Shown here: positions 1 through 64,000 of the stretch, in pieces | Position numbering within the stretch: position 1 is the first letter of the stretch | Layout: the number at the start of each line of letters is the position of its first letter | Source: Euprymna scolopes | Taxonomy: Eukaryota | Length of the DNA stretch: 64,000 bases | Reading direction: 5' to 3' (one strand) | Assembly: GCA_053919585.1 (NCBI GenBank) | Contig: CM132784.1 | Program-made: the position numbers and the translations under genes | Notes under the pieces: generated by a model | What the model saw: the letters and a program-made list of their open reading frames with translations, nothing else | What the model was told of the DNA's origin: nothing | The model's database searches: none

Positions 1-2622
1 ATCTTTTGAAATTTTTTTTTTTTTTTCATAAAGTAAAATATGAATATTTTTAGAAAACCTGAATCATGCTGTATAATTTTTTATTAAATGAAAAACAATT
101 TTTTTTTTTTTAATTTCCTTATTAAGACTTATTTAAAAAAAAAAAGAAAAAAAAATTTTTTTTTATTACTTTGACAGTTGTATCAAAGCCAGATTCGATG
201 TATTTTGCAGGGTTGGCATGAAAATTGAAGTTGGTGATGTCTTTTGAAAACATTTTCAATTAAAACAAAAAACAAAATAAAAATAAAAAATCGAGAAATT
301 GATAAAAAAAATTGTTTATTTGAAAGTTGCTTTATTTATAAAATAATGTTTGAATCATTTGTTTTTGTTGGCATTGAATAACAAAAGGAAATGTTTTGGA
401 GGTAAAACTTGAAAAAGACATTAAAAAACATGGCTACAAAATAAGATAAAGTTTTCCTCACTCCAAGTTAAAAAAAAAAAAAAAACAGCAATTACAAAAT
501 GTACACATTCAGTTTGTGTGTTGGGAGGTGGCGGAGGGGGGGGGGGCAAGTGGTCGTCGGCTAGAATTGGATTGAAAGTTTTTGTTTGCTTTTCTTCAAA
601 AAAGGCAATTACAGAAACTTAAAATACTGAATTCTTTTTTTACTACTATCAAACAAGTTAGGGAATATTTAGAGGGGGGGCAGGTTGGAGTAGTCTTTCT
701 TTTTTGGAAATGGACATGGAAAGAAAGTTTCCGAGTTTTTTAAAATTGTTTTTACTGATGTTCACCTCAATATGCTTGCAGATACTTTGGCCTTCAACGA
801 TTTCATAAACGAACAATGTACTTTGCACGTCGATATTTTAGTGTGTGTGTGTGTGATCACTTGTACACGACAACTATACATTTGTAAATTCAAAGTTATG
901 AAATTTAGGAAGAAAAAAAAAATTCCATCATAAATGCATTTTCATTTTCACACAGAATTTTGTTTTCTGTGCAAATACTTTGAAATTTTTATTAGTGAAG
1001 AAAGCAAATATCGAGATTTAAATTTTAAACATGAAAATAATAAAACAAAAACACGTGTATATGAAACTTGTTTGTCAGAGTAGAATTTCAAATTGAAAGA
1101 AAAAAAAAATTTCAGAATTAAAAGAAATTTAAACAAAATTCTGATGCTTAGTCATAATACAGATCATTGGATAGGGAGGAGGAGGGGGGTGATGCGAGAC
1201 GTTAACTGCGTGCCCTGTTGGGGAGTAGGAAGAGAATATCAAAAAACAGTAAAATTTGTCTTTGTAAATCAGAAGGTTCGTAAAGGGAAGGTGGGGGGCA
1301 CATTTATTCTTCTTTTATCCCCAATATTTTCTTACAATCTTTTGAAACGAAACACGTGCACATGAATGTATTCGTATCGGAATTGAAGTTCATACTGATT
1401 TGGTAAAGGAAAAATAAGTCCAGGGAGAGTGGAAGGAGGGTGGATTTGTGACATAAGTGCCCGACTTTTCAAGAGGAGCCAGGAGAGATTTCACTATTGG
1501 TTGATGTGGTTACCCACAACATTTAGAGTAGCATAAACACAGATGCTCAGACCACAAAATACTGTAGGAGTAGTTTTAGTTTAAAAAGTATATGAGTGTA
1601 ATTGCTGACGTGTACATATATATTTGTATTTTTAGTATTGGACATTTCCACATTTTTTTTTTTTCAAGTCTCATGAAAATGCAGTAAATATGGTGTGGTT
1701 TTCACACGTAAATGTCAACTTTGTATACCTAGTAGAATGCCCTTAAGAAAAATTTTATTGCAAAAAAAAAAAAAAAAAAAAAATGATTTGAGATTCAATT
1801 ACATAACTGAATATATTGACAAAATGAAAAAAAAAAATCAAATTCCAAAAATCATGTAAATCAGATATTTTTATAAAGAAAGTCATTAAGCAATTAATGG
1901 GTATTCATGCTATTATAACAAATTTTGCAAGTTTCTTTGTTTCTGGACTTTGCTTTTAAAATGGCAGATAAGACAGCCTCTTTAGTTACTTTTGGTCAAT
2001 TGACATGATTTTTGCATATATTTTCGTTTTCTTAATAAAGTGGGAATTCTGGACAAGAACCAATGTTTTCTTTACAAGTAATCTTACATTTGTAAATATT
2101 TAAATCTTTGAAATGCATTTTTTTTTTAATTCAATTTTAAAAAAATTCTGCTTAACGTTCTGCACACAGCTTAAATGAATGAACCAAATCTCAAAAAGGA
2201 AATAAAACATAAAAAAATAAATTTTGTTCAAGAAAATACAACATAACAAACGAACTATATCATAAAAAGCCCCCCACCCAAATTTTTTTCATCAACTTTT
2301 ATTAACTGACAAGTTGAAGAAAAATTCTAATGTTAAACATTTACTTTTCTTTTATTTAAGATTGAATTCATCATTTTACATGAAGGCGCCATTTTGAATT
2401 GGAGAAAGAAACTAAACAAAATCCCTTCATGATTCTGTTTGTTACTGAACATTTTTTAGAATCAAATTTCAATTGAATTCACTTTTTTTAGTTGATTTTT
2501 AAAAAAAGCCTGCTTTTATTAAAGAAAAATTGATTTCATAGAGAAACAGCATCTTAAACTCAAAATTTAAACATAAGAAAAAAAAAAGTTTTTATTTTTT
2601 TTTTCTCTCAAAGAAATGTCTG

Positions 2623-2661
<39 letters not shown>

Positions 2662-3576
2662 AAACTTCAGTTTTCCAAATTCTGCAATTGAAATAATGAT
2701 AAAAAAATTCTAGTAAAATGGTTTTAACCAAAATATTTTCTCAGATTGGAACAATAAATTGATTTACAGAAATTTGGAAAATTAAAAAAAATTTATATCA
2801 CAGTTTGGTTTCATTTTTGTAAAGTTGAAATTCTATTTGACCCAAGAAGGAAAGTATTTTCATATTCTCAGAAAAGATGATCAAAGTTTATCTCAGAAGC
2901 AAAACTCTTAAGCATGTTGCATTAAAGAGAAGAATTCTTTAGTTTTTTTTTTTACAGATGCAACAAGAAATGTTAAATTGAGATTTCAACTTTTTATTTC
3001 TATTTATCTCAGGTTTTGGATACTTTCAGAGCTATTTTCAAGGCTTTGGAATCAAAATGAACTGTACATCATTAACAATACAGAATTCCTTGAAAATAGT
3101 GAAATAAGAGAAGTGGACATTGAAAGATCAGATGAAAAAAATTTTACTATAACTTAAAAAACATTTGCAGACATTTCTTTAAAAAGAAAAAAAAAAATCC
3201 TTTCTGTAAGAAAGAAATTCTTTTAAATAAGGAGAAAAAGGTCTGAGGAGGGAGGGAGTTCTTTACTAAACAAAAACATTAATAATTATAGAGAAGGGAT
3301 TGATTGCAAACAAAAAAGAATTTTGTTTGTTTTCCTCATATATTTTGTTTTTAAAGTGAAAATTTGCCTTTTTTCCAAGAAGGACGACGAGGTAGGAAAT
3401 TGCAGAAGAAACCAAAATGGCTGAAAGGAATCAAAGACGATGAAACATTTGGGGAACGGAGGATCAAGAACTGGTGTGTCCATTGGAACGGTAGGATATG
3501 ACAAGGGAGAGGTATTCGACAAGTTTCAAATTTGTTTTCTGATCACTGTATCGGTTGATTAATGAGAGTGATCACG
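1..3576 (-). other. Probable long 3' UTR / downstream region of TRIM37
   Basis: Follows the stop codon; few recognisable TEs, U-rich on the minus strand; poly(A) site not determined. Confidence 0.4.
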
Positions 3577-3607
3577 TCAAACAACAGATGAATCACCATC
3601 TTCAGAG
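3577..3607 (-). CDS. TRIM37: Probable TRIM37 terminal coding exon ([10 protein letters not shown])
   Basis: ttttcatttgctttcag acceptor, phase matches the previous donor, TGA at 3577-3579, followed by AT-rich UTR-like sequence. Confidence 0.62.
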
Positions 3608-6600
3608 CTGAAAGCAAATGAAAACTCAGATTTAATACAATTTGAAAATTTGATTTTCGAAAAACAATTTTGTTAAAAAATCATCGTTTGTGATCTGATA
3701 GATTTTTTTACATAACGTTTTAGTTATTGTCCAAAATTCACTTTATATTAAAAACAAAAATAATTGTTTGTTTTTTTTTTAAACTACTTGATCAATTTAT
3801 GTAATTTTTGGAATATGATTTTTTTGGTTTCAGCATAGGTCTATACACAATACATATTTATTTTTGTTTAAATTTAGGGGGAATTCTGGACAAGAACCAA
3901 TTGTTTTGTTGGTGTTCACTTAAAGTAGATCTCATAAATCTTTAAAAATGTGTTGATTTTTCGTTGGAAACTTTTTACTTAGAAGTCACCACTTATCAAG
4001 ACCCGAAGGCCACTTGAGGATAACGGTTAATGAATGTAAGGTGGTATAGTGTATATTAATGGCATAAATCGAGTAGAATTTAATTTTTCAAACTCTTGAA
4101 TTATTTGGTTGCCCATAGATTACATCCTATTTAAACATTCATAAGCAAAGAAAAATATTTGGATTTTTTTTCCTTTTTTTTTTTAAGTAAAACTTATCTT
4201 GCATAATTTTTTGTTTTAAGAAAAATTTACTCCGGTATTTGTTTTTAGAGATATTTGTTTTTGCTCTGTCGATATTGGTGTCGAGTTGGGAGTTTTTATG
4301 ACATATTTTTTTTGTTTTGTTTAGCAAGTTTTATGTTGATTTGTTTTGCTTTACAGTTAGATTTACCTCATATGGTAAGAGTAAGAAATCGATAAAAAAA
4401 AAAAGTCACGACTCTTCAGGGCAATGCCAGGTTACCCTGCTAGACTCCAATAAGTTTTTTCAAATACAATTCTGAAGTGCATAATCTATAATATTCCTTT
4501 GTATTTGTCCATTCTACTTTTCCTTGGAAACTACTGAGCCAATTTGATTGAAATTTTGTATGGACCTTTGTCATAAGATGCCACAAACTAAATATTATGC
4601 TGTTTGATGAACAGTTAAAGCTAATCGTATTTAATGCAGCCACAACGTTTATTCTAACAGCCATGAAGCACAAATTGCCCCTTTTCATAGTTTTAACATG
4701 ACAAAAAGTTTCTTAGTATAAATTGGAAAAAAATAAAAGTTTGTACCTTTATTTTGCACAATGTCAAACTTGGTCTTAAAAACTCCCAACTCGACACCAA
4801 TATTAACGGAGTATAGGGAGAATGGTCAACAAGTGATTGAAAAAAATATGTACATAGGTTTTAGAAATTCACTAACGGCATTAAACACCTTGAAAATGGA
4901 TAAGGTAAAGAAGGCCACAAAGATTTAAAAGTAACTTTAAACAAGACAGACATTGTTATAGAAATGTCCGTTTAAATGATGTCTGACCAAATTGTAAAAA
5001 GGGAAAAACGCTTGTTAAATGTTTCAGAGAGTCACTATTTTCTGAACAAAAGTGTATATGGTGACAGTGTTTTGGCAGGGACTTTCAGAAAAAGGAAAAT
5101 ATAAATTTGTTTTTACCGATCCTTGCTGTTTCCCTGGGAACTGAATTCCACCTGTGGACTTCCAGATGGACTAGTCCCACTATTTCCATTGTTGACCGAG
5201 GCACCACTGGTGGCACCACTATTGTTGCTGCTGCTGTTGCCACCCCCTCCTCCTCCTCCTCCACTCATCTTTCGTGAAGTGCTAGTTATCGCAGACACTG
5301 TGGGAGAAACTGTGGCTGTAGGCACTGGCAGGTGATCGTCGGTATCAGACTCCGCAGGAATATTGGAATTATCTTTGTTGGAAGATTTGAAAGAATTCTT
5401 CAAAAAGGAAAAACCCCAAGGAAGACCTACAAAACAAGAATAATAAAAAGAAAATGAAAACATAATTTTATAATTTTATGATTTATATATTTTTGTATTT
5501 TCTCAGTGGTAATGGAAATTTGTAGATATAAGCGCATATTACGCATCATTAGGCTCCTCTGTAATATTTAATATGGAATTAATGTTTTGGTATTTTCTTT
5601 ATCATAAGTTTTGATGGGATTATTATATTTACAATTTATTACTCTTTCAGTCTTGCAACTATGAGCTAAGCTAATGTAGTATCTTGTTTTTTCCTTAGTT
5701 TTATAATTTATTGTATTATTTTATATTAATATCAACAAACTACAACTGATTCAAACTGTTCAACAAGAACTGTAGGTATATCCTTAAGCAGGATAACTAT
5801 ATTTTACAAAATAATAAAATTATAAACATTTTTGTATTAGAGTGTATAAAAACCCCATGGGACTAACCATTTTTGGAACACCCAGGTGACTAACGCAGGG
5901 TTAAACAACTTACAGATTAAATGGTTGTGTAGAAGCAGTTCGATGCGTAATGATTAAAAATCTGTAATCGTCAAACTTTGATAAGAAACACTCGTCTAGC
6001 TGAAAACACTATCAATAATTCCCTCACACTTTATCTGTGCCTTATCTAAACGTAGATTCCATGAAAAAAGCTTCCGTTCCCCTGATTTCCAGCTGACTGC
6101 AATCTGGTTGTCTTCAAGTCCAACGTAAACAAGTTCTTGATGAGCTGTTCACCTTAGTTAACAAATTTACCTAATTTCTATTACTAACAATTACTATATT
6201 GTTCAATTAACTACTGTACACTATTAACCCTTATCCTCGAATGATCTCTGCGCCATGATAAATGGTGAAGCCTATGTAAAAAAAATCGAATCGTGTTTTT
6301 GTTTATCTCTTTATGTGTCATGTGGCAAGGGCGATAACTCTGCCTTCTTCGGTCCAAGGGAAATAATTGTTATTTATTTATTTTCTTTTTAATTGATACC
6401 TAACAATAAGTTATTAGCCACCCTCTTCACCAAACACACCTGATGGGGGAACCGCGTTAGTTGCCAATGACCGATAACGCAGCGGAGATCACGGGTTTCT
6501 AACATGAAACTAAAACTGTCCTAGGGTGTCCAGTCATCCCAGCTGTAGGTATGATTTTATGATTTATATATTTTTATATTTTTCCAGTGAGAATGAAAAT

Positions 6601-7434
6601 GTGTAAATATAAGCGCATATTATGTATCATTAGGCTACTCTGTAATATTTAATATGGAATTGGTATGTTTTGGTATTTTCTTTAAGTTTTGAATAAGATT
6701 TAAATCTGATAAATTGTTCAATTATGTATTATTGTTATAAAGTTTGATTTGAAAAGCAGGAGGTGACGATGGTCACGTGGTTAACATAAACCGACCACCT
6801 GGCTGTTCCAAATTCGAATCCAGTTCATTCCACAAAATCGCTTTCACTTATGTTGGCAACCTTCATATGGTCCTTTCCCTAGGTACAAGAGGTACTTCTA
6901 GAAAGAATTCTGATTATAAAAGTATTGGGAAAACCACTGCCAACAATAGAATCTTTGGATTCATAAGATGATTTGGAAAACAAACGCTGAAGCTGTTTAT
7001 ACTCACCAGATTCTTTTATTTTTGTGTAACTTGAATGTGACGCCACTTCAGATGGTCGCATACAATCTCTCTCATTTTCTCTAAATAAAAAAAAAAATTT
7101 AATTTGAAAGAATTGCGAATTTCATTGTCAAAGACATCAAATTTCCTTTAAGTGACAAACAGACAAAAATACTAAAACAAATGATTAAAATTTAAAAAAA
7201 AAATTTTTTTTTTTCTCGCTTTAGTAACTGATTTAATCAAATTAAAATTAAAAAATTTCTTGCTTACCCTGTCGTCATGTGCTTCTGCGTTGACATTGAC
7301 TGAGGGATCAACATTGAAAGGGATTCAAGGGATTCTGGATCGGAGACAGCTAAATTGCTAGAGTCATTCAGACAATTATTCACGGCTGAATGTAAATTCG
7401 TTGGATTTTCGTCATGGGACATCACACCTGATTT

Positions 7435-7467
<33 letters not shown>

Positions 7468-10400
7468 AAAAAAAAAATTAAGTGCTGCATTATAAGTGAT
7501 TAAAAAAGAAAATAAATTTTTTTAAAAAATGTATTTTCAGTAAAAACAGTAATTACATACTTACGTTCCAAATTACTAAAAATTGCAAATATTAAAAAAT
7601 TGTGAACAGAAGATCTGCTAGAACAACGTTTTTTATATTTATAAAAAAAAAAAAAAAAAATTAATATCGATCCACCATTTTTTGATTGGAAATAGCAAAG
7701 TTTAAGTGAAAGCAAGGGAGATAAGTCAGTTTGTTATGTGGATTAAACTGCATCATTCAATAGATTTTATTTTGTTGTAATTATTTTTCCACTCAACCAT
7801 TATTCATATATTAAAATAATTTTACGAATTTCAACATTCAATGCAATTACCTGATAGTTTTTTTAACTTAAAATTTATTTTTGGATATCCATTTATAATA
7901 ACACAAGAACTAAAGTGTGCAGAATCCAACTGGTGACCGTTGCATACACTTGGGTGAGAGAGTGTGGGGGTAGAACAATTATAGAAAAAAAAAAACCGGA
8001 CGTAATGAAGTATATCCAATCGTACATAATTAGTTTTGGAGAAGGGGGGGGATTGCAACACATTTAAAAATTAATTGCATCATTTATTTAAAATTCATAA
8101 ATAATCAAAACTAAGTTAAAATCAAAACTAAGTGGGGGAAAAAATGTTATTTAAAAACAAAGAGAAGATAACTCAGATTTACTAATAGAACTTGAAAGTA
8201 ATACAAACTTCAGGTTGATTAGATTGTTTTTAATTTAAGGTTATTTTACGCTAAGAGATAAATTGTGGAAGGTGTTCAAAATTTTTTTTTTTATGGATTA
8301 CTTTTTTAAAGATTTTTTTTTTTTTTTAATGTGCTTATATCACTACTAGCATACCGCCTGAAGTTGCCCGGTCGTAATTTAGAAAAGATAAATTGTATGC
8401 AGATTTCGTATTTATAGAGCCAATTCTCTAATGATTAATATATTGTACCCAATATGTAATAGTAGTGATTTAAAAAGTTTTAAAAAATATTTTAAATATA
8501 ACTTGGATTTTATCAGCTAGAATCGAAATCAAAACAACTCTCCAGTTTTATTTGTTACTATCGGAGCCAAGTCGATATGCATAGCAAAACTTTAAAAATT
8601 AATGTAGTTAAACGTATGTTTATTTGCGCATACGTAGAAGATACGTTTAGTCCTTATGTCTGTTCCAAGTTCCAATTTTTACCCCTCAGCAGCTATTTTT
8701 ATGGCCAGTTGGAAGCATCAAATGAATTATGAGCGAAACGTAAACTTTTGTGGTGCAAACAACGAGGTAAAAATTTCTTATAACAACGGAATTGTTCGGA
8801 TTTATTTTTCAATTTCGAGAATGGCAGAGAAACGATCAAAGGGAAATCACCAATCATGTATATTACAGTGGACATTTAAGAGTTATTGCCCTTGCATGAT
8901 TTTAATTTTTATAATCAACTATTACAATCTTTTTGGCCAAGATCAAAGTGTAGTATCTGTTCTTCAGATGCCGCACTTCCATTTCTTGTTCTCTTTCGGT
9001 GGAGGAGAAGTCCTTCACGACTGAAACAATTTTTATTTTTGTACCTTTTCTCCACGTTAAAAAACGACCCTGGTGTCTAACTTTCCCGTGGGGAGGCATT
9101 GTAAATAGGTAAAATCTTTCACCTAGATAGGCTACATTTTATTGAAAAATGTGAAAACTGTCATTCCAATTCTGCTGCCATCTGTTTCAGAGGGGGAATG
9201 CGTGAATTACAAGGTAAAGTTCTTGTCCAGAATTCTCCCTATGTGACAAAATAAAAAGAACGTGTGATTGTGACAAAACAAAAACCATATTCCTAAACTC
9301 CTGTAAATTGATCAAGTAGTTTTATTTTTCATAAAGAAAATCATTTTTAAATGATTAATAGGAATTCGTAGGCATTACAACTCTAGTATGAATTATTGTT
9401 GAGTTCTCAACTATTTTGAGGAATTTTTTTTTTTTTTTAATGACAGGCAAGACTATCACTCTTCAGATAGTCATAAAATTTGGTTTATTTAAAAATAAAA
9501 TTAATTGATCAATTTACATGATTTTTGGAATATACTTTCGCTTTGTCACAGGTACATACATCATACAGATTGTTTTACTTTTAATATAGGGAGGATTCTG
9601 GACAAGCACCAACCAACAAATACATAGTAAATGCAAAAGTGCGGAAAATCTGAGAAAAACATCAAATCATCAAGCAGTAAAATTCTAGCCATTTACAATT
9701 AAAGTCTCCACATGCCAGAAAGCCCCTTACGTTTCAAGTAGAAAGATGTTTGAGGTGGAGAGAGAGAAAAAAAAAAAAAGAGGCAGTACAAGGTCTAGTT
9801 CTGAGGTAGGGGTGGGGTTGAGCTGGAGAAAGTTCTTTGAGAAGCTAAAATTCACAAGTGATCCACAGTGTCAAATATTTCAAATGATTTTAATCGCATT
9901 CAAAATGTCCTATGTAGACTTCAACAGATTAGAGAAAAAAATATAGCAAAGTCTCTCTTTACATGAAACGTGACAGTAAAAATATGAAAGATGGTTTTCA
10001 GTTATTTTATTTACCTTCTTTCTAGAAGGTTAGACACAAGGTCAAGTGTAGAGGTTGATGAAAACGCATCTGTAGAACGAAACGGATTTGAACTTGGCAC
10101 ACCCAGGTTTTCATTTTGTGTTATCAATCACTTAACGTCACAGGATCCCTCGGTGTGAGACGAATGTAACCAAGATATCAGGGTAAACCAAAAGACTGTG
10201 CATAGTATCGTGCTGTCAAATATCGATTCTCACATCAAAACTGTTCAATATATTGAGCACCGAGAAAACTCAAAGATTCGTATAGGAACCAATCATTTGC
10301 AATCAGTCACGGTTTTTCTTCTCATCTTTGCAGCGGACACTCATGAAAATTTTTATATCTTTAGAAAATAACCAAAATAAATTCTAAGATTAATTTTAAA

Positions 10401-13400
10401 AATAATTTTTTTTATATAGTAATGAATTACCATTCATAAAGGCCTAAAGCCACTCAAGTATAAAGGTAAATGAGATTATCAACTGGATGACAAAACATGA
10501 CTACTTAAGATGACAGCTCGACAAGTATTTGTTGGCATCAAACTTGAAGAAATCAGATTGTGGTCTATAGGGAAGCAGTCCATAAATAGAAAACTGTTAG
10601 AAAGAAACTGTCCATGGTGAAATTGTAAACATAAAAATTGAGATTTTTAGACAGGAAAAAACGCTAAAAAATTTTTAATTTAATTTTATGTAAGTATAAA
10701 AAAAATGTTAATTAAATTTTATGTAAGTATAAAAAAAATGTTAATTTAATTTTATGTAAGTATAAAAAAAATGTTAATTTAATTTTATGTAAGTATAAAA
10801 AAAATGTTAATTTAATTTTATTTAAGTATAAAAAAATGTTAATTTAATTTTATTTAAGTATAAAAAAATGTTAATTTAATTTTATTTAAGTATAAAAAAA
10901 TGTTAATTTTATTTTATTTAAGTATAAAAAAATGTTAATTTAATTTTATGTAAGTATAAAAAAATTTTAATTTAATTTTATGTAAGTATAAAAAAATGTT
11001 AATTTAATTTTATTTAAGTATAAAAAATGTTAATTTAATTTTATGTAAGTATAAAAAAATGTTAATTTAATTTTATGTAAGTACAAAAAAATGTTAATTT
11101 TATGTAAGTATAAAAAAAATGTTAATTTTATTTTATGTAAGTATAAAAAAATGTTAATTTTATGTAAGTATAAAAAAATTTTAATTTAATTTTATGTAAG
11201 TATAAAAATTTTTTAATTTAATTTTATGCAAGTATAAAAAAATGTTAATTTTATGCAAGTATAAAAAAATGTTAATTTTATGCAAGTATAAAAAAATGTT
11301 AATTTTATGCAAGTATAAAAAAATGTTAATTTTATGCAAGTATAAAAAAATGTTAATTTTATGCAAGTATAAAAAAATGTTAATTTTATGCAAGTATAAA
11401 AAAATGTTAATTTTATGCAAGTATAAAAAAATGTTAATTTTATGCAAGTATAAAAAAATGTTAATTTTATGCAAGTATAAAAAAATGTTAATTTTATGCA
11501 AGTATAAAAAAATGTTAATTTTATGCAAGTATAAAAAAATGTTAATTTTATGCAAGTATAAAAAAATGTTAATTTTATGCAAGTATAAAAAAATGTTAAT
11601 TTTATGCAAGTATAAAAAAATGTTAATTTTATGCAAGTATAAAAAAATGTTAATTTTATGCAAGTATAAAAAAATGTTAATTTTATGCAAGTATAAAAAA
11701 ATGTTAATTTTATGCAAGTATAAAAAAATGTTAATTTTATGCAAGTATAAAAAAATGTTAATTTTATGCAAGTATAAAAAAATGTTAATTTTATGCAAGT
11801 ATAAAAAAATGTTAATTTTATGCAAGTATAAGAAAATGTTAATTTTATGCAAGTATAAAAAAATGTTAATTTTATGCAAGTATAAAAAAATGTTAATTTT
11901 ATGCAAGTATAAAAAAAATGTTAATTTTATGCAAGTATAAAAAAATGTTAATTTTATGCAAGTATAAAAAAATGTTAATTTAATTTTATGCAAGTATAAA
12001 AAATTTTTAATTTAATTTTATGTGAGTATAAAAAATTTTTAATTTAATTTTATGTAAGTATAAAAAATTTTTAATTTAATTTTATGTAAGTATAAAAAAT
12101 TTTTAATTTAATTTTATGTAAGTATAAAAAAATTTTTTAATTTAATTTTATGCAAGTATAAAAAAATTTTAATTTAATTTTATGTAAGTATAAAAAATTT
12201 TTAATTTAATTTTATGTAAGTATAAAAAAATTTTAATTTAATTTTATGTAAGTATAAAAAATTTTTAATTTAATTTTATGTAAGTATAAAAAATTTTTAA
12301 TTTAATTTTATGTAAGTATAAAAAGTTTTTAATTTAATTTTATGTAAGTATAAAAAAAATTTTAATTTAATTTTATGTAAGTATAAAAAAAATTTTAATT
12401 TAATTTTATGTAAGTATAAAAAATTTTATAGCACAACAGCACTAGTCGTGTTTGTATCAATGTGAATCTATATCCTTGAGTTTTTACAGACAAAACAATT
12501 CTCCAAGAATTAAGAGTACCAGGGAGATTACACTGCATATCTAATATATAAAAGGCCTTGGCAATGCTCTCAATGTTATCTGTTCCAATTCATGTTCCCT
12601 GTAAACGTTAAGATGAGAAGTTTGAAAGAAATACTTTCAGGTAATGTATCTTTGGCCATTGCTATTGGTGGTTGAGAACGTTTCTTGTAATTACTGAAGG
12701 AAACAAGCTTAATCTTGGCAGCATTGAATGTGACCATTTTTGTTTTCATTCCACTGAAGATTGGAGGTCTTCCTCCAGTGTTTCTGCCATTGCCTTAGAT
12801 ATGTGTTCATTTGTTTTCCCCTCGTTCTTGCTGTAGAGAGTGGTGTCATCAGCAAATATACCCATCTCAGAAACAATTTTATCAGAGAGGTCATTTATGA
12901 ATATCAGGAATAATAAAGGTCCAAGGATAGACCCCTGAGGTACTTCCACATTTATATCATACTGTTTAGATGTACGACCGTCGAGGACAACCTGGATTCT
13001 TCTCTTATTTAAGAAAGATTTAATTATGTTAAGTACTCGTCCAGTGTTACCATAAGATCTGATTTTAATGAGAAGACCATCATTCCATACCCTGTCAAAA
13101 GCCTTAGATATATCTAGGACTACTGCCCTACCTTCCCCTGCTTCGTCCACTGTATGGTATATACATTCAGAGATTACAGTTATGATATCTGCTGTAGAAT
13201 AGGCTTGCCTAAATCCATATTGTTGGTCGGTCAGAAGCTTAGCAGTTGTAATGTGATGGACTAGAGCTTAGTTAATTATGGACGCAAATATTTTGGCGAA
13301 AAGTAGGAGGAAGCTAATGGGGCGATAATTAACAGGTCAGTTCTTTTGCCAGAATTCTTGTAAACTGTTACCGCAGAAGCAGTTTTCCAGCAGTTAGGAA

Positions 13401-16400
13401 AGCAAGATTCGTTAAGGCATTTGTTGAAAAGTTAGGAGAGAACTAGAGCAACCTTAGTGGACAATTTTTTAATAGCACGGCCAGGATGAGATCGGGTCCA
13501 CATGTTTTTGAAGTGTCTAGGTGTCTTTTTATGATATGCACCTGAAAAAGGGTGATTTTCAGATTATCAAGTATGTCATCTGTCTGCAAAGGAAAGCCAG
13601 GGAGAAAATGATATGCTGGATCAAAAGTGGAGTTTGATGCAAACCGACTGACAGGCATGTTATTCTTCTCAGTTGCTGTGCAAACAACCTCATGATTGTT
13701 GAAGTTGGGTGAACAAGAAATAATTATGGATTGCCGATTATTACACTGTTGTAGATTTTCCAAAAATCACGGGTTCCTAATTCCTATGCCTTGATGCATT
13801 TTCTGGTGGTTTCGGTTTATTCTCTTTTAGCTGTCGTGATTTCTTTCTTACAATTATATAAAGCTAGAAACAAATGAGTTGAGCGAACAAGAAATATGGC
13901 GTTGTAAAGAGCAAAACTGAGAAGTTTTAATAGAAATAGGATACTTTCACTCCAGACAATGCCAAGTAGCCCTGCTAGTTAAAGTGTAAAAGCGGACACT
14001 CATGACAATCGTGGTTGCCTCGTGTTTTCACAAAAACAAAATAAAGACAAGAAATTTGCAGATGATTTGTCATCAAGAAAATAGAGAATCAACTCACGTG
14101 AAACAATGGAGGAGAGATTTACAGCTACAGGGTCAGGACTAGAAGAGCTGCTGTTATTGTTGGTGGTGGTGTTGGGCAGATTCGGCTGAGGACATCTGGG
14201 TGTGCCATCAGGGGTGGTTTGAGATGAGGGTGAAAGTTGTTTATCCCCACTTTTGCTGCCATTCGGAGGAGAAACAGGTGAGAGACTGGCATTCTTCTCT
14301 TGTAAAGATTTTCGTAATGGCTGAACAATCGCACTGATTGGATTTTTAGTTTTCTTTTCTGAAAAAAAAACAAACAAAAAAAAAAAACCGGATAGAATGT
14401 AGTTAAATGGGGGGGGGGCATTCTCAACAAAGTTCTGCTTTATGATTTTAATTCAATTTGCTGTTTGAATCTGGGTGAGATTTTTGCCGTTACAAACTTT
14501 TGTTTAACTTGATGCAATTTCAAGTGGATAGATAAAAACTTGGTTCCCATCTTGAATCAACAATTTCATCTTTTGTTGGACAAATTAAAAATACTAAAGG
14601 GGGTTTCACTCAACAGAGGAAGGAGATATTAAGAACTACATCTTTAAGAACCAATCCAAGTATATTTCTGATTGTATTTAAAGAGAAGGACCATGCTACA
14701 TAAAAACCTTGACACTTCAAAAGCATGTGGACCCGATCTCATCCCGGCTGTGCTATTAAAAAAGTGCTCAGCCGAAGTAGCTGCAGTTTTCTCCAAACTC
14801 TACAGCAAATGCCTTAATGAATCTTGCTTTCCAGGCTGTTGGAGGACCAGTATTCAAGAATTCTGGCGAAAGAACTGACCCATTAAATTAAATTATCGCC
14901 CCATTAGCCTCCTCCCACTTTTTGCCAAAATATTTGAGACCTTAATTAACCATGCTCTAGTCCATCACCTTACAGATGCTAAACTTCTGACTGACAAACA
15001 ATATGGATTTAGACAAGCCCGTTCCACAGCAGACATCCTAACTAATCTCTGAACGTATATACCATTCACTGGACAAAGCAGGAGAGGGCAGAGCGGTAGC
15101 TCTAGATATATCTAAGGCTTTTGACAGGGTATGGCATGAGGGTCTCCTTAGTAAAATCAGATCATACGGTATCACTGGTAGAATACTTAACATAATTAAA
15201 TCCTTCTTAGATAAGAGAAAAATCCAGGTTGTTCTCGACGGTCGTACATCTAAACTAGGCACCGCCAAAACTGTGTGTGTGGGGGGGGGGGGGGCAGGTC
15301 AGTACTTTTTGACGGACCGTCTTTTTAAAAATCTACCAAAAATCAGGTAATTATCTGATCAATACGAAATTTTCAGCGATTATTAGGAGAAGAATGAACT
15401 TTATAACAGTGTACTTATTTTTCATAAACGATATTTATATATATATATTTTTTTGCTTACAAAACCCCCCCTTGTTTTGAAGTGGGAACAAATATGCTTA
15501 AAATAATCATCTGAAACTGAACACAACATATTGTGTTGTTATAAGGGACAGAATTATAGATTAAAAAAAAAAAAATTGTTTGCATACCTTATTTTGACGT
15601 CTGAATATCAGAACTTCGATTGTGTTTAATTATCCCGCTTTTGAGTTTTGAAGTGTGAAATTCGGTGAATATGTTAAGTAAAATAATTAATTTAAGTTAA
15701 ACAAAACAAAAAAAAATTTTTTTTAATATTTATGCGAAAAAAGCCATTTTAAAATTTTTGATAAATAAATTAATTTTTTTTTAGCGAGCCGAATAATGCA
15801 TGACCATTATTAAACAGGGCATGCTTTGAATAATCGATATAAAAAAAAAATTCGATAAATATTGTGCCCTTTGTATTAAAAATAGAATCATTTTTTTCGA
15901 TCCCATTTGAAAACGTTTGCCGCCTTTCGACTACGGTGGACCAAACGCGCTGAAATAATTTTTTTTTATTCTGCTTTAAATTGCCCCCCCCCCATTTTGG
16001 GGAGCCTGGCCCCCACACGCATACACATTAAAAACCAAACTCATACAAATGGTCACCCATCTGGTACTGGCCAGCCTCAGCTTAATAATACATTGAAATT
16101 TTCGTCACTGAAAAATAAGTTTTTTTGGCCTGTTTGGTCTTCCATAGTTTTCTTCTTATCAAACGTAAACAGTGTCGCTCTAGACTCTAGATCGACGCGA
16201 AATATCTGGTTACCTATATGAATAAGTGGAATTATTTGAAATTCAGGTATTTATATTATAATATTTTTGCATATTCTCTTAGAAAATCATCCTAAATCTT
16301 AGTTAGACAATAAATGAATAAATTAATTATTTCAAAAACCTTTTTTTTTTTTTAATATTTATGTACGTTTTTTGTGCAAGACAAAAAATGTCAATTGTTA

Positions 16401-19400
16401 ACTTTTGGGGAAAATTTAACATTTAAAATTTAATTAAAAATAGTAGAAAAAGTTTTACATTATTCTGATTTCTATATGATAAAATTCAGGGTTTTATCTT
16501 TCTGGAAAAAAAAAAGTTACTCAGAAATAATGGATTTTAATAAATGTAATTTCGTTTTAAAAAACAACAACTTGATTTTGCGGCCATTTTTGGCAGTGCC
16601 TAATCTAAACAATATGATATAAATGCGGGAGTGTCCCAGGGGTCTATCCTTGGACCTCTACTGTTCCTGATATTCATAAATGACCTCCCCGACAAAATTG
16701 CCTCTTAGATGGGTATATATGCTGATGACACCACACTCTATAACAGGCACTACAGGAAACAAATGAACATATATCTAAAGAAATGGCAGAAACACTAGAG
16801 ATTGACCTCCAATTAGTAGTGGAATGGGGACAAAAATGGATAGTCACGTTCAATGCCGCCAAGACTAAACTAGTTTCATTCAATAATTACAAGAAAGCTT
16901 CTCTACCACCTATAGCAATGGCCAACGACTCTTTAGCTGAGAGTACGTCTTTCAAACTCCTTGGCCTAACGTTCACAGGAAACATGAGTCGGAACAATTA
17001 CATCGAGGACATTTCCAGGGCCGCTTCAAGGAAGGTGGGCTCTCTCTACCGTGCTAGAAAACTACTAACACCCGAAAGTATCCTGTACCTCTATAAGGCA
17101 ACCATTCGCTCATGTATGGAGTATTGCTGTCATATTTGGGCTGGTGCATTGGCTACTAGTCTCTCGCTCCTTGACAAGGTTCAAAAGAGAGTCGCAAATC
17201 TGATAGGCCCTAAACTGGCATCTAAGCTTCAGCCTCTGTCCCATCGACGAAACGTTGCATCCCTCTGCTTGTTCTACAAGTATTTTAATGGTGAATGCTC
17301 TGATGAACTGCAAGCACTTGTGCCCCCACGACGTGAACACCCTCGACAGACCCGACAAGCTGCAAAATCCCACCCCCACACTGTAGAGATCCCTAGATGT
17401 AAAAGATCTTTCTACTCCAGTAGTTTCTTCCCCAGAACCGCTAGACTTTGAAATTCCATTCCAGGTCACTGCTTCCCCAACTGTACCGACATGCAGAAGT
17501 TCAAGTGCAACGTGAACCAACATCTTGCTGCCCAAATCCCTACATAGTACCCCAGTAGTTGTTTCCCCTGATAGTAGCCCCCTACACCAAAGTGGCAATG
17601 TGCCTTGCTTGGGGTGAAAATGTAATTCAAAAAAAAAAAAAAAAAAAAAATTCTAAGATTTTTTTTTTTTTTTCAAATTTTGGTGTTTGTCCAGAATTTT
17701 CCCCTATATGAAAATATAAAAATAAGGAAAAATCTGTATGGTGTACATACCTATGATGGAAAAATATATTCCAAAAACCATTGAAATTGATTGAACAGCT
17801 ATTTTTGAAGAAAATTAAATTTTCGGGCTAAATAAAGTGATAGTATTGCAATGCCATCTTGAAAACATTCTGAAGGAACAAGGAAGATAATTCTAAATAA
17901 TTAAAACATGCAAAATTTTAAAATGCCATTCTTAACAGAGGGGGAGAGCATTGGGAAACTCAAATTTGTGCAAAAACGATTTTCTTCATAGAAGTAAAAC
18001 TACGTTACTAATTCACCTGATTTTTAGAATACAATATTATCTTTCCATCACAATTATGTACATCATATTTTTTTGTTTTGTTTTTTTTTCAAAGTTCTGG
18101 ATGTGCACCAAGTTTGTTTTTTTTATATATTAATAAGTTACCGCTTACAGAGGCCAAAATCCATTCAAGGATAAATGGGTAAACGAGAATATCAATTGGA
18201 CGACAAAACATCAGAAAGAATTGATGAAGATGGCCACAATGGACAAAATTTGACTATTTGAGGACAGCTTGATAAATATTTGTTGACCTTGAACTTGAAG
18301 ACAATCATATTGTAATCTTCAGGAAAGCAGTTCACAAATGGAAAGCCTTTGGAAAGAAACTGTCCATGGTTAAATTTGATTTATGTAAAAAGCTAAATAT
18401 AAAAGGATTAAGATTTTTATATTTAGACAAGAGAAAAAATTTTTTTAACTTTATAAAATATTTTATTTTTAAATAGTACAGCAGCACTTGCAAGGTTCTA
18501 ATCAATGTGGATCTATATTGTTGATTTATTATAGACAAACCAATAAAATCTCTAAGAATTAAGAGTACCAAGGAGATTACACAGGATATTTAAAAAAAAT
18601 ATCAAAGTGGTTTCCCTTGAGAGAAATTTCTTTTACTTACCAAAGTGTCTTTCACGTGAAGAAGGTGGAGGCGGCGGTGGTGGGGGTGGTGGTATAGGCG
18701 CCGTTTCTCGTTCAGAATGGTTAAAAGTACTGGCGGTGATCTCTGAGAAACGGGCTTGGATATGTTCCAACATTTCCTCCGTTGAAGAAACGAGCAACAG
18801 GCTTTTCTTTGAACCTTTCCGACGGTTCTTGGAGCTCGGCTCATGAGGAGGCATATGAAAGGCAGCTGGCATTCCTTCTAGCCAACTGTGATTATCAGGA
18901 GCTGCCAGGTTATCTAGTCAAATAGAGATTTCGTTTTTAATTTTTACAAGCAAATACAATATCGGATTTGGGAACGTATAATTAAACGCATATTCACATC
19001 TGTACATCTAATGCTATCGACTTTCATTTGAAAAAAAAAAAATATTGCATTTTATCTTTTGCAATTGTCACAAACAAAAACGCAAGCGAAAATTAACTCG
19101 TGTCTGTAATTATAAGACACTTCAAGATTTCCACCATACATTTCCAAAAGTAATGCCTCCTATTCTTTTATTCCACCCGAATGGATCAGTGGAGATTACA
19201 AATTGCATTGTTATGATGTCTTAGCTTATGCATTCATGACTCATTTCATCACTCTGTTGCAAATATTGACAGTGTGAAAATAAGAAAGCAATCCCTATCA
19301 TGGATGTGCATTAGAAGCAGAGATCGTTCATTAAATTCCTGGGAAAAAATTACATCGAAAATGGTGATGATTATGTACAAACAAATTCTGGAGCACAAAA

Positions 19401-21648
19401 GATCGTTTGTTTTTAATATCATCCAAATTTTTGTAGTTCTTTAAATAAATTTAAAAAAATAGGAGGCTTTAATTTTGGAACAAACGTCATCGTAACGTAT
19501 GATGCCACAATATTAGTTTTAAAGATTATACTTTGCTTCTTGTTATCCTCATACTTTTATTGAAAATATTGAATTATGATTTTTAAATAAAAAAGCAACA
19601 TTTGTTTTATTTTAAAAATATTCAACCTTTACAGACATTTGATTTTAAGATAAAATATTAACAGTAACTTAAATAGACTGATGAAGAAAGCAGTTGTAAA
19701 ACTTCAAAATTTTAAATACAAGTTGTTTTTTTATCTTATGTATTTTAGTTTCTTTGTAAACCAGTCAGCCATTTTAATTTTTAATAGTAAAAAATTAAAA
19801 CTTTTAGAAGTGTTTGAAAAAGTCATTTCAAATTTTTTTAGCAAATTCTCATTCAGAGAAAAATAAATATACATACATAGGTATAGAGAGAAAACAACAT
19901 TTTTTTTGTTTTTGTTTTGTAGCAAAATGGCATAAAATCTATCAAAAAAACTTTATTTTAAGAGTTTGTGTAAAAAAAAGAAAAAAAGTCACCTTTACTA
20001 TTCATCGTCGGCATGTTCACGGCAGAGTTGTGTGGCCAGTTTCCATCGTTTGTGTTTGAACGATCACCCAATAATTGAAACAGCAATGTTGTGTCATCCT
20101 GTTCAACGCTATAAAGAAAAGTCATTCATGTATGATGTTTGTATACTTTTGAGATGAGGATTGATAATTATTTTTTGTATTTGGATTGTTTGGACTATTG
20201 ATCTCATGTTGGTTGTGTTTCTCATGTTTTGGCTGATGTAACCTCCGTCTTTAAATGCACCTGAAAACAATCGGAGGTTACATTGGTCAAAATGCAAGAA
20301 AAACAATCAACATGAGAACAATAGTCTGAACAATCCAAATAATACAATTTGAGTTTTCTGTTAAGCAAATGAATTTCTTTTTCATTTATGTAAAAAAAAA
20401 TTTTATGAAAAAATAAAGTCTTTTACTTTTTATGGGGGAGAGCCTCTGTTTGTTCATCTGTCACACCAAATCCAACACATTGAACAAATGCCTCTTGAGA
20501 GTGGATCTGTTTATGTTTTCTCAGTTTTAAATATAACCAGATGATAAGAGAAGACATTTTTTTTAAATATCAAGTTGGTGCATAATTATTGCAGCTGATT
20601 TTACAATAAATTCTGTTCAACAAAAATAAGGATTGTTTAAATTTTTTCATAAAAATTCTCTTTCCAATTAAAGTTTGAAAATTAGTGTTGGAACAACAAA
20701 TCGAAATTGTAAAAATCAGAACTTTTGAGGTTTCTGGATTGGCATCAGGGAAAAAAATGTACTTATTTTCCAATGCTAAAATTGGATTCTTTTTTATTTT
20801 CTTTTATTTAAAACATTTTCTATTTCTGGTATTAATGATAAAATAAGCACTTATTGATTTTAAACAACTAGTAAAAGTTAAATATATAGACTGCCCTCCC
20901 CCACTCGCATGTATTCTTACGGTTGCAAAAATATTACAGATTTTCATGGTAATCTGAAAATTAAATATAAAAAGCAACTCTATAGCTAAATATTTAGAGA
21001 TTTTTGAAGAATTTGTAGAACAGAATTGATATTTGTATTAAAATCTGGAAGAACGTTTGGAATCGTCTCATCACTAATGTAGACGTGAAGTGAACAACAT
21101 GTGATGATGACTGCAAGTTTCACAAATTACATTCACTCGTGCAGCACTGCATGAACTTCACATCTCAGGCAAATCAGTCTCCATCACTTTTTTTTTTTTT
21201 TTTTTTTTTTACATGGAGATCACCACTTATCAAGGCCCGTAAGCCACTCGGGGATAAGGGTTATTTTGTGTACAATAATCAACGGGATAATATCGTAGTA
21301 ATAGTTGGTATTGGAGATTTGATAAAGCGTCTTACTTAAGGGCGTGATTAATCAGGAATTTGTTTATGTTGGACTTGAAGACGTCCAAGTTGTAATCAGG
21401 TGGGAAACAGGCAAACGGAAGAGAATTCCACAGGCGTGCACTTCTCAGAAAAAAGCTATGTTCATGGAATCTATGTTTTGATTTAGGCACAGATAAAGAG
21501 TGGGGGAAATTACTGACAGTGGTATGTTAATATCACATGTAACCATACTAGTAGATCTACCCAACATTTTTGTATTCAATATATTGAACATAACTTGTAA
21601 AGCTTAGGAAATGTATACCCCCCCCCATCATTCCGATGGTCTAGGAGT

Positions 21649-21692
<44 letters not shown>

Positions 21693-24600
21693 TTAAAATT
21701 ACATTTTCACCCCAAACAAGGCACAGTGCCACTTTGATGTAGAGAGCTACTATCAGGGACATAAGTTGCAGAGATACTATGTAGGGAGTTGAGCAGCAAG
21801 ATTTCTTCACATTACACTTGAATTTTTGCATGTCAATACAGCTGCAGAAGCAGGAACCGGAAGGGAATTCCAAAGTCTAGCAGTTCTGGGGAAGAAGCTA
21901 TTTGAGTACAACTCAAGTTAAATAATACACACAGAAAGCAGTTGTGCACCCTCGACGTAAATATCTCTGAATAACCCAACAAGCAGTAAAATCCCACCCC
22001 TACACTAATGATTTATAGATGCCCGAAATCCTTAGATAAACAGTTTCTATCCTCAAACTGCTAGACTTTGAAATTCCCTACTTCCATGACTGTACTGACA
22101 TGCAGAAATTCAAGTGTAACGTGAACAGACATCTTGTAAATTTTGTCCCAAATAGTAGCCCCTTACATCAAAATGGTACTGTGCTTTGTTTGGGATGAAA
22201 TAAAGATTAAAAAAAAAAAAATTCTAACAATTGAAAAATAAAATCATTTTAGAAAAAAATTTGATGCATTTAAAACTTGACAATTTCTGATGATTCAAAA
22301 TGACACATTTCACAATTTATTTAAAAAAAAAATTGTGATGGACAAAATCTTATACAAGATGAAAATAATCTCCCACTTTCAGAACGTATACCAAAAATCG
22401 CATCCACATTCGTTACATTATGTTCTACCACTTTGAAAAATGGCGGAATGAAGCACGATTTTACGATCTTAATACCCTTTTTGGTAAAGAAACAATAAAT
22501 GCAAGATGATTTATAAGTTCAAATCTGGCGATACAAACTTCAAAGACAAAGAGGCAAAATCCCAAATTTTAACGATGTTTGGCAGCCAGGGAAGATAAAA
22601 CATTATCTGAAGACTTCAATATCCATTATTCATCTCAAGAGACTTGATATAGCATAGAAATTGGCTAGCTGGGTTCACCTTGAACTCTTTGTTAAAACCT
22701 ATCCTGCCTTGACAGAGTACAAAATAGGCTTTGTGACTTAGTGGGGGATGCCCTTTTCTCTTTCCTGCAACCTCTCTCCCACAGAAGAGACGTTGCAAGC
22801 CTATCTTTGTTTTATCGTTATTTCCATGGAAGGTACTCGTCTGAACTCCAATCTCTGGTCCCTCTTCGCCAATCTTTTACAAAAAACACCCGTCTAGCTG
22901 AATCTACTGTCAAAAACTTTCCCCACTCTTTATCTATGCCGAAATCAAAACATAGATTCCATGAACAACGCTTCTTTCTTAGAACTGCACGCCTGTGGAA
23001 CTGTTCCGTCTGCCTGCTTCACACATGACTACAACCTGGATGTCTTCAAGTCCAACGTAAACAAATTCCTGATGAACCGCCCCCTTAAGTAGACACTTTA
23101 TTAAATCTCCACACTAACGTACTGAACTTACAATAACCCTTATCCCTGAGTGGCTTCCGGGCCTTGATAAGTGGCGACCACCTTGTAAAAAAAAAAAAAA
23201 ATTAAAAAACGAACGTGTCCAAATTTTTAGGACAAAGAATTATCACAAACGTCATTTTATCTTTTTATTTTTTTCTATTGTCCATACGGTTTCTATTCAA
23301 TTTTTAAAGACGTTTTTTGTTGAATGTTTAATGGTTCTCTTCAGGTGTTCAGATTTAAATACACAAAAAAGATTAGCGTATGTGATACACAACATCGAAT
23401 ATGGAGAGAAAAAAATAAAAAAAATAAAAAAATGCATCTGAAAGAAATACTTGTCGATAAATCAAATGAGAAGTCCCGGAACTTACCTGCCGTCCCCAAC
23501 ACTGTGGCAAGATGGTTGACATTTGCCGCTACCAGAGGCAGTTAGAGATTCCATTTCATTATCTCCAACATCATTATCAACTGACCTAAGATGATAAAAA
23601 AAATTCTAATAAATAAAAGGTACCACACATCTGTGAGAGTTCATTCCCTTTGGACTCCAAAATGTCTAGGCCAACATTTTAAAATTTCATTCAAATGCAC
23701 TTATATAAAATCAACAGTAGATTCCCCACAGTGCAATGTAGACGACAATTTACTGTGGACTAAGTCACTGTGGGGAGGCATTAGAAGCTTTCTCCCGATG
23801 TACCATAGTGAGTTCCAGATTAGAGCAGACAATGAATTTGATTGAAAATAAAACAATTTCACAGATTTCAATGACAAGAAAAGCATTGGAAGTGTGGAAC
23901 ATTCATCCTTGTTAATATATTATAGTCATAAAAACTTATTTGTTCGAATATTAAATGACGGTGTAAAGAAAAAAAAATGTTACCTTGTAGAGATATTACT
24001 TCTCATAACCATCACCAAAACAGGTTTTGCGAATGTGTAGACAAATAATGTTTGCATAAATAGAAATCTTTATAACCATTCAACAGTTGCAATTATGAAA
24101 CAGCCAGGTGAAAGCCAAGGAAAATATGGAAGGAAGTGATTAGTGAACTTGAGAGAAAGAGGGAAAAATAAGACCTGGACAGAGATAGATCAGTTTGGAA
24201 GTGAATTTCTAAAACCTGTTCAACACATAACAGCATGTAAAGCAGACAGTAAACCAAATGTAATGATGATGGTGATGGTGATGATGATGACTGTAAATGT
24301 AATATACTGAATGTACAAGAAAACATGGCTATGGAAGGTGGAACGTTATGAAACGTCGATGTGTGCAGATAGATAGGCAGGCAATGATAAATATATGCCT
24401 GCAGGTTGGGAAAATAATGTGAGATAGTGGATTTTAATGCTTCTTCGTTATTAGATCAAAATTTGAAATATTGAATTTCAATTAAAACCAGTGTATTTAC
24501 TTAATTTTTATGTCGCAATGATTAAAATATCTAAAAATTATGAAAAATGATAAGGTAATGAAACTAGTTTTTGAAGACAATTAGTGAAAATTGAGTTTTG

Positions 24601-27600
24601 CTAAAGAGATAAACAGAAGAGTTTGTATCATGACAAGGGAGATAATCATTTTCTGAAAACCGAAAATCTTAGGCCAATTTAACAAAACTCAGTTTTTGCT
24701 AATTGTCTTCGAAAACTGTTTCCATGAATGATTAATTTTCTATTTTAATTTTATTTTTGGATATGTTCATTACTGGGACATAAGTAGATACTATTAGTTT
24801 GACTTTACATTCAATGTTTTGATTTTTGCTCAAATAACTAAGAAGCACCTGGATTTTACTCAAGTTTGCTGTTGATGATGCCAATAGGAATGAAGATAGA
24901 AAAAATAGATTGCAGCAATCTGGTCAAAGACAAACATAACATTAAAACTCCGTCGAGATCATTAAAACTGCCAACCACCTTTCATTTGTCTTCTCTCACA
25001 AAAATTTAAAGTATCACTTTTTTTAGAAAGCTGTATAAAATGTGTTCTTGCTGACCATACATGTTACGGTTGCTTAGAATATTCCAAGAAGCATAAAAAC
25101 TTGAGACATTATAAATGAGCAGGTTGAACAGCAAAAAGGTGGAGGAAGGAGAATGGGAGGTTGTTGCTGACAAAAACACTTACATTGTCTCTTCATCAAT
25201 ATCATTCTCATCATTGCTGTACGTGATGTTTTCGTAAGGAATCTCATCTGTGGTGTCATCCAATTCTTCTATTTCACTTAAGACCTGAGGATAAAAAAAA
25301 AAAAAAATCAGATTTAAACGATTATTCAAAATTACTTTGTGGTTTGATTGTTCTGTTTTATGGCATATCAACCCTTTTCAGGTTATTTAACGCCAAATCC
25401 AGTAGTTCTCGTAATTTTTTTATGCTTCAAATATTTATCCATGGTGTTTGGTTTGGTTTGGTTGAAGAAAGTTGTTTTTGACTTTCCAGCTGACTACAAT
25501 ATGGTCGTCTTCAAGTCCAATGTAAACAAGTTCTTGATGAGCTGTCCCTTTAAGTAATCCAATTTACCAAATTTCCACGGCTAAAAATTGCTACACTATT
25601 GTCCCAATGACTACTGCACACTCATTAACCCTTATCCTCGAGTGGCCTATGGGCCTTGATAAAAGGCGATTCTTTTGTGAAGGAAAAAACAAAAATGGTT
25701 ACTCAATGTAAAATCCAGTAATTTTGGTAAAATGTTTTTATGCTTCAACTTTATAATATCTTCAAATATTTATCCATGGTGTTTGGTTTGGTTGTTTTAT
25801 AGAAGAAAGCTGTTGTTTTTTTTTTGACTTTGCAGAACATGATAAAGTTTTGCAAAAAGAAAAGGAAAAATTATCAATGTTTAGTGTATTTTAAGTCAGG
25901 AAGCCAATATCCTCAGACAACCTGATCTGATACCACCAGACCAGTTTGTGGATCATCACATGTGCAACAATATAGTGCGGACGAAGGAGTAACTTTATGG
26001 GTACATTAGCAGTTCAGCCAGACTTTGCTCGGGTCCTACGTACTGTTCATAACTTTCCCTACGTGTGAATACACTTTATGTAAGATTTCAAATGTTTAGA
26101 CCAAAATTTGTCTGAGTAATTTCGTAAAGACTGCAGAGGTCAATTTTTTTTTTTAATTTGGACCCATATTTTGACCCCTTAACATTTATTATTTTGATCT
26201 CACATCAAATACAAATTTTTACCTAATAATTTGGTAGAGACCACAGAGGTCAATTTTTTTAAACTTTGACCTCTATTATGACCCCTTAACATTTATTGTT
26301 TTGGGCTCAACTCAAGTTATTAAGTTAGATCCATGTCCAAGGAACCTATATCTAAAGTTTCAAGTGTTTAGACCCAAAATTGGCGGAGGAGTTTGGTAGA
26401 GTTCTCAAAGGTCAAATCGTTGAACTTTGACCCCTTAACAGCCAAATTTCTATCTGAAAACCGATTACAAAAATTTTCCCAAATCTCACTACCCTGTATA
26501 TCAAATTTCGAGTCTAGACTGAAAGTTGAAGTTATTGTGTAGGGAAATGTGCAGACTCACAGACAGACACTTTCACTTTTAGAGATATATAGATAGAGTT
26601 ATTTTTTTTCGGGGAGGGAGGGATGATTCTGTTCCTCTAAAAATGACTTATCTTTTATCGGTTCACAATTTCATAAAAATTTGTTTTTTTTGCTTTTTTT
26701 ATTACTATTGCTTCACACTTCACACTTGGAATTTTCATTTAAATAAATTTTCATTTAAATAAATTTTCATTTAAATAAATTTTAATCATTTGATAAACGT
26801 TGCCTTGCATGATTTAGATTATTCCCATCTTCACGTTTCAGCCGATGTAACCTCTGACCTTCAGGTGTATTTTGTCAAACTCTAGAATTTGTACAGAATT
26901 TCAAATGGAACCTTTTTTAATCTGGGGGGGGGGGGTTAGCATGCTCTTGTTTTATCAACCATCCATAACCAGGACAAAATTTACATAATTCACTATCCTA
27001 TTAGTATCATCCGTCGTTACTGTGTAAGGGTGGAATTTTGCTGATTGTCGGAGGTATTTACATTGAGGGGGTACAAGGGCTTGTAGTTGGATTGTTCAAT
27101 GATTTCTTCAAAACTCATGGAATCGATTGGAATAAAATTGATTCTTTCTGCGTGGATGAGGCGTCTTCGGTGTAAAGATGCGAGCCCACCTTCTTCGCAG
27201 CGGCCCTGGCAATGCTCTCAATGTATCTGTTCCAACTTATGGTCCCTGTGAACGTTAAGCTGAGGAGTTTAAAAGAAATACTTTCAGGTAATGTACCTGT
27301 AGCCATAGCTATTGGTGGCAGAGAAGGTTTCTTGTAATTATTGAAGGAAACCAGTTTAGTCTTGGCAACATTGAATGTGACCATCCATTTTTGTCCCCAT
27401 TCTACTACAGATTGGAGGTCATCCTCTAGTGTTTTTGCCATTTCTTTAGATATGTGTTCATATCCCCCCCCCTCGTGCTTGTTATACAGCGTAGTATTGT
27501 CAGCAAATATACTCATCTCGGAGACAATTTTATCAGGGAAGTCATTTATGAATATTAGGAATAATAAAGGTTCAAGGATCAACTCCTGAGGTACTCCCGC

Positions 27601-30600
27601 ATTTATATCATTATTTAGATGTATGACCATCGCGACAACCTGGATTCTTCTCTTAAGGATTTAATTACGTTATGTATTCTTCCAGTGTGTGTGTGTATGT
27701 GTACAGTCAGCACCAACCCTATTCAGGGTTTAACCGGCTTCCTCCCAAGGAGGAAGTTTCATGGGAGTATGAAATTCACAAGCAGTCTCCAGTCGCATGT
27801 ATATCCCCGTTAGGGGAGATGATGACGTTAGGTTTTTGCTACTTTTTGCAGGAAGGTGTCGACGTCCTCCTACATACAGCACCTGGACTTCCCAAATTGC
27901 TCACCCATTTTAGTAATGACCAGGCTCAACGTTGCTTAACTTCGGTGATCTGACGGGAATCAGTGTGTCAATGTGATTATGCCGTATATTCTCCCAGTGA
28001 TACCATATGATCTGATTTTCCTTAGAAGACCATCATGCCATACTCTGTCAAAAGTCTTAGATCTACCTAGGGCTACCACTATACCCTCCCCTGCTTTGTC
28101 CAGCGTATAGTATATAGGTTCAGAGATTACAGTTAGGATATCTACTGTGGAACAGGTTTGCCTAAATCCATATTGTTGGTCACTCAGAAGTTTAACAGCT
28201 GTAAGGTGATGAACTAGAGCTTGGTTAATTATGGACTCAAATATTTTGGCAAAAAGCAGGAGAAGGCTAATAGGGTGATAATTTAATGGGTCTGTTCATT
28301 TGCTAGAATTCTGGAAAACTAGTATGATAGAATCAGTTTTCCAGCAGTCAGGAAAATAAGATTCGGTAAACCATTTGTTGTAAAGTTTGGAGAGAACTGG
28401 AGCAACCTCAGTGGAGCATTTTTTTTAATAGCACAGCCAGGATGAGATCGGGTCCACATGCTTTTGAGGTGGACAGGTTTTTAGTAAAATACTCTTTCGA
28501 ATAATAAACATTATCAATAGCATTAAACTTGGTTATGTTTGCATGGATAACATGTAAACGCCTGATTAATAAATAATAATAGTAACAATAAATTAATACA
28601 TATTAAGAATACTGCTAATAATTCTAATGCTATTAGTGTTAATACCAACTTATGTAATTATAGAGAAAAAATAATCGCCCACTAATGAATAATTGTTTAG
28701 TAATTAATCTCATAAGAAGTAATAAATAACAATGAACAAAAGAAACTGCAAAAGTGTAAATATAATGATCATTACATAATGACGTCGAAATAAGAAATGA
28801 CTTCAATTAAGTTTCAAGACTTTTTTGTACAGACATTTAAAATTGTTGTAGACTCTTGAAAATTCAGTATGTTATTGTTATACATCTTATGAGATGACTA
28901 ACCAATTTTCACCCCAAACAAGGCACAGTGCCACTTTGAAGCAGCTGTACTATCAGGGACTTAATTAGTGGGGTCATTATGAAGGGAGATGAGTAGAAAG
29001 ATGTTTGACTGACAAATTTTTATGAATTCAGATTCAAATGAATAGCTACAGCAGGAATTGGAATACACCCTACTAAAGCCTGATTATTATAGCTGGTGAA
29101 TTTCAAAAATACAATCTGGACGTGAGGACACTTTAGAAGAATGATATGCAATAAAATTCTGTTTTAAACTTGAAAAAATGCGATAGAAACATATGGAATG
29201 CTTCAGACTGATTTGGGACCATCTTGCGTGAATTGAGCGTCAGTTTTTGAGTGGCATAAGAGATTAAAGAAAGACAGGAAGTCTGTGAGATGAAAAGTGT
29301 GGGAGGAGTAAGGAAGTCAGAACACCAAATTTGATTGGCCAAATAAAGAATTTCATGGATAAGGGCGGTTGTGTGTCGAGAGAAACAATAAGTGAACAGT
29401 TTGATGCCATATGGGAACTGTTTACAATTATTTGCAGAAAACTGAAGATACGGAAGATTTGTGCGAATGCACCAGTCCACAACTCCATCCTTGTCACAAA
29501 CTATTTGACGAAGATGGGCATCAAGACAGGTCCTCATCCTCCCTATGGCCCAGACCTTGCTCCCAATGACTGCGATGAGAGTTTCATGTATGTACTAATA
29601 AAAGTGCCCATATGAAAAAAGTCTGGAAACTTATTGAAGGCACCTCATAGTACTACACTGTTAAAATATACATGCAAATAAAACCGCATAAATATTAACT
29701 TTAATATCAATTTTGTTTTGGGTAACTAAGATTTTAAAAAATGTATGGCTAAATGTAGCCATGCAAACAAATATTTGTGTTGTGTAAATTGAGCAATATA
29801 ACAAGAAAAATATTTTGTTTTAAAAAATATTTTGTCTTAAAAAATATTTTGTTTTAAAAAGTATTTTGTTTTAAAAAGTATTTTGTTTTAAAAAGTATTT
29901 TGTTTTAAAAAATATTTTGTTTTAAAAAGTATTTTGTCTTAAAAAATATTTTGTTTTAAAAAATATTTTGTCTTAAAAAATATTTTGTCTTAAAAAATAT
30001 TTTGTCTTAAAAAATATTTTGTCTTAAAAAATATTTTGTTTTAAAAAATATTTTGTTTTAAAAAATATTTTGTTTTAAAAAATATTTTGTCTTAAAAAAT
30101 ATTTTGTTTTAAAAAGTATTTTGTTTTAAAAAGTATTTTGTTTTAAAAAATATTTTGTTTTAAAAAATATTTTGTTTTAAAAAATATTTTGTTTTAAAAA
30201 GTATTTTGTCTTAAAAAATATTTTGTTTTAAAAAATATTTTGTCTTAAAAAATATTTTGTTTTAAAAAATATTTTGTTTTAAAAAGTATTTTGTTTTAAA
30301 AAGTATTTTGTTTTAAAAAGTATTTTGTTTTAAAAAATATTTTGTTTTAAAAAATATTTTGTTTTAAAAAATATTTTGTTTTAAAAAGTATAGAAAAAAC
30401 AAAACATAAAAAAATTGTTCAAATAATTAACAATGCTAATATTAATATTTTTCAATTCATTTAACAATGTAATATGAGCAGTAAATAGGATTTTGCTACA
30501 GTCACGATTTAGGTCAATTATTGATGCAGGGTTTTTCAAAATACGTCCATTTTGTTAATTTTATGATTGATTCATTTTATGGCATATCAACCTTAGTAGT

Positions 30601-31700
30601 CATTTAATGACTGAGTCTTTTTGTTATATATACATTAAAAGTTATAAGTTTTATGTATGTATGGTGTTCAGTGTCTATGTTTATATAGTTAGATAAGGTA
30701 TTGTTTTTTTTTTTTTTTTTTAATTTTGTTGAGTAACCCTGTTATCTTCAGATATTTGAGGAGGGTAGTTTGGTCTACATGAGTGAATATGTCTTTTACT
30801 GTTTTTGCATTATATAGATTCAGTTGGTTTGTTTTCAAGTCTTCACATCTTGTTAGTATATGATTGACTGTGTATGGTTCCTGGCAGGGTATGCAGAATG
30901 AGACTTCTTTTTTAAGTAGGTAAGTGTGTGTTATAGAGGTATGACCTATTCCAAGTTTAGTTATAACTTCCTTTCTGGTCATTCTTTTGTTTGGTTTCTA
31001 TTTTCCTATGGTTTCCTTGATTTGCTACAGTTTGTTTTTAGTACAAGACACGACTCATCTTTAGTTGTGGTCAATTTTAATGCTGCGTTTGCTGCTTTGT
31101 CAGCTCTATTGTTACCCTTTTATGCTGATATGAGTGGGTATTCAACAAAAGATTTTTTATCTTTAGAAATATCAATTCTATTTCGGATTTTGGTGAGTTT
31201 TAGATACGTTGATTTCCTGTTTTCCAGCATTTCAAATACTGATCTGGCACCTGAACAGATAATGAATTCTTCATCTTTAGAAGATTTTATATGGTCAAGT
31301 GCCATACAAATGGCTGATAATTCGGCACTGTAGATGAATGCTTTGTCTGGTGATCTTTTGTATAGGATTGTTTTACTGTGTATAGCTGCACATCCAATGG
31401 TATCTCCATCTTTTGAACTGTCTGTAGAAATTGTTACGTGTTTGGGATATTTATCTATATATCAGTACGATAGCATGTGTGTTATTTTCTGTGTCACGCT
31501 TATATCCGGGTCGTTTAATTGTTATGTACTCCCATTTCTTGTCATAAATAATTTTACCAAGAATTCTTCACAAGTTTTGGTTTCGATTATGGCTGAAGGA
31601 ACTATTTATATATATGAAAAAATATATATATTTTCATAAGTTTTTATTTCGGTTTTGATTCAAGCTGATGCACCCAAATCATATGGATATTTTTGTTTTT

Positions 31701-31735
<35 letters not shown>

Positions 31736-32009
31736 GCAACTTCATAATATATAAAAATCGATAGAACATTAACTCTATAATAATATATACAAAATCTGCA
31801 AGAATTAAAATATATTTAAGCGTACTTTACAACCGGGCTTTACAGGCGTTCGTGCTTGCTTAGATAAATACTTTTGCAGTTTTAACAAAAGAGCTACAAT
31901 CATATCAGAGCATCTTCATTTACACTGAACATTTACAGAATGCCAACATTAATATATATGAAGGAGTCCCCTGTGGAATTTCTACAGGTCCCACTAGTCT
32001 TTGATTTGG

Positions 32010-32042
<33 letters not shown>

Positions 32043-35000
32043 ATAGGATTGGATTGGTTTTTGTTTTAGGATACTTAATTAGGTCTGATATTATTTTTGG
32101 TTGTTTTGTCAGCTGGGGGGGGGGGATATTTAGGTTTTACAAATTTGTGTATTGTTGCGATGTCTATCTAGGTTTTATTTATGGATTCTTCCATCCATAG
32201 GCTAAATGGTTTTATAGCATTTTCTTTTCTATCAAAAAGAAATTTGTACTATGGGTGGAATAATTTTTATAAACAAGATTAGTTGGACAAGAAGCCAATT
32301 TTGTATAATATTGTAGTCCTAGTTTTTCTCTTCTAAATGATAATGAGGGTTCATCTGTTTCTACATATACACTTTCCACTGGGGAGGTGGGGAAAGCTCC
32401 TAGAGCCAATCTTGGCCCTTGGAGACGTATTGTCTAATTCTTTTATGCAAGACTTTCTTGCAGATCCATAAATATAGCATCCATAATCCAACTTGGATCT
32501 GACAAGGGATCTGTATAATTTAATTATTGAGTTTTAGTCTGCACCCCAGTCTGTGTGAGCTACTACTTTTAAGAGTTGGATGGCTTTGTTGCATTTTTGT
32601 TTGAGGTATCTAATATGAGGAATGTATGTTAGCTTTTTATCAAAGATGATGCCCAGATATTTATACTGATCAACTATAGATATTATTTCATTGTCCAGTT
32701 TGAGTATTGGGTCATGGTGCATTTTTTGGATTTGTTTTTTTCTTTTGAAAATTTAAACCCATTTCCCCCCCCCCCCATTCATTTATTTTGTTTAGACAAA
32801 GTTGTAAATGGCGTTCTATCCTTGGAATATATTTTGATCTATAACAGATCAGAAAATCATTCACATAGAGGGCACATTCTGTTCCTGTATTTGTATTTTT
32901 AACAATGTTATTTTGATGCTAAAAAGTGTGACAGACAGGATGCTTCCTTGTCGTACCTTTGTTGTCGTACCTCTGTTTCTTGCTTTTTACTAGTGGATTG
33001 GGTATCGCCTAGTCATACATTAAATTGTCTATCATAAAATTTGTGATGAAAATGAGCATTCCGCCTTTTAATCGTAGCTCGTGTAAATCTTTTATTATAC
33101 CATGCCTCCATGCAGAGTCGTATGCTTTTTCAATATCGAAAAAGACTGCTATTAGATGTTCTTTCGTGGAAAAGGCTTCCCTGATGAAAGTTTCTGACTG
33201 AATCGGGTGGTCTATGGGGCTTCTTTTGTTCTGAAATCCCGACTGATAATCTAATCAGATTATTTGTCTCAAGGTACCGTACTAATTGGCTGTTAATCAT
33301 TTTTCCATTATTTTGGAAACACAGCTAGTGAGTGCTATAGGTAATTCATGGTATTTGTAGAGTCCTCTGATGATTTAAGTATCGGTATCACTATGGCCTG
33401 CCTTCATATTTCAGGGACGTTGCTACTTTCCAAAATATCATTAAATATTTGCAGTCTAGTCTGTAGATGTATCAGGAAATTGTTTTATAAATTGATAGTG
33501 GATTTAGTAAGAGCCAACAGCCGAGTCATGAGCTTTTCAATTCATTTTTAGAGAATAGCTGGTTGTATTTTTCTGTATTATTTGTTTGAAACTGGAGTTT
33601 TTCCTTTTCTGCTTTTTCCTTAATAATTTGGAATTTTTTGTTAGAGTTTTTGGAGGAGGAGTTTTTTGCAAAAGTTTCAGCAAGACAATTTACCATTTCT
33701 TTCTTGCTAGTAATTTTTTGGTTATTATAGATCAGGTGTTTAGTAGGGTTGCTGTTATTTTTCCCTGAGATTTTTCAGATCATGTCCGAAACCTTTTTAA
33801 TTTTTGTATTGTTGATACATAGTTTTTCCATGATGTTCAGTTCATGGTTTTGCGAGCTTTAGCTCTACTGGTTTTATATTTATCGAGATTTCCTTAGTAT
33901 AGCTCGACGAGTTCTGATTGCTGCTTTGCATTTTTCATCAAACCAGGATTATTATGTTTTGGGGAGGTAGCAATATTATAGAAATATAAAATACATGATA
34001 TTATTTTGATTTGAATTATTTTCCGATGTTAGTTTTGTATGGCATAAACTGGAATTTTTCCCAATCAGCCTTCACGAAGTTCCATTGGGATATTTTTTTT
34101 TTTTTTTTTTTTTTTACACAGTGATCACCACTTATCAAGGCCCGGAAGCCACTCAGGGATAAGGGTTATTGCAAGTACATTACGTTAGTGTGGAGATTTG
34201 ATGAAGTGTTTACTTAAGGGGGCGCTTCATTAGGAATTTGTTAACATTGGACTTGAAGACATCCAAGTTGTAGTCCGGTGGGAAGCAGGCAGACGGAACA
34301 GAGTTCCACAGGCATGCAGTTCTAAGAAAGAAGCTTTGTTCATGGAATCCGCGTTTTGATTTAGGCACAGATATAGAGTGGGGGAAATTTTTCACAGTGG
34401 ATTCAGCTAGACGGGTGTTTTTTGTGAAAGATTGGCGAGGGGGGACCAGAGATTGGAGTTCAGACGAGCACCAGCCATGGAAATAACAATAAAACAAGGA
34501 TAGGCTCGCAACGTCTCTTCTGTGGGAGAGAGGTTGCAGGGTAGAGAAAAGGGCATCCCCCACTAAGCCACAAAGTCTATTTTGTACTCTGTCAAGGCAG
34601 GATAGGCTGTTTTTAGCAGCTCCTGCCCAGATATGGCAACAGTATTCCATCCTTGGACGTACTTGGCTTTTATATAGATAGAGAATTGCATCAGTAGTGA
34701 GATATCTTCTGGAGCGGTAGAAGGATCCCACCATCTTTCCAGCGACCTTGGCAACAGACTTGATGTAAGTGTTCCATTTCAGATCAGGAGTAAAGGTCAA
34801 ACCCAGAAGCTTGTCAAAAAACGGGGCCTCACCCAGACGAGAGCCATCCATTTCAATTGATGCCAGATGGGGATCAGAGCATTGATGATGTAAGGATAGG
34901 AGTTTGGTTTTGGATGCATTAAAGGTATCCAGCCACATCTTCCCCCACTGAACCACGCGCTCGAGATCAGAGGAGAGAGAATCAGAGAGAACTTTGTCAT

Positions 35001-38000
35001 TTACAGCCTTTGATGTGTTGCCGTAGATGGTCGTGTCATCAGCATAGATGTCAACGAATGATTTAAGTATGTGTTTAGGGAGGTCATTGATGTAGATCAG
35101 GAAGAAAGTTGGGCCCAGGATTGACCCTTGAGGGACTCCAGCATTTACATTTTGTTTTCTGGCATTGGCTCATTATTTTCAAGTATAATGGGAAAGGTAT
35201 CACTTCCATATGAATCTTCTGTGTTGGATCATACAATGTTAGGTCAATTTATGTGAATGTACCAGTTCCTAGGTGTAAATAAGTGTTTTATCATTAAACA
35301 GATATAGGTTTTCGTTATTTATATTTTCTATAGTTTTCCCCTTTTGCTTGTTTTTTCACTTCCCCATATCTCATTATGGCTGTTTAAGTCTCCCATAATG
35401 ATGTATGGCTTTGGAAGTTGTTTTATTAGTTTGGTCAAATCTGTTTCTGTGATGCTTTCATGTGATGGTATGTGAGCAAATGTTGATAGTTTTGTGAAGT
35501 GTTGCTTTTATTGCAGTAGCCTGCAGTTTAGTATTAAGTTGTATTTGACTTTGGGGTATGTCATTTCTAATAAGAATTGATGTACCTCCAGAGGCTCTGA
35601 GTCCAGTGTTGTGTATATAGTTATACTGATTGTAGTTTTTAATTTTTATATTGTCATCTGATTTCAGAAATGTTTCTTGGAGACAGACTATTACTGGGAG
35701 TAATTTATTGAGTAGAATAGTGAGCTCATGACAATTCCACTGGATTATATTATTTGTCTTATTTCTATCCGGTGTGATTCTGTGTGTCATATTTTGTATT
35801 TTAGTTTGTTATTTGGGTGTTTTGGGTTTAGTTATATTTTTTTAGTTCTCATCTATCTCCATCTCTTTGGATGTAGTGGGTGCATGTCTTATTAGTGTCT
35901 GTGTCTTAGCTCAGAAATCTTGCTGAGGTTTTTTTTTTTTTTTTTTTTTTATCTGCTCTGTCTTGTGCATCCTTCCCGACTTTTGGTCTTGATTAATTCA
36001 AATTTATTTTTGTTTTCAATTAATACTATTTCTGTTTTTTTGTTTATTTTGGTTTTTAGAAAGAGGTTTTGTGTTTTCCTGTTTTGCTTCCATCTTTCCT
36101 GATATTGTGTGTTTAATGTTTGTTTTTGTCCTTCTTCATGACTTGGATCACGTTTGTAGTTTTTGTTGATCGGATTCTATTCTGCTCTTTGGAACCAAAA
36201 ACAGTTCCAAAGAGCAGAATAACGTTTTGGTCACTTAATCGAGTTTTCCACAATACTAGTATTTGTTTCTTGTTAGTTTCATTTTGGTTTGTTTTTTTAA
36301 GTTTCAGATTTTTGAGTTCAGAAATTAGTTTGAGTAACTCTTGGTGGTTTGGCTTGAATTTTTTGTGATGTTTTTTTGGTAGGAATCTCCCATTTTCCTT
36401 GCTTCAGGGGACAATATATTCTCTTTGTATTTTACTTCCACAATTTCTTTTTCCTTTTTGAAGGTTTTGCATATTTTGGAGTATGCTGGATGGTTTTCCA
36501 GACAATTTGGACATTTAGTTTCATTGGGGCATTCGTTTTCAATGTGTTTGGGTTCTTTTAGACCACATTTTCCACATTTTTTGTGCCCTCTGCAAATTTC
36601 TCTATGGTGCCCAGCTTTTTGGCACTTAAAACATTTCAGAGGGGCTGGTATATATATTTCCACTTTTTCGATTCTATATCCACTTTTAATTTCTTTTAGA
36701 GTTTTAAGGGTATTAAACGTTAATATACAAGTCATAGGTATGGATTGACCGTTCCTTTTTATGTTGATTTGGATGTGATCAATTACTGTTTTCTTAGAGC
36801 ATTTTTTATTGCTTCTGTCATAGCTAAGGTTAGTTCATAGCTTCTTATGACACCTTTTGAAGCGTTTAACCTTTCGTGGGCAAATGTCTTGCATGTATAA
36901 ATATGGAATTTTTCCATTCCTAAGGTTTTTTGCGTCTTTGTAATTATCTGTAACAAGTAGGTTGCCATTTTTTTTTTTTTTTTTACTGTTTTTGGGTTGC
37001 TATTTTGGGTCAATACCTTTTCAATTAGAAATGGAGACAAATCACTGGTCTTTTTTCCATTCCAAGATTTCAATAAACTATGAATCTTGGGAAATTTTCC
37101 TTATCTATATGTTCAGGATTGAATTCTTGCTTACTGTCTGAGCTGGTGACATCTAAAACATCAGAGTGTGTTCTTTTGGTTTTTCTGGGTTTTTTAATTA
37201 TTAGATCTATGTATAGTTGATTAGTTTTTCATCTTTCTTGCTCCCCACCTGGAGCCCAAATGTAGGAGATGTTAGGGGAACACCCAATCATCCTTTCCTC
37301 CCAAGGATACAAAAATCGGTTGAGTTTGTACCATCGCTTCCCGATTCCTTTTAGTTTCATTTTTCCAGTTTAATAGAAACATTGGGTAGGGAACAGTTGT
37401 GTGGTTTTATCTCAGCAATTGATTGACCTTTGCCACCACCTAATACTTATTTGGTTTGCTTGTGTTTGTAGCAAGATATTGTATTATCTTTAGACTTCAT
37501 TTTTTTTTCTTTTTAGATGTTGTAATTGACATTTGCGTGTATACGTTTTGGCATGACTAGCCGATTGATTGGATCGGGCCTCTCCACCCTCCCGTCTAGT
37601 TGAGGTAAAGGCCAAAGTGGTGTGTTGCAAGGCCACAGCTTTTTTTTTTTCACACAAGTCATAGACTGCTCAACCACCAAGATCCCATCCTAAGTCATTA
37701 TGGATTGTTACCCATGTCCAACAGGTAACCCCATTTGAGGGACTTTTACTCTCTGCAAGGGGAGCAGTCAGCACATTCTAATACTCTAGTGAAACCTGAT
37801 CAATTGGAAAAACTTTATGCTTCAAGTTGTTTATTTCTTTAAATATTCATGGATTTTATTGTTAATTTTAATTTGCATGTTTCTTCAGATTCCACAGCTT
37901 CTAATAGTCATCTATAAATAAGTCTGAGCAATTTTCACTTTCATGCTTTCACCCAGGAATTGTCATTCATACGATATTATTCCTTCTTCGTATGATTTTT

Positions 38001-41000
38001 TTTTTTTTTTCGTTCAGATTCTTAGCTGGTCTACATTCTCAACCTAAATCCATGCTCTGTTCAACATTTTTTTTTTTTTTTTTTTTTTTTAAGAGACTTT
38101 GTGAGCCTGGCTCTAGTCTATCATTACTTTCATGGCAGGTGTTCATCTGAGCAGATGGTTCTCTCCTGCATAACTTTCACACACAAAAAAAAAATAAAAC
38201 AATAATTCATACTTGCTAAATTTTTGTTGTAATGTCTATGAATTCCCATTAATCGCTTAAAAATTTCTTTATAAAAATAAAACTACTTTATCAATTTAAT
38301 GATTTTTGGAATATGATATTTTGTTTCATCACGGTATGTACATCATACAGATTTTTCTTCATTTGTTTTTTTAATATATGGGGAATTCTGGACAAGAACT
38401 ATACTTTCTTGGCATTCGTTTTCTGTCTTTTTTTTTTTTTTTTTAAATTTAAAACAAGAGTCCCTCCAAATCAATAAATCTCCAAAGTTCGGCAAACCAG
38501 AATTAACACTCGTCAAACTCATCCACTAACAACCAAAACAACTTAGGTTTTTTTATTATTACACAATTGTGTATTCCAATAAATCGTTCACGTTAAGTTT
38601 TTCTCCTGTCAAATCAAAAATTGGTGTTTGTGTAGATTGGTTACCTTTTGAACCAATGCATTTCACGTGAAACATTATGTTACTTGTATTGATCGGGTTA
38701 TTGTTCTCATCTTGAATTTTATTTGTGCAACGTTTCGGTTGGTTTGGCCTTCAGTTTCACGCATGTTGGTTGTTATTTGGAACAACAGACCGACATGTTA
38801 CACAAACAACACTCGAGATGAGAACAATAATCCGATCAAAACATTACAAACAATCAACCCTCATCTCAAAACTATCATAAAACTTTAAAACATTATGTAT
38901 TTACATGTCAAAATTAGTATAAATTCTAAAAATTATGAAAAACGATCCTGTAAAAGATGGGTTCAGTGTGTTTTTAACAAAACTCATTCACATTCCGTTT
39001 AAAGATGGCGAGCCCTTAATTTAAGTCAAAAGAGATGTTAGTTTGTCATACTGTCAACGATGAAACTCGATAATTCAATAAATTTTATTTTTACTTATTT
39101 TTCTATTTGATAATTTTTTTCGTAATTTTTCAAATTTATACAAATTTCAACATAACACTTAAGTATGTAATAAGGTTTTCAGTTGAAATGTGTTCGTTTA
39201 ACAGATCGCCAATCTACACAAGTACCCAAATTTTCAACACAGTGTGATTACAAAACAAAATATTGGAATCATAATTTTTTCAACTATCATTCGTTATGTT
39301 CAACGTGTTTGATGCTGAGGCAACACCAGATAAATCTGCTAGTTTAACAGAAGGTAACATACGTCATTTGATTCCGTGCTGGTCTCAGACTCTCTATCAT
39401 CATCATCCACATCCGTACTTGGATGGTCCACTTCTGGCACGGTGGGTCGGACTGGTTTGGGATGCAGAATTGCATGATGAGAAACTGGATTATCACAAAT
39501 CTGGAAATCTGAAGATAAAAAAAATCATTAAAAAAAAAATCATTGAATCTGAAGATAAAAAGTTCAACATTGATTCATCAAAAAATAAATTAAATTTAAA
39601 CAATTTTTATACATTTTATGGAAATTCTTAGATACATCATAATAGATTCTGTGGCTATCATGCATATGATTCAAATCGTTTTCATCACGTACTAGTCAAG
39701 TTGAATGGATGCATTTTTTTTTTTTTTTTTTTTTTAAATCAGATTGGCGTTATCACAAAAGAAAGGCATGCCCAGAATTACTCCTATATTAAAAACAAAA
39801 ACATTATGATGTACATACTTACAATGAAATGAAAACATAGTATTTAAATACTTACAATGAAATGAAAACATAGTATTTAAAAAATCACAAATTGATCAAG
39901 TAGTTTTATTTTTAAATAAAATCAAAAAACACCTATTAGAAGGCAAGATTGAAATGAGGCAGAATCAAACAGGAAGAGAAAGAAACGGAAAAAAGAAAAG
40001 GAAATTCTCTTAATATACTCTCTTCATTTTTGTCAGTTTTTTTCATGCCACAATCTACAATTTATTTTGATTAGATTTAGACAAACAGGAAATATTTCAT
40101 AAATTATTTTTAACTTTCACAAAAGCAAAAATCTTCATATTAGAAAAATAACAGGTTGATTGGATTGGGTTTCTCCAATCACCTAACACAATAGCCAAAA
40201 TGGAGAGTCATGTTATCATTCAGAAATTGACCGATCAGGCATCATAGTCATCAACCATAACCAACAGACAGCTCTATTTCTCTTCCATGGTTAATCTAAT
40301 ATCACGTAATTGTAGCAATGTACAGCTGCAAGGGTGGTCATCATTGTGAATATAGAATGTTCTGTTTTCCTTCGTTAATAATCATGGTTTTCTTTTAAAT
40401 AACAGACATTGCACAAGTTACAAATAACAACCGCACACAATCTTTCAGCTTTAACAATTTCTTTTACAGTTTACGTAAAATCTTTAACCAAAGGGAAGAT
40501 AACAGCTGCCCCAAACATCTGCTCTCGTTTGCCCTTCAGAAATAAGAAAGATTTTATCAGCTTATCTGTTAAATGTCACTTGAGACTTCCTGTCTGTGAT
40601 GTAACATTCTGAACACATAGTTCTAATCCTATTCTAACTTCAAAATGGAATCTTACGATTTCTCTTTACTAACTTTGTGGACAGTTCTATTTTTAGGATT
40701 ATTTTCAGACATCCCATCTTGCTACAGAATGATGGGTTTGGTTTACATTAAGCTGATGATGTAGAGAGATTGAGGGTAAGAAAGAAAAAATATGTTGTTA
40801 AAAAAAAAAAAAAAATTACAAACTCACCTAAGTTGCCATTTTTCTTTGCAGATGTTTGATGACGTGACATTTCAAGAGCTAATCTCTGAAAAATTAAAAG
40901 AAAATTTACATTAAGAAAGAAAGAAAAAAGAACATTCTGTTAACGGATTGAACACAAAAAATATTCTCTTATATAGATGTTTAAAAATGATCTTAGTACA

Positions 41001-44000
41001 GTTATGATTTTTATAGAGTACTAACCTTCAAATGGCACATGTTAAAATTTGAGCTTAATCAGATTATATGATTAGAAATTTAAATAAAGCCAATGTTGAA
41101 TATTGAAAATATGGAAAAATCTGAATTTCCTATATTGATAAAGTATTTCTTTCTGATGAAAAAAAATACTAATCAAGCAAAACAATAGCTTAATAAGTGT
41201 TATTCAAACTCTACTGCATCAGAAAGAATGGACAAGAGTTGATATGCTGATTTTATACATAGTTGTACAGATATGAATGATGTTAAACGCCCAAACCACA
41301 AAAATTCAGTAATTGTCCTCGGAAAACAAAAAAAAACATCCACAAATTCATATTGGAGGATTGTAAATTAAAGTCGCAGAAATGTTGAAAATATTAGAAG
41401 GCAGAATGTATTCAGCATTTTATATGAACATTTGTCAATGAAAAAGATTTGTCCAAAGTGGGTGCTGCATTTTTTTTTTGTTTTTTTTTGTTTTTTTACA
41501 AAGAACCACATAGGCAGCAAAAAGAATGTCCGCACTTGTAATTTTTTCAAAAACTGCAAATTTAAGCTAAATTTAATGTAACTGTTTAAACAAACTATAC
41601 CTCATTTGATTGGCCTTTTATTCTTCTATAATTTTACCTGTTATTTTTTTTTTTTTAAATTGACGTGAACACTAGAATATTTCAATTAAAAGTCAAATAT
41701 GAACAGGTAAAATTATAGAGGAATAAAAGACGAATCAAATGTGGTATAGGTTGTTTAAACAGTTACATTCAATTTAGCTTAAATTTGCAGTTTTTGAAAA
41801 AAAATTACAAGTGCAGACTTTCTTTTTGCTGGCACTGTACTTATCAAGGCCCGAAGACGACTTCAAAGATAAGAGTTAATGAATGTAAAGTGATAGTGTA
41901 ATAATCATTAATGGTATAAATTAGGTAGAATTTGATTATTTATGGGGACGGCTCAAACATTGGATTTGAAGGTTATGTTGTATTCAACCAGGAAGCAGGA
42001 CAGTGGAACAGTGTTCCACAGGTGGGCAGTTCTGGAAAAAAAGCTTTGTTCATGGAATCTGTTTAGATTTAGGCACAGATAGAGAGTGGGGGAAATCATA
42101 TATAGTGGTCATAGCTGGTCGAGTGTTTTTGTGAAAGTTTGCCAAGAGGTGGGGATGTTAGAGAATGGATAGAGAGAGAGAGGTGAGTTATAGTGTGGAC
42201 ACGTTGACCAGAAGTCAAGATCAGCTGATTGGATTGCGTGTGAGTCATGTGATTAGGTTAGCTGAATCGAGGAGATTTGGTTGAGACTTGGACGAGAGCG
42301 GACGGCTTCGCCGTTGTCTCCTCCCCTTCGCTGACGTGGTAGAAATAAGACCTAGAAAAAGAAACAACACAGGCCAAATTCACTTTCCAATCTTCTGCGA
42401 ACAAACTGGAAGGTGAATACAAAAACTATAGAACCAATTTCTTGTCTTGGAGTGAAATAAATCTTCGTCTCCAAAAACAGGTATCAAGTTTCCCTCCCAG
42501 ACGAGAATTTCCAGATGGACCAACGAAATGGCAGAAGGTATGTTGAAGATACATGACATGTCACACACATATTCACACTTAACAGCATATGAACATATGT
42601 AATAGAAAGACCACTAGACGATCACACACACACAACGACATTAATTCTGATAAGATAATCAAACACTCAATCCTTTATAAATAGACAATGCAACAAACGC
42701 TCATTTTATGATACGACAACGTAACAGGGGGGGGGCATAGATTGGCGTTCAGTCAAGCATTTGCCATGAAAATAATGATATTCGATCAAAAATAATGTAT
42801 CAATGATTCAGAGTTTTGGTTGCAATTGTTACAATGTAATAAAAAAAAAAAAATTTCCATCAATATGTAACAATGGATGAAACCTGGATCCATCACTTTA
42901 TTCCGGAGTCAAATTAGCAACTCATTGGAGTGATTTGTCTTTTGGTCTCAAAATACAACTCCGTTTACACTATCACTTTATTATTGAAGCCAATTCTCTT
43001 TTCTCTGGAACATTCTTCTAAGGTGTACAAACAGGCAGATCTGAAGAACGGGGCAGGTGTGGAAAGAATTTAAAGTGCAATTTATGTTGTCTTACCATCA
43101 TTGTGATCGACTTATGACGGTACATCGTCTTGATGAATGGGAACTTTATTTTCCATTTGTGGCCATTTGTGTTACATCGTATTCGTTATAAAAAGTTTTC
43201 TTTCTTACAGTAATCGATAAACGAAATATCTTGTGCGTCACAAAATATCAAAACAAAATTTGGCGTCTTTTGATCATTTTGGATAAGTTTCAACTGCTCT
43301 TACTCACCAAGCTGACAAGCAATTTCATTTCAAAGTGAAGGGGGGGGGATACATCTTTTGTCCATCGTCACATGAACACACTTTTTTGATGCGTCAAAAC
43401 AGTTTAAATGTTTAACAGCAAAGTTGAAAATTCTTAACTGACAATCATTTCCAATATTTTTTTCTTCCATTTTTAAAAAAAACTTACTTCTTTCAAATCA
43501 TTTACTTGTGTAATGTAGCCAGACTGTGCAGATTCCAACTGCTGGATGTACCTAGAAATAAAATATTACACAAAATAAACATGAAAAAAAAAAAAACACC
43601 TAATGTTCAGCATCGGACAAGGCACACACTGCTACTTAATTTGACACTCATAGTTTTGAAATCAGTAACAAGTACATTTCTCCTACCTCCATCAAAATAA
43701 AACTTATATAACTAAATTCACAATAAAATTTATTTTAAAATGGTATTTTAATATTTTTGTTGTGATTTGTCTATTTGAAGAAATCGCTATTTAAATCTGA
43801 CTATTAACAATGAAATCTGTCAGTATAGCATGTCCGCTGGCGGTAGATCACTTTTTGCAAATAAGTGGTCGAGGTGTGTTCACATAAATACGCATAGCGG
43901 AAGTTGTACCTGTTAACGTTTCTACTTGTTTTAGCTAATTAGGGAAAAGAATTGTCTTTGCTATCGAATTTGAACAAAACACGTACATCTTTCCAGTCAA

Positions 44001-47000
44001 AAGTTAGAATATCTCAAAATTGACGCTTTGTAGTAGAAAATATAGAAACCATGTTCGAATGCTATTTAATAGCAAAAATATTAATTTATTTTGTCCTAAA
44101 ATTTGAAAAGAATTGGATAAAAACTTTTTATGCTAGAGTCATTAGAAATACTAATGAGTGCTTATAAACACGAGAATTTTTGCACATCATCACACACACA
44201 AAAAAAAATCTGTAAACCCGCGTTCATTAACTAACTTGTGGACAAAGTATTCATTTTATTTTTGTTATTTAGAAAACTTAAATTTTTAATTATGGAAAGG
44301 AAAAAATATTTTAAAAAATAATAAATTATTTGAAAAAGAATAACCGATAATGACCATGGTTTTAAACAAGACACAAACCACATCCAGTTAAGTAAAAGAA
44401 TAATTTTTATTGGATTTGTTTTACAATCCACAGAGGTATGAAAAGTGGCCAAAAAATAATATAATATAATAAATGTTAACAATGGCAAGTTAGTTTTCTA
44501 CCTACCTCGATAAATTTTTGGTTTTTTTAAATGTTTTTTCTGTTCAAAAAATAAGTAGTATTGAGTGTGACATGAGAACAAGAAAAAAATGGTCACAATG
44601 TCTCTTGAAGTTTCGACAATAACTTAAAAATTATAGAAAATAATGGTAGAAACTCACCCGATAATTGTCACAATAACTTGAAGCCGTTAAAAATGAAATT
44701 TAAGTATCCTAATTAGTTTAATGAACTTGAAAACATAATTGTAATCTGTTCAAAATTTCCTTTCATTTGATATGCTGCAAGCCATATTTTGTAAATAATT
44801 TCTTTGAATCTTGTTGTGGTGGCCATCTAGGATTTTCTGGATGCCATCTTAGATTTTTCACGGTGTAATGATGACAAATGATAATGTCCATCAGAATAAC
44901 ATTTCGCATGATGATAAAGTCTTACCTCCCATTTTTAAACTGTTTTTTATGATGCGTCTACTGGAAGCTGTTAAAATGAAACTTAATTATGCTAATTAGT
45001 TTAATGTACTTGAAAACATAATTCTGATTTGTACAAAATTTCCTTTTATTTGATATGCTACAAGCCATATTTTGTTAATTTCTTTGAATCATGTCATGGT
45101 GGCATCTTGGATTTCCCAGTCGCCATCTTGGATTTTTCATGATGTTATAATGGGAAATGATAATGTCCATCAGAATAATATTTCCTATGATAATAAAGCC
45201 TTACTCACCATTTTTCTTAGCTGTTTTTATGTTTTTACTTAAAACTGTTAAAATTAAGCTGAAATATGCTAATTAGTATGCTAATTAGTCCGTAAGTTAC
45301 CAAGTGAGACGGTCGTAAATACAGACATTTGAACCTTTAAGGTGTTATAATATGTTGAAAATTTCATCATAATATCTTAAAAAATCTGAAGATACAATTT
45401 TTTAAAAATGGGTTAATCTGTAAATTGTGCAAATTTCCTACCATTTTCAGTCAAAAGCTTATATGCATTCAGATAGGACGGACTTAAGGTAAAATGTCCA
45501 GTGAACCACACATTTTTTGATACTTTGAATGGTCATAACTCCAGTTCTAATTGGCCGATTAAAAAAAACTAAAGATATTATTTCTTTGTTTTTGATGCTC
45601 TTTTCAAAAAATGCTTGATTTGAGTTTATTCAATCTAAAGAAAAACATTGTGTGGTATTGCCAATATTAGAATAACAAACGAAAATGCCATTAACCAATA
45701 AATTAGTACGCACCATTGTTGGTCTCTGCATTTCTGGTAAAATGTTGGTGGCCGCACTTGAAACTTCAAAATAAGGGTGTCATTCTGCGTATCTAAATAA
45801 CCTTCACTTGCAAGCAAGTCGAGTCGGAAGAATCGGTTGTAACCCCAACATTCTCCAACCTCAAAATCAGAAGCAAATTCCCTGACAATATTTTTGCTCG
45901 CATCCTTTGAGGCTTGGTGCACCATCTCCACCCTGTATTCATATCTGAAAAACAAAGATGTTTAGGTTTATTTTTAGCATTTTAAGAAATATGGAACATA
46001 GAAATTTGAAATGGAGGAACAAGAATTGGAAGAGATACATCAAGAGCATTTCCAAGGCTACTGCAAAGAAGGTGGGCTCTCTCTACCATGCTAGAAAGTT
46101 ATTTATGCCCAAGAGTATCCTGTACCTCTACAAGGCCACCATTCACCCATGTATGGAGTATTGTTGCCACATTTGGGCTGGTGCATCTGCTACTAGTCTC
46201 TCCCTCTAAGAGTCGCCAACCTAATAGGTCCTGACTGTCAACTCGGCTTCAACCTCTGCCCCATCGACAAAATGTTGCATCCTTCTGCCTCTTTTACAAG
46301 TATTTTAATGCTATGTACTTCGACGAACTCCAAGCCCTTGTACCCCCTTTACATAAATACCTACGAAAAACCCAACAAGCAGCAAAACCCACCCCTTCAC
46401 AGTAGAAATCCCTAGGTGTAAGAAAGCCTTCTGCTCTAATAGTTTTTTCCCTAGAACTGCTAGACTTTGTAATTCCCTTCTGGGCTTCTGCTTCCTCAAT
46501 TGTACTGACATGCAGAAGTTCCAGTGTAATGTAAACAGACATCTTGCTGCTCAACTCCCTACATAGTATCCCTGCAACTTATGTCCCCAATAGTAGCCAC
46601 ATCTAACAACAATGAATAGCTGTGATGCATCAAAACAGCTGTTGTGAATGGAGATATATGCGAGAGAATAATTGAACATCAAACCAAATAAACATGAAAT
46701 GCAGTTTGGTTTTATGCCCGAGTGAGGAAAACTGATGCTACATTCATCCTGAAGAAATGCGAGAGAAGTATCTTGGTAAGAAGATACCAGTATTTTTGCC
46801 AATTCAGATTTAAAAGCTTTTCACCGAGTACCAATAGACATGCGATTGACTATGCATAAATTAGATGCAAACAAATGATGAAACTGTTCAAGCAATACAC
46901 AGAAATACTCAGATTTAAAATCATATTTAGCGAAAACTTAATGTTAAAGAATGCATCAGGGTTCTGTACCGATTCCATTGTTTTCTTGATTGTTTTGAAA

Positions 47001-50000
47001 AAACTGTCGAGAGTTGGGTTTTTTTTTATACAGTTGTTCAGATTACATTTTGTATTGTGCTGATGAATTAGTATTTGCTTGTAAAATAATGGAAAACCTC
47101 TTTGTTAAGTTAAAGACTTGGAGGAATGCTATGGAAAGTAAAAGTCTGAGAGTGAATGTTAATGATGATCAGTGAATGTTACTAAAATCAGTGAATGTTA
47201 ATGATGATCAGTGAATGTTACTAAAATCAGTGAATGTTACTAAAATCAGTGAATGTTAATGATGATCAGTGAATGTTAATGATGATCAGTGAATGTTAAT
47301 GATGATCAGTGAATGTTACCAAAAATCAGTGAATGTTAATGATGATCAGTGAATGTTAATGATGATCAGTGAATGTTAATGATGATCAGTGAATGTTAAT
47401 GATGATCAGTGAATGTTACTAAAATCAGTGAATGTTACTAAAATCAGTGAATGTTACTAAAATCAGTGAATGTTAAAAAACTTTGAAAGAAAAAAAAAAA
47501 AGTTCTATTGCTCAATTTGTGAAAAGGGGGATCAATTTTTTGGTGGTCATTGTAAGCATTGTGTACACAATTTGTGCAGTGAAAGTATTGACAGGCTGAG
47601 AAAGGATAACCAGTTTTAATGAAAAGTGTAAGACCATGGAGACCGATGAGAAATCAGATCTGGAAAAATATATCAAGAAATTTTGTTATCATGGAGATAC
47701 AGTTGGAGTAAATTGCAAAAGTTAGAAGTGAATGAACTTTTGTCATTACTAACCAGCAGAGCATTACCACTGTTTACCAAGCAAAGAATCTCTCAGGCGT
47801 ATGTATGCAGTGTAATGAAGTATCGAAATAAAACCTGATCAGTGAGGGTTAAAGACATGCATTGCATGGAAAGCAATATGAAAATGATATGTTTAATGCA
47901 AGTCTTAAAGACTTGTTTGGTTTTGATGATCTTGAAGCAAGATCAAATGTAGTCAGTATAGAGAAATCTATACAGAGACTTTGATGTTATGGCCAGGTTG
48001 AAAAAAAATCAATGAGTTTTTTATTCAGTAGACGTAGAATAGTTTAAGTAGCAGGTTCAGTACACAAGACAAGGTTAAGAAAAACACAGAAGTGATAAAA
48101 ATGGGCTTGAGAGAAAAAGTGATAAGGTCCTGGGTAGATATAGGTCGGTTTAGCAATCAATTTCTTTAAACAGTACTGAAAGTATTAGAATATTGTTGCT
48201 CTTGTAGGTATTATCAGTTATTTGCCATAAGAACTGTTTTGAAGATTTAAAAAGTAATTTTATTATGGTTCCCCAGCAGTGCTGATTAGACACCAACTCC
48301 CTTAAGGTGTCAGCGATTTGGATGCCAGATCCAATTTTTGCTTTGAATTAAGTTACCTAACATATTTTGATATTAAAACTGTCAATACTAACCTGTGTAG
48401 TTCATCCTTGCTCTATACAATCATCATTCATATTATTAAAGATTTCGTATAAATAATTTTGCATGCTTTACTAGTATGATTTGATTAATTTTCTATAGCT
48501 TGAAACATTCACGATGGTTATTGTCTTAAATTTATATGTATTAGTAATCAACAAAGCTGTTTTGTTGTGTCTCATACAGTATAACTAGATATAACAAGAT
48601 GCAAGATTTGAAATCTGGGACCCAATTGTTCTTATCAGAGCTATCAAGTGCTCCATTCCTAAGTGAGCCTAATATATCTCAAGCAAAAGAAGTTATAAGT
48701 GATTAACTATCAAGTTGAATCTCTTAGCACACTGCCCTGAACAACATTAACAAACTACGTAATCAGTAATATCACCGTTCCTGTTAAGGGAGACAATTCA
48801 TTAATCATCTAAGCAAATATACACACTATTATCAGTAGAAAGGAGGCAACGGTGGCTAAGTGGTTAATGATATAGACTGACAACCCGAATAGGCCAAGTT
48901 TGAATCCAGTTTGTGTCACAGAAACAATTTCAATTAGGAATGTTGTTGCACACTTCGCATGGTTCCTCTCGTAAGTACCCAATATCCTTCTAGAAAGAAT
49001 TCTAAATATAAAGACATTTAGAAACGAATGCCAACAATAATCATCTGATTTATACGAAAATGACTGCTGCTCAACAACATTAGCAGCAACTGACTTGAAG
49101 TATTAGTATTGTTGGCAAGACACCTCCCTCCCAAGTGAATTTCATTATAACTTATTGCAATTTTTTAATAACCAGATTCTTTTTCTTTGCCCCCCCCCAC
49201 CTTTTTTTAAGTTATAGCATGTAAAGCATTCATAACATCAAGATATTTTAGGAATTAACAAAAGTGTGATACCAAATTATGCAACTAACAAGAGCTAAAA
49301 AAGTTTAAGCAATCATTTTTGAGAATACAGACTTAAGAGTCTTATACAAATCCATTCTTTTTAACTGCTAGCAATATTTGGATGCTGAAAGAAAATTTCA
49401 GATTTTTATAAAAAAAAATTAAATTGTAACCAAAGGTTATGGAGTAAAGAAAAAAAAAAACATGCATAAATCAGTTTAAATTTAAAAAAAAAAAAGGTAT
49501 ATTACTTGGAAGTTTCTGGAAGCCCAGCAGATAATTCTAGAAATACTGAGAGGTAATTCCCCCTTACAACTCCATTACCATCCTAGAATAAACAAACAAA
49601 AAAAAATAAATAAAAAAAAAATAAATAAATAAATAAAAAAAAAAAATGAAAAAGAGTTGAAGATTCATTTACAATAAAAAAAAAAAAATTTTCAATACAA
49701 AAATTTAAGTTAAATTTTTTATTCAACATCGGAACAAATAAAAACAAATAAAAAGGGTTGGTTCTGCATTACAAGAATTCAAACCGTTTGTTTGAGGGTG
49801 GGTCCGTGCTTTTTTTTTTTTTTTTTTAAATAAAAATATGCATGGGTATCGATCCTCTGTTTCATAAAACATTTTTTTCATTAATATTAACAATTAGTAA
49901 AGATATCCTGAAAAATTAAGCCATAGAAAAACTTTTTAAAAATATCTTAGTGACCCCTGACAATTGAACCTTCTTTATGATGTACGGACCCACCCTCAAA

Positions 50001-53000
50001 CAAACGGTTTGAATTCTTGTAATGCAGAGCCAACCCTTTTTTCCTTAGTAGGAAAAGAAGCATGTTCTCAACACCCGAAGAAGGTCGCAGGTTACAGCGA
50101 CTGAAACGTTGTGATAATGACACCAAAGATGAGAATAATAGTCCGATTAATCAATGTAACACAAATATTCACATCTCATCTCAAAACTTCAGAATTGCAA
50201 GAAGAACAGGTGTTTTGCTTTTGACAGAGTGGCAAGAGAAGTTGTTCGGTGGGGACAACCAAATGGTTTGTGAAGGTTATTCAAGCAATGTAGAGAAATG
50301 TTCAAAGTCATATTATAATTAACAGCACATTTCGTGACTGCTTTAATGTTAAAGTAAGAGTACATCCGGGTTATGTAGTGAGCGTGTTGCTTTTCATTTG
50401 CGTTTTAGATTTATTGTCCAGAGTTGCAGGTGAAACAGATATTGAGATACACAAAGAATTGATATATCCGATCAGAAAAGAAAGAGTTGCCTCAAACGAT
50501 TAGAATCATAGGATTGTGAATGGTTACAAGAAAGAACTCTGGATGATAGTAATTACAGAGACTTAAAGTTGATGAATCAGATCTTAAAAGCAGACATGAG
50601 ACTAAGCACAAAATAAACCAGATAAGCATAAAGAAAACGCAGTTTGGCTTTTATGCCCAGGCAAAGAACTACTGATGCAATATTTATCCAGAGACAAATG
50701 CAAGAGAAGTATCTTGGTAAAAAACTGTAGTTTGTTTTGTAGATTTAGACAGATTGTCTGGTGAGCTTTGTGTAAATTAACAACAAATGAAGTTTGTTCA
50801 AACAACGCATAGAAATGCTTCAAGTTAGATTTTAAATCACATTTAGTGACAGATTTTCATGTTAAAATGGGAGTACACCATGGATTTGTATCGAGCTTGT
50901 TGCTTTTGATTTGTGTTTTAGAATGACTGTCCAGAGTTTAGTATGGGTTATTTGGAAGAGATCTACAATGTGATGGTGTATGGAAATGAAACCCGACTAA
51001 TAAGAGTTGAGGATGAATATTATATGGAGAGAAATGATATTAAAATAATACGTGTAATGGGACTCTTTAAGACATGATTTGATTTGATGACTTGTATTAG
51101 GAATATTAAAGTTGGACTGTATAGGGAGATGGTTGCAGAACGAGACATTTTGGTTTGGTCACACTGAATGAAAATGGATGAACGTGTTTGAGTTGGTAGA
51201 TATAGAACAACCGAGTTGGCAGGAGGATTAACGAAAAACATGAAAGTGACAAAAATCGATTAGAGAGAAAGAGGATACATAGAGAAGGAGAAAAGATACA
51301 TTAGTTTCTAAAAACTGTCCAACACATGCCAGCAAGTAAAGTAGATATTAAATTGAATATTATAGCAATCTGGGCATGGGGGGGGGGGTGCATTTAATTT
51401 AATGAAGTCAAGAGTATTGGCTCAGAATCTGGCAACAGTGTGTTCGGGACATTTGCTCCATCTTGTTGTCATGTCTCCTTCTCTCCCCCATTCATTGATC
51501 TGCTGCGAAATATTTTTACAATGCACATAATGTTGGCATAAATTTTAATTTTATGTAGAAGAAAGTAAAAGGACAGATGAAATTTACTTACAGGATAGAC
51601 TTTGAGCCTCCAACTCAAGCCAGAAACATGTAAAGGCTGACTATAAACTGGGTCGGCCCTTTGTTGGAGAATGCCAAAATTTTCCATCACAAAAGCACTT
51701 GAATCATATTGAGGAACAATTTCACTGAATCAAATTAAAAATCATACAAATTAAGAGTAATATAAGCAAAATTAAGAAAAAATTTTTTTTTTTTTTTTTA
51801 AATGGAGATTACCAAACACAAACTGCAAAGAAGTCATTAACTAAGGTCACTAACATAAATACTTATTTTCAAAATGAATTGCTTTAAAATTGAATTCTAT
51901 TCCCATTGAGTTAATGAATTTTAAAAAAAATAAAAAACTTTTTGCATTCTTTTTGTTTTCAAGGAATTTTGATCAAATTATTGCAATTTAAAGTAATTTT
52001 TTTCACCGCAACACATTTTATTTAATTATTTTCAAGAAAAACATTGTTTACAACTTTCAATAGATAAAACCTTTATATTTATATAAAAAAATATTTAACT
52101 GCCATAATTATTTTGACAAAATAAGATTTTTTTTTCTTATTACTAAACATAATATTTATTTCAGGATTGCTATGGTACAAAGCTGACACAAACCAAAAGA
52201 AATTGAAGTGCTTAGACATTACAACAGATATAACAAAAACATGTATATTTAGTAAAAACGTTACATATTTATGGGTCATGTTAAGATTAGTAAAAAAATT
52301 TACAAAATTCCAAAAATGATTGAATAGAAAAATAATTGCAAGAAAAAAAAATTATCAAATGCAATCTTAGTGGTTTAGTTTATTCTGCATGGCAAACTGA
52401 CTTATCTCCCTTGTTTCACTTAACTTTCGCAATTTCATATTAGAAAATGATGACTCAAGTGTTTTTTGTTTTTTAAAAATCATTCTAGCAACTTTTCTAC
52501 TTAATTAATTTTTTATAATTTGGGGAATTTTAGCAAATTTTGACATGACATGTAACTATGCAATAATGTTTTGACTTAAAATGCATTTTTAAAATTTCCT
52601 TTAGATATCCTATTATAATATACAAGTACCAAAATAACTTCCATCCAATATTCCACCACTCACCTGGTAAAGTCAGCTGGAACAGGTGCAGTGACAAAAG
52701 ACGCCATTGGTTTCCGATGCACCTGTTTAAACATTTGCGTAAGTTCCCCACTTTTCTCTATCAATTCACTTTTCCCACAATCGTTCAATTGTCCCTCGAC
52801 TTCATGGATCAACGTCTCCAACAAACTAGTCTCCTGGGTCAACTGGTTTTTCTGACCTGGACAGCAAAAGACAAAATTAAAATTGAAAAAAAAAAAAAAA
52901 CTTGAATGTATTTGCCCTCATCATCATCATCAGTTTAACGTTTTATATGCTGACATACGTTGGATGGCTTTTAGAAATTGACTTACAAACTTTGATGAAT

Positions 53001-56000
53001 AATTTAAAATGATTTTTAAGATTTGTGTAGCATAACAGTGTTGCATTGGACAGGATCAAGGACAAATTGCAACTGAAGAGAAACGAAAAAGTTTCATGTA
53101 TTATTTGAAATCTTCTGACTACTTTTCTCATCTTGTACGTTATTTACACGTTTCAATCTGTGTAACCTTTGACTTTCTTCAAACCTCACATCTTGTTGAA
53201 CTTTGGAATCTTTCTGTCAAACCCGAGAAACTGCATAGAACCCTAACAAAACACTTTATTTCATCCACCTAAATCTGTTCTCATTTTATTAGATGTACAC
53301 GTGTTGAAAATTGGAATTTAATTTTAAACAGACAAAAATGTTTTTGGAACACATTAAGATGCAAAAAAATTTTATTACAAGAAAAATTAATGAAAAATCA
53401 TTCAAATTTCTTTTAATTTCTCCTTTTTTAATGTTTTAAAGTTGAAACATTTCTTATTAATTTCTGACCATACCAGATCCATCATCAGAGAATGAAAGAG
53501 TTATTTTGCTCGTTTCCCTCCCCCTCTTCAAATATAATCTGTTTCCTTTGTATTGTTATACCAAAGCAGAAACGCGCTAAAAACGCTCACACACAGAAGA
53601 GTTCCAAGACACTTTATGCGTTTAAGAGTATGTATGTCGATGGGCCATAAGTGCTAGGAGTTCATCAAGTGCAATGATTCCATTAAAGTACTTGTAAAAC
53701 AGGTATAAGAATACGATATTGTTGTGATGGGACAGAAGTTAGAGTTTGGCCAATAATGTGATACCTATTAGATTTGAGACTTTTTTTTGGACCCTGTCTA
53801 AAAGTGAGAGACTAGTGAAAGATGCACCAGACCAGATGTGGCAACAATACTCCATGCATGTTGCCTGTAAATGTTAAGCCGAATAGTTTGAAGGATGAGC
53901 TCTCAGATAGGGTGTTGTCATGGTAATTGGTAGTTGAAACAGTTTTTGTAGTTGTTAAAGGAAAGAAGTTTAGTCTTAGTAGCAGTAAATGTCACGATAC
54001 ATTTACAATTCTAGCTATAACTGCAATCAAACTTCAAATCTTTTGTACATCATATAATTCATTCAACCAATTAGCCATCGACTTTTTCGATGGGGTTAGT
54101 AGATGGCTCAGATGGTTCTCCATTCATATATAACATATATTGCATCTAATCATATTTACACCATGTTTGACGTAAAATTTGACCACCTAAGTCAAGTGAA
54201 ATAGGAAATTCAATACTTTTGATTACAAAAGGCACGAGATTGGTTAAATGGCAGTTTTTCTGAATTGGATTGGAAAATGTAGTTTCCTCATTCACAAGAC
54301 CTTAGTTGTCCTGATCTTTTTTTCTAAACGACAAAGTGTATTCAACACAAATAACAGCACTCAACAAATAAGCAGTGGATGATCAAAAATTTGAACTCCT
54401 CATTAGAGTTAAAAATTTTTAAATACCTCAAAATTTACAGTGTAAAGAATAGAAATCACTTAGAAAATATTTGAAAAAAAAAAAAAATGTATCCAGACTT
54501 TACAGACATCCTGTACACACAACGTTTGAAAGAATATTGTCAATTAATATTCAACACTTACCCATTAATGTCAACAGTTTGCTTTTTAATTGGGATTCCA
54601 AACGTGCAATCATCAATTCAACAGCATTACGGATTTCACGGACCCTTTCATCTTTGGCATTCTTCACACTTTCCATATTTCGTTCCTTAAAAAAAAAAAA
54701 AAAAGGTCTAGAAATTATTTGATTGTAATGCATTTTTGTTTTAGTTTTTATTTCGTTCAGTCATCTGTATCATTGTCTTTCAAACAAAACAGCTGAAGAA
54801 ACATCATTGAAATATAAAGAATGAGGAGAATAATACTTTGAAAAAAAGCAAACTTTTTTCTTTAAAATAGATAGCACTTTTTGTTTAAAAATGGAGAGCA
54901 CTTTGAGAGCACTCCACGAAGCAGCACAATTAAATTCAATCAATTATCAAATCTTCTGTATTTTTTATATAAATAAAAAAATACAACATTAATTTTTTTA
55001 TAACTCTTGAATTAAAATCCATGTTTAATTTCAGAAGAGTTTCTGATGGATAGCTATACTGTACAAATCCTGGAAATGAGTTTTCAGATGGGTAGCTGTT
55101 CTCTATAAATCTCAGACTTTTAAATTTTGCAGGCAAAGAGCAAAAAAAACTGTTGATATGAAAAAATTATGCTGGATTGCTAAAAAGTTTTAATATTTTT
55201 ATGGAGCAATTCTGTTTCCTGATTGTTTGCTAGCAGAACAGTTCTTATCACCAGTGTTTATAAATAGAACCTTCCAACTCCCGGTAATCATACCCTCTTT
55301 TTTATATAAAAAATATTGCAAGATTTCAAAATCTAATGCACGCTTTGTTACAATAATGCTATAAAACAAACCAATTCTGGTGGAATAATTAGTCGAATAT
55401 CAGTGTAAGCAATACCAAAATATCAGTCAAAATAACATCACAGTTGTTATAAGTGTTTTAGAGATACGACTGTTGAAAGCATTCAAAACTTTCTGGAAGA
55501 AAAAGTTTTGACTTTAAAATTTCTGAATAAATAAATAATTGAATATTTCCATAAAAAAAAATACTCAGCGACCCATTTAAGTGGTATGAAAAGAAAGGGA
55601 ATATTTACAGGATGCAGACAAATATCTTTTCCTTATTTTTGTTATCAATCTTGTCTTCAGGAAAATAGTGAATACATTTCCATCCTTTTTCAGAATAATT
55701 AATCATGAACAATTTTGAATCGATTTTTTGTGAAAGAAACAGTTCTCCTTGGGATCTACACAGGAAAGACAAATAAGGACATTTCAGACCTCCTCAACGT
55801 GAATGAGAGGATGGTAGGAAAGGTTAGAAAGGATGTGAAAGATTCAGGATTCAACAACATGATGCCACCAGAATACGAAAGTCATCATACCACTTGACTT
55901 CTTCCTGAAAGCCACTTGTTTGGCAACACCAGGTGCTGTAAGTAAATATTTCAAAGTTTATACTCCTAGCAATTTATAATCAGTAACAGAGGGTCTTTCA

Positions 56001-59000
56001 CTGTCATCGTTAGAAAGGATATGAGGGGATCTAAAATTTATATTTCATAAAGTTTTACAAATAAGTTCCTTCAATAAATTTTGATCTCGATCCATTTTAA
56101 CTTCAAATCTTTCAAGATTACATAAACACAACCAACTTGTAAAAGATAAGACAAAGATGGACAAATACTGTTAAAAAAAAAAAAAAACATTGGATTTTTT
56201 TTTCTCTTAAATATGAAAAAAAAAACAAAAAAAAACTTACAATATCTTGAACAAAACTGATAACTTCTAAGTATCTCCTTTTGAGTTGCTTAATTTCATC
56301 TTTGATCTTTCGGAAATGTTCATCGTACACACCATCCAATGGCTTGAAAGTGTGGCCTGTGTGCTACAAAACAAGTAGGAAATTTTTAAGTAAACGAGAA
56401 TTTTTTTTTTATCATTATTTTAATTAAACCAAGAAACCGGAATTGATTTTAAAAGAATTAAAAAGAAATTAAACTTTTACAAACAATTCTTTCAAAGTTA
56501 AATGATAAAACAAAAGAAAAACAAACAAAAAAATCAGAAAAATTATTTGAAATAACTTACTGTTCCTCCCCAAAGAGCACATTTATGGCAAATTGATTGT
56601 CGGCAAATCCAGCAGAAAACACTCAATTTTTCTTGATGTTCTTCGCATCTTTTACGAAAAAAAAAGGTTTTATTAAAAAAATTGATACATTTAAATAAGT
56701 TTTATATATCATGGTTGTACATAAACATTTTGTTTAAAATAATATTTTCACAGTTAGAATTTTCGATTGTAATTAAATACAAGCATTAAAATTATAACAA
56801 ATAATCCCCTACCCCATCAAAAAATAAAATTGTACAACTATGAAGAAAAAAAAAGAAAGTTTAATTCTATTAACATTTGTTTGAATAAAATTTTACCCAC
56901 GCCTTCTCAAAACGACACAAAAAATATCTACTCTAATTTTCACCATTTCAACTTTTAACCGTTTTAATAGTTGAACTCTAGGAAATTTCAGGATTACTCA
57001 GTTTAACATTTGTCTTAATATAAAATTGTCAGCTTAACATTTGTCTTAATATAAAATTAATTGTCAGTTTAACATGTCTTAATATAAAATTAATTGTCAG
57101 TTTAACATGTCTTAATATAAAATTAATTGTCAGTTTAACATGTCTTAATATAAAATTAATTGTCAGTTTAACATGTCTTAATATAAAATTAATTGTCAGT
57201 TTAACATTTGTCTTAATATAAAATTAATTGTCAGTTAAACATTTTTAAATACACTAAACGCTTTCATGTTTTAATTGGTGTATTATAAAAAAAATCTAAT
57301 CTCTAGAAATAAATATTTTTTACCATAAAAATAATCAGTTGAAATACCTTTAAAAGAAAATTTATTCAAATTGGAACATTTTAAAAACATAAAATTTTCA
57401 TACACCGTGATGCCAGATAGTCCACAATTTTTAGAGAACTGAATCAAAATGAAAGATCACCTGTCTTTATCGGTGTCATCCGTTTTCGGTGAGGGCGTAA
57501 AATGTTGCAGGGAATCCAGTTGTTGAGTGACCTCTTCGACCCAACGACAATTCACCAATTCATGAAGATGAAGTGATGCCCTACAAAAGAAATGAAACCA
57601 CAAATGTTAATTATAATCAGCTTTTCTCAACCTGGGGAGCCATACTACCCCTTTTCTTAACCCGCCACTCTCTCAGGCATGTGGAATTTATTGTCAAATG
57701 ATTCCATATTTAGTGGTTATTTTAGCTTTTAAGACAGTTAACAAAAAAAAGTTTGCCGTGGAAGATAAATTTTACAATATTTTATGTGTAAGTGGGTAGT
57801 GCTAAAAATGTACTTAAAAAAAAAAAAAAAAAAAAAAAGTTGATAATTACTTACCCTAGGTCCAAGTGGTACTTTCCATAAAAAATAACTAAAACTTGTA
57901 ATGACATATGTAATTACCTAAAACAGTACCCCATCCCCTTTAAAAAATGCACAGAATTTTTTCACGTGGGGGGGGGGGGGGGTAACTACCCTGAATTGCT
58001 AGAATCGTCTGGAAATGGGAGATCATTTTATGTTAAATTCATATGTGAAACTAATCCTCTATTCTAAATTCTAAAATTGTTTTCCCTTTCCAACAATGTA
58101 CTTCAGGGTGTTCGCACAATCACCTACAAAAAGTAAAATCTCATTTGGGGGTAGATGGATTTAGTAGAGTTAATTTGCAATCACATTTTTTTTTTTTTTT
58201 TTTTCATACTGAAAGTATCGACTGATATGTTTAAACTTTATTTTTGCTTTTCGATTTGTGAAAATTAGCTTTTCATATAAAAGAATTTCCAAGTTATTTT
58301 TGTGTAATAAAAGTTTAAAATATTAAAAATATATTTGGTTCATGGTGTAAACAAAAACACCTACATTAGCGATTAAAATATCGAAAATTAGGTTAAAATA
58401 AATTACAATTTCTTCAAATTTAATAGAAAGACCCCAAAAAGGGCATGTGTGGAGAAGGGGTGGGAGACAAAGTAATTGTTTTTATAAAACAAGATTCTAC
58501 CTCCCCTGCCCTCATCATGAATCGTTTGAAGTATGGCAAAATTAACAGAGAGGGAAAAGGAAGCAACACGAGACAATATGGAGAGAGAGGAAGAGAAAAA
58601 AAGAATGATAAAAATGAAAAAAAAAAAAAAAACTTATAAGATTTAAGTGAAAATCTTTTCCAAATTCCAAGGAATTCAATTTTCTGTTCAAAAGCAGAGA
58701 ATTCACATCGCCGATAATATACATATGAAACAGTCTTTGAAGATTTGAATTAGTCTAAACCAATGAATTTATTTCAATTTCTTAAAAATCAAAGTTTGTT
58801 TAAAATTGGAATGAAAACAAAAAGTTTATTTTTTTACAAACAAGTGCATTTAAATTACCTACAGCAATTCAAATGCATTTTTAGTTTTTAGGATTTTATT
58901 AATTTGTAACAGAAGCAGTGATTTGTCAAAACTATAACAAATTAATCAATCAGTCAATCAAAACTCACCTGACAAAAAAAAAAAAAAAAAAATGATGCAT

Positions 59001-62000
59001 AAAAAATGTCTTCTATAATATAAATTTCATCTGTCTGTATGTATGTATGTATGTCCTACTAAAACTTTTGACAGAGGCGACGGATTTTCACGAGATCAGT
59101 ATCATTTTGAAGCTCGACCCTTTGGATGAAAAATAACGAAAAAACATTAATTCCTTCACCCTCAACTGGGCATTTTTCTACATGAAGGGGTCGTTTTCTT
59201 TTTTTGTCGATATTCTTGAAAGTCATCCCCTCTTTTCAATTGACTGGCCTTAATTTAAACATGCGTCATTTCCGGTTTGGCGATGGGCACAACAGCAAAA
59301 CATCACGTTTTTAATGTTCTTTTCCTCCTTCGCGGTATGGGTTTGAGTTTGCCTGCCTACTACCACTTTTTTTTTTTTTTTACTCAACATACACCTCCAA
59401 ATACCCGGGCAACGCTGGGCACCCAGACTAGTATTGAATAAAATCCATAGTATTGGTAGACTTTTGTTTTAGAGAAAAAAATAACTTCTCTTCGCTCCTC
59501 TGAAATATCACTCAGTAAAATGTAAATATTGATAGGATAAAACATTTAATCAATTAGAAATTTTTTGTATAACATTTTCAAATAAAAAAAAAAAATGTTT
59601 AATTGTGTAAACCCTGGAAAAATATTCAAAATAACAGTATTCAAGCCTAAATAAAATCAACTAAGTATGGCTACCATACACTGGCTTTGCATTTTCTGTA
59701 GGTCACATTGCTTATGGTAACAGTACTAAGCTGGATACTCGACTAGATCAATTCTTATCCTAGAATCTAGTAAAACCAAAAGAAATCTATTATACAGGAT
59801 GTTTCAAAAGTGTTGGGCACATTTCAAGTCTTCATATCTGCTTAACTATGAATGGATGCAAGATGAAAGTGGTGCTATTTGAAAACTAAATACATTTAGT
59901 TTTTTTGTAATTTTGTTATTGATTTTTTTTTTTCTCATTCCTTTTCAGATGCAGTAATGGTGTTCACTCAAACAGAAAAGGCGTTTTGTGTGCTTGAATT
60001 TGCAAAAACTGAATCATGGACACTTGTTCAACATGCATTTTGCAAAAAATTTGGAAAAAAGTCACCAGAAAGAAAATCCATAGGGAGATGACTTGGTAAA
60101 TTTGTTGCGGATGGGTGTTTATGCCCAGCTAAGAGAATGGGATGCTTCTCAACTTCAGAAAATGTGGTTGACAATACAATAAGTTCAAACTGCCTTCCAG
60201 CAGAGCCCCCATACAGAACAAGAGACAGTAGGAAACTTCAGCTTCGTACAACAATTGTTTGGCATGTCTTAAGACGACTGCATATGACACCTTAAAAGCT
60301 ACAGTTAATCCAACAGTTGAACAACCAGTTCATCATGACAGAAGATGGAAGATAACGGGTTTGACGACCGGCTTGTTTTTAACGATGAAGTAACTTTCCA
60401 CATGGTAAAGTTAATAAGCATAACACTCGCATATGGGGTACTGAAGACCCACAAGAATTTGAGCATCAGTGAGATTCCCCAAAGGTGACCGTTTTGTGCT
60501 ATGTCCAAGAAAGCTGTCTACGGACCATTCTTCTATGAAAGAGCAACAGTTGCTGGTGAGACGTACCTCGACATGCTGGAAAATTGGTTAATCAATATAT
60601 TGAGTAAGGACTTCATTTTCCAACAGGGTGGGGCACCACCACACTGGAGTCTCAGGGTTAAACAGTTTCTGAACATAACACTGCCAGACAGATGGATTGG
60701 ATGATTTATGCAAAATGTTCACAATCTCATGCCTTAGCCTCCCAGATCTTCAGATCTCACACCCTGTGATTCTTTTTTGTAAGGATTTGTAAAAGGACTA
60801 GACTATGTGCCTCCCATTCCAAGAGACATAGATGAGCTGAAGGCATGAATAACAGAAGTTTTTGCAACCATTGACAATGCAATGCTGGGACGCATTTGGC
60901 AAGAATTGGACCATCGAATTGATGCGTGTCATGTGATCAATAGTGCTCACATAGAACATCTTTGAATATTCCATGAAAAACTGTAGATTACAAACCTTCA
61001 AAATATGCCAGATGCATTTTTATATCTTTAATAGTTGTAGAGATATTCAATGTTAAAATGTGCCCAAGACTTCAATACTTTTGGAACACTGTATTATAAC
61101 ATAATTAATCTCTATATAAATAAAATGAACTCATTTTTTCCCGTGGGATTTTGACCTTAATAGGATTAAAAATCAAGATATTTCATGCAAATACATTATG
61201 CACAAACGGCAGAACAATATCTGAGGTTTGTTATAGGCTTATTAGTTCTCAAATTCCTCGATAATCTTAGATTTCTATACTTTTTCTGCTGAGAAGTCAC
61301 GGCCAAAATCGGTTAAGATCAATGGAAGTGGTAATATATTTTCTCTCTAAAAAATTCCTCCTCCCCCTGCCACCACTTAACACCGTTTGGAGATCGTTCA
61401 CAAGGAACAGTTGAGAAGAGAACACCGGTTTGGCTTCGTAGTTCTTTCATGTGAAGTTATTTAAAATTACTAAACTCAGCTGCAGTGCTCTGTGGCGTAG
61501 TGGTTAGCGTGCTGGACAATTCACATTATATTTTCACGTTCGTGCCGACCTACCGTAGTCGTTTTTTTTTTTTTTTTTTCCTAAACAACTGGAATGGACT
61601 TTTATTGGTGGCCGAACTGTTAACGTTGCAGATGTGTGTGTGTGTTTTTTTTTTTTTCACACTTTATTTTCCTACTTTTACTCATGACTCCGGGTTTGAT
61701 CCTTCCTACTTACCTACCATAACATTTTTTAAAACTCCCCCCCCCCGTCCCGGAAACGAACACTCGGGCAACGCCGGGTACCCCCGCTAGTTGGTTAATA
61801 AGTGAGGAAAATTAATATTTCTAACTTCTTTTCTAACTCAATGTTAGAGATCTAAGATAACTGTAATGAAATATTTGAATATTCTCTCATACAAAGATCA
61901 GGAAGGGGCGTTGAGTTTTGAGAAATTCAACTAAAGTAAAATGGAACACCTAAAAACGCCCAACTAAGTTTTATCTCCATCGCTGCGTTCAATCACAAGA

Positions 62001-62081
62001 ATACAATTTTTTTCCTTTTGAAATAAAAAATTTACTTTACCTGCAATGTGGACATTGTGATCTTTGTTCTGTTAACCAACG
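3577..62081 (-). CDS. TRIM37: E3 ubiquitin-protein ligase TRIM37 orthologue (multi-exon, 5'-incomplete; 21 coding exons in window)
   Basis: Exons in transcript order: 62041-62081, 57461-57580, 56561-56648, 56241-56363, 54562-54685, 52664-52856, 51592-51724, 49506-49582, 45714-45944, 43488-43551, 40828-40885, 39363-39508, 25184-25284, 23487-23585, 19993-20108, 18641-18913, 14098-14358, 7268-7427, 7007-7080, 5117-5426, 3577-3607. All introns are GT-AG and phases are consistent (2823 nt). The translation contains motifs I recognise from TRIM37: [78 protein letters not shown]. Confidence 0.95.
3985..4125 (-). mobile_element. CR1-like LINE 3' end fragment
   Basis: caccacttatcaagacccgaaggccacttgaggataacggtta matches the 3' UTR of the copy at 34093-35155. 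Confidence 0.65.
4264..4811. mobile_element. MITE with ~35-bp TIRs (Tc1/mariner-type)
   Basis: ctctgtcgatattggtgtcgagttgggagtttt at 4264 versus aaaactcccaactcgacaccaatattaacggag|ta ending at 4811. Confidence 0.7.
5117..5426 (-). CDS. TRIM37: TRIM37 exon with poly-Gly/Ser/Asn tract ([11 protein letters not shown]...[18 protein letters not shown]...SKD-R)
   Basis: ttttgtag acceptor, cg|gtaaaa donor (alternatively reads through to TAA at 5113-5115); within ORF 5113..5463. Confidence 0.8.
6065..6285 (+). mobile_element. CR1-like LINE 3' end fragment with A tail
   Basis: gtcttcaagtccaacgtaaacaagttcttgatgag...ttaacccttatcctcga...gtaaaaaaaa, same family as 22690-23200. Confidence 0.7.
6760..6975 (+). 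mobile_element. tRNA-type SINE, degenerate
   Basis: A-box-like tggtcacgtgg, B-box-like ttcgaatcc, shared ttctagaaagaattct body with copies at 48842-49050 (+) and about 10010-10150 (-). Confidence 0.55.
7007..7080 (-). CDS. TRIM37: TRIM37 exon ([25 protein letters not shown])
   Basis: ttatttag / gtgagt; 74 nt; phase 2 to 1. Confidence 0.75.
7268..7427 (-). CDS. TRIM37: TRIM37 exon ([24 protein letters not shown]...QKHMTT-G)
   Basis: cag acceptor preceded by an A-run, gtaagc donor; 160 nt; only the required frame is open. Confidence 0.68.
9219..9610. mobile_element. MITE-like inverted-repeat element (gggaattctggacaagaacc family)
   Basis: gttcttgtccagaattctccctat... versus ...atagggaggattctggacaagcacc; family ends also near 2041, 3760-3900, 17684, 38270-38400 and 39765-39920. 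Confidence 0.6.
10670..12428. repeat. Minisatellite, 27-bp core unit ATGTTAATTTTATGCAAGTATAAAAAA with ~32-bp variants at both flanks
   Basis: Directly visible; produces the spurious MLILCKYKK and LHKINIFLY repeat ORFs. Confidence 0.97.
12545..13860 (-). mobile_element. CR1-like LINE reverse-transcriptase fragment, decayed (family A)
   Basis: ORF 12746..13150 has [30 protein letters not shown] and FADDT; stops and frameshifts present. Confidence 0.9.
14098..14358 (-). CDS. TRIM37: TRIM37 exon, Ser/Pro/Thr/Asn-rich ([13 protein letters not shown]...[13 protein letters not shown])
   Basis: tttttcag / gtgagt; 261 nt; phase 1-1; within ORF 14000..14377. Confidence 0.78.
14703..17650 (+). mobile_element. 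5'-truncated CR1-like LINE (family A) with poly(A), split by a hAT-type insertion
   Basis: RT motifs on both sides of 15256-16602; ORF 16783..17451 ([20 protein letters not shown]); A tail at about 17629-17650. Confidence 0.92.
15256..16602. mobile_element. Non-autonomous hAT-type DNA transposon (1347 bp)
   Basis: TIRs TAGGCACCGCCAAAA and TTTTGGCAGTGCCTA (14/15 match); perfect 8-bp TSD ATCTAAAC at 15248-15255 and 16603-16610; no transposase ORF. Confidence 0.9.
18138..18588 (-). mobile_element. Degenerate LINE-like 3' fragment; sister copy of the repeat hosting the 10.7-12.4 kb satellite
   Basis: Aligns by eye to 10428-10670 plus 12428-12535 (gaaactgtccatggt, aagaattaagagtacca.ggagattacac). 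Confidence 0.65.
18641..18913 (-). CDS. TRIM37: TRIM37 exon with poly-Pro tract ([14 protein letters not shown]...[18 protein letters not shown])
   Basis: tttgactag / gtaagt; 273 nt; phase 1-1; overlaps ORF 18633..18872. Confidence 0.8.
19993..20108 (-). CDS. TRIM37: TRIM37 exon ([38 protein letters not shown])
   Basis: ctttatag / gtgact; 116 nt; phase 2 to 1; LLFQLL.DRS resembles TRIM37 ILIHLLDLKDRS. Confidence 0.78.
20148..20346. repeat. ~200-bp imperfect palindrome made of two Penelope-like/SINE-tail ends
   Basis: ttggattgtttggactattgatctcatgttggttg...gatgtaacctccg versus cggaggttacatt...caatcaacatgagaacaatagtctgaacaatccaa. Confidence 0.7.
21188..21523 (-). mobile_element. CR1-like LINE 3' fragment (family B) with poly(A)
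   Basis: T-run followed by sequence very similar to 34116-34400. Confidence 0.85.
21690..22222. mobile_element. Two diverging CR1-like (family A) 3' ends: minus about 21690-21910, plus about 21945-22222
   Basis: Both match the 3' end of 17330-17650 in opposite orientations. Confidence 0.8.
22690..23200 (+). mobile_element. CR1-like LINE 3' fragment (family B) with poly(A)
   Basis: ORF 22741..23028 ([22 protein letters not shown]...[10 protein letters not shown]); A tail at 23187-23201. Confidence 0.9.
23487..23585 (-). CDS. TRIM37: TRIM37 exon ([32 protein letters not shown])
   Basis: tcttag / gtaagt; 99 nt; continues M-S.DNDV, like TRIM37 MSGENDV. Confidence 0.85.
24090..24292 (+). mobile_element. 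RTE-like LINE 3' end with (GAT)n tail
   Basis: aaaacctgttcaacacataacagcatgtaaagcagac...gatgatggtgatg; related ends at about 51310 (+) and 52918-52975 (-). Confidence 0.5.
24437..24848. mobile_element. Palindromic MITE-like element
   Basis: Arms tgcttcttcgttatt...gaagacaattagtgaaaattgagttttg and caaaactcagtttttgctaattgtcttcg...aataactaagaagca. Confidence 0.6.
25184..25284 (-). CDS. TRIM37: TRIM37 exon ([10 protein letters not shown]...[11 protein letters not shown])
   Basis: tcctcag / gtaagt; 101 nt; conserved ENDIDEETM motif. Confidence 0.9.
25480..25695 (+). mobile_element. CR1-like LINE 3' end fragment
   Basis: Encodes [19 protein letters not shown], followed by the ttaacccttatcctcgagtggcc 3' UTR motif. 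Confidence 0.75.
26006..26594 (-). mobile_element. Non-autonomous Helitron/DINE-like element
   Basis: Right end acagacagac...gatatatagat (TCTATATA start on minus), internal tandem tttgaccc repeats, degenerate hairpin/CTAG-like left end. Confidence 0.5.
27020..28482 (-). mobile_element. CR1-like LINE RT fragment (family A), decayed, interrupted by a 5S-derived SINE
   Basis: ORF 27115..27630 ([25 protein letters not shown]); collinear with 12545-13860. Confidence 0.88.
27688..27986 (-). mobile_element. 5S rRNA-derived SINE (SINE3-type), ~300 bp
   Basis: Minus-strand head TACGGCATAATCACATTGACACACTGATTCCCGTCAGATCACCGAAGTTAAGCAACGTTGAGCCTGGTCATTACTAAAATGGGTGAGCAATTTGGGAAGTCCAGGTGCTGTA is collinear with 5S rRNA; unrelated body; (AC)n tail; 13-bp TSD tattcttccagtg / tattctcccagtg. 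Confidence 0.88.
28795..29649 (+). mobile_element. Internally deleted mariner-type DNA transposon relic
   Basis: TIR remnants cttcaattaagtttcaagacttttt and aaaaaagtctggaaacttattgaaggcacctcata; [12 protein letters not shown] motif in ORF 29331..29615. Confidence 0.82.
29805..30390. repeat. Minisatellite, 17-bp unit TATTTTGT(T/C)TTAAAAA(A/G), about 34 copies
   Basis: Directly visible, period 17. Confidence 0.95.
30565..37790 (-). mobile_element. Near full-length decayed I/Nimb-type LINE (ORF1 CCHC gag-like; ORF2 APE-RT-RNase H-CCHC)
   Basis: ORF1 knuckles [14 protein letters not shown] and CPNCLENH (36325..36735); APE IIQWNC...CLQETFLK (35458..35790); [13 protein letters not shown] and [12 protein letters not shown]; RNase H-like remnants at 31120-31450; C-terminal [10 protein letters not shown]...[17 protein letters not shown]; many stops. 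Confidence 0.88.
34093..35152 (-). mobile_element. Younger 5'-truncated CR1-like LINE (family B) nested in the I/Nimb element
   Basis: ORF 34210..34956 (248 aa) plus upstream [20 protein letters not shown] and YADDT motifs; poly(A) seen as a T-run at 34093-34115. Confidence 0.92.
38675..38875. repeat. Inverted pair of Penelope-like/SINE-tail fragments
   Basis: ttgatcgggttattgttctcatcttga versus tcgagatgagaacaataatccgatcaa; caacgtttcgg...ggccttcag motif. Confidence 0.55.
39363..39508 (-). CDS. TRIM37: TRIM37 exon, acidic low-complexity ([12 protein letters not shown]...[15 protein letters not shown])
   Basis: atcttcag / gtatgt; 146 nt; open in the required phase 1 to 0. Confidence 0.78.
40828..40885 (-). 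CDS. TRIM37: TRIM37 exon ([19 protein letters not shown])
   Basis: tttttcag / gtgagt; 58 nt; resembles RLTIELSR. Confidence 0.88.
41508..41837. mobile_element. Tc1-type MITE with ~135-bp TIRs
   Basis: cagcaaaaagaatgtccgcacttgtaatttt...ataattttacctgtt mirrored by aacaggtaaaattat...caagtgcagactttctttttgctggcactg|ta. Confidence 0.85.
41839..42778 (-). mobile_element. CR1-like 3' fragment interrupted by a solo LTR
   Basis: 41839-42155 and 42727-42778 are collinear with 34130-34490. Confidence 0.75.
42156..42726. mobile_element. Probable solo LTR (571 bp)
   Basis: TGTTA...TAACA termini, G-rich gggga/ggggg flanks, precise interruption of a CR1 fragment, no coding capacity. Confidence 0.72.
43085..43440 (-). 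mobile_element. Mariner-like fragment, decayed
   Basis: Sequence resembles the mariner transposase central region on the minus strand (ggatacatcttttgtccatcgtcac, similar to the VTMDE..I motif). Confidence 0.45.
43488..43551 (-). CDS. TRIM37: TRIM37 exon ([21 protein letters not shown])
   Basis: tttctag / gtaagt; 64 nt; resembles TRIM37 [21 protein letters not shown]. Confidence 0.92.
44678..45285. repeat. ~285-bp tandem duplication (two copies plus a partial third)
   Basis: gaagccgttaaaaatgaaatttaagtatcctaattag at about 44680 and gaagctgttaaaatgaaacttaattatgctaattag at about 44965; partial at about 45243. Confidence 0.8.
45714..45944 (-). CDS. TRIM37: TRIM37 exon, MATH ([10 protein letters not shown]...[15 protein letters not shown]...CRDQQ-W)
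   Basis: ttttcag / gtgcgt; 231 nt; within ORF 45635..45955. Confidence 0.96.
46020..46600 (+). mobile_element. CR1-like LINE 3' fragment (family A)
   Basis: ORF 45958..46209 ends [12 protein letters not shown]...[11 protein letters not shown]; collinear with 16990-17580. Confidence 0.88.
46620..48150 (+). mobile_element. Highly decayed RTE-like LINE RT fragment
   Basis: [33 protein letters not shown] and FCYHGDT remnants. Confidence 0.7.
47151..47475. repeat. Minisatellite of mixed 20-bp GTGAATGTTAATGATGATCA and 19-bp GTGAATGTTACTAAAATCA units
   Basis: Directly visible, about 16 units. Confidence 0.93.
48842..49050 (+). mobile_element. tRNA-type SINE, degenerate
   Basis: ggtggctaagtggtta A box, gtttgaatcc B box; body shared with 6760-6975. 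Confidence 0.6.
49506..49582 (-). CDS. TRIM37: TRIM37 exon, MATH ([26 protein letters not shown])
   Basis: ttctag / gtaata; 77 nt. Confidence 0.95.
49751..50041. mobile_element. MITE with ~57-bp near-perfect TIRs
   Basis: aaaagggttggttctgcattacaagaattcaaaccgtttgtttgagggtgggtccgt versus acggacccaccctcaaacaaacggtttgaattcttgtaatgcagagccaaccctttt. Confidence 0.85.
50066..50195 (+). mobile_element. Penelope-like terminal-repeat fragment
   Basis: cccgaagaaggtcgc...gcgactgaaacgttg...gatgagaataatagtccg; related to 20148-20346, 26820-26870 and 38675-38875. Confidence 0.55.
50400..51360 (+). mobile_element. Decayed RTE-like LINE fragment
   Basis: QFGFMP...[15 protein letters not shown] and VKMGVHHG remnants; RTE-type 3' end at about 51310-51355. 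Confidence 0.65.
51592..51724 (-). CDS. TRIM37: TRIM37 exon, MATH domain start ([16 protein letters not shown]...WRLKVYP)
   Basis: ttcag / gtaagt; 133 nt. Confidence 0.95.
52664..52856 (-). CDS. TRIM37: TRIM37 exon ([13 protein letters not shown]...[19 protein letters not shown])
   Basis: gtccag / gtgagt; 193 nt; overlaps ORF 52660..52842. Confidence 0.95.
54562..54685 (-). CDS. TRIM37: TRIM37 exon, coiled coil ([42 protein letters not shown])
   Basis: ttttaag / gtaagt; 124 nt; within ORF 54551..54733. Confidence 0.95.
56241..56363 (-). CDS. TRIM37: TRIM37 exon, B-box end / coiled coil ([16 protein letters not shown]...FVQDI)
   Basis: tttgtag / gtaagt; 123 nt; overlaps ORF 56118..56339. 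Confidence 0.94.
56561..56648 (-). CDS. TRIM37: TRIM37 exon, B-box ([29 protein letters not shown])
   Basis: aaag acceptor after a T-run, gtaagt donor; 88 nt; B-box Cys/His pattern. Confidence 0.94.
56998..57243. repeat. Minisatellite, ~33-bp unit GTCAGTTTAACATGTCTTAATATAAAATTAATT, about 7 copies
   Basis: Directly visible. Confidence 0.92.
57461..57580 (-). CDS. TRIM37: TRIM37 exon ([39 protein letters not shown])
   Basis: tttgtag acceptor, gtgatc donor; 120 nt; phase 2-2. Confidence 0.93.
59009..59431 (+). mobile_element. Non-autonomous Helitron-like element
   Basis: 5' TCTTCTATAATATAAA then (GTAT)n; 3' hairpin cccgggcaacgctggg followed by CTAG|T; no TSD. Confidence 0.72.
59795..61091 (+). 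mobile_element. Full-length decayed Tc1/mariner-superfamily transposon (rosa/DD41D-like) with a transposase pseudogene at about 59957-60964
   Basis: TA|CAGGATGTTTCAAAAGTGTTGGGCACATTT...AAATGTGCCCAAG..TTTTTGGAACACTG|TA termini; motifs [44 protein letters not shown]; several stops. Confidence 0.9.
61109..61790 (+). mobile_element. Non-autonomous Helitron-like element
   Basis: A|TCTCTATATAAATAAAA start; 3' hairpin ctcgggcaacgccggg followed by CTAG|T. Confidence 0.8.
62041..62081 (-). CDS. TRIM37: TRIM37 exon, end of RING domain ([14 protein letters not shown])
   Basis: ttctccag acceptor, gtaaag donor; 41 nt. Confidence 0.93.
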
Positions 62082-62794
62082 CTGGAGAAAAATAAAGCAA
62101 TAAGTGTAAGAATTATTAAATACAAAAAAAATTAAAATATTTTAGAAATAAAAGCCATGTCATAACATCAAGATGAATCCAGTGAAAAATTAAATGGAAA
62201 CTGATTTCCAAAAAATTTAAATATCAAATTAATCCCAATATGTAGTAATAGTATTTATTTGCAATAAAAATTTGATTCATTAAAAACTACAATGTGAATA
62301 CTAAAAGTTAATTTTGTGGATAAAACAGTTTGCATGTTGAACAAGTTTGGAAAATACTTTTTTTTTTTTTATAACCATAATTAGAGCAGAAAGTGGGCAT
62401 TGGATTTCATTAATCTCGTAACTCTGGCTTTCTTTAGTTCTCACATTCCATGAGTAGCATTTTTAACAAAAGGGGAAAGAATTGTTTTCTTGGTCAGAAT
62501 TTCATTTAACACTTATCATTGGTTAGTTTTTGGCACTGAAAGATTTTTTTTTGTTTTTTAGACATCAAATGGCTTCATGCCTTGTATGAAACAATTTCCA
62601 TTAAAAAGTATCAGAATTTTCTTCCTCAACATAATTGTACACTGCCAGACAGTTTTTGAAATTCTTTTTCATGAGTTTGGTTTCTCCTATAATTACTGGA
62701 ACGATAGAAATCTTCCTAAGATTTCAATTTCTATTCATGTCATACATAAGATCTTGGTATTTTGTTATCTCTCCTCTCAGCTTTGTTTAACCTA

Positions 62795-63215
62795 AGGAGA
62801 GTCCAAGTTTCAGATCATGGACTCTTTCAGCAAAACAGCGTCGTTTGGATGGATGTTACACACGTCTTTTGAGAAGAGTACTCAATCTCTCATGGCGAAA
62901 CCACTAAACTTCAGAAATGATATATGGAGACGTACCGAGAGTATCAACCTCAGTTTGTAAAAGACGTGTTCAGTTTTGCTAGGCATTGTGCACGTGCCAC
63001 AGATGAACTTGTTTCATCATTTGTGGAGGCACCGATCATCATTTGTACTGTGGAGGCAACCATTATCTCACAATTGATCATGAAAATTAACTTTTCCAGA
63101 TAGGATACAAGATATATTTATCTGCAAGGAAGATCTTTTGGGTGCTATGACAGATGGGGAATACTGGAAGGGTGTCGCGAGTTCAATCTCGGTTGAGGCC
63201 GCAAAATAATGATTG
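62795..63215 (+). mobile_element. RTE-group LINE 3' fragment
   Basis: Translates SWTLSAKQRRLDGCYTRLLRRVLNLSWRNH, typical of the post-RT region of RTE-like LINEs. Confidence 0.7.
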
Positions 63216-63559
63216 CTTAACCCAGCATCATTATGGGCACTAACTTCTACTAAGGTTGCTTCTTTCTCCTTGTCCTATATCAGGATTAATAGCTCTAGGT
63301 ATGCAGCTGTAGGACTTGCATAATCACAATGGATGGCGTAAAACTTATTCTGTTCTTTCTGGTACGTGTTGTCAGGACTGACTGCTGCAAGTGATAGTCA
63401 ACTTTTTCACAAAATGGTACAGTGTGTAAAAATGTGTCTTTGAAATAGAAAGAACAGGTTTAGTTAACCATTTTTTTGTAGAATTAGAAAAAAAGAAATG
63501 TCACGTGAGTATTTATTACGAATTAAAAAAAAAAAAAATGCTCACAATAGTACGCATAT

Positions 63560-64000
63560 TTTATTTGGTCAACTTGGTGATATCCACCCACGATGGGTTG
63601 AGCCCACTCATCCCAAAGGACACACACTGTACCAGTTGAATGTAGACCATGCATGACAGTTTGCAGCAGCCAAATCTCAATATGGCTGCCCATCGCTAAC
63701 AGTGGACATTGTTAACCTGAGATAAGTTTAACATTGGCTTTGATGGTGCGTAACCACATCTTCAGCTGGCCTCCCAGGCATCTTCAATTTTGGAGTGGTT
63801 TTGGAGCTATTGCTTTGGTGATGAACTCTTTTTGACACGCAGCGTGGCCAAACCAACAAAGTCTCTTTTTTAAAAGAGATTAGTTAAGAGGAATGATCTT
63901 GCATGATGTTATGATTTGAGATTTATGTAGCAGATACAAAATGGTGTCAGCAGACATGCAGAATTTTTTTTGATTTAGTGGAACTATGGAGTGCAATTGG
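63560..64000 (-). mobile_element. Probable RTE-like LINE fragment
   Basis: Minus-strand GGQLKMWLRTIKAN-like remnant; GC content above background. Confidence 0.4.

What the first reader, a model, noticed from the sequence alone, without database searches (positions are those of the whole stretch)
27675..27999. 5S rRNA-derived SINE (SINE3-type) with TSD, twin 3' hairpins and (AC)n tail
Seen: a ~115-nt near full-length 5S rRNA head on the minus strand (27872-27986), with box-A-like AAGTTAAGCAACG and box-C-like ATGGGTGA. A ~180-nt unrelated body follows, ending in two perfect hairpins (CTTCCTCC-3nt-GGAGGAAG at 27738-27756; AACCCT-4nt-AGGGTT at 27715-27730) and an ACAT/AC tail. A 13-bp TSD (one mismatch) flanks it, and the single pre-insertion site can be read in sister CR1 copies near 13035 and 15175. 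Known: 5S-derived SINEs are much rarer than tRNA-derived ones, and the cephalopod SINEs I know of are tRNA-derived. Inference: this may be an undescribed SINE3 family whose 3' hairpins are the LINE RT recognition signal.
Basis: partly seen in the sequence, partly recalled or inferred. Interest (0 to 1): 0.7.

Follow-up and report, generated by a model that had tools for sequence, protein, structure and literature searches.

The report
Cephalopod-type 5S-headed SINE family copy
This is one fairly young copy of a real short retrotransposon family of a few thousand copies whose front end is a modified 5S ribosomal RNA gene; it is a new family of a known kind, in an animal group whose genomes are published as almost SINE-free.

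Summary
Window 27685-27989 (minus strand) is a ~305-bp element. It has a full-length 5S head (Rfam RF00001, 64.8 bits, E 2.4e-11), a ~170-nt unrelated body ending in three hairpins, and an (AC)n tail. A 13-bp target-site duplication with one mismatch flanks it, and the empty site is readable in two sister LINE copies in the window.

Head and body are fused in every copy examined. The genome gives 4,519-6,535 first-look candidates and 478 exact matches to a 28-mer of the tail. Copies lie on many contigs, show 8-20-bp duplications and 5' truncations, and differ from their consensus by about 4% (K2P). The body start was never found without the 5S end.

It is therefore a SINE3-type family copied by a LINE enzyme, not a one-off chimera.

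Three things remain unproven:
- No partner LINE was found.
- The claim that the hairpins are the recognition signal rests on circumstantial evidence only.
- Pol III transcription was not shown.

I found no paper describing cephalopod 5S SINEs. Repbase, Dfam and SINEBase could not be searched. This scan has already reported 5S-headed SINE families on other pieces of this same genome, so within the scan the kind is not new. This (AC)n-tailed family looks like one of its younger members.

The parts
27987..27999 (-). Upstream target-site duplication, CACTGGGAGAATA. Its last bases overlap the ambiguous first bases of the element.
27871..27989 (-). 5S rRNA-derived head, full length. The family consensus starts (AT)ATACGGC.
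   Evidence: RF00001, 64.8 bits. It is 79-81% identical to the genome's own 5S genes. The near-consensus copy L002 keeps 33 of 34 model base pairs (its one break is copy-specific), and helix I carries two compensatory double changes.
27927..27942 (-). Box-A-like part of the internal Pol III promoter (AAGTTAAGCAACGTTG).
   Evidence: Differs at one base from the genuine 5S gene of this genome.
27920..27925 (-). Intermediate-element-like GCCTGG.
   Evidence: Identical to the genuine 5S gene.
27899..27916 (-). Box-C-like stretch. The ATGGGTGACC core is intact in the family; this copy has GAGC in place of GACC.
27701..27870 (-). Family-specific body with no Rfam match. No T4 run on the sense strand of the consensus.
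   Evidence: The body start was never found without the 5S end.
27757..27774 (-). Hairpin 0 (TTTCAT-ACTCCC-ATGAAA). Its 3' arm is not kept in the old subfamily.
27738..27756 (-). Hairpin 1, an 8-bp perfect stem. The loop is TTG here and TTC in the consensus.
27715..27730 (-). Hairpin 2, a 6-bp perfect stem with a GAAT loop.
27685..27700 (-). ACAT(AC)n tail. Across copies the tail runs from 0 to more than 58 nt.
27676..27688 (-). Downstream target-site duplication, CACTGGAAGAATA. Its first CAC overlaps the tail.
27182..28486 (-). Host: a fragment of a reverse-transcriptase-coding LINE, split by the SINE.
   Evidence: Sister copies at 12554-13515 (-) and 14697-17042 (+), 81-85% identical. Pfam RVT_1 on 27115-27630.

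Best explanation
A non-autonomous retrotransposon of the SINE3 class, meaning a SINE with a 5S rRNA-derived head. A master copy is presumably transcribed by RNA polymerase III from the internal 5S-type promoter (box A, IE, box C), starting at the 5S +1 position. This step is inferred from sequence. The RNA keeps a 5S-like fold and carries a hairpin-rich body. A LINE-encoded endonuclease and reverse transcriptase then nicks a target and primes on the (AC)n 3' repeats, probably guided by the last ~63 nt (hairpins 1 and 2). It copies the RNA into the genome by target-primed reverse transcription. This produces the features that are shown here: 8-20-bp target-site duplications, variable (AC)n length, frequent 5' truncation and dispersed copies. 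The window copy landed inside an older LINE fragment and has since picked up 11 substitutions. The partner LINE is unknown.
For: - Head: RF00001 over the whole model. The near-consensus copy L002 keeps 33 of 34 model base pairs, its one break being copy-specific. G1-C118 and U3-A116 of the genuine 5S are both replaced by A-U.
- Family: 6,535 first-look candidates for the whole element, 4,519 for the body and 2,308 for the head. All 40 scored hits cover head plus body at 93-96% identity. There are 478 exact copies of a 28-mer of the tail.
- Head-body link: the body start never follows anything but the 5S end. The head's 3' 23-mer precedes another body in only 2 places.
- Sample: in 26 copies picked only for an intact tail 28-mer, 17 are full length and 9 are 5'-truncated or internally deleted. 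Mean K2P is 0.040.
- Target sites: duplications were found in 28 of the full-length copies examined, most often 13 bp. The base before the duplication is C in 16 of 28, and its first base is A in 18 of 28, in phase with the (AC)n tail.
- Insertion: the empty site is present in two sister LINE copies.
- Transcribability: no TTTT on the sense strand of the consensus.
- Tail module: a chimera in L077 (a 265-nt piece of another LINE plus the last 63 nt of the SINE) has its own 28-bp duplication.
- Hairpin conservation: the stems of hairpins 1 and 2 are kept between a subfamily 83-87% identical to the consensus and the young one, while the loop of hairpin 2 and the terminal 12-mer changed.
Against: - No LINE sharing the tail was found. 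LINE dependence therefore rests only on the insertion hallmarks.
- Pol III transcription is not shown. Poly(A) RNA-seq reads cover both strands about equally, with no defined starts or ends, as expected for copies embedded in longer transcripts.
- The predicted fold of the body is only modestly better than shuffles (z -1.8; whole element z -2.6).
- The chimera is a single locus.
Confidence: 0.88

Rival explanations
1. It is a real SINE, but the hairpins are not the recognition signal. The partner enzyme needs only the (AC)n repeats ('relaxed' recognition), and the hairpins serve RNA stability or are leftovers of the body's unknown source.
For: No LINE with a homologous tail was found, even allowing 3 mismatches. 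The terminal 12-mer and the loop of hairpin 2 differ between subfamilies. Microhomology between target and (AC)n is frequent.
Against: The stems of hairpins 1 and 2 are unchanged between subfamilies that differ by more than 13% elsewhere. The one chimeric insertion keeps exactly the part from hairpin 1 onward. (AC)n microsatellites are common in the genome, so a repeat-only signal would be unspecific (inference).
Confidence: 0.3
2. It is a one-off chimera or 5S retropseudogene joined to unrelated sequence.
For: None after testing.
Against: Thousands of copies carry the same head-body junction. The head has diagnostic substitutions shared by all copies and absent from the 5S genes.
Confidence: 0.01
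3. It is a solo LTR of a 5S-bearing miniature LTR retrotransposon of the Cassandra or Ajax kind.
For: Such elements also carry a 5S promoter (PMC10886601).
Against: Duplication length is variable (8-20 bp) rather than fixed at 5 bp. The element has an (AC)n tail of variable length and graded 5' truncations. No paired copies flank an internal region in any of about 70 loci.
Confidence: 0.02

Closest known systems
SINE3 of zebrafish and other 5S-derived SINEs (Kapitonov and Jurka 2003, as cited in PMC5786205 and PMC3272025)
   Same: A 5S rRNA-derived head with box A, IE and box C at the 5' end. An unrelated body. A non-poly(A) 3' end. Target-site duplications. Thousands of dispersed copies.
   Different: The body and tail sequences are unrelated as far as can be judged, and no Rfam or other match was found. 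The host is a mollusc of cephalopod type. For known families the tail is traced to a named LINE. Here no partner is known.
HaSE3 and other lepidopteran SINE3 families (PMC3272025, PMC10886601)
   Same: An invertebrate 5S-headed SINE. Conservation is highest in the promoter boxes and lower in the 5' part of the head.
   Different: HaSE3 shares its body and tail with a tRNA SINE and ends in an RTE-derived tail. Here the body was found only behind this 5S head and the tail is (AC)n.
UnaSINE1/UnaL2-type 'stringent' LINE-SINE pairs (Kajikawa and Okada 2002; from my own knowledge, not read here)
   Same: A 3' stem-loop followed by short tandem repeats whose number varies between copies, as expected if the reverse transcriptase binds the stem-loop and slips on the repeats.
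   Different: That system has a tRNA head, a known partner and experimental proof. None of these applies here.
Ceph-SINEs of squid and cuttlefish (Akasaki et al. 2010, cited in PMC4824008 and PMC5786205)
   Same: The same host group. Short elements mobilised by LINEs.
   Different: Ceph-SINEs have tRNA heads and a Ceph domain. This element has a 5S head, and no tRNA was detected in the window. The one Ceph-domain 11-mer quoted in PMC5786205 is not in the family consensus.
Other 5S-headed SINE families of this same genome
   Same: A near-identical 5S head variant. Target-site duplications. Some copies lie in (TA)n microsatellites.
   Different: Different bodies and tails. L093 has no (AC)n tail. 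Earlier notes call those families old and probably extinct. This family averages 4% divergence, and its best copy is 99% identical to the consensus.

Membership tests
SINE (formal SINEBase definition, PMC3531059) | Short (<1 kb) interspersed, non-tandem repeat | tested here: met
   About 290 bp plus tail. Copies lie on contigs C1-C46 and on unplaced contigs, with unrelated flanks.
SINE (formal SINEBase definition, PMC3531059) | [quoted passage not shown] | tested here: met
   478 exact matches to a 28-mer of the tail. 4,519 first-look candidates for the body.
SINE (formal SINEBase definition, PMC3531059) | At least 60% identity to tRNA, 5S rRNA or 7SL RNA over at least 60 nt | tested here: met
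   79-81% identity to the genome's own 5S genes over about 120 nt. RF00001 at 64.8 bits.
SINE3 (5S-derived SINE) | 5S-derived head at the 5' end with the internal promoter (box A, IE, box C) | tested here: met
   By sequence only. Box A plus IE agree at 22 of 23 positions, and the box C core is intact.
SINE3 (5S-derived SINE) | Transcribed by RNA polymerase III from its own promoter | tested here: inconclusive
   Poly(A) RNA-seq shows both strands equally and no defined ends. No small-RNA or total-RNA data were laid. No T4 run inside the consensus.
SINE3 (5S-derived SINE) | Distinct from 5S retropseudogenes: an extra body and diagnostic substitutions shared by copies | tested here: met
LINE-mobilised retroposon (target-primed reverse transcription) | Target-site duplications of variable length, 5' truncation, a variable 3' repeat and an empty site | tested here: met
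LINE-mobilised retroposon (target-primed reverse transcription) | 3' tail shared with a partner LINE | tested here: inconclusive
   None was found by context-restricted patterns or in about 330 kb of held sequence. One candidate LINE ends in poly(A). The search was not exhaustive.
Ceph-SINE superfamily | tRNA-derived head | tested here: not met
   The head is 5S. ARAGORN finds no tRNA in the window.
Ceph-SINE superfamily | Ceph central domain | not testable with these tools
   No reference sequence was available. Only an 11-mer is quoted in PMC5786205, and it is absent from the consensus.
Cassandra/Ajax (TRIM with 5S in the LTRs) | Paired LTRs with a primer-binding site and a fixed short duplication | tested here: not met
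   Single units, 8-20-bp duplications and an (AC)n tail.

The most novel reading that the evidence does not exclude
Squid and cuttlefish genomes, published as almost SINE-free, in fact hold several 5S-headed SINE families. This (AC)n-tailed one has been active recently, or still is. It is mobilised through a ~63-nt two-hairpin module by a LINE that shares no recognisable tail sequence with it. That would mean recognition by structure or by the repeat alone.
Probability: 0.25. Interest if true: 0.5.

Novelty: new member of a known kind. Interest (0 to 1): 0.3.

Why it matters
SINEs with a 5S head are much rarer than tRNA-derived ones. None is described for cephalopods in the literature I could search, and a recent cuttlefish genome paper states that Decapodiformes have almost no SINEs (PMC13218726). 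Families like this one are probably sitting among the 'unclassified' repeats of such annotations. Naming them would correct the repeat landscape. It would also give insertion markers for squid and cuttlefish phylogeny, and a natural system for asking how a LINE enzyme picks an RNA that ends in hairpins plus (AC)n. The gain is in annotation and comparative genomics, not a new principle.

Tried and rejected
**Partner LINE by context-restricted exact patterns**
- Body start not preceded by the 5S end: 0 hits.
- Hairpin 2 onward not preceded by the SINE context: 0 hits.
- Terminal 20-mer with another context: 6 hits, all SINE copies with a 1-nt deletion.
- Hairpin 1 onward with another context: 0 exact hits. 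Allowing 3 mismatches gave 31 hits. The 15 fetched were all SINE variants, including old-subfamily copies.

**Partner LINE among held sequence**
- No recurrent (AC)n-tailed family other than the SINE in about 270 kb.
- No tail-only match other than truncated SINEs in about 330 kb.

**LINE 'X' from the chimera as partner**
- It is an APE-endonuclease LINE.
- It ends in poly(A), so it was rejected.

**Host LINE of the window as partner**
- Only a 1.3-kb internal fragment is present, with no 3' end.

**Other attempts**
- Rfam at a permissive threshold on the body: nothing.
Smaller ones were served.
- SINEBase supplementary consensus sequences are not held.
- The organism's name is coded in the run table. 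I did not verify 'cephalopod' myself beyond the 5.9-Gb genome, contig numbers running up to C46 among the hits, and two runs labelled 'mollusc metagenome'.

Full report
**Observation**

The minus strand of window 27685-27989 reads as a 5S head, then a body, then an (AC)n tail. Rfam's 5S model matches 27871-27989 over all 120 model positions, at 64.8 bits against a gathering score of 38 and E 2.4e-11. It is the only Rfam family in the 64-kb window.

The hairpin-1 pattern occurs once in the window, against none in 100 shuffles. RNA folding adds a third hairpin just upstream. All three appear in both the minimum-energy and the centroid structures.

The 13-bp duplication with one mismatch is present. 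The two flanks are contiguous in two sister copies of the host LINE, near 13046/13048 and 15172/15173, each with one copy of the target. So an insertion into a pre-existing LINE fragment is shown directly.

**Is it a family?**

A DNA search of the window's own 5.9-Gb assembly with the whole element gave 6,535 first-look candidates. All 40 scored hits span head and body at 93-96% identity and lie on many contigs. The body alone gave 4,519 candidates and the head alone 2,308. A 28-mer of the tail occurs exactly 478 times. At about 4-5% divergence per site, that points to a few thousand copies; this step is inference.

An alignment of 30 loci fixes the limits. The element starts at (AT)ATACGGCATAATC and ends at ...GCTGACTGCAC followed by (AC)n of very variable length. 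Flanks are unrelated between loci.

The start of the body was never found behind anything other than the 5S end.

**Unbiased sample and age**

I took 26 copies chosen only for an intact tail 28-mer.
- 17 are full length and 9 are 5'-truncated or internally deleted.
- Identity to the consensus is 91-97%, with a mean K2P of 0.040.
- The window copy has 11 substitutions (K2P 0.040), five of them at CpG sites.
- CpG sites change about 3.5 times faster than other sites.
- The best copy seen is 99% identical to the consensus.

An older subfamily also exists. It is 83-87% identical to the consensus and has a different hairpin-2 loop and terminal 12-mer.

**Insertion signature**

Duplications were recognisable in 28 of the full-length copies examined. 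They are 8-20 bp long, most often 13 bp. The base before the duplication is C in 16 of 28, and the first duplicated base is A in 18 of 28. The target therefore tends to continue the AC phase of the tail, as expected if the nicked DNA end anneals to the (AC)n of the RNA.

Several copies lie in (TA)n microsatellites: L018, L063 and L074. Variable duplications, graded 5' truncation and a variable 3' repeat are the hallmarks of LINE-type target-primed reverse transcription. They exclude a DNA transposon or a solo LTR.

**The head**

The genome's genuine 5S genes form a tandem array on contig C18 and score about 115 bits. The SINE head is 79-81% identical to them. Differences cluster outside the promoter: box A plus IE agree at 22 of 23 positions, and the ATGGGTGACC core of box C is intact.

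Of the 34 base pairs of the Rfam model, the near-consensus copy L002 keeps 33, and its one break is copy-specific. In helix I, two pairs of the genuine gene (G-C and U-A) are both replaced by A-U through changes on both sides. The master copies have therefore been kept foldable as a 5S-like RNA. This fits dependence on 5S-type transcription or RNA-binding factors; that reading is inference.

The consensus has no T4 run on the sense strand, so Pol III could read through the whole element.

**Expression**

Poly(A) RNA-seq reads of a same-species run cover the element on both strands about equally. No positions stand out where many molecules begin or end. This is what copies embedded in longer transcripts give. 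It neither shows nor excludes a Pol III transcript.

DNA contigs from three other coded organisms also cover the body at 90% identity or more. The family, or close relatives of it, is therefore not confined to one sample. The names are coded, so I cannot say how far apart these organisms are.

**Partner LINE and the hairpin hypothesis**

I could not find a LINE with this tail.
- Exact-pattern searches required a non-SINE context in front of the body, of hairpin 1, of hairpin 2 or of the terminal 20-mer. They gave nothing, or only SINE variants.
- Allowing three mismatches gave 31 hits. The 15 fetched were all SINE copies.
- No other (AC)n-tailed repeat recurs in the sequence I held.

One locus is informative. 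In L077 a 5'-truncated SINE copy is followed by a second insertion. That insertion consists of a 265-nt antisense piece of another LINE ('X') joined to exactly the last 63 nt of the SINE, from hairpin 1 to the tail. The whole is flanked by its own 28-bp duplication, and it uses the same nick site as the first copy.

Whether this arose by template switching or from a read-through transcript, an RNA ending in those 63 nt was evidently copied and integrated.

LINE X has an APE-type endonuclease but ends in poly(A), so it is not the partner by tail homology.

The stems of hairpins 1 and 2 are conserved between the old and young subfamilies.

**Comparison with what is known**

By the formal SINEBase criteria (PMC3531059) the element is a SINE. 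By its head it is SINE3.
- It is not a Ceph-SINE, because it has no tRNA head.
- It is not a Cassandra or Ajax element.
- A near-identical head 3' end joined to a different body occurs at two loci. This agrees with earlier notes of this scan that the genome has several 5S-headed families.
- Full-text searches found no paper on cephalopod 5S SINEs.
- The Sepia officinalis genome paper says Decapodiformes contain almost no SINEs.
- Repbase, Dfam and SINEBase could not be queried, so 'undescribed' stays probable rather than shown.

**Verdict**

This is a new member of a known kind. Interest is modest, because the kind is well known and the scan has already reported sister families on other DNA of this genome. 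A family consensus was computed only inside scripts for measuring divergence and is not reproduced here.

Noticed in passing
L077:1425-2061 (G000 C3, about 19.93 Mb), minus strand: Two insertions share one nick site. The first is a 5'-truncated SINE (2049-1812) with a 12-bp duplication. The second is a chimera of a 265-nt antisense piece of LINE X (1781-1517) plus the last 63 nt of the SINE (1519-1453). The chimera is flanked by a 28-bp duplication (1809-1782 and 1452-1425).
   Followed up: partly
G000 C18, about 127.42-128.24 Mb (L032-L040); G000 C5:158595083-158595201 (L031): The genuine 5S rRNA genes sit in a tandem array with a period of about 270 bp, spanning roughly 0.8 Mb. A lone 5S copy on C5 scores slightly higher (119 bits) and is marginally closer to the SINE head.
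   Followed up: no
L093:1411-1760 and L094 (minus strand), around 1500: A second 5S-headed SINE family. Its head has an identical 3' 23-mer, but the body is different and there is no (AC)n tail. L093 is flanked by the duplication ACCTATAGTTTTA.
   Followed up: partly
L078-L092 (LINE X), e.g. L084:1085-3269 with L090:1-640: A young LINE family with an APE endonuclease and a poly(A) tail (copies 90-97% identical, 1,637 first-look candidates). Six copies on C46 (6.2-9.0 Mb) sit in a block that is 98-99% identical over 3.3 kb, which suggests segmental duplication.
   Followed up: partly
L090:~615-700: This LINE X copy is inserted into another copy of the same host-LINE family that the window SINE hit. 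Its 3' junction lies only about 15 bp from the equivalent of the SINE's target site. This may be a local hot spot for nicking, or chance.
   Followed up: no
L011 (C19:22.77 Mb) and L023 (C79): The same insertion with identical flanks sits on a chromosome-scale contig and on a small unplaced contig. The (AC)n tails differ in length (28 against 16 nt). Probably a haplotig showing length polymorphism in the tail.
   Followed up: no
L018, L063, L074 (also L029, L053): SINE copies inserted in (TA)n microsatellites, 3-5 of about 56 copies.
   Followed up: partly
window 15255-16602: The second sister copy of the host LINE carries its own A/T-rich insertion of about 1.35 kb, some 80 bp from the site equivalent to the SINE target. 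It has no tRNA or 5S match.
   Followed up: no
L099, L101, L103, L104, L107: An older subfamily of the same SINE, 83-87% identical to the consensus. Hairpin 1 is unchanged, the hairpin-2 loop is AAAT in place of (T)GAAT, and the terminal sequence before (AC)n is ...GTGCYGTTTCAC.
   Followed up: partly
L089 (minus strand), 4281-4567: Another full-length copy of the SINE turned up by chance in a 6-kb stretch fetched for a different reason. That is unexpected at about one copy per megabase and hints that copy number or local clustering is higher than my estimate.
   Followed up: no
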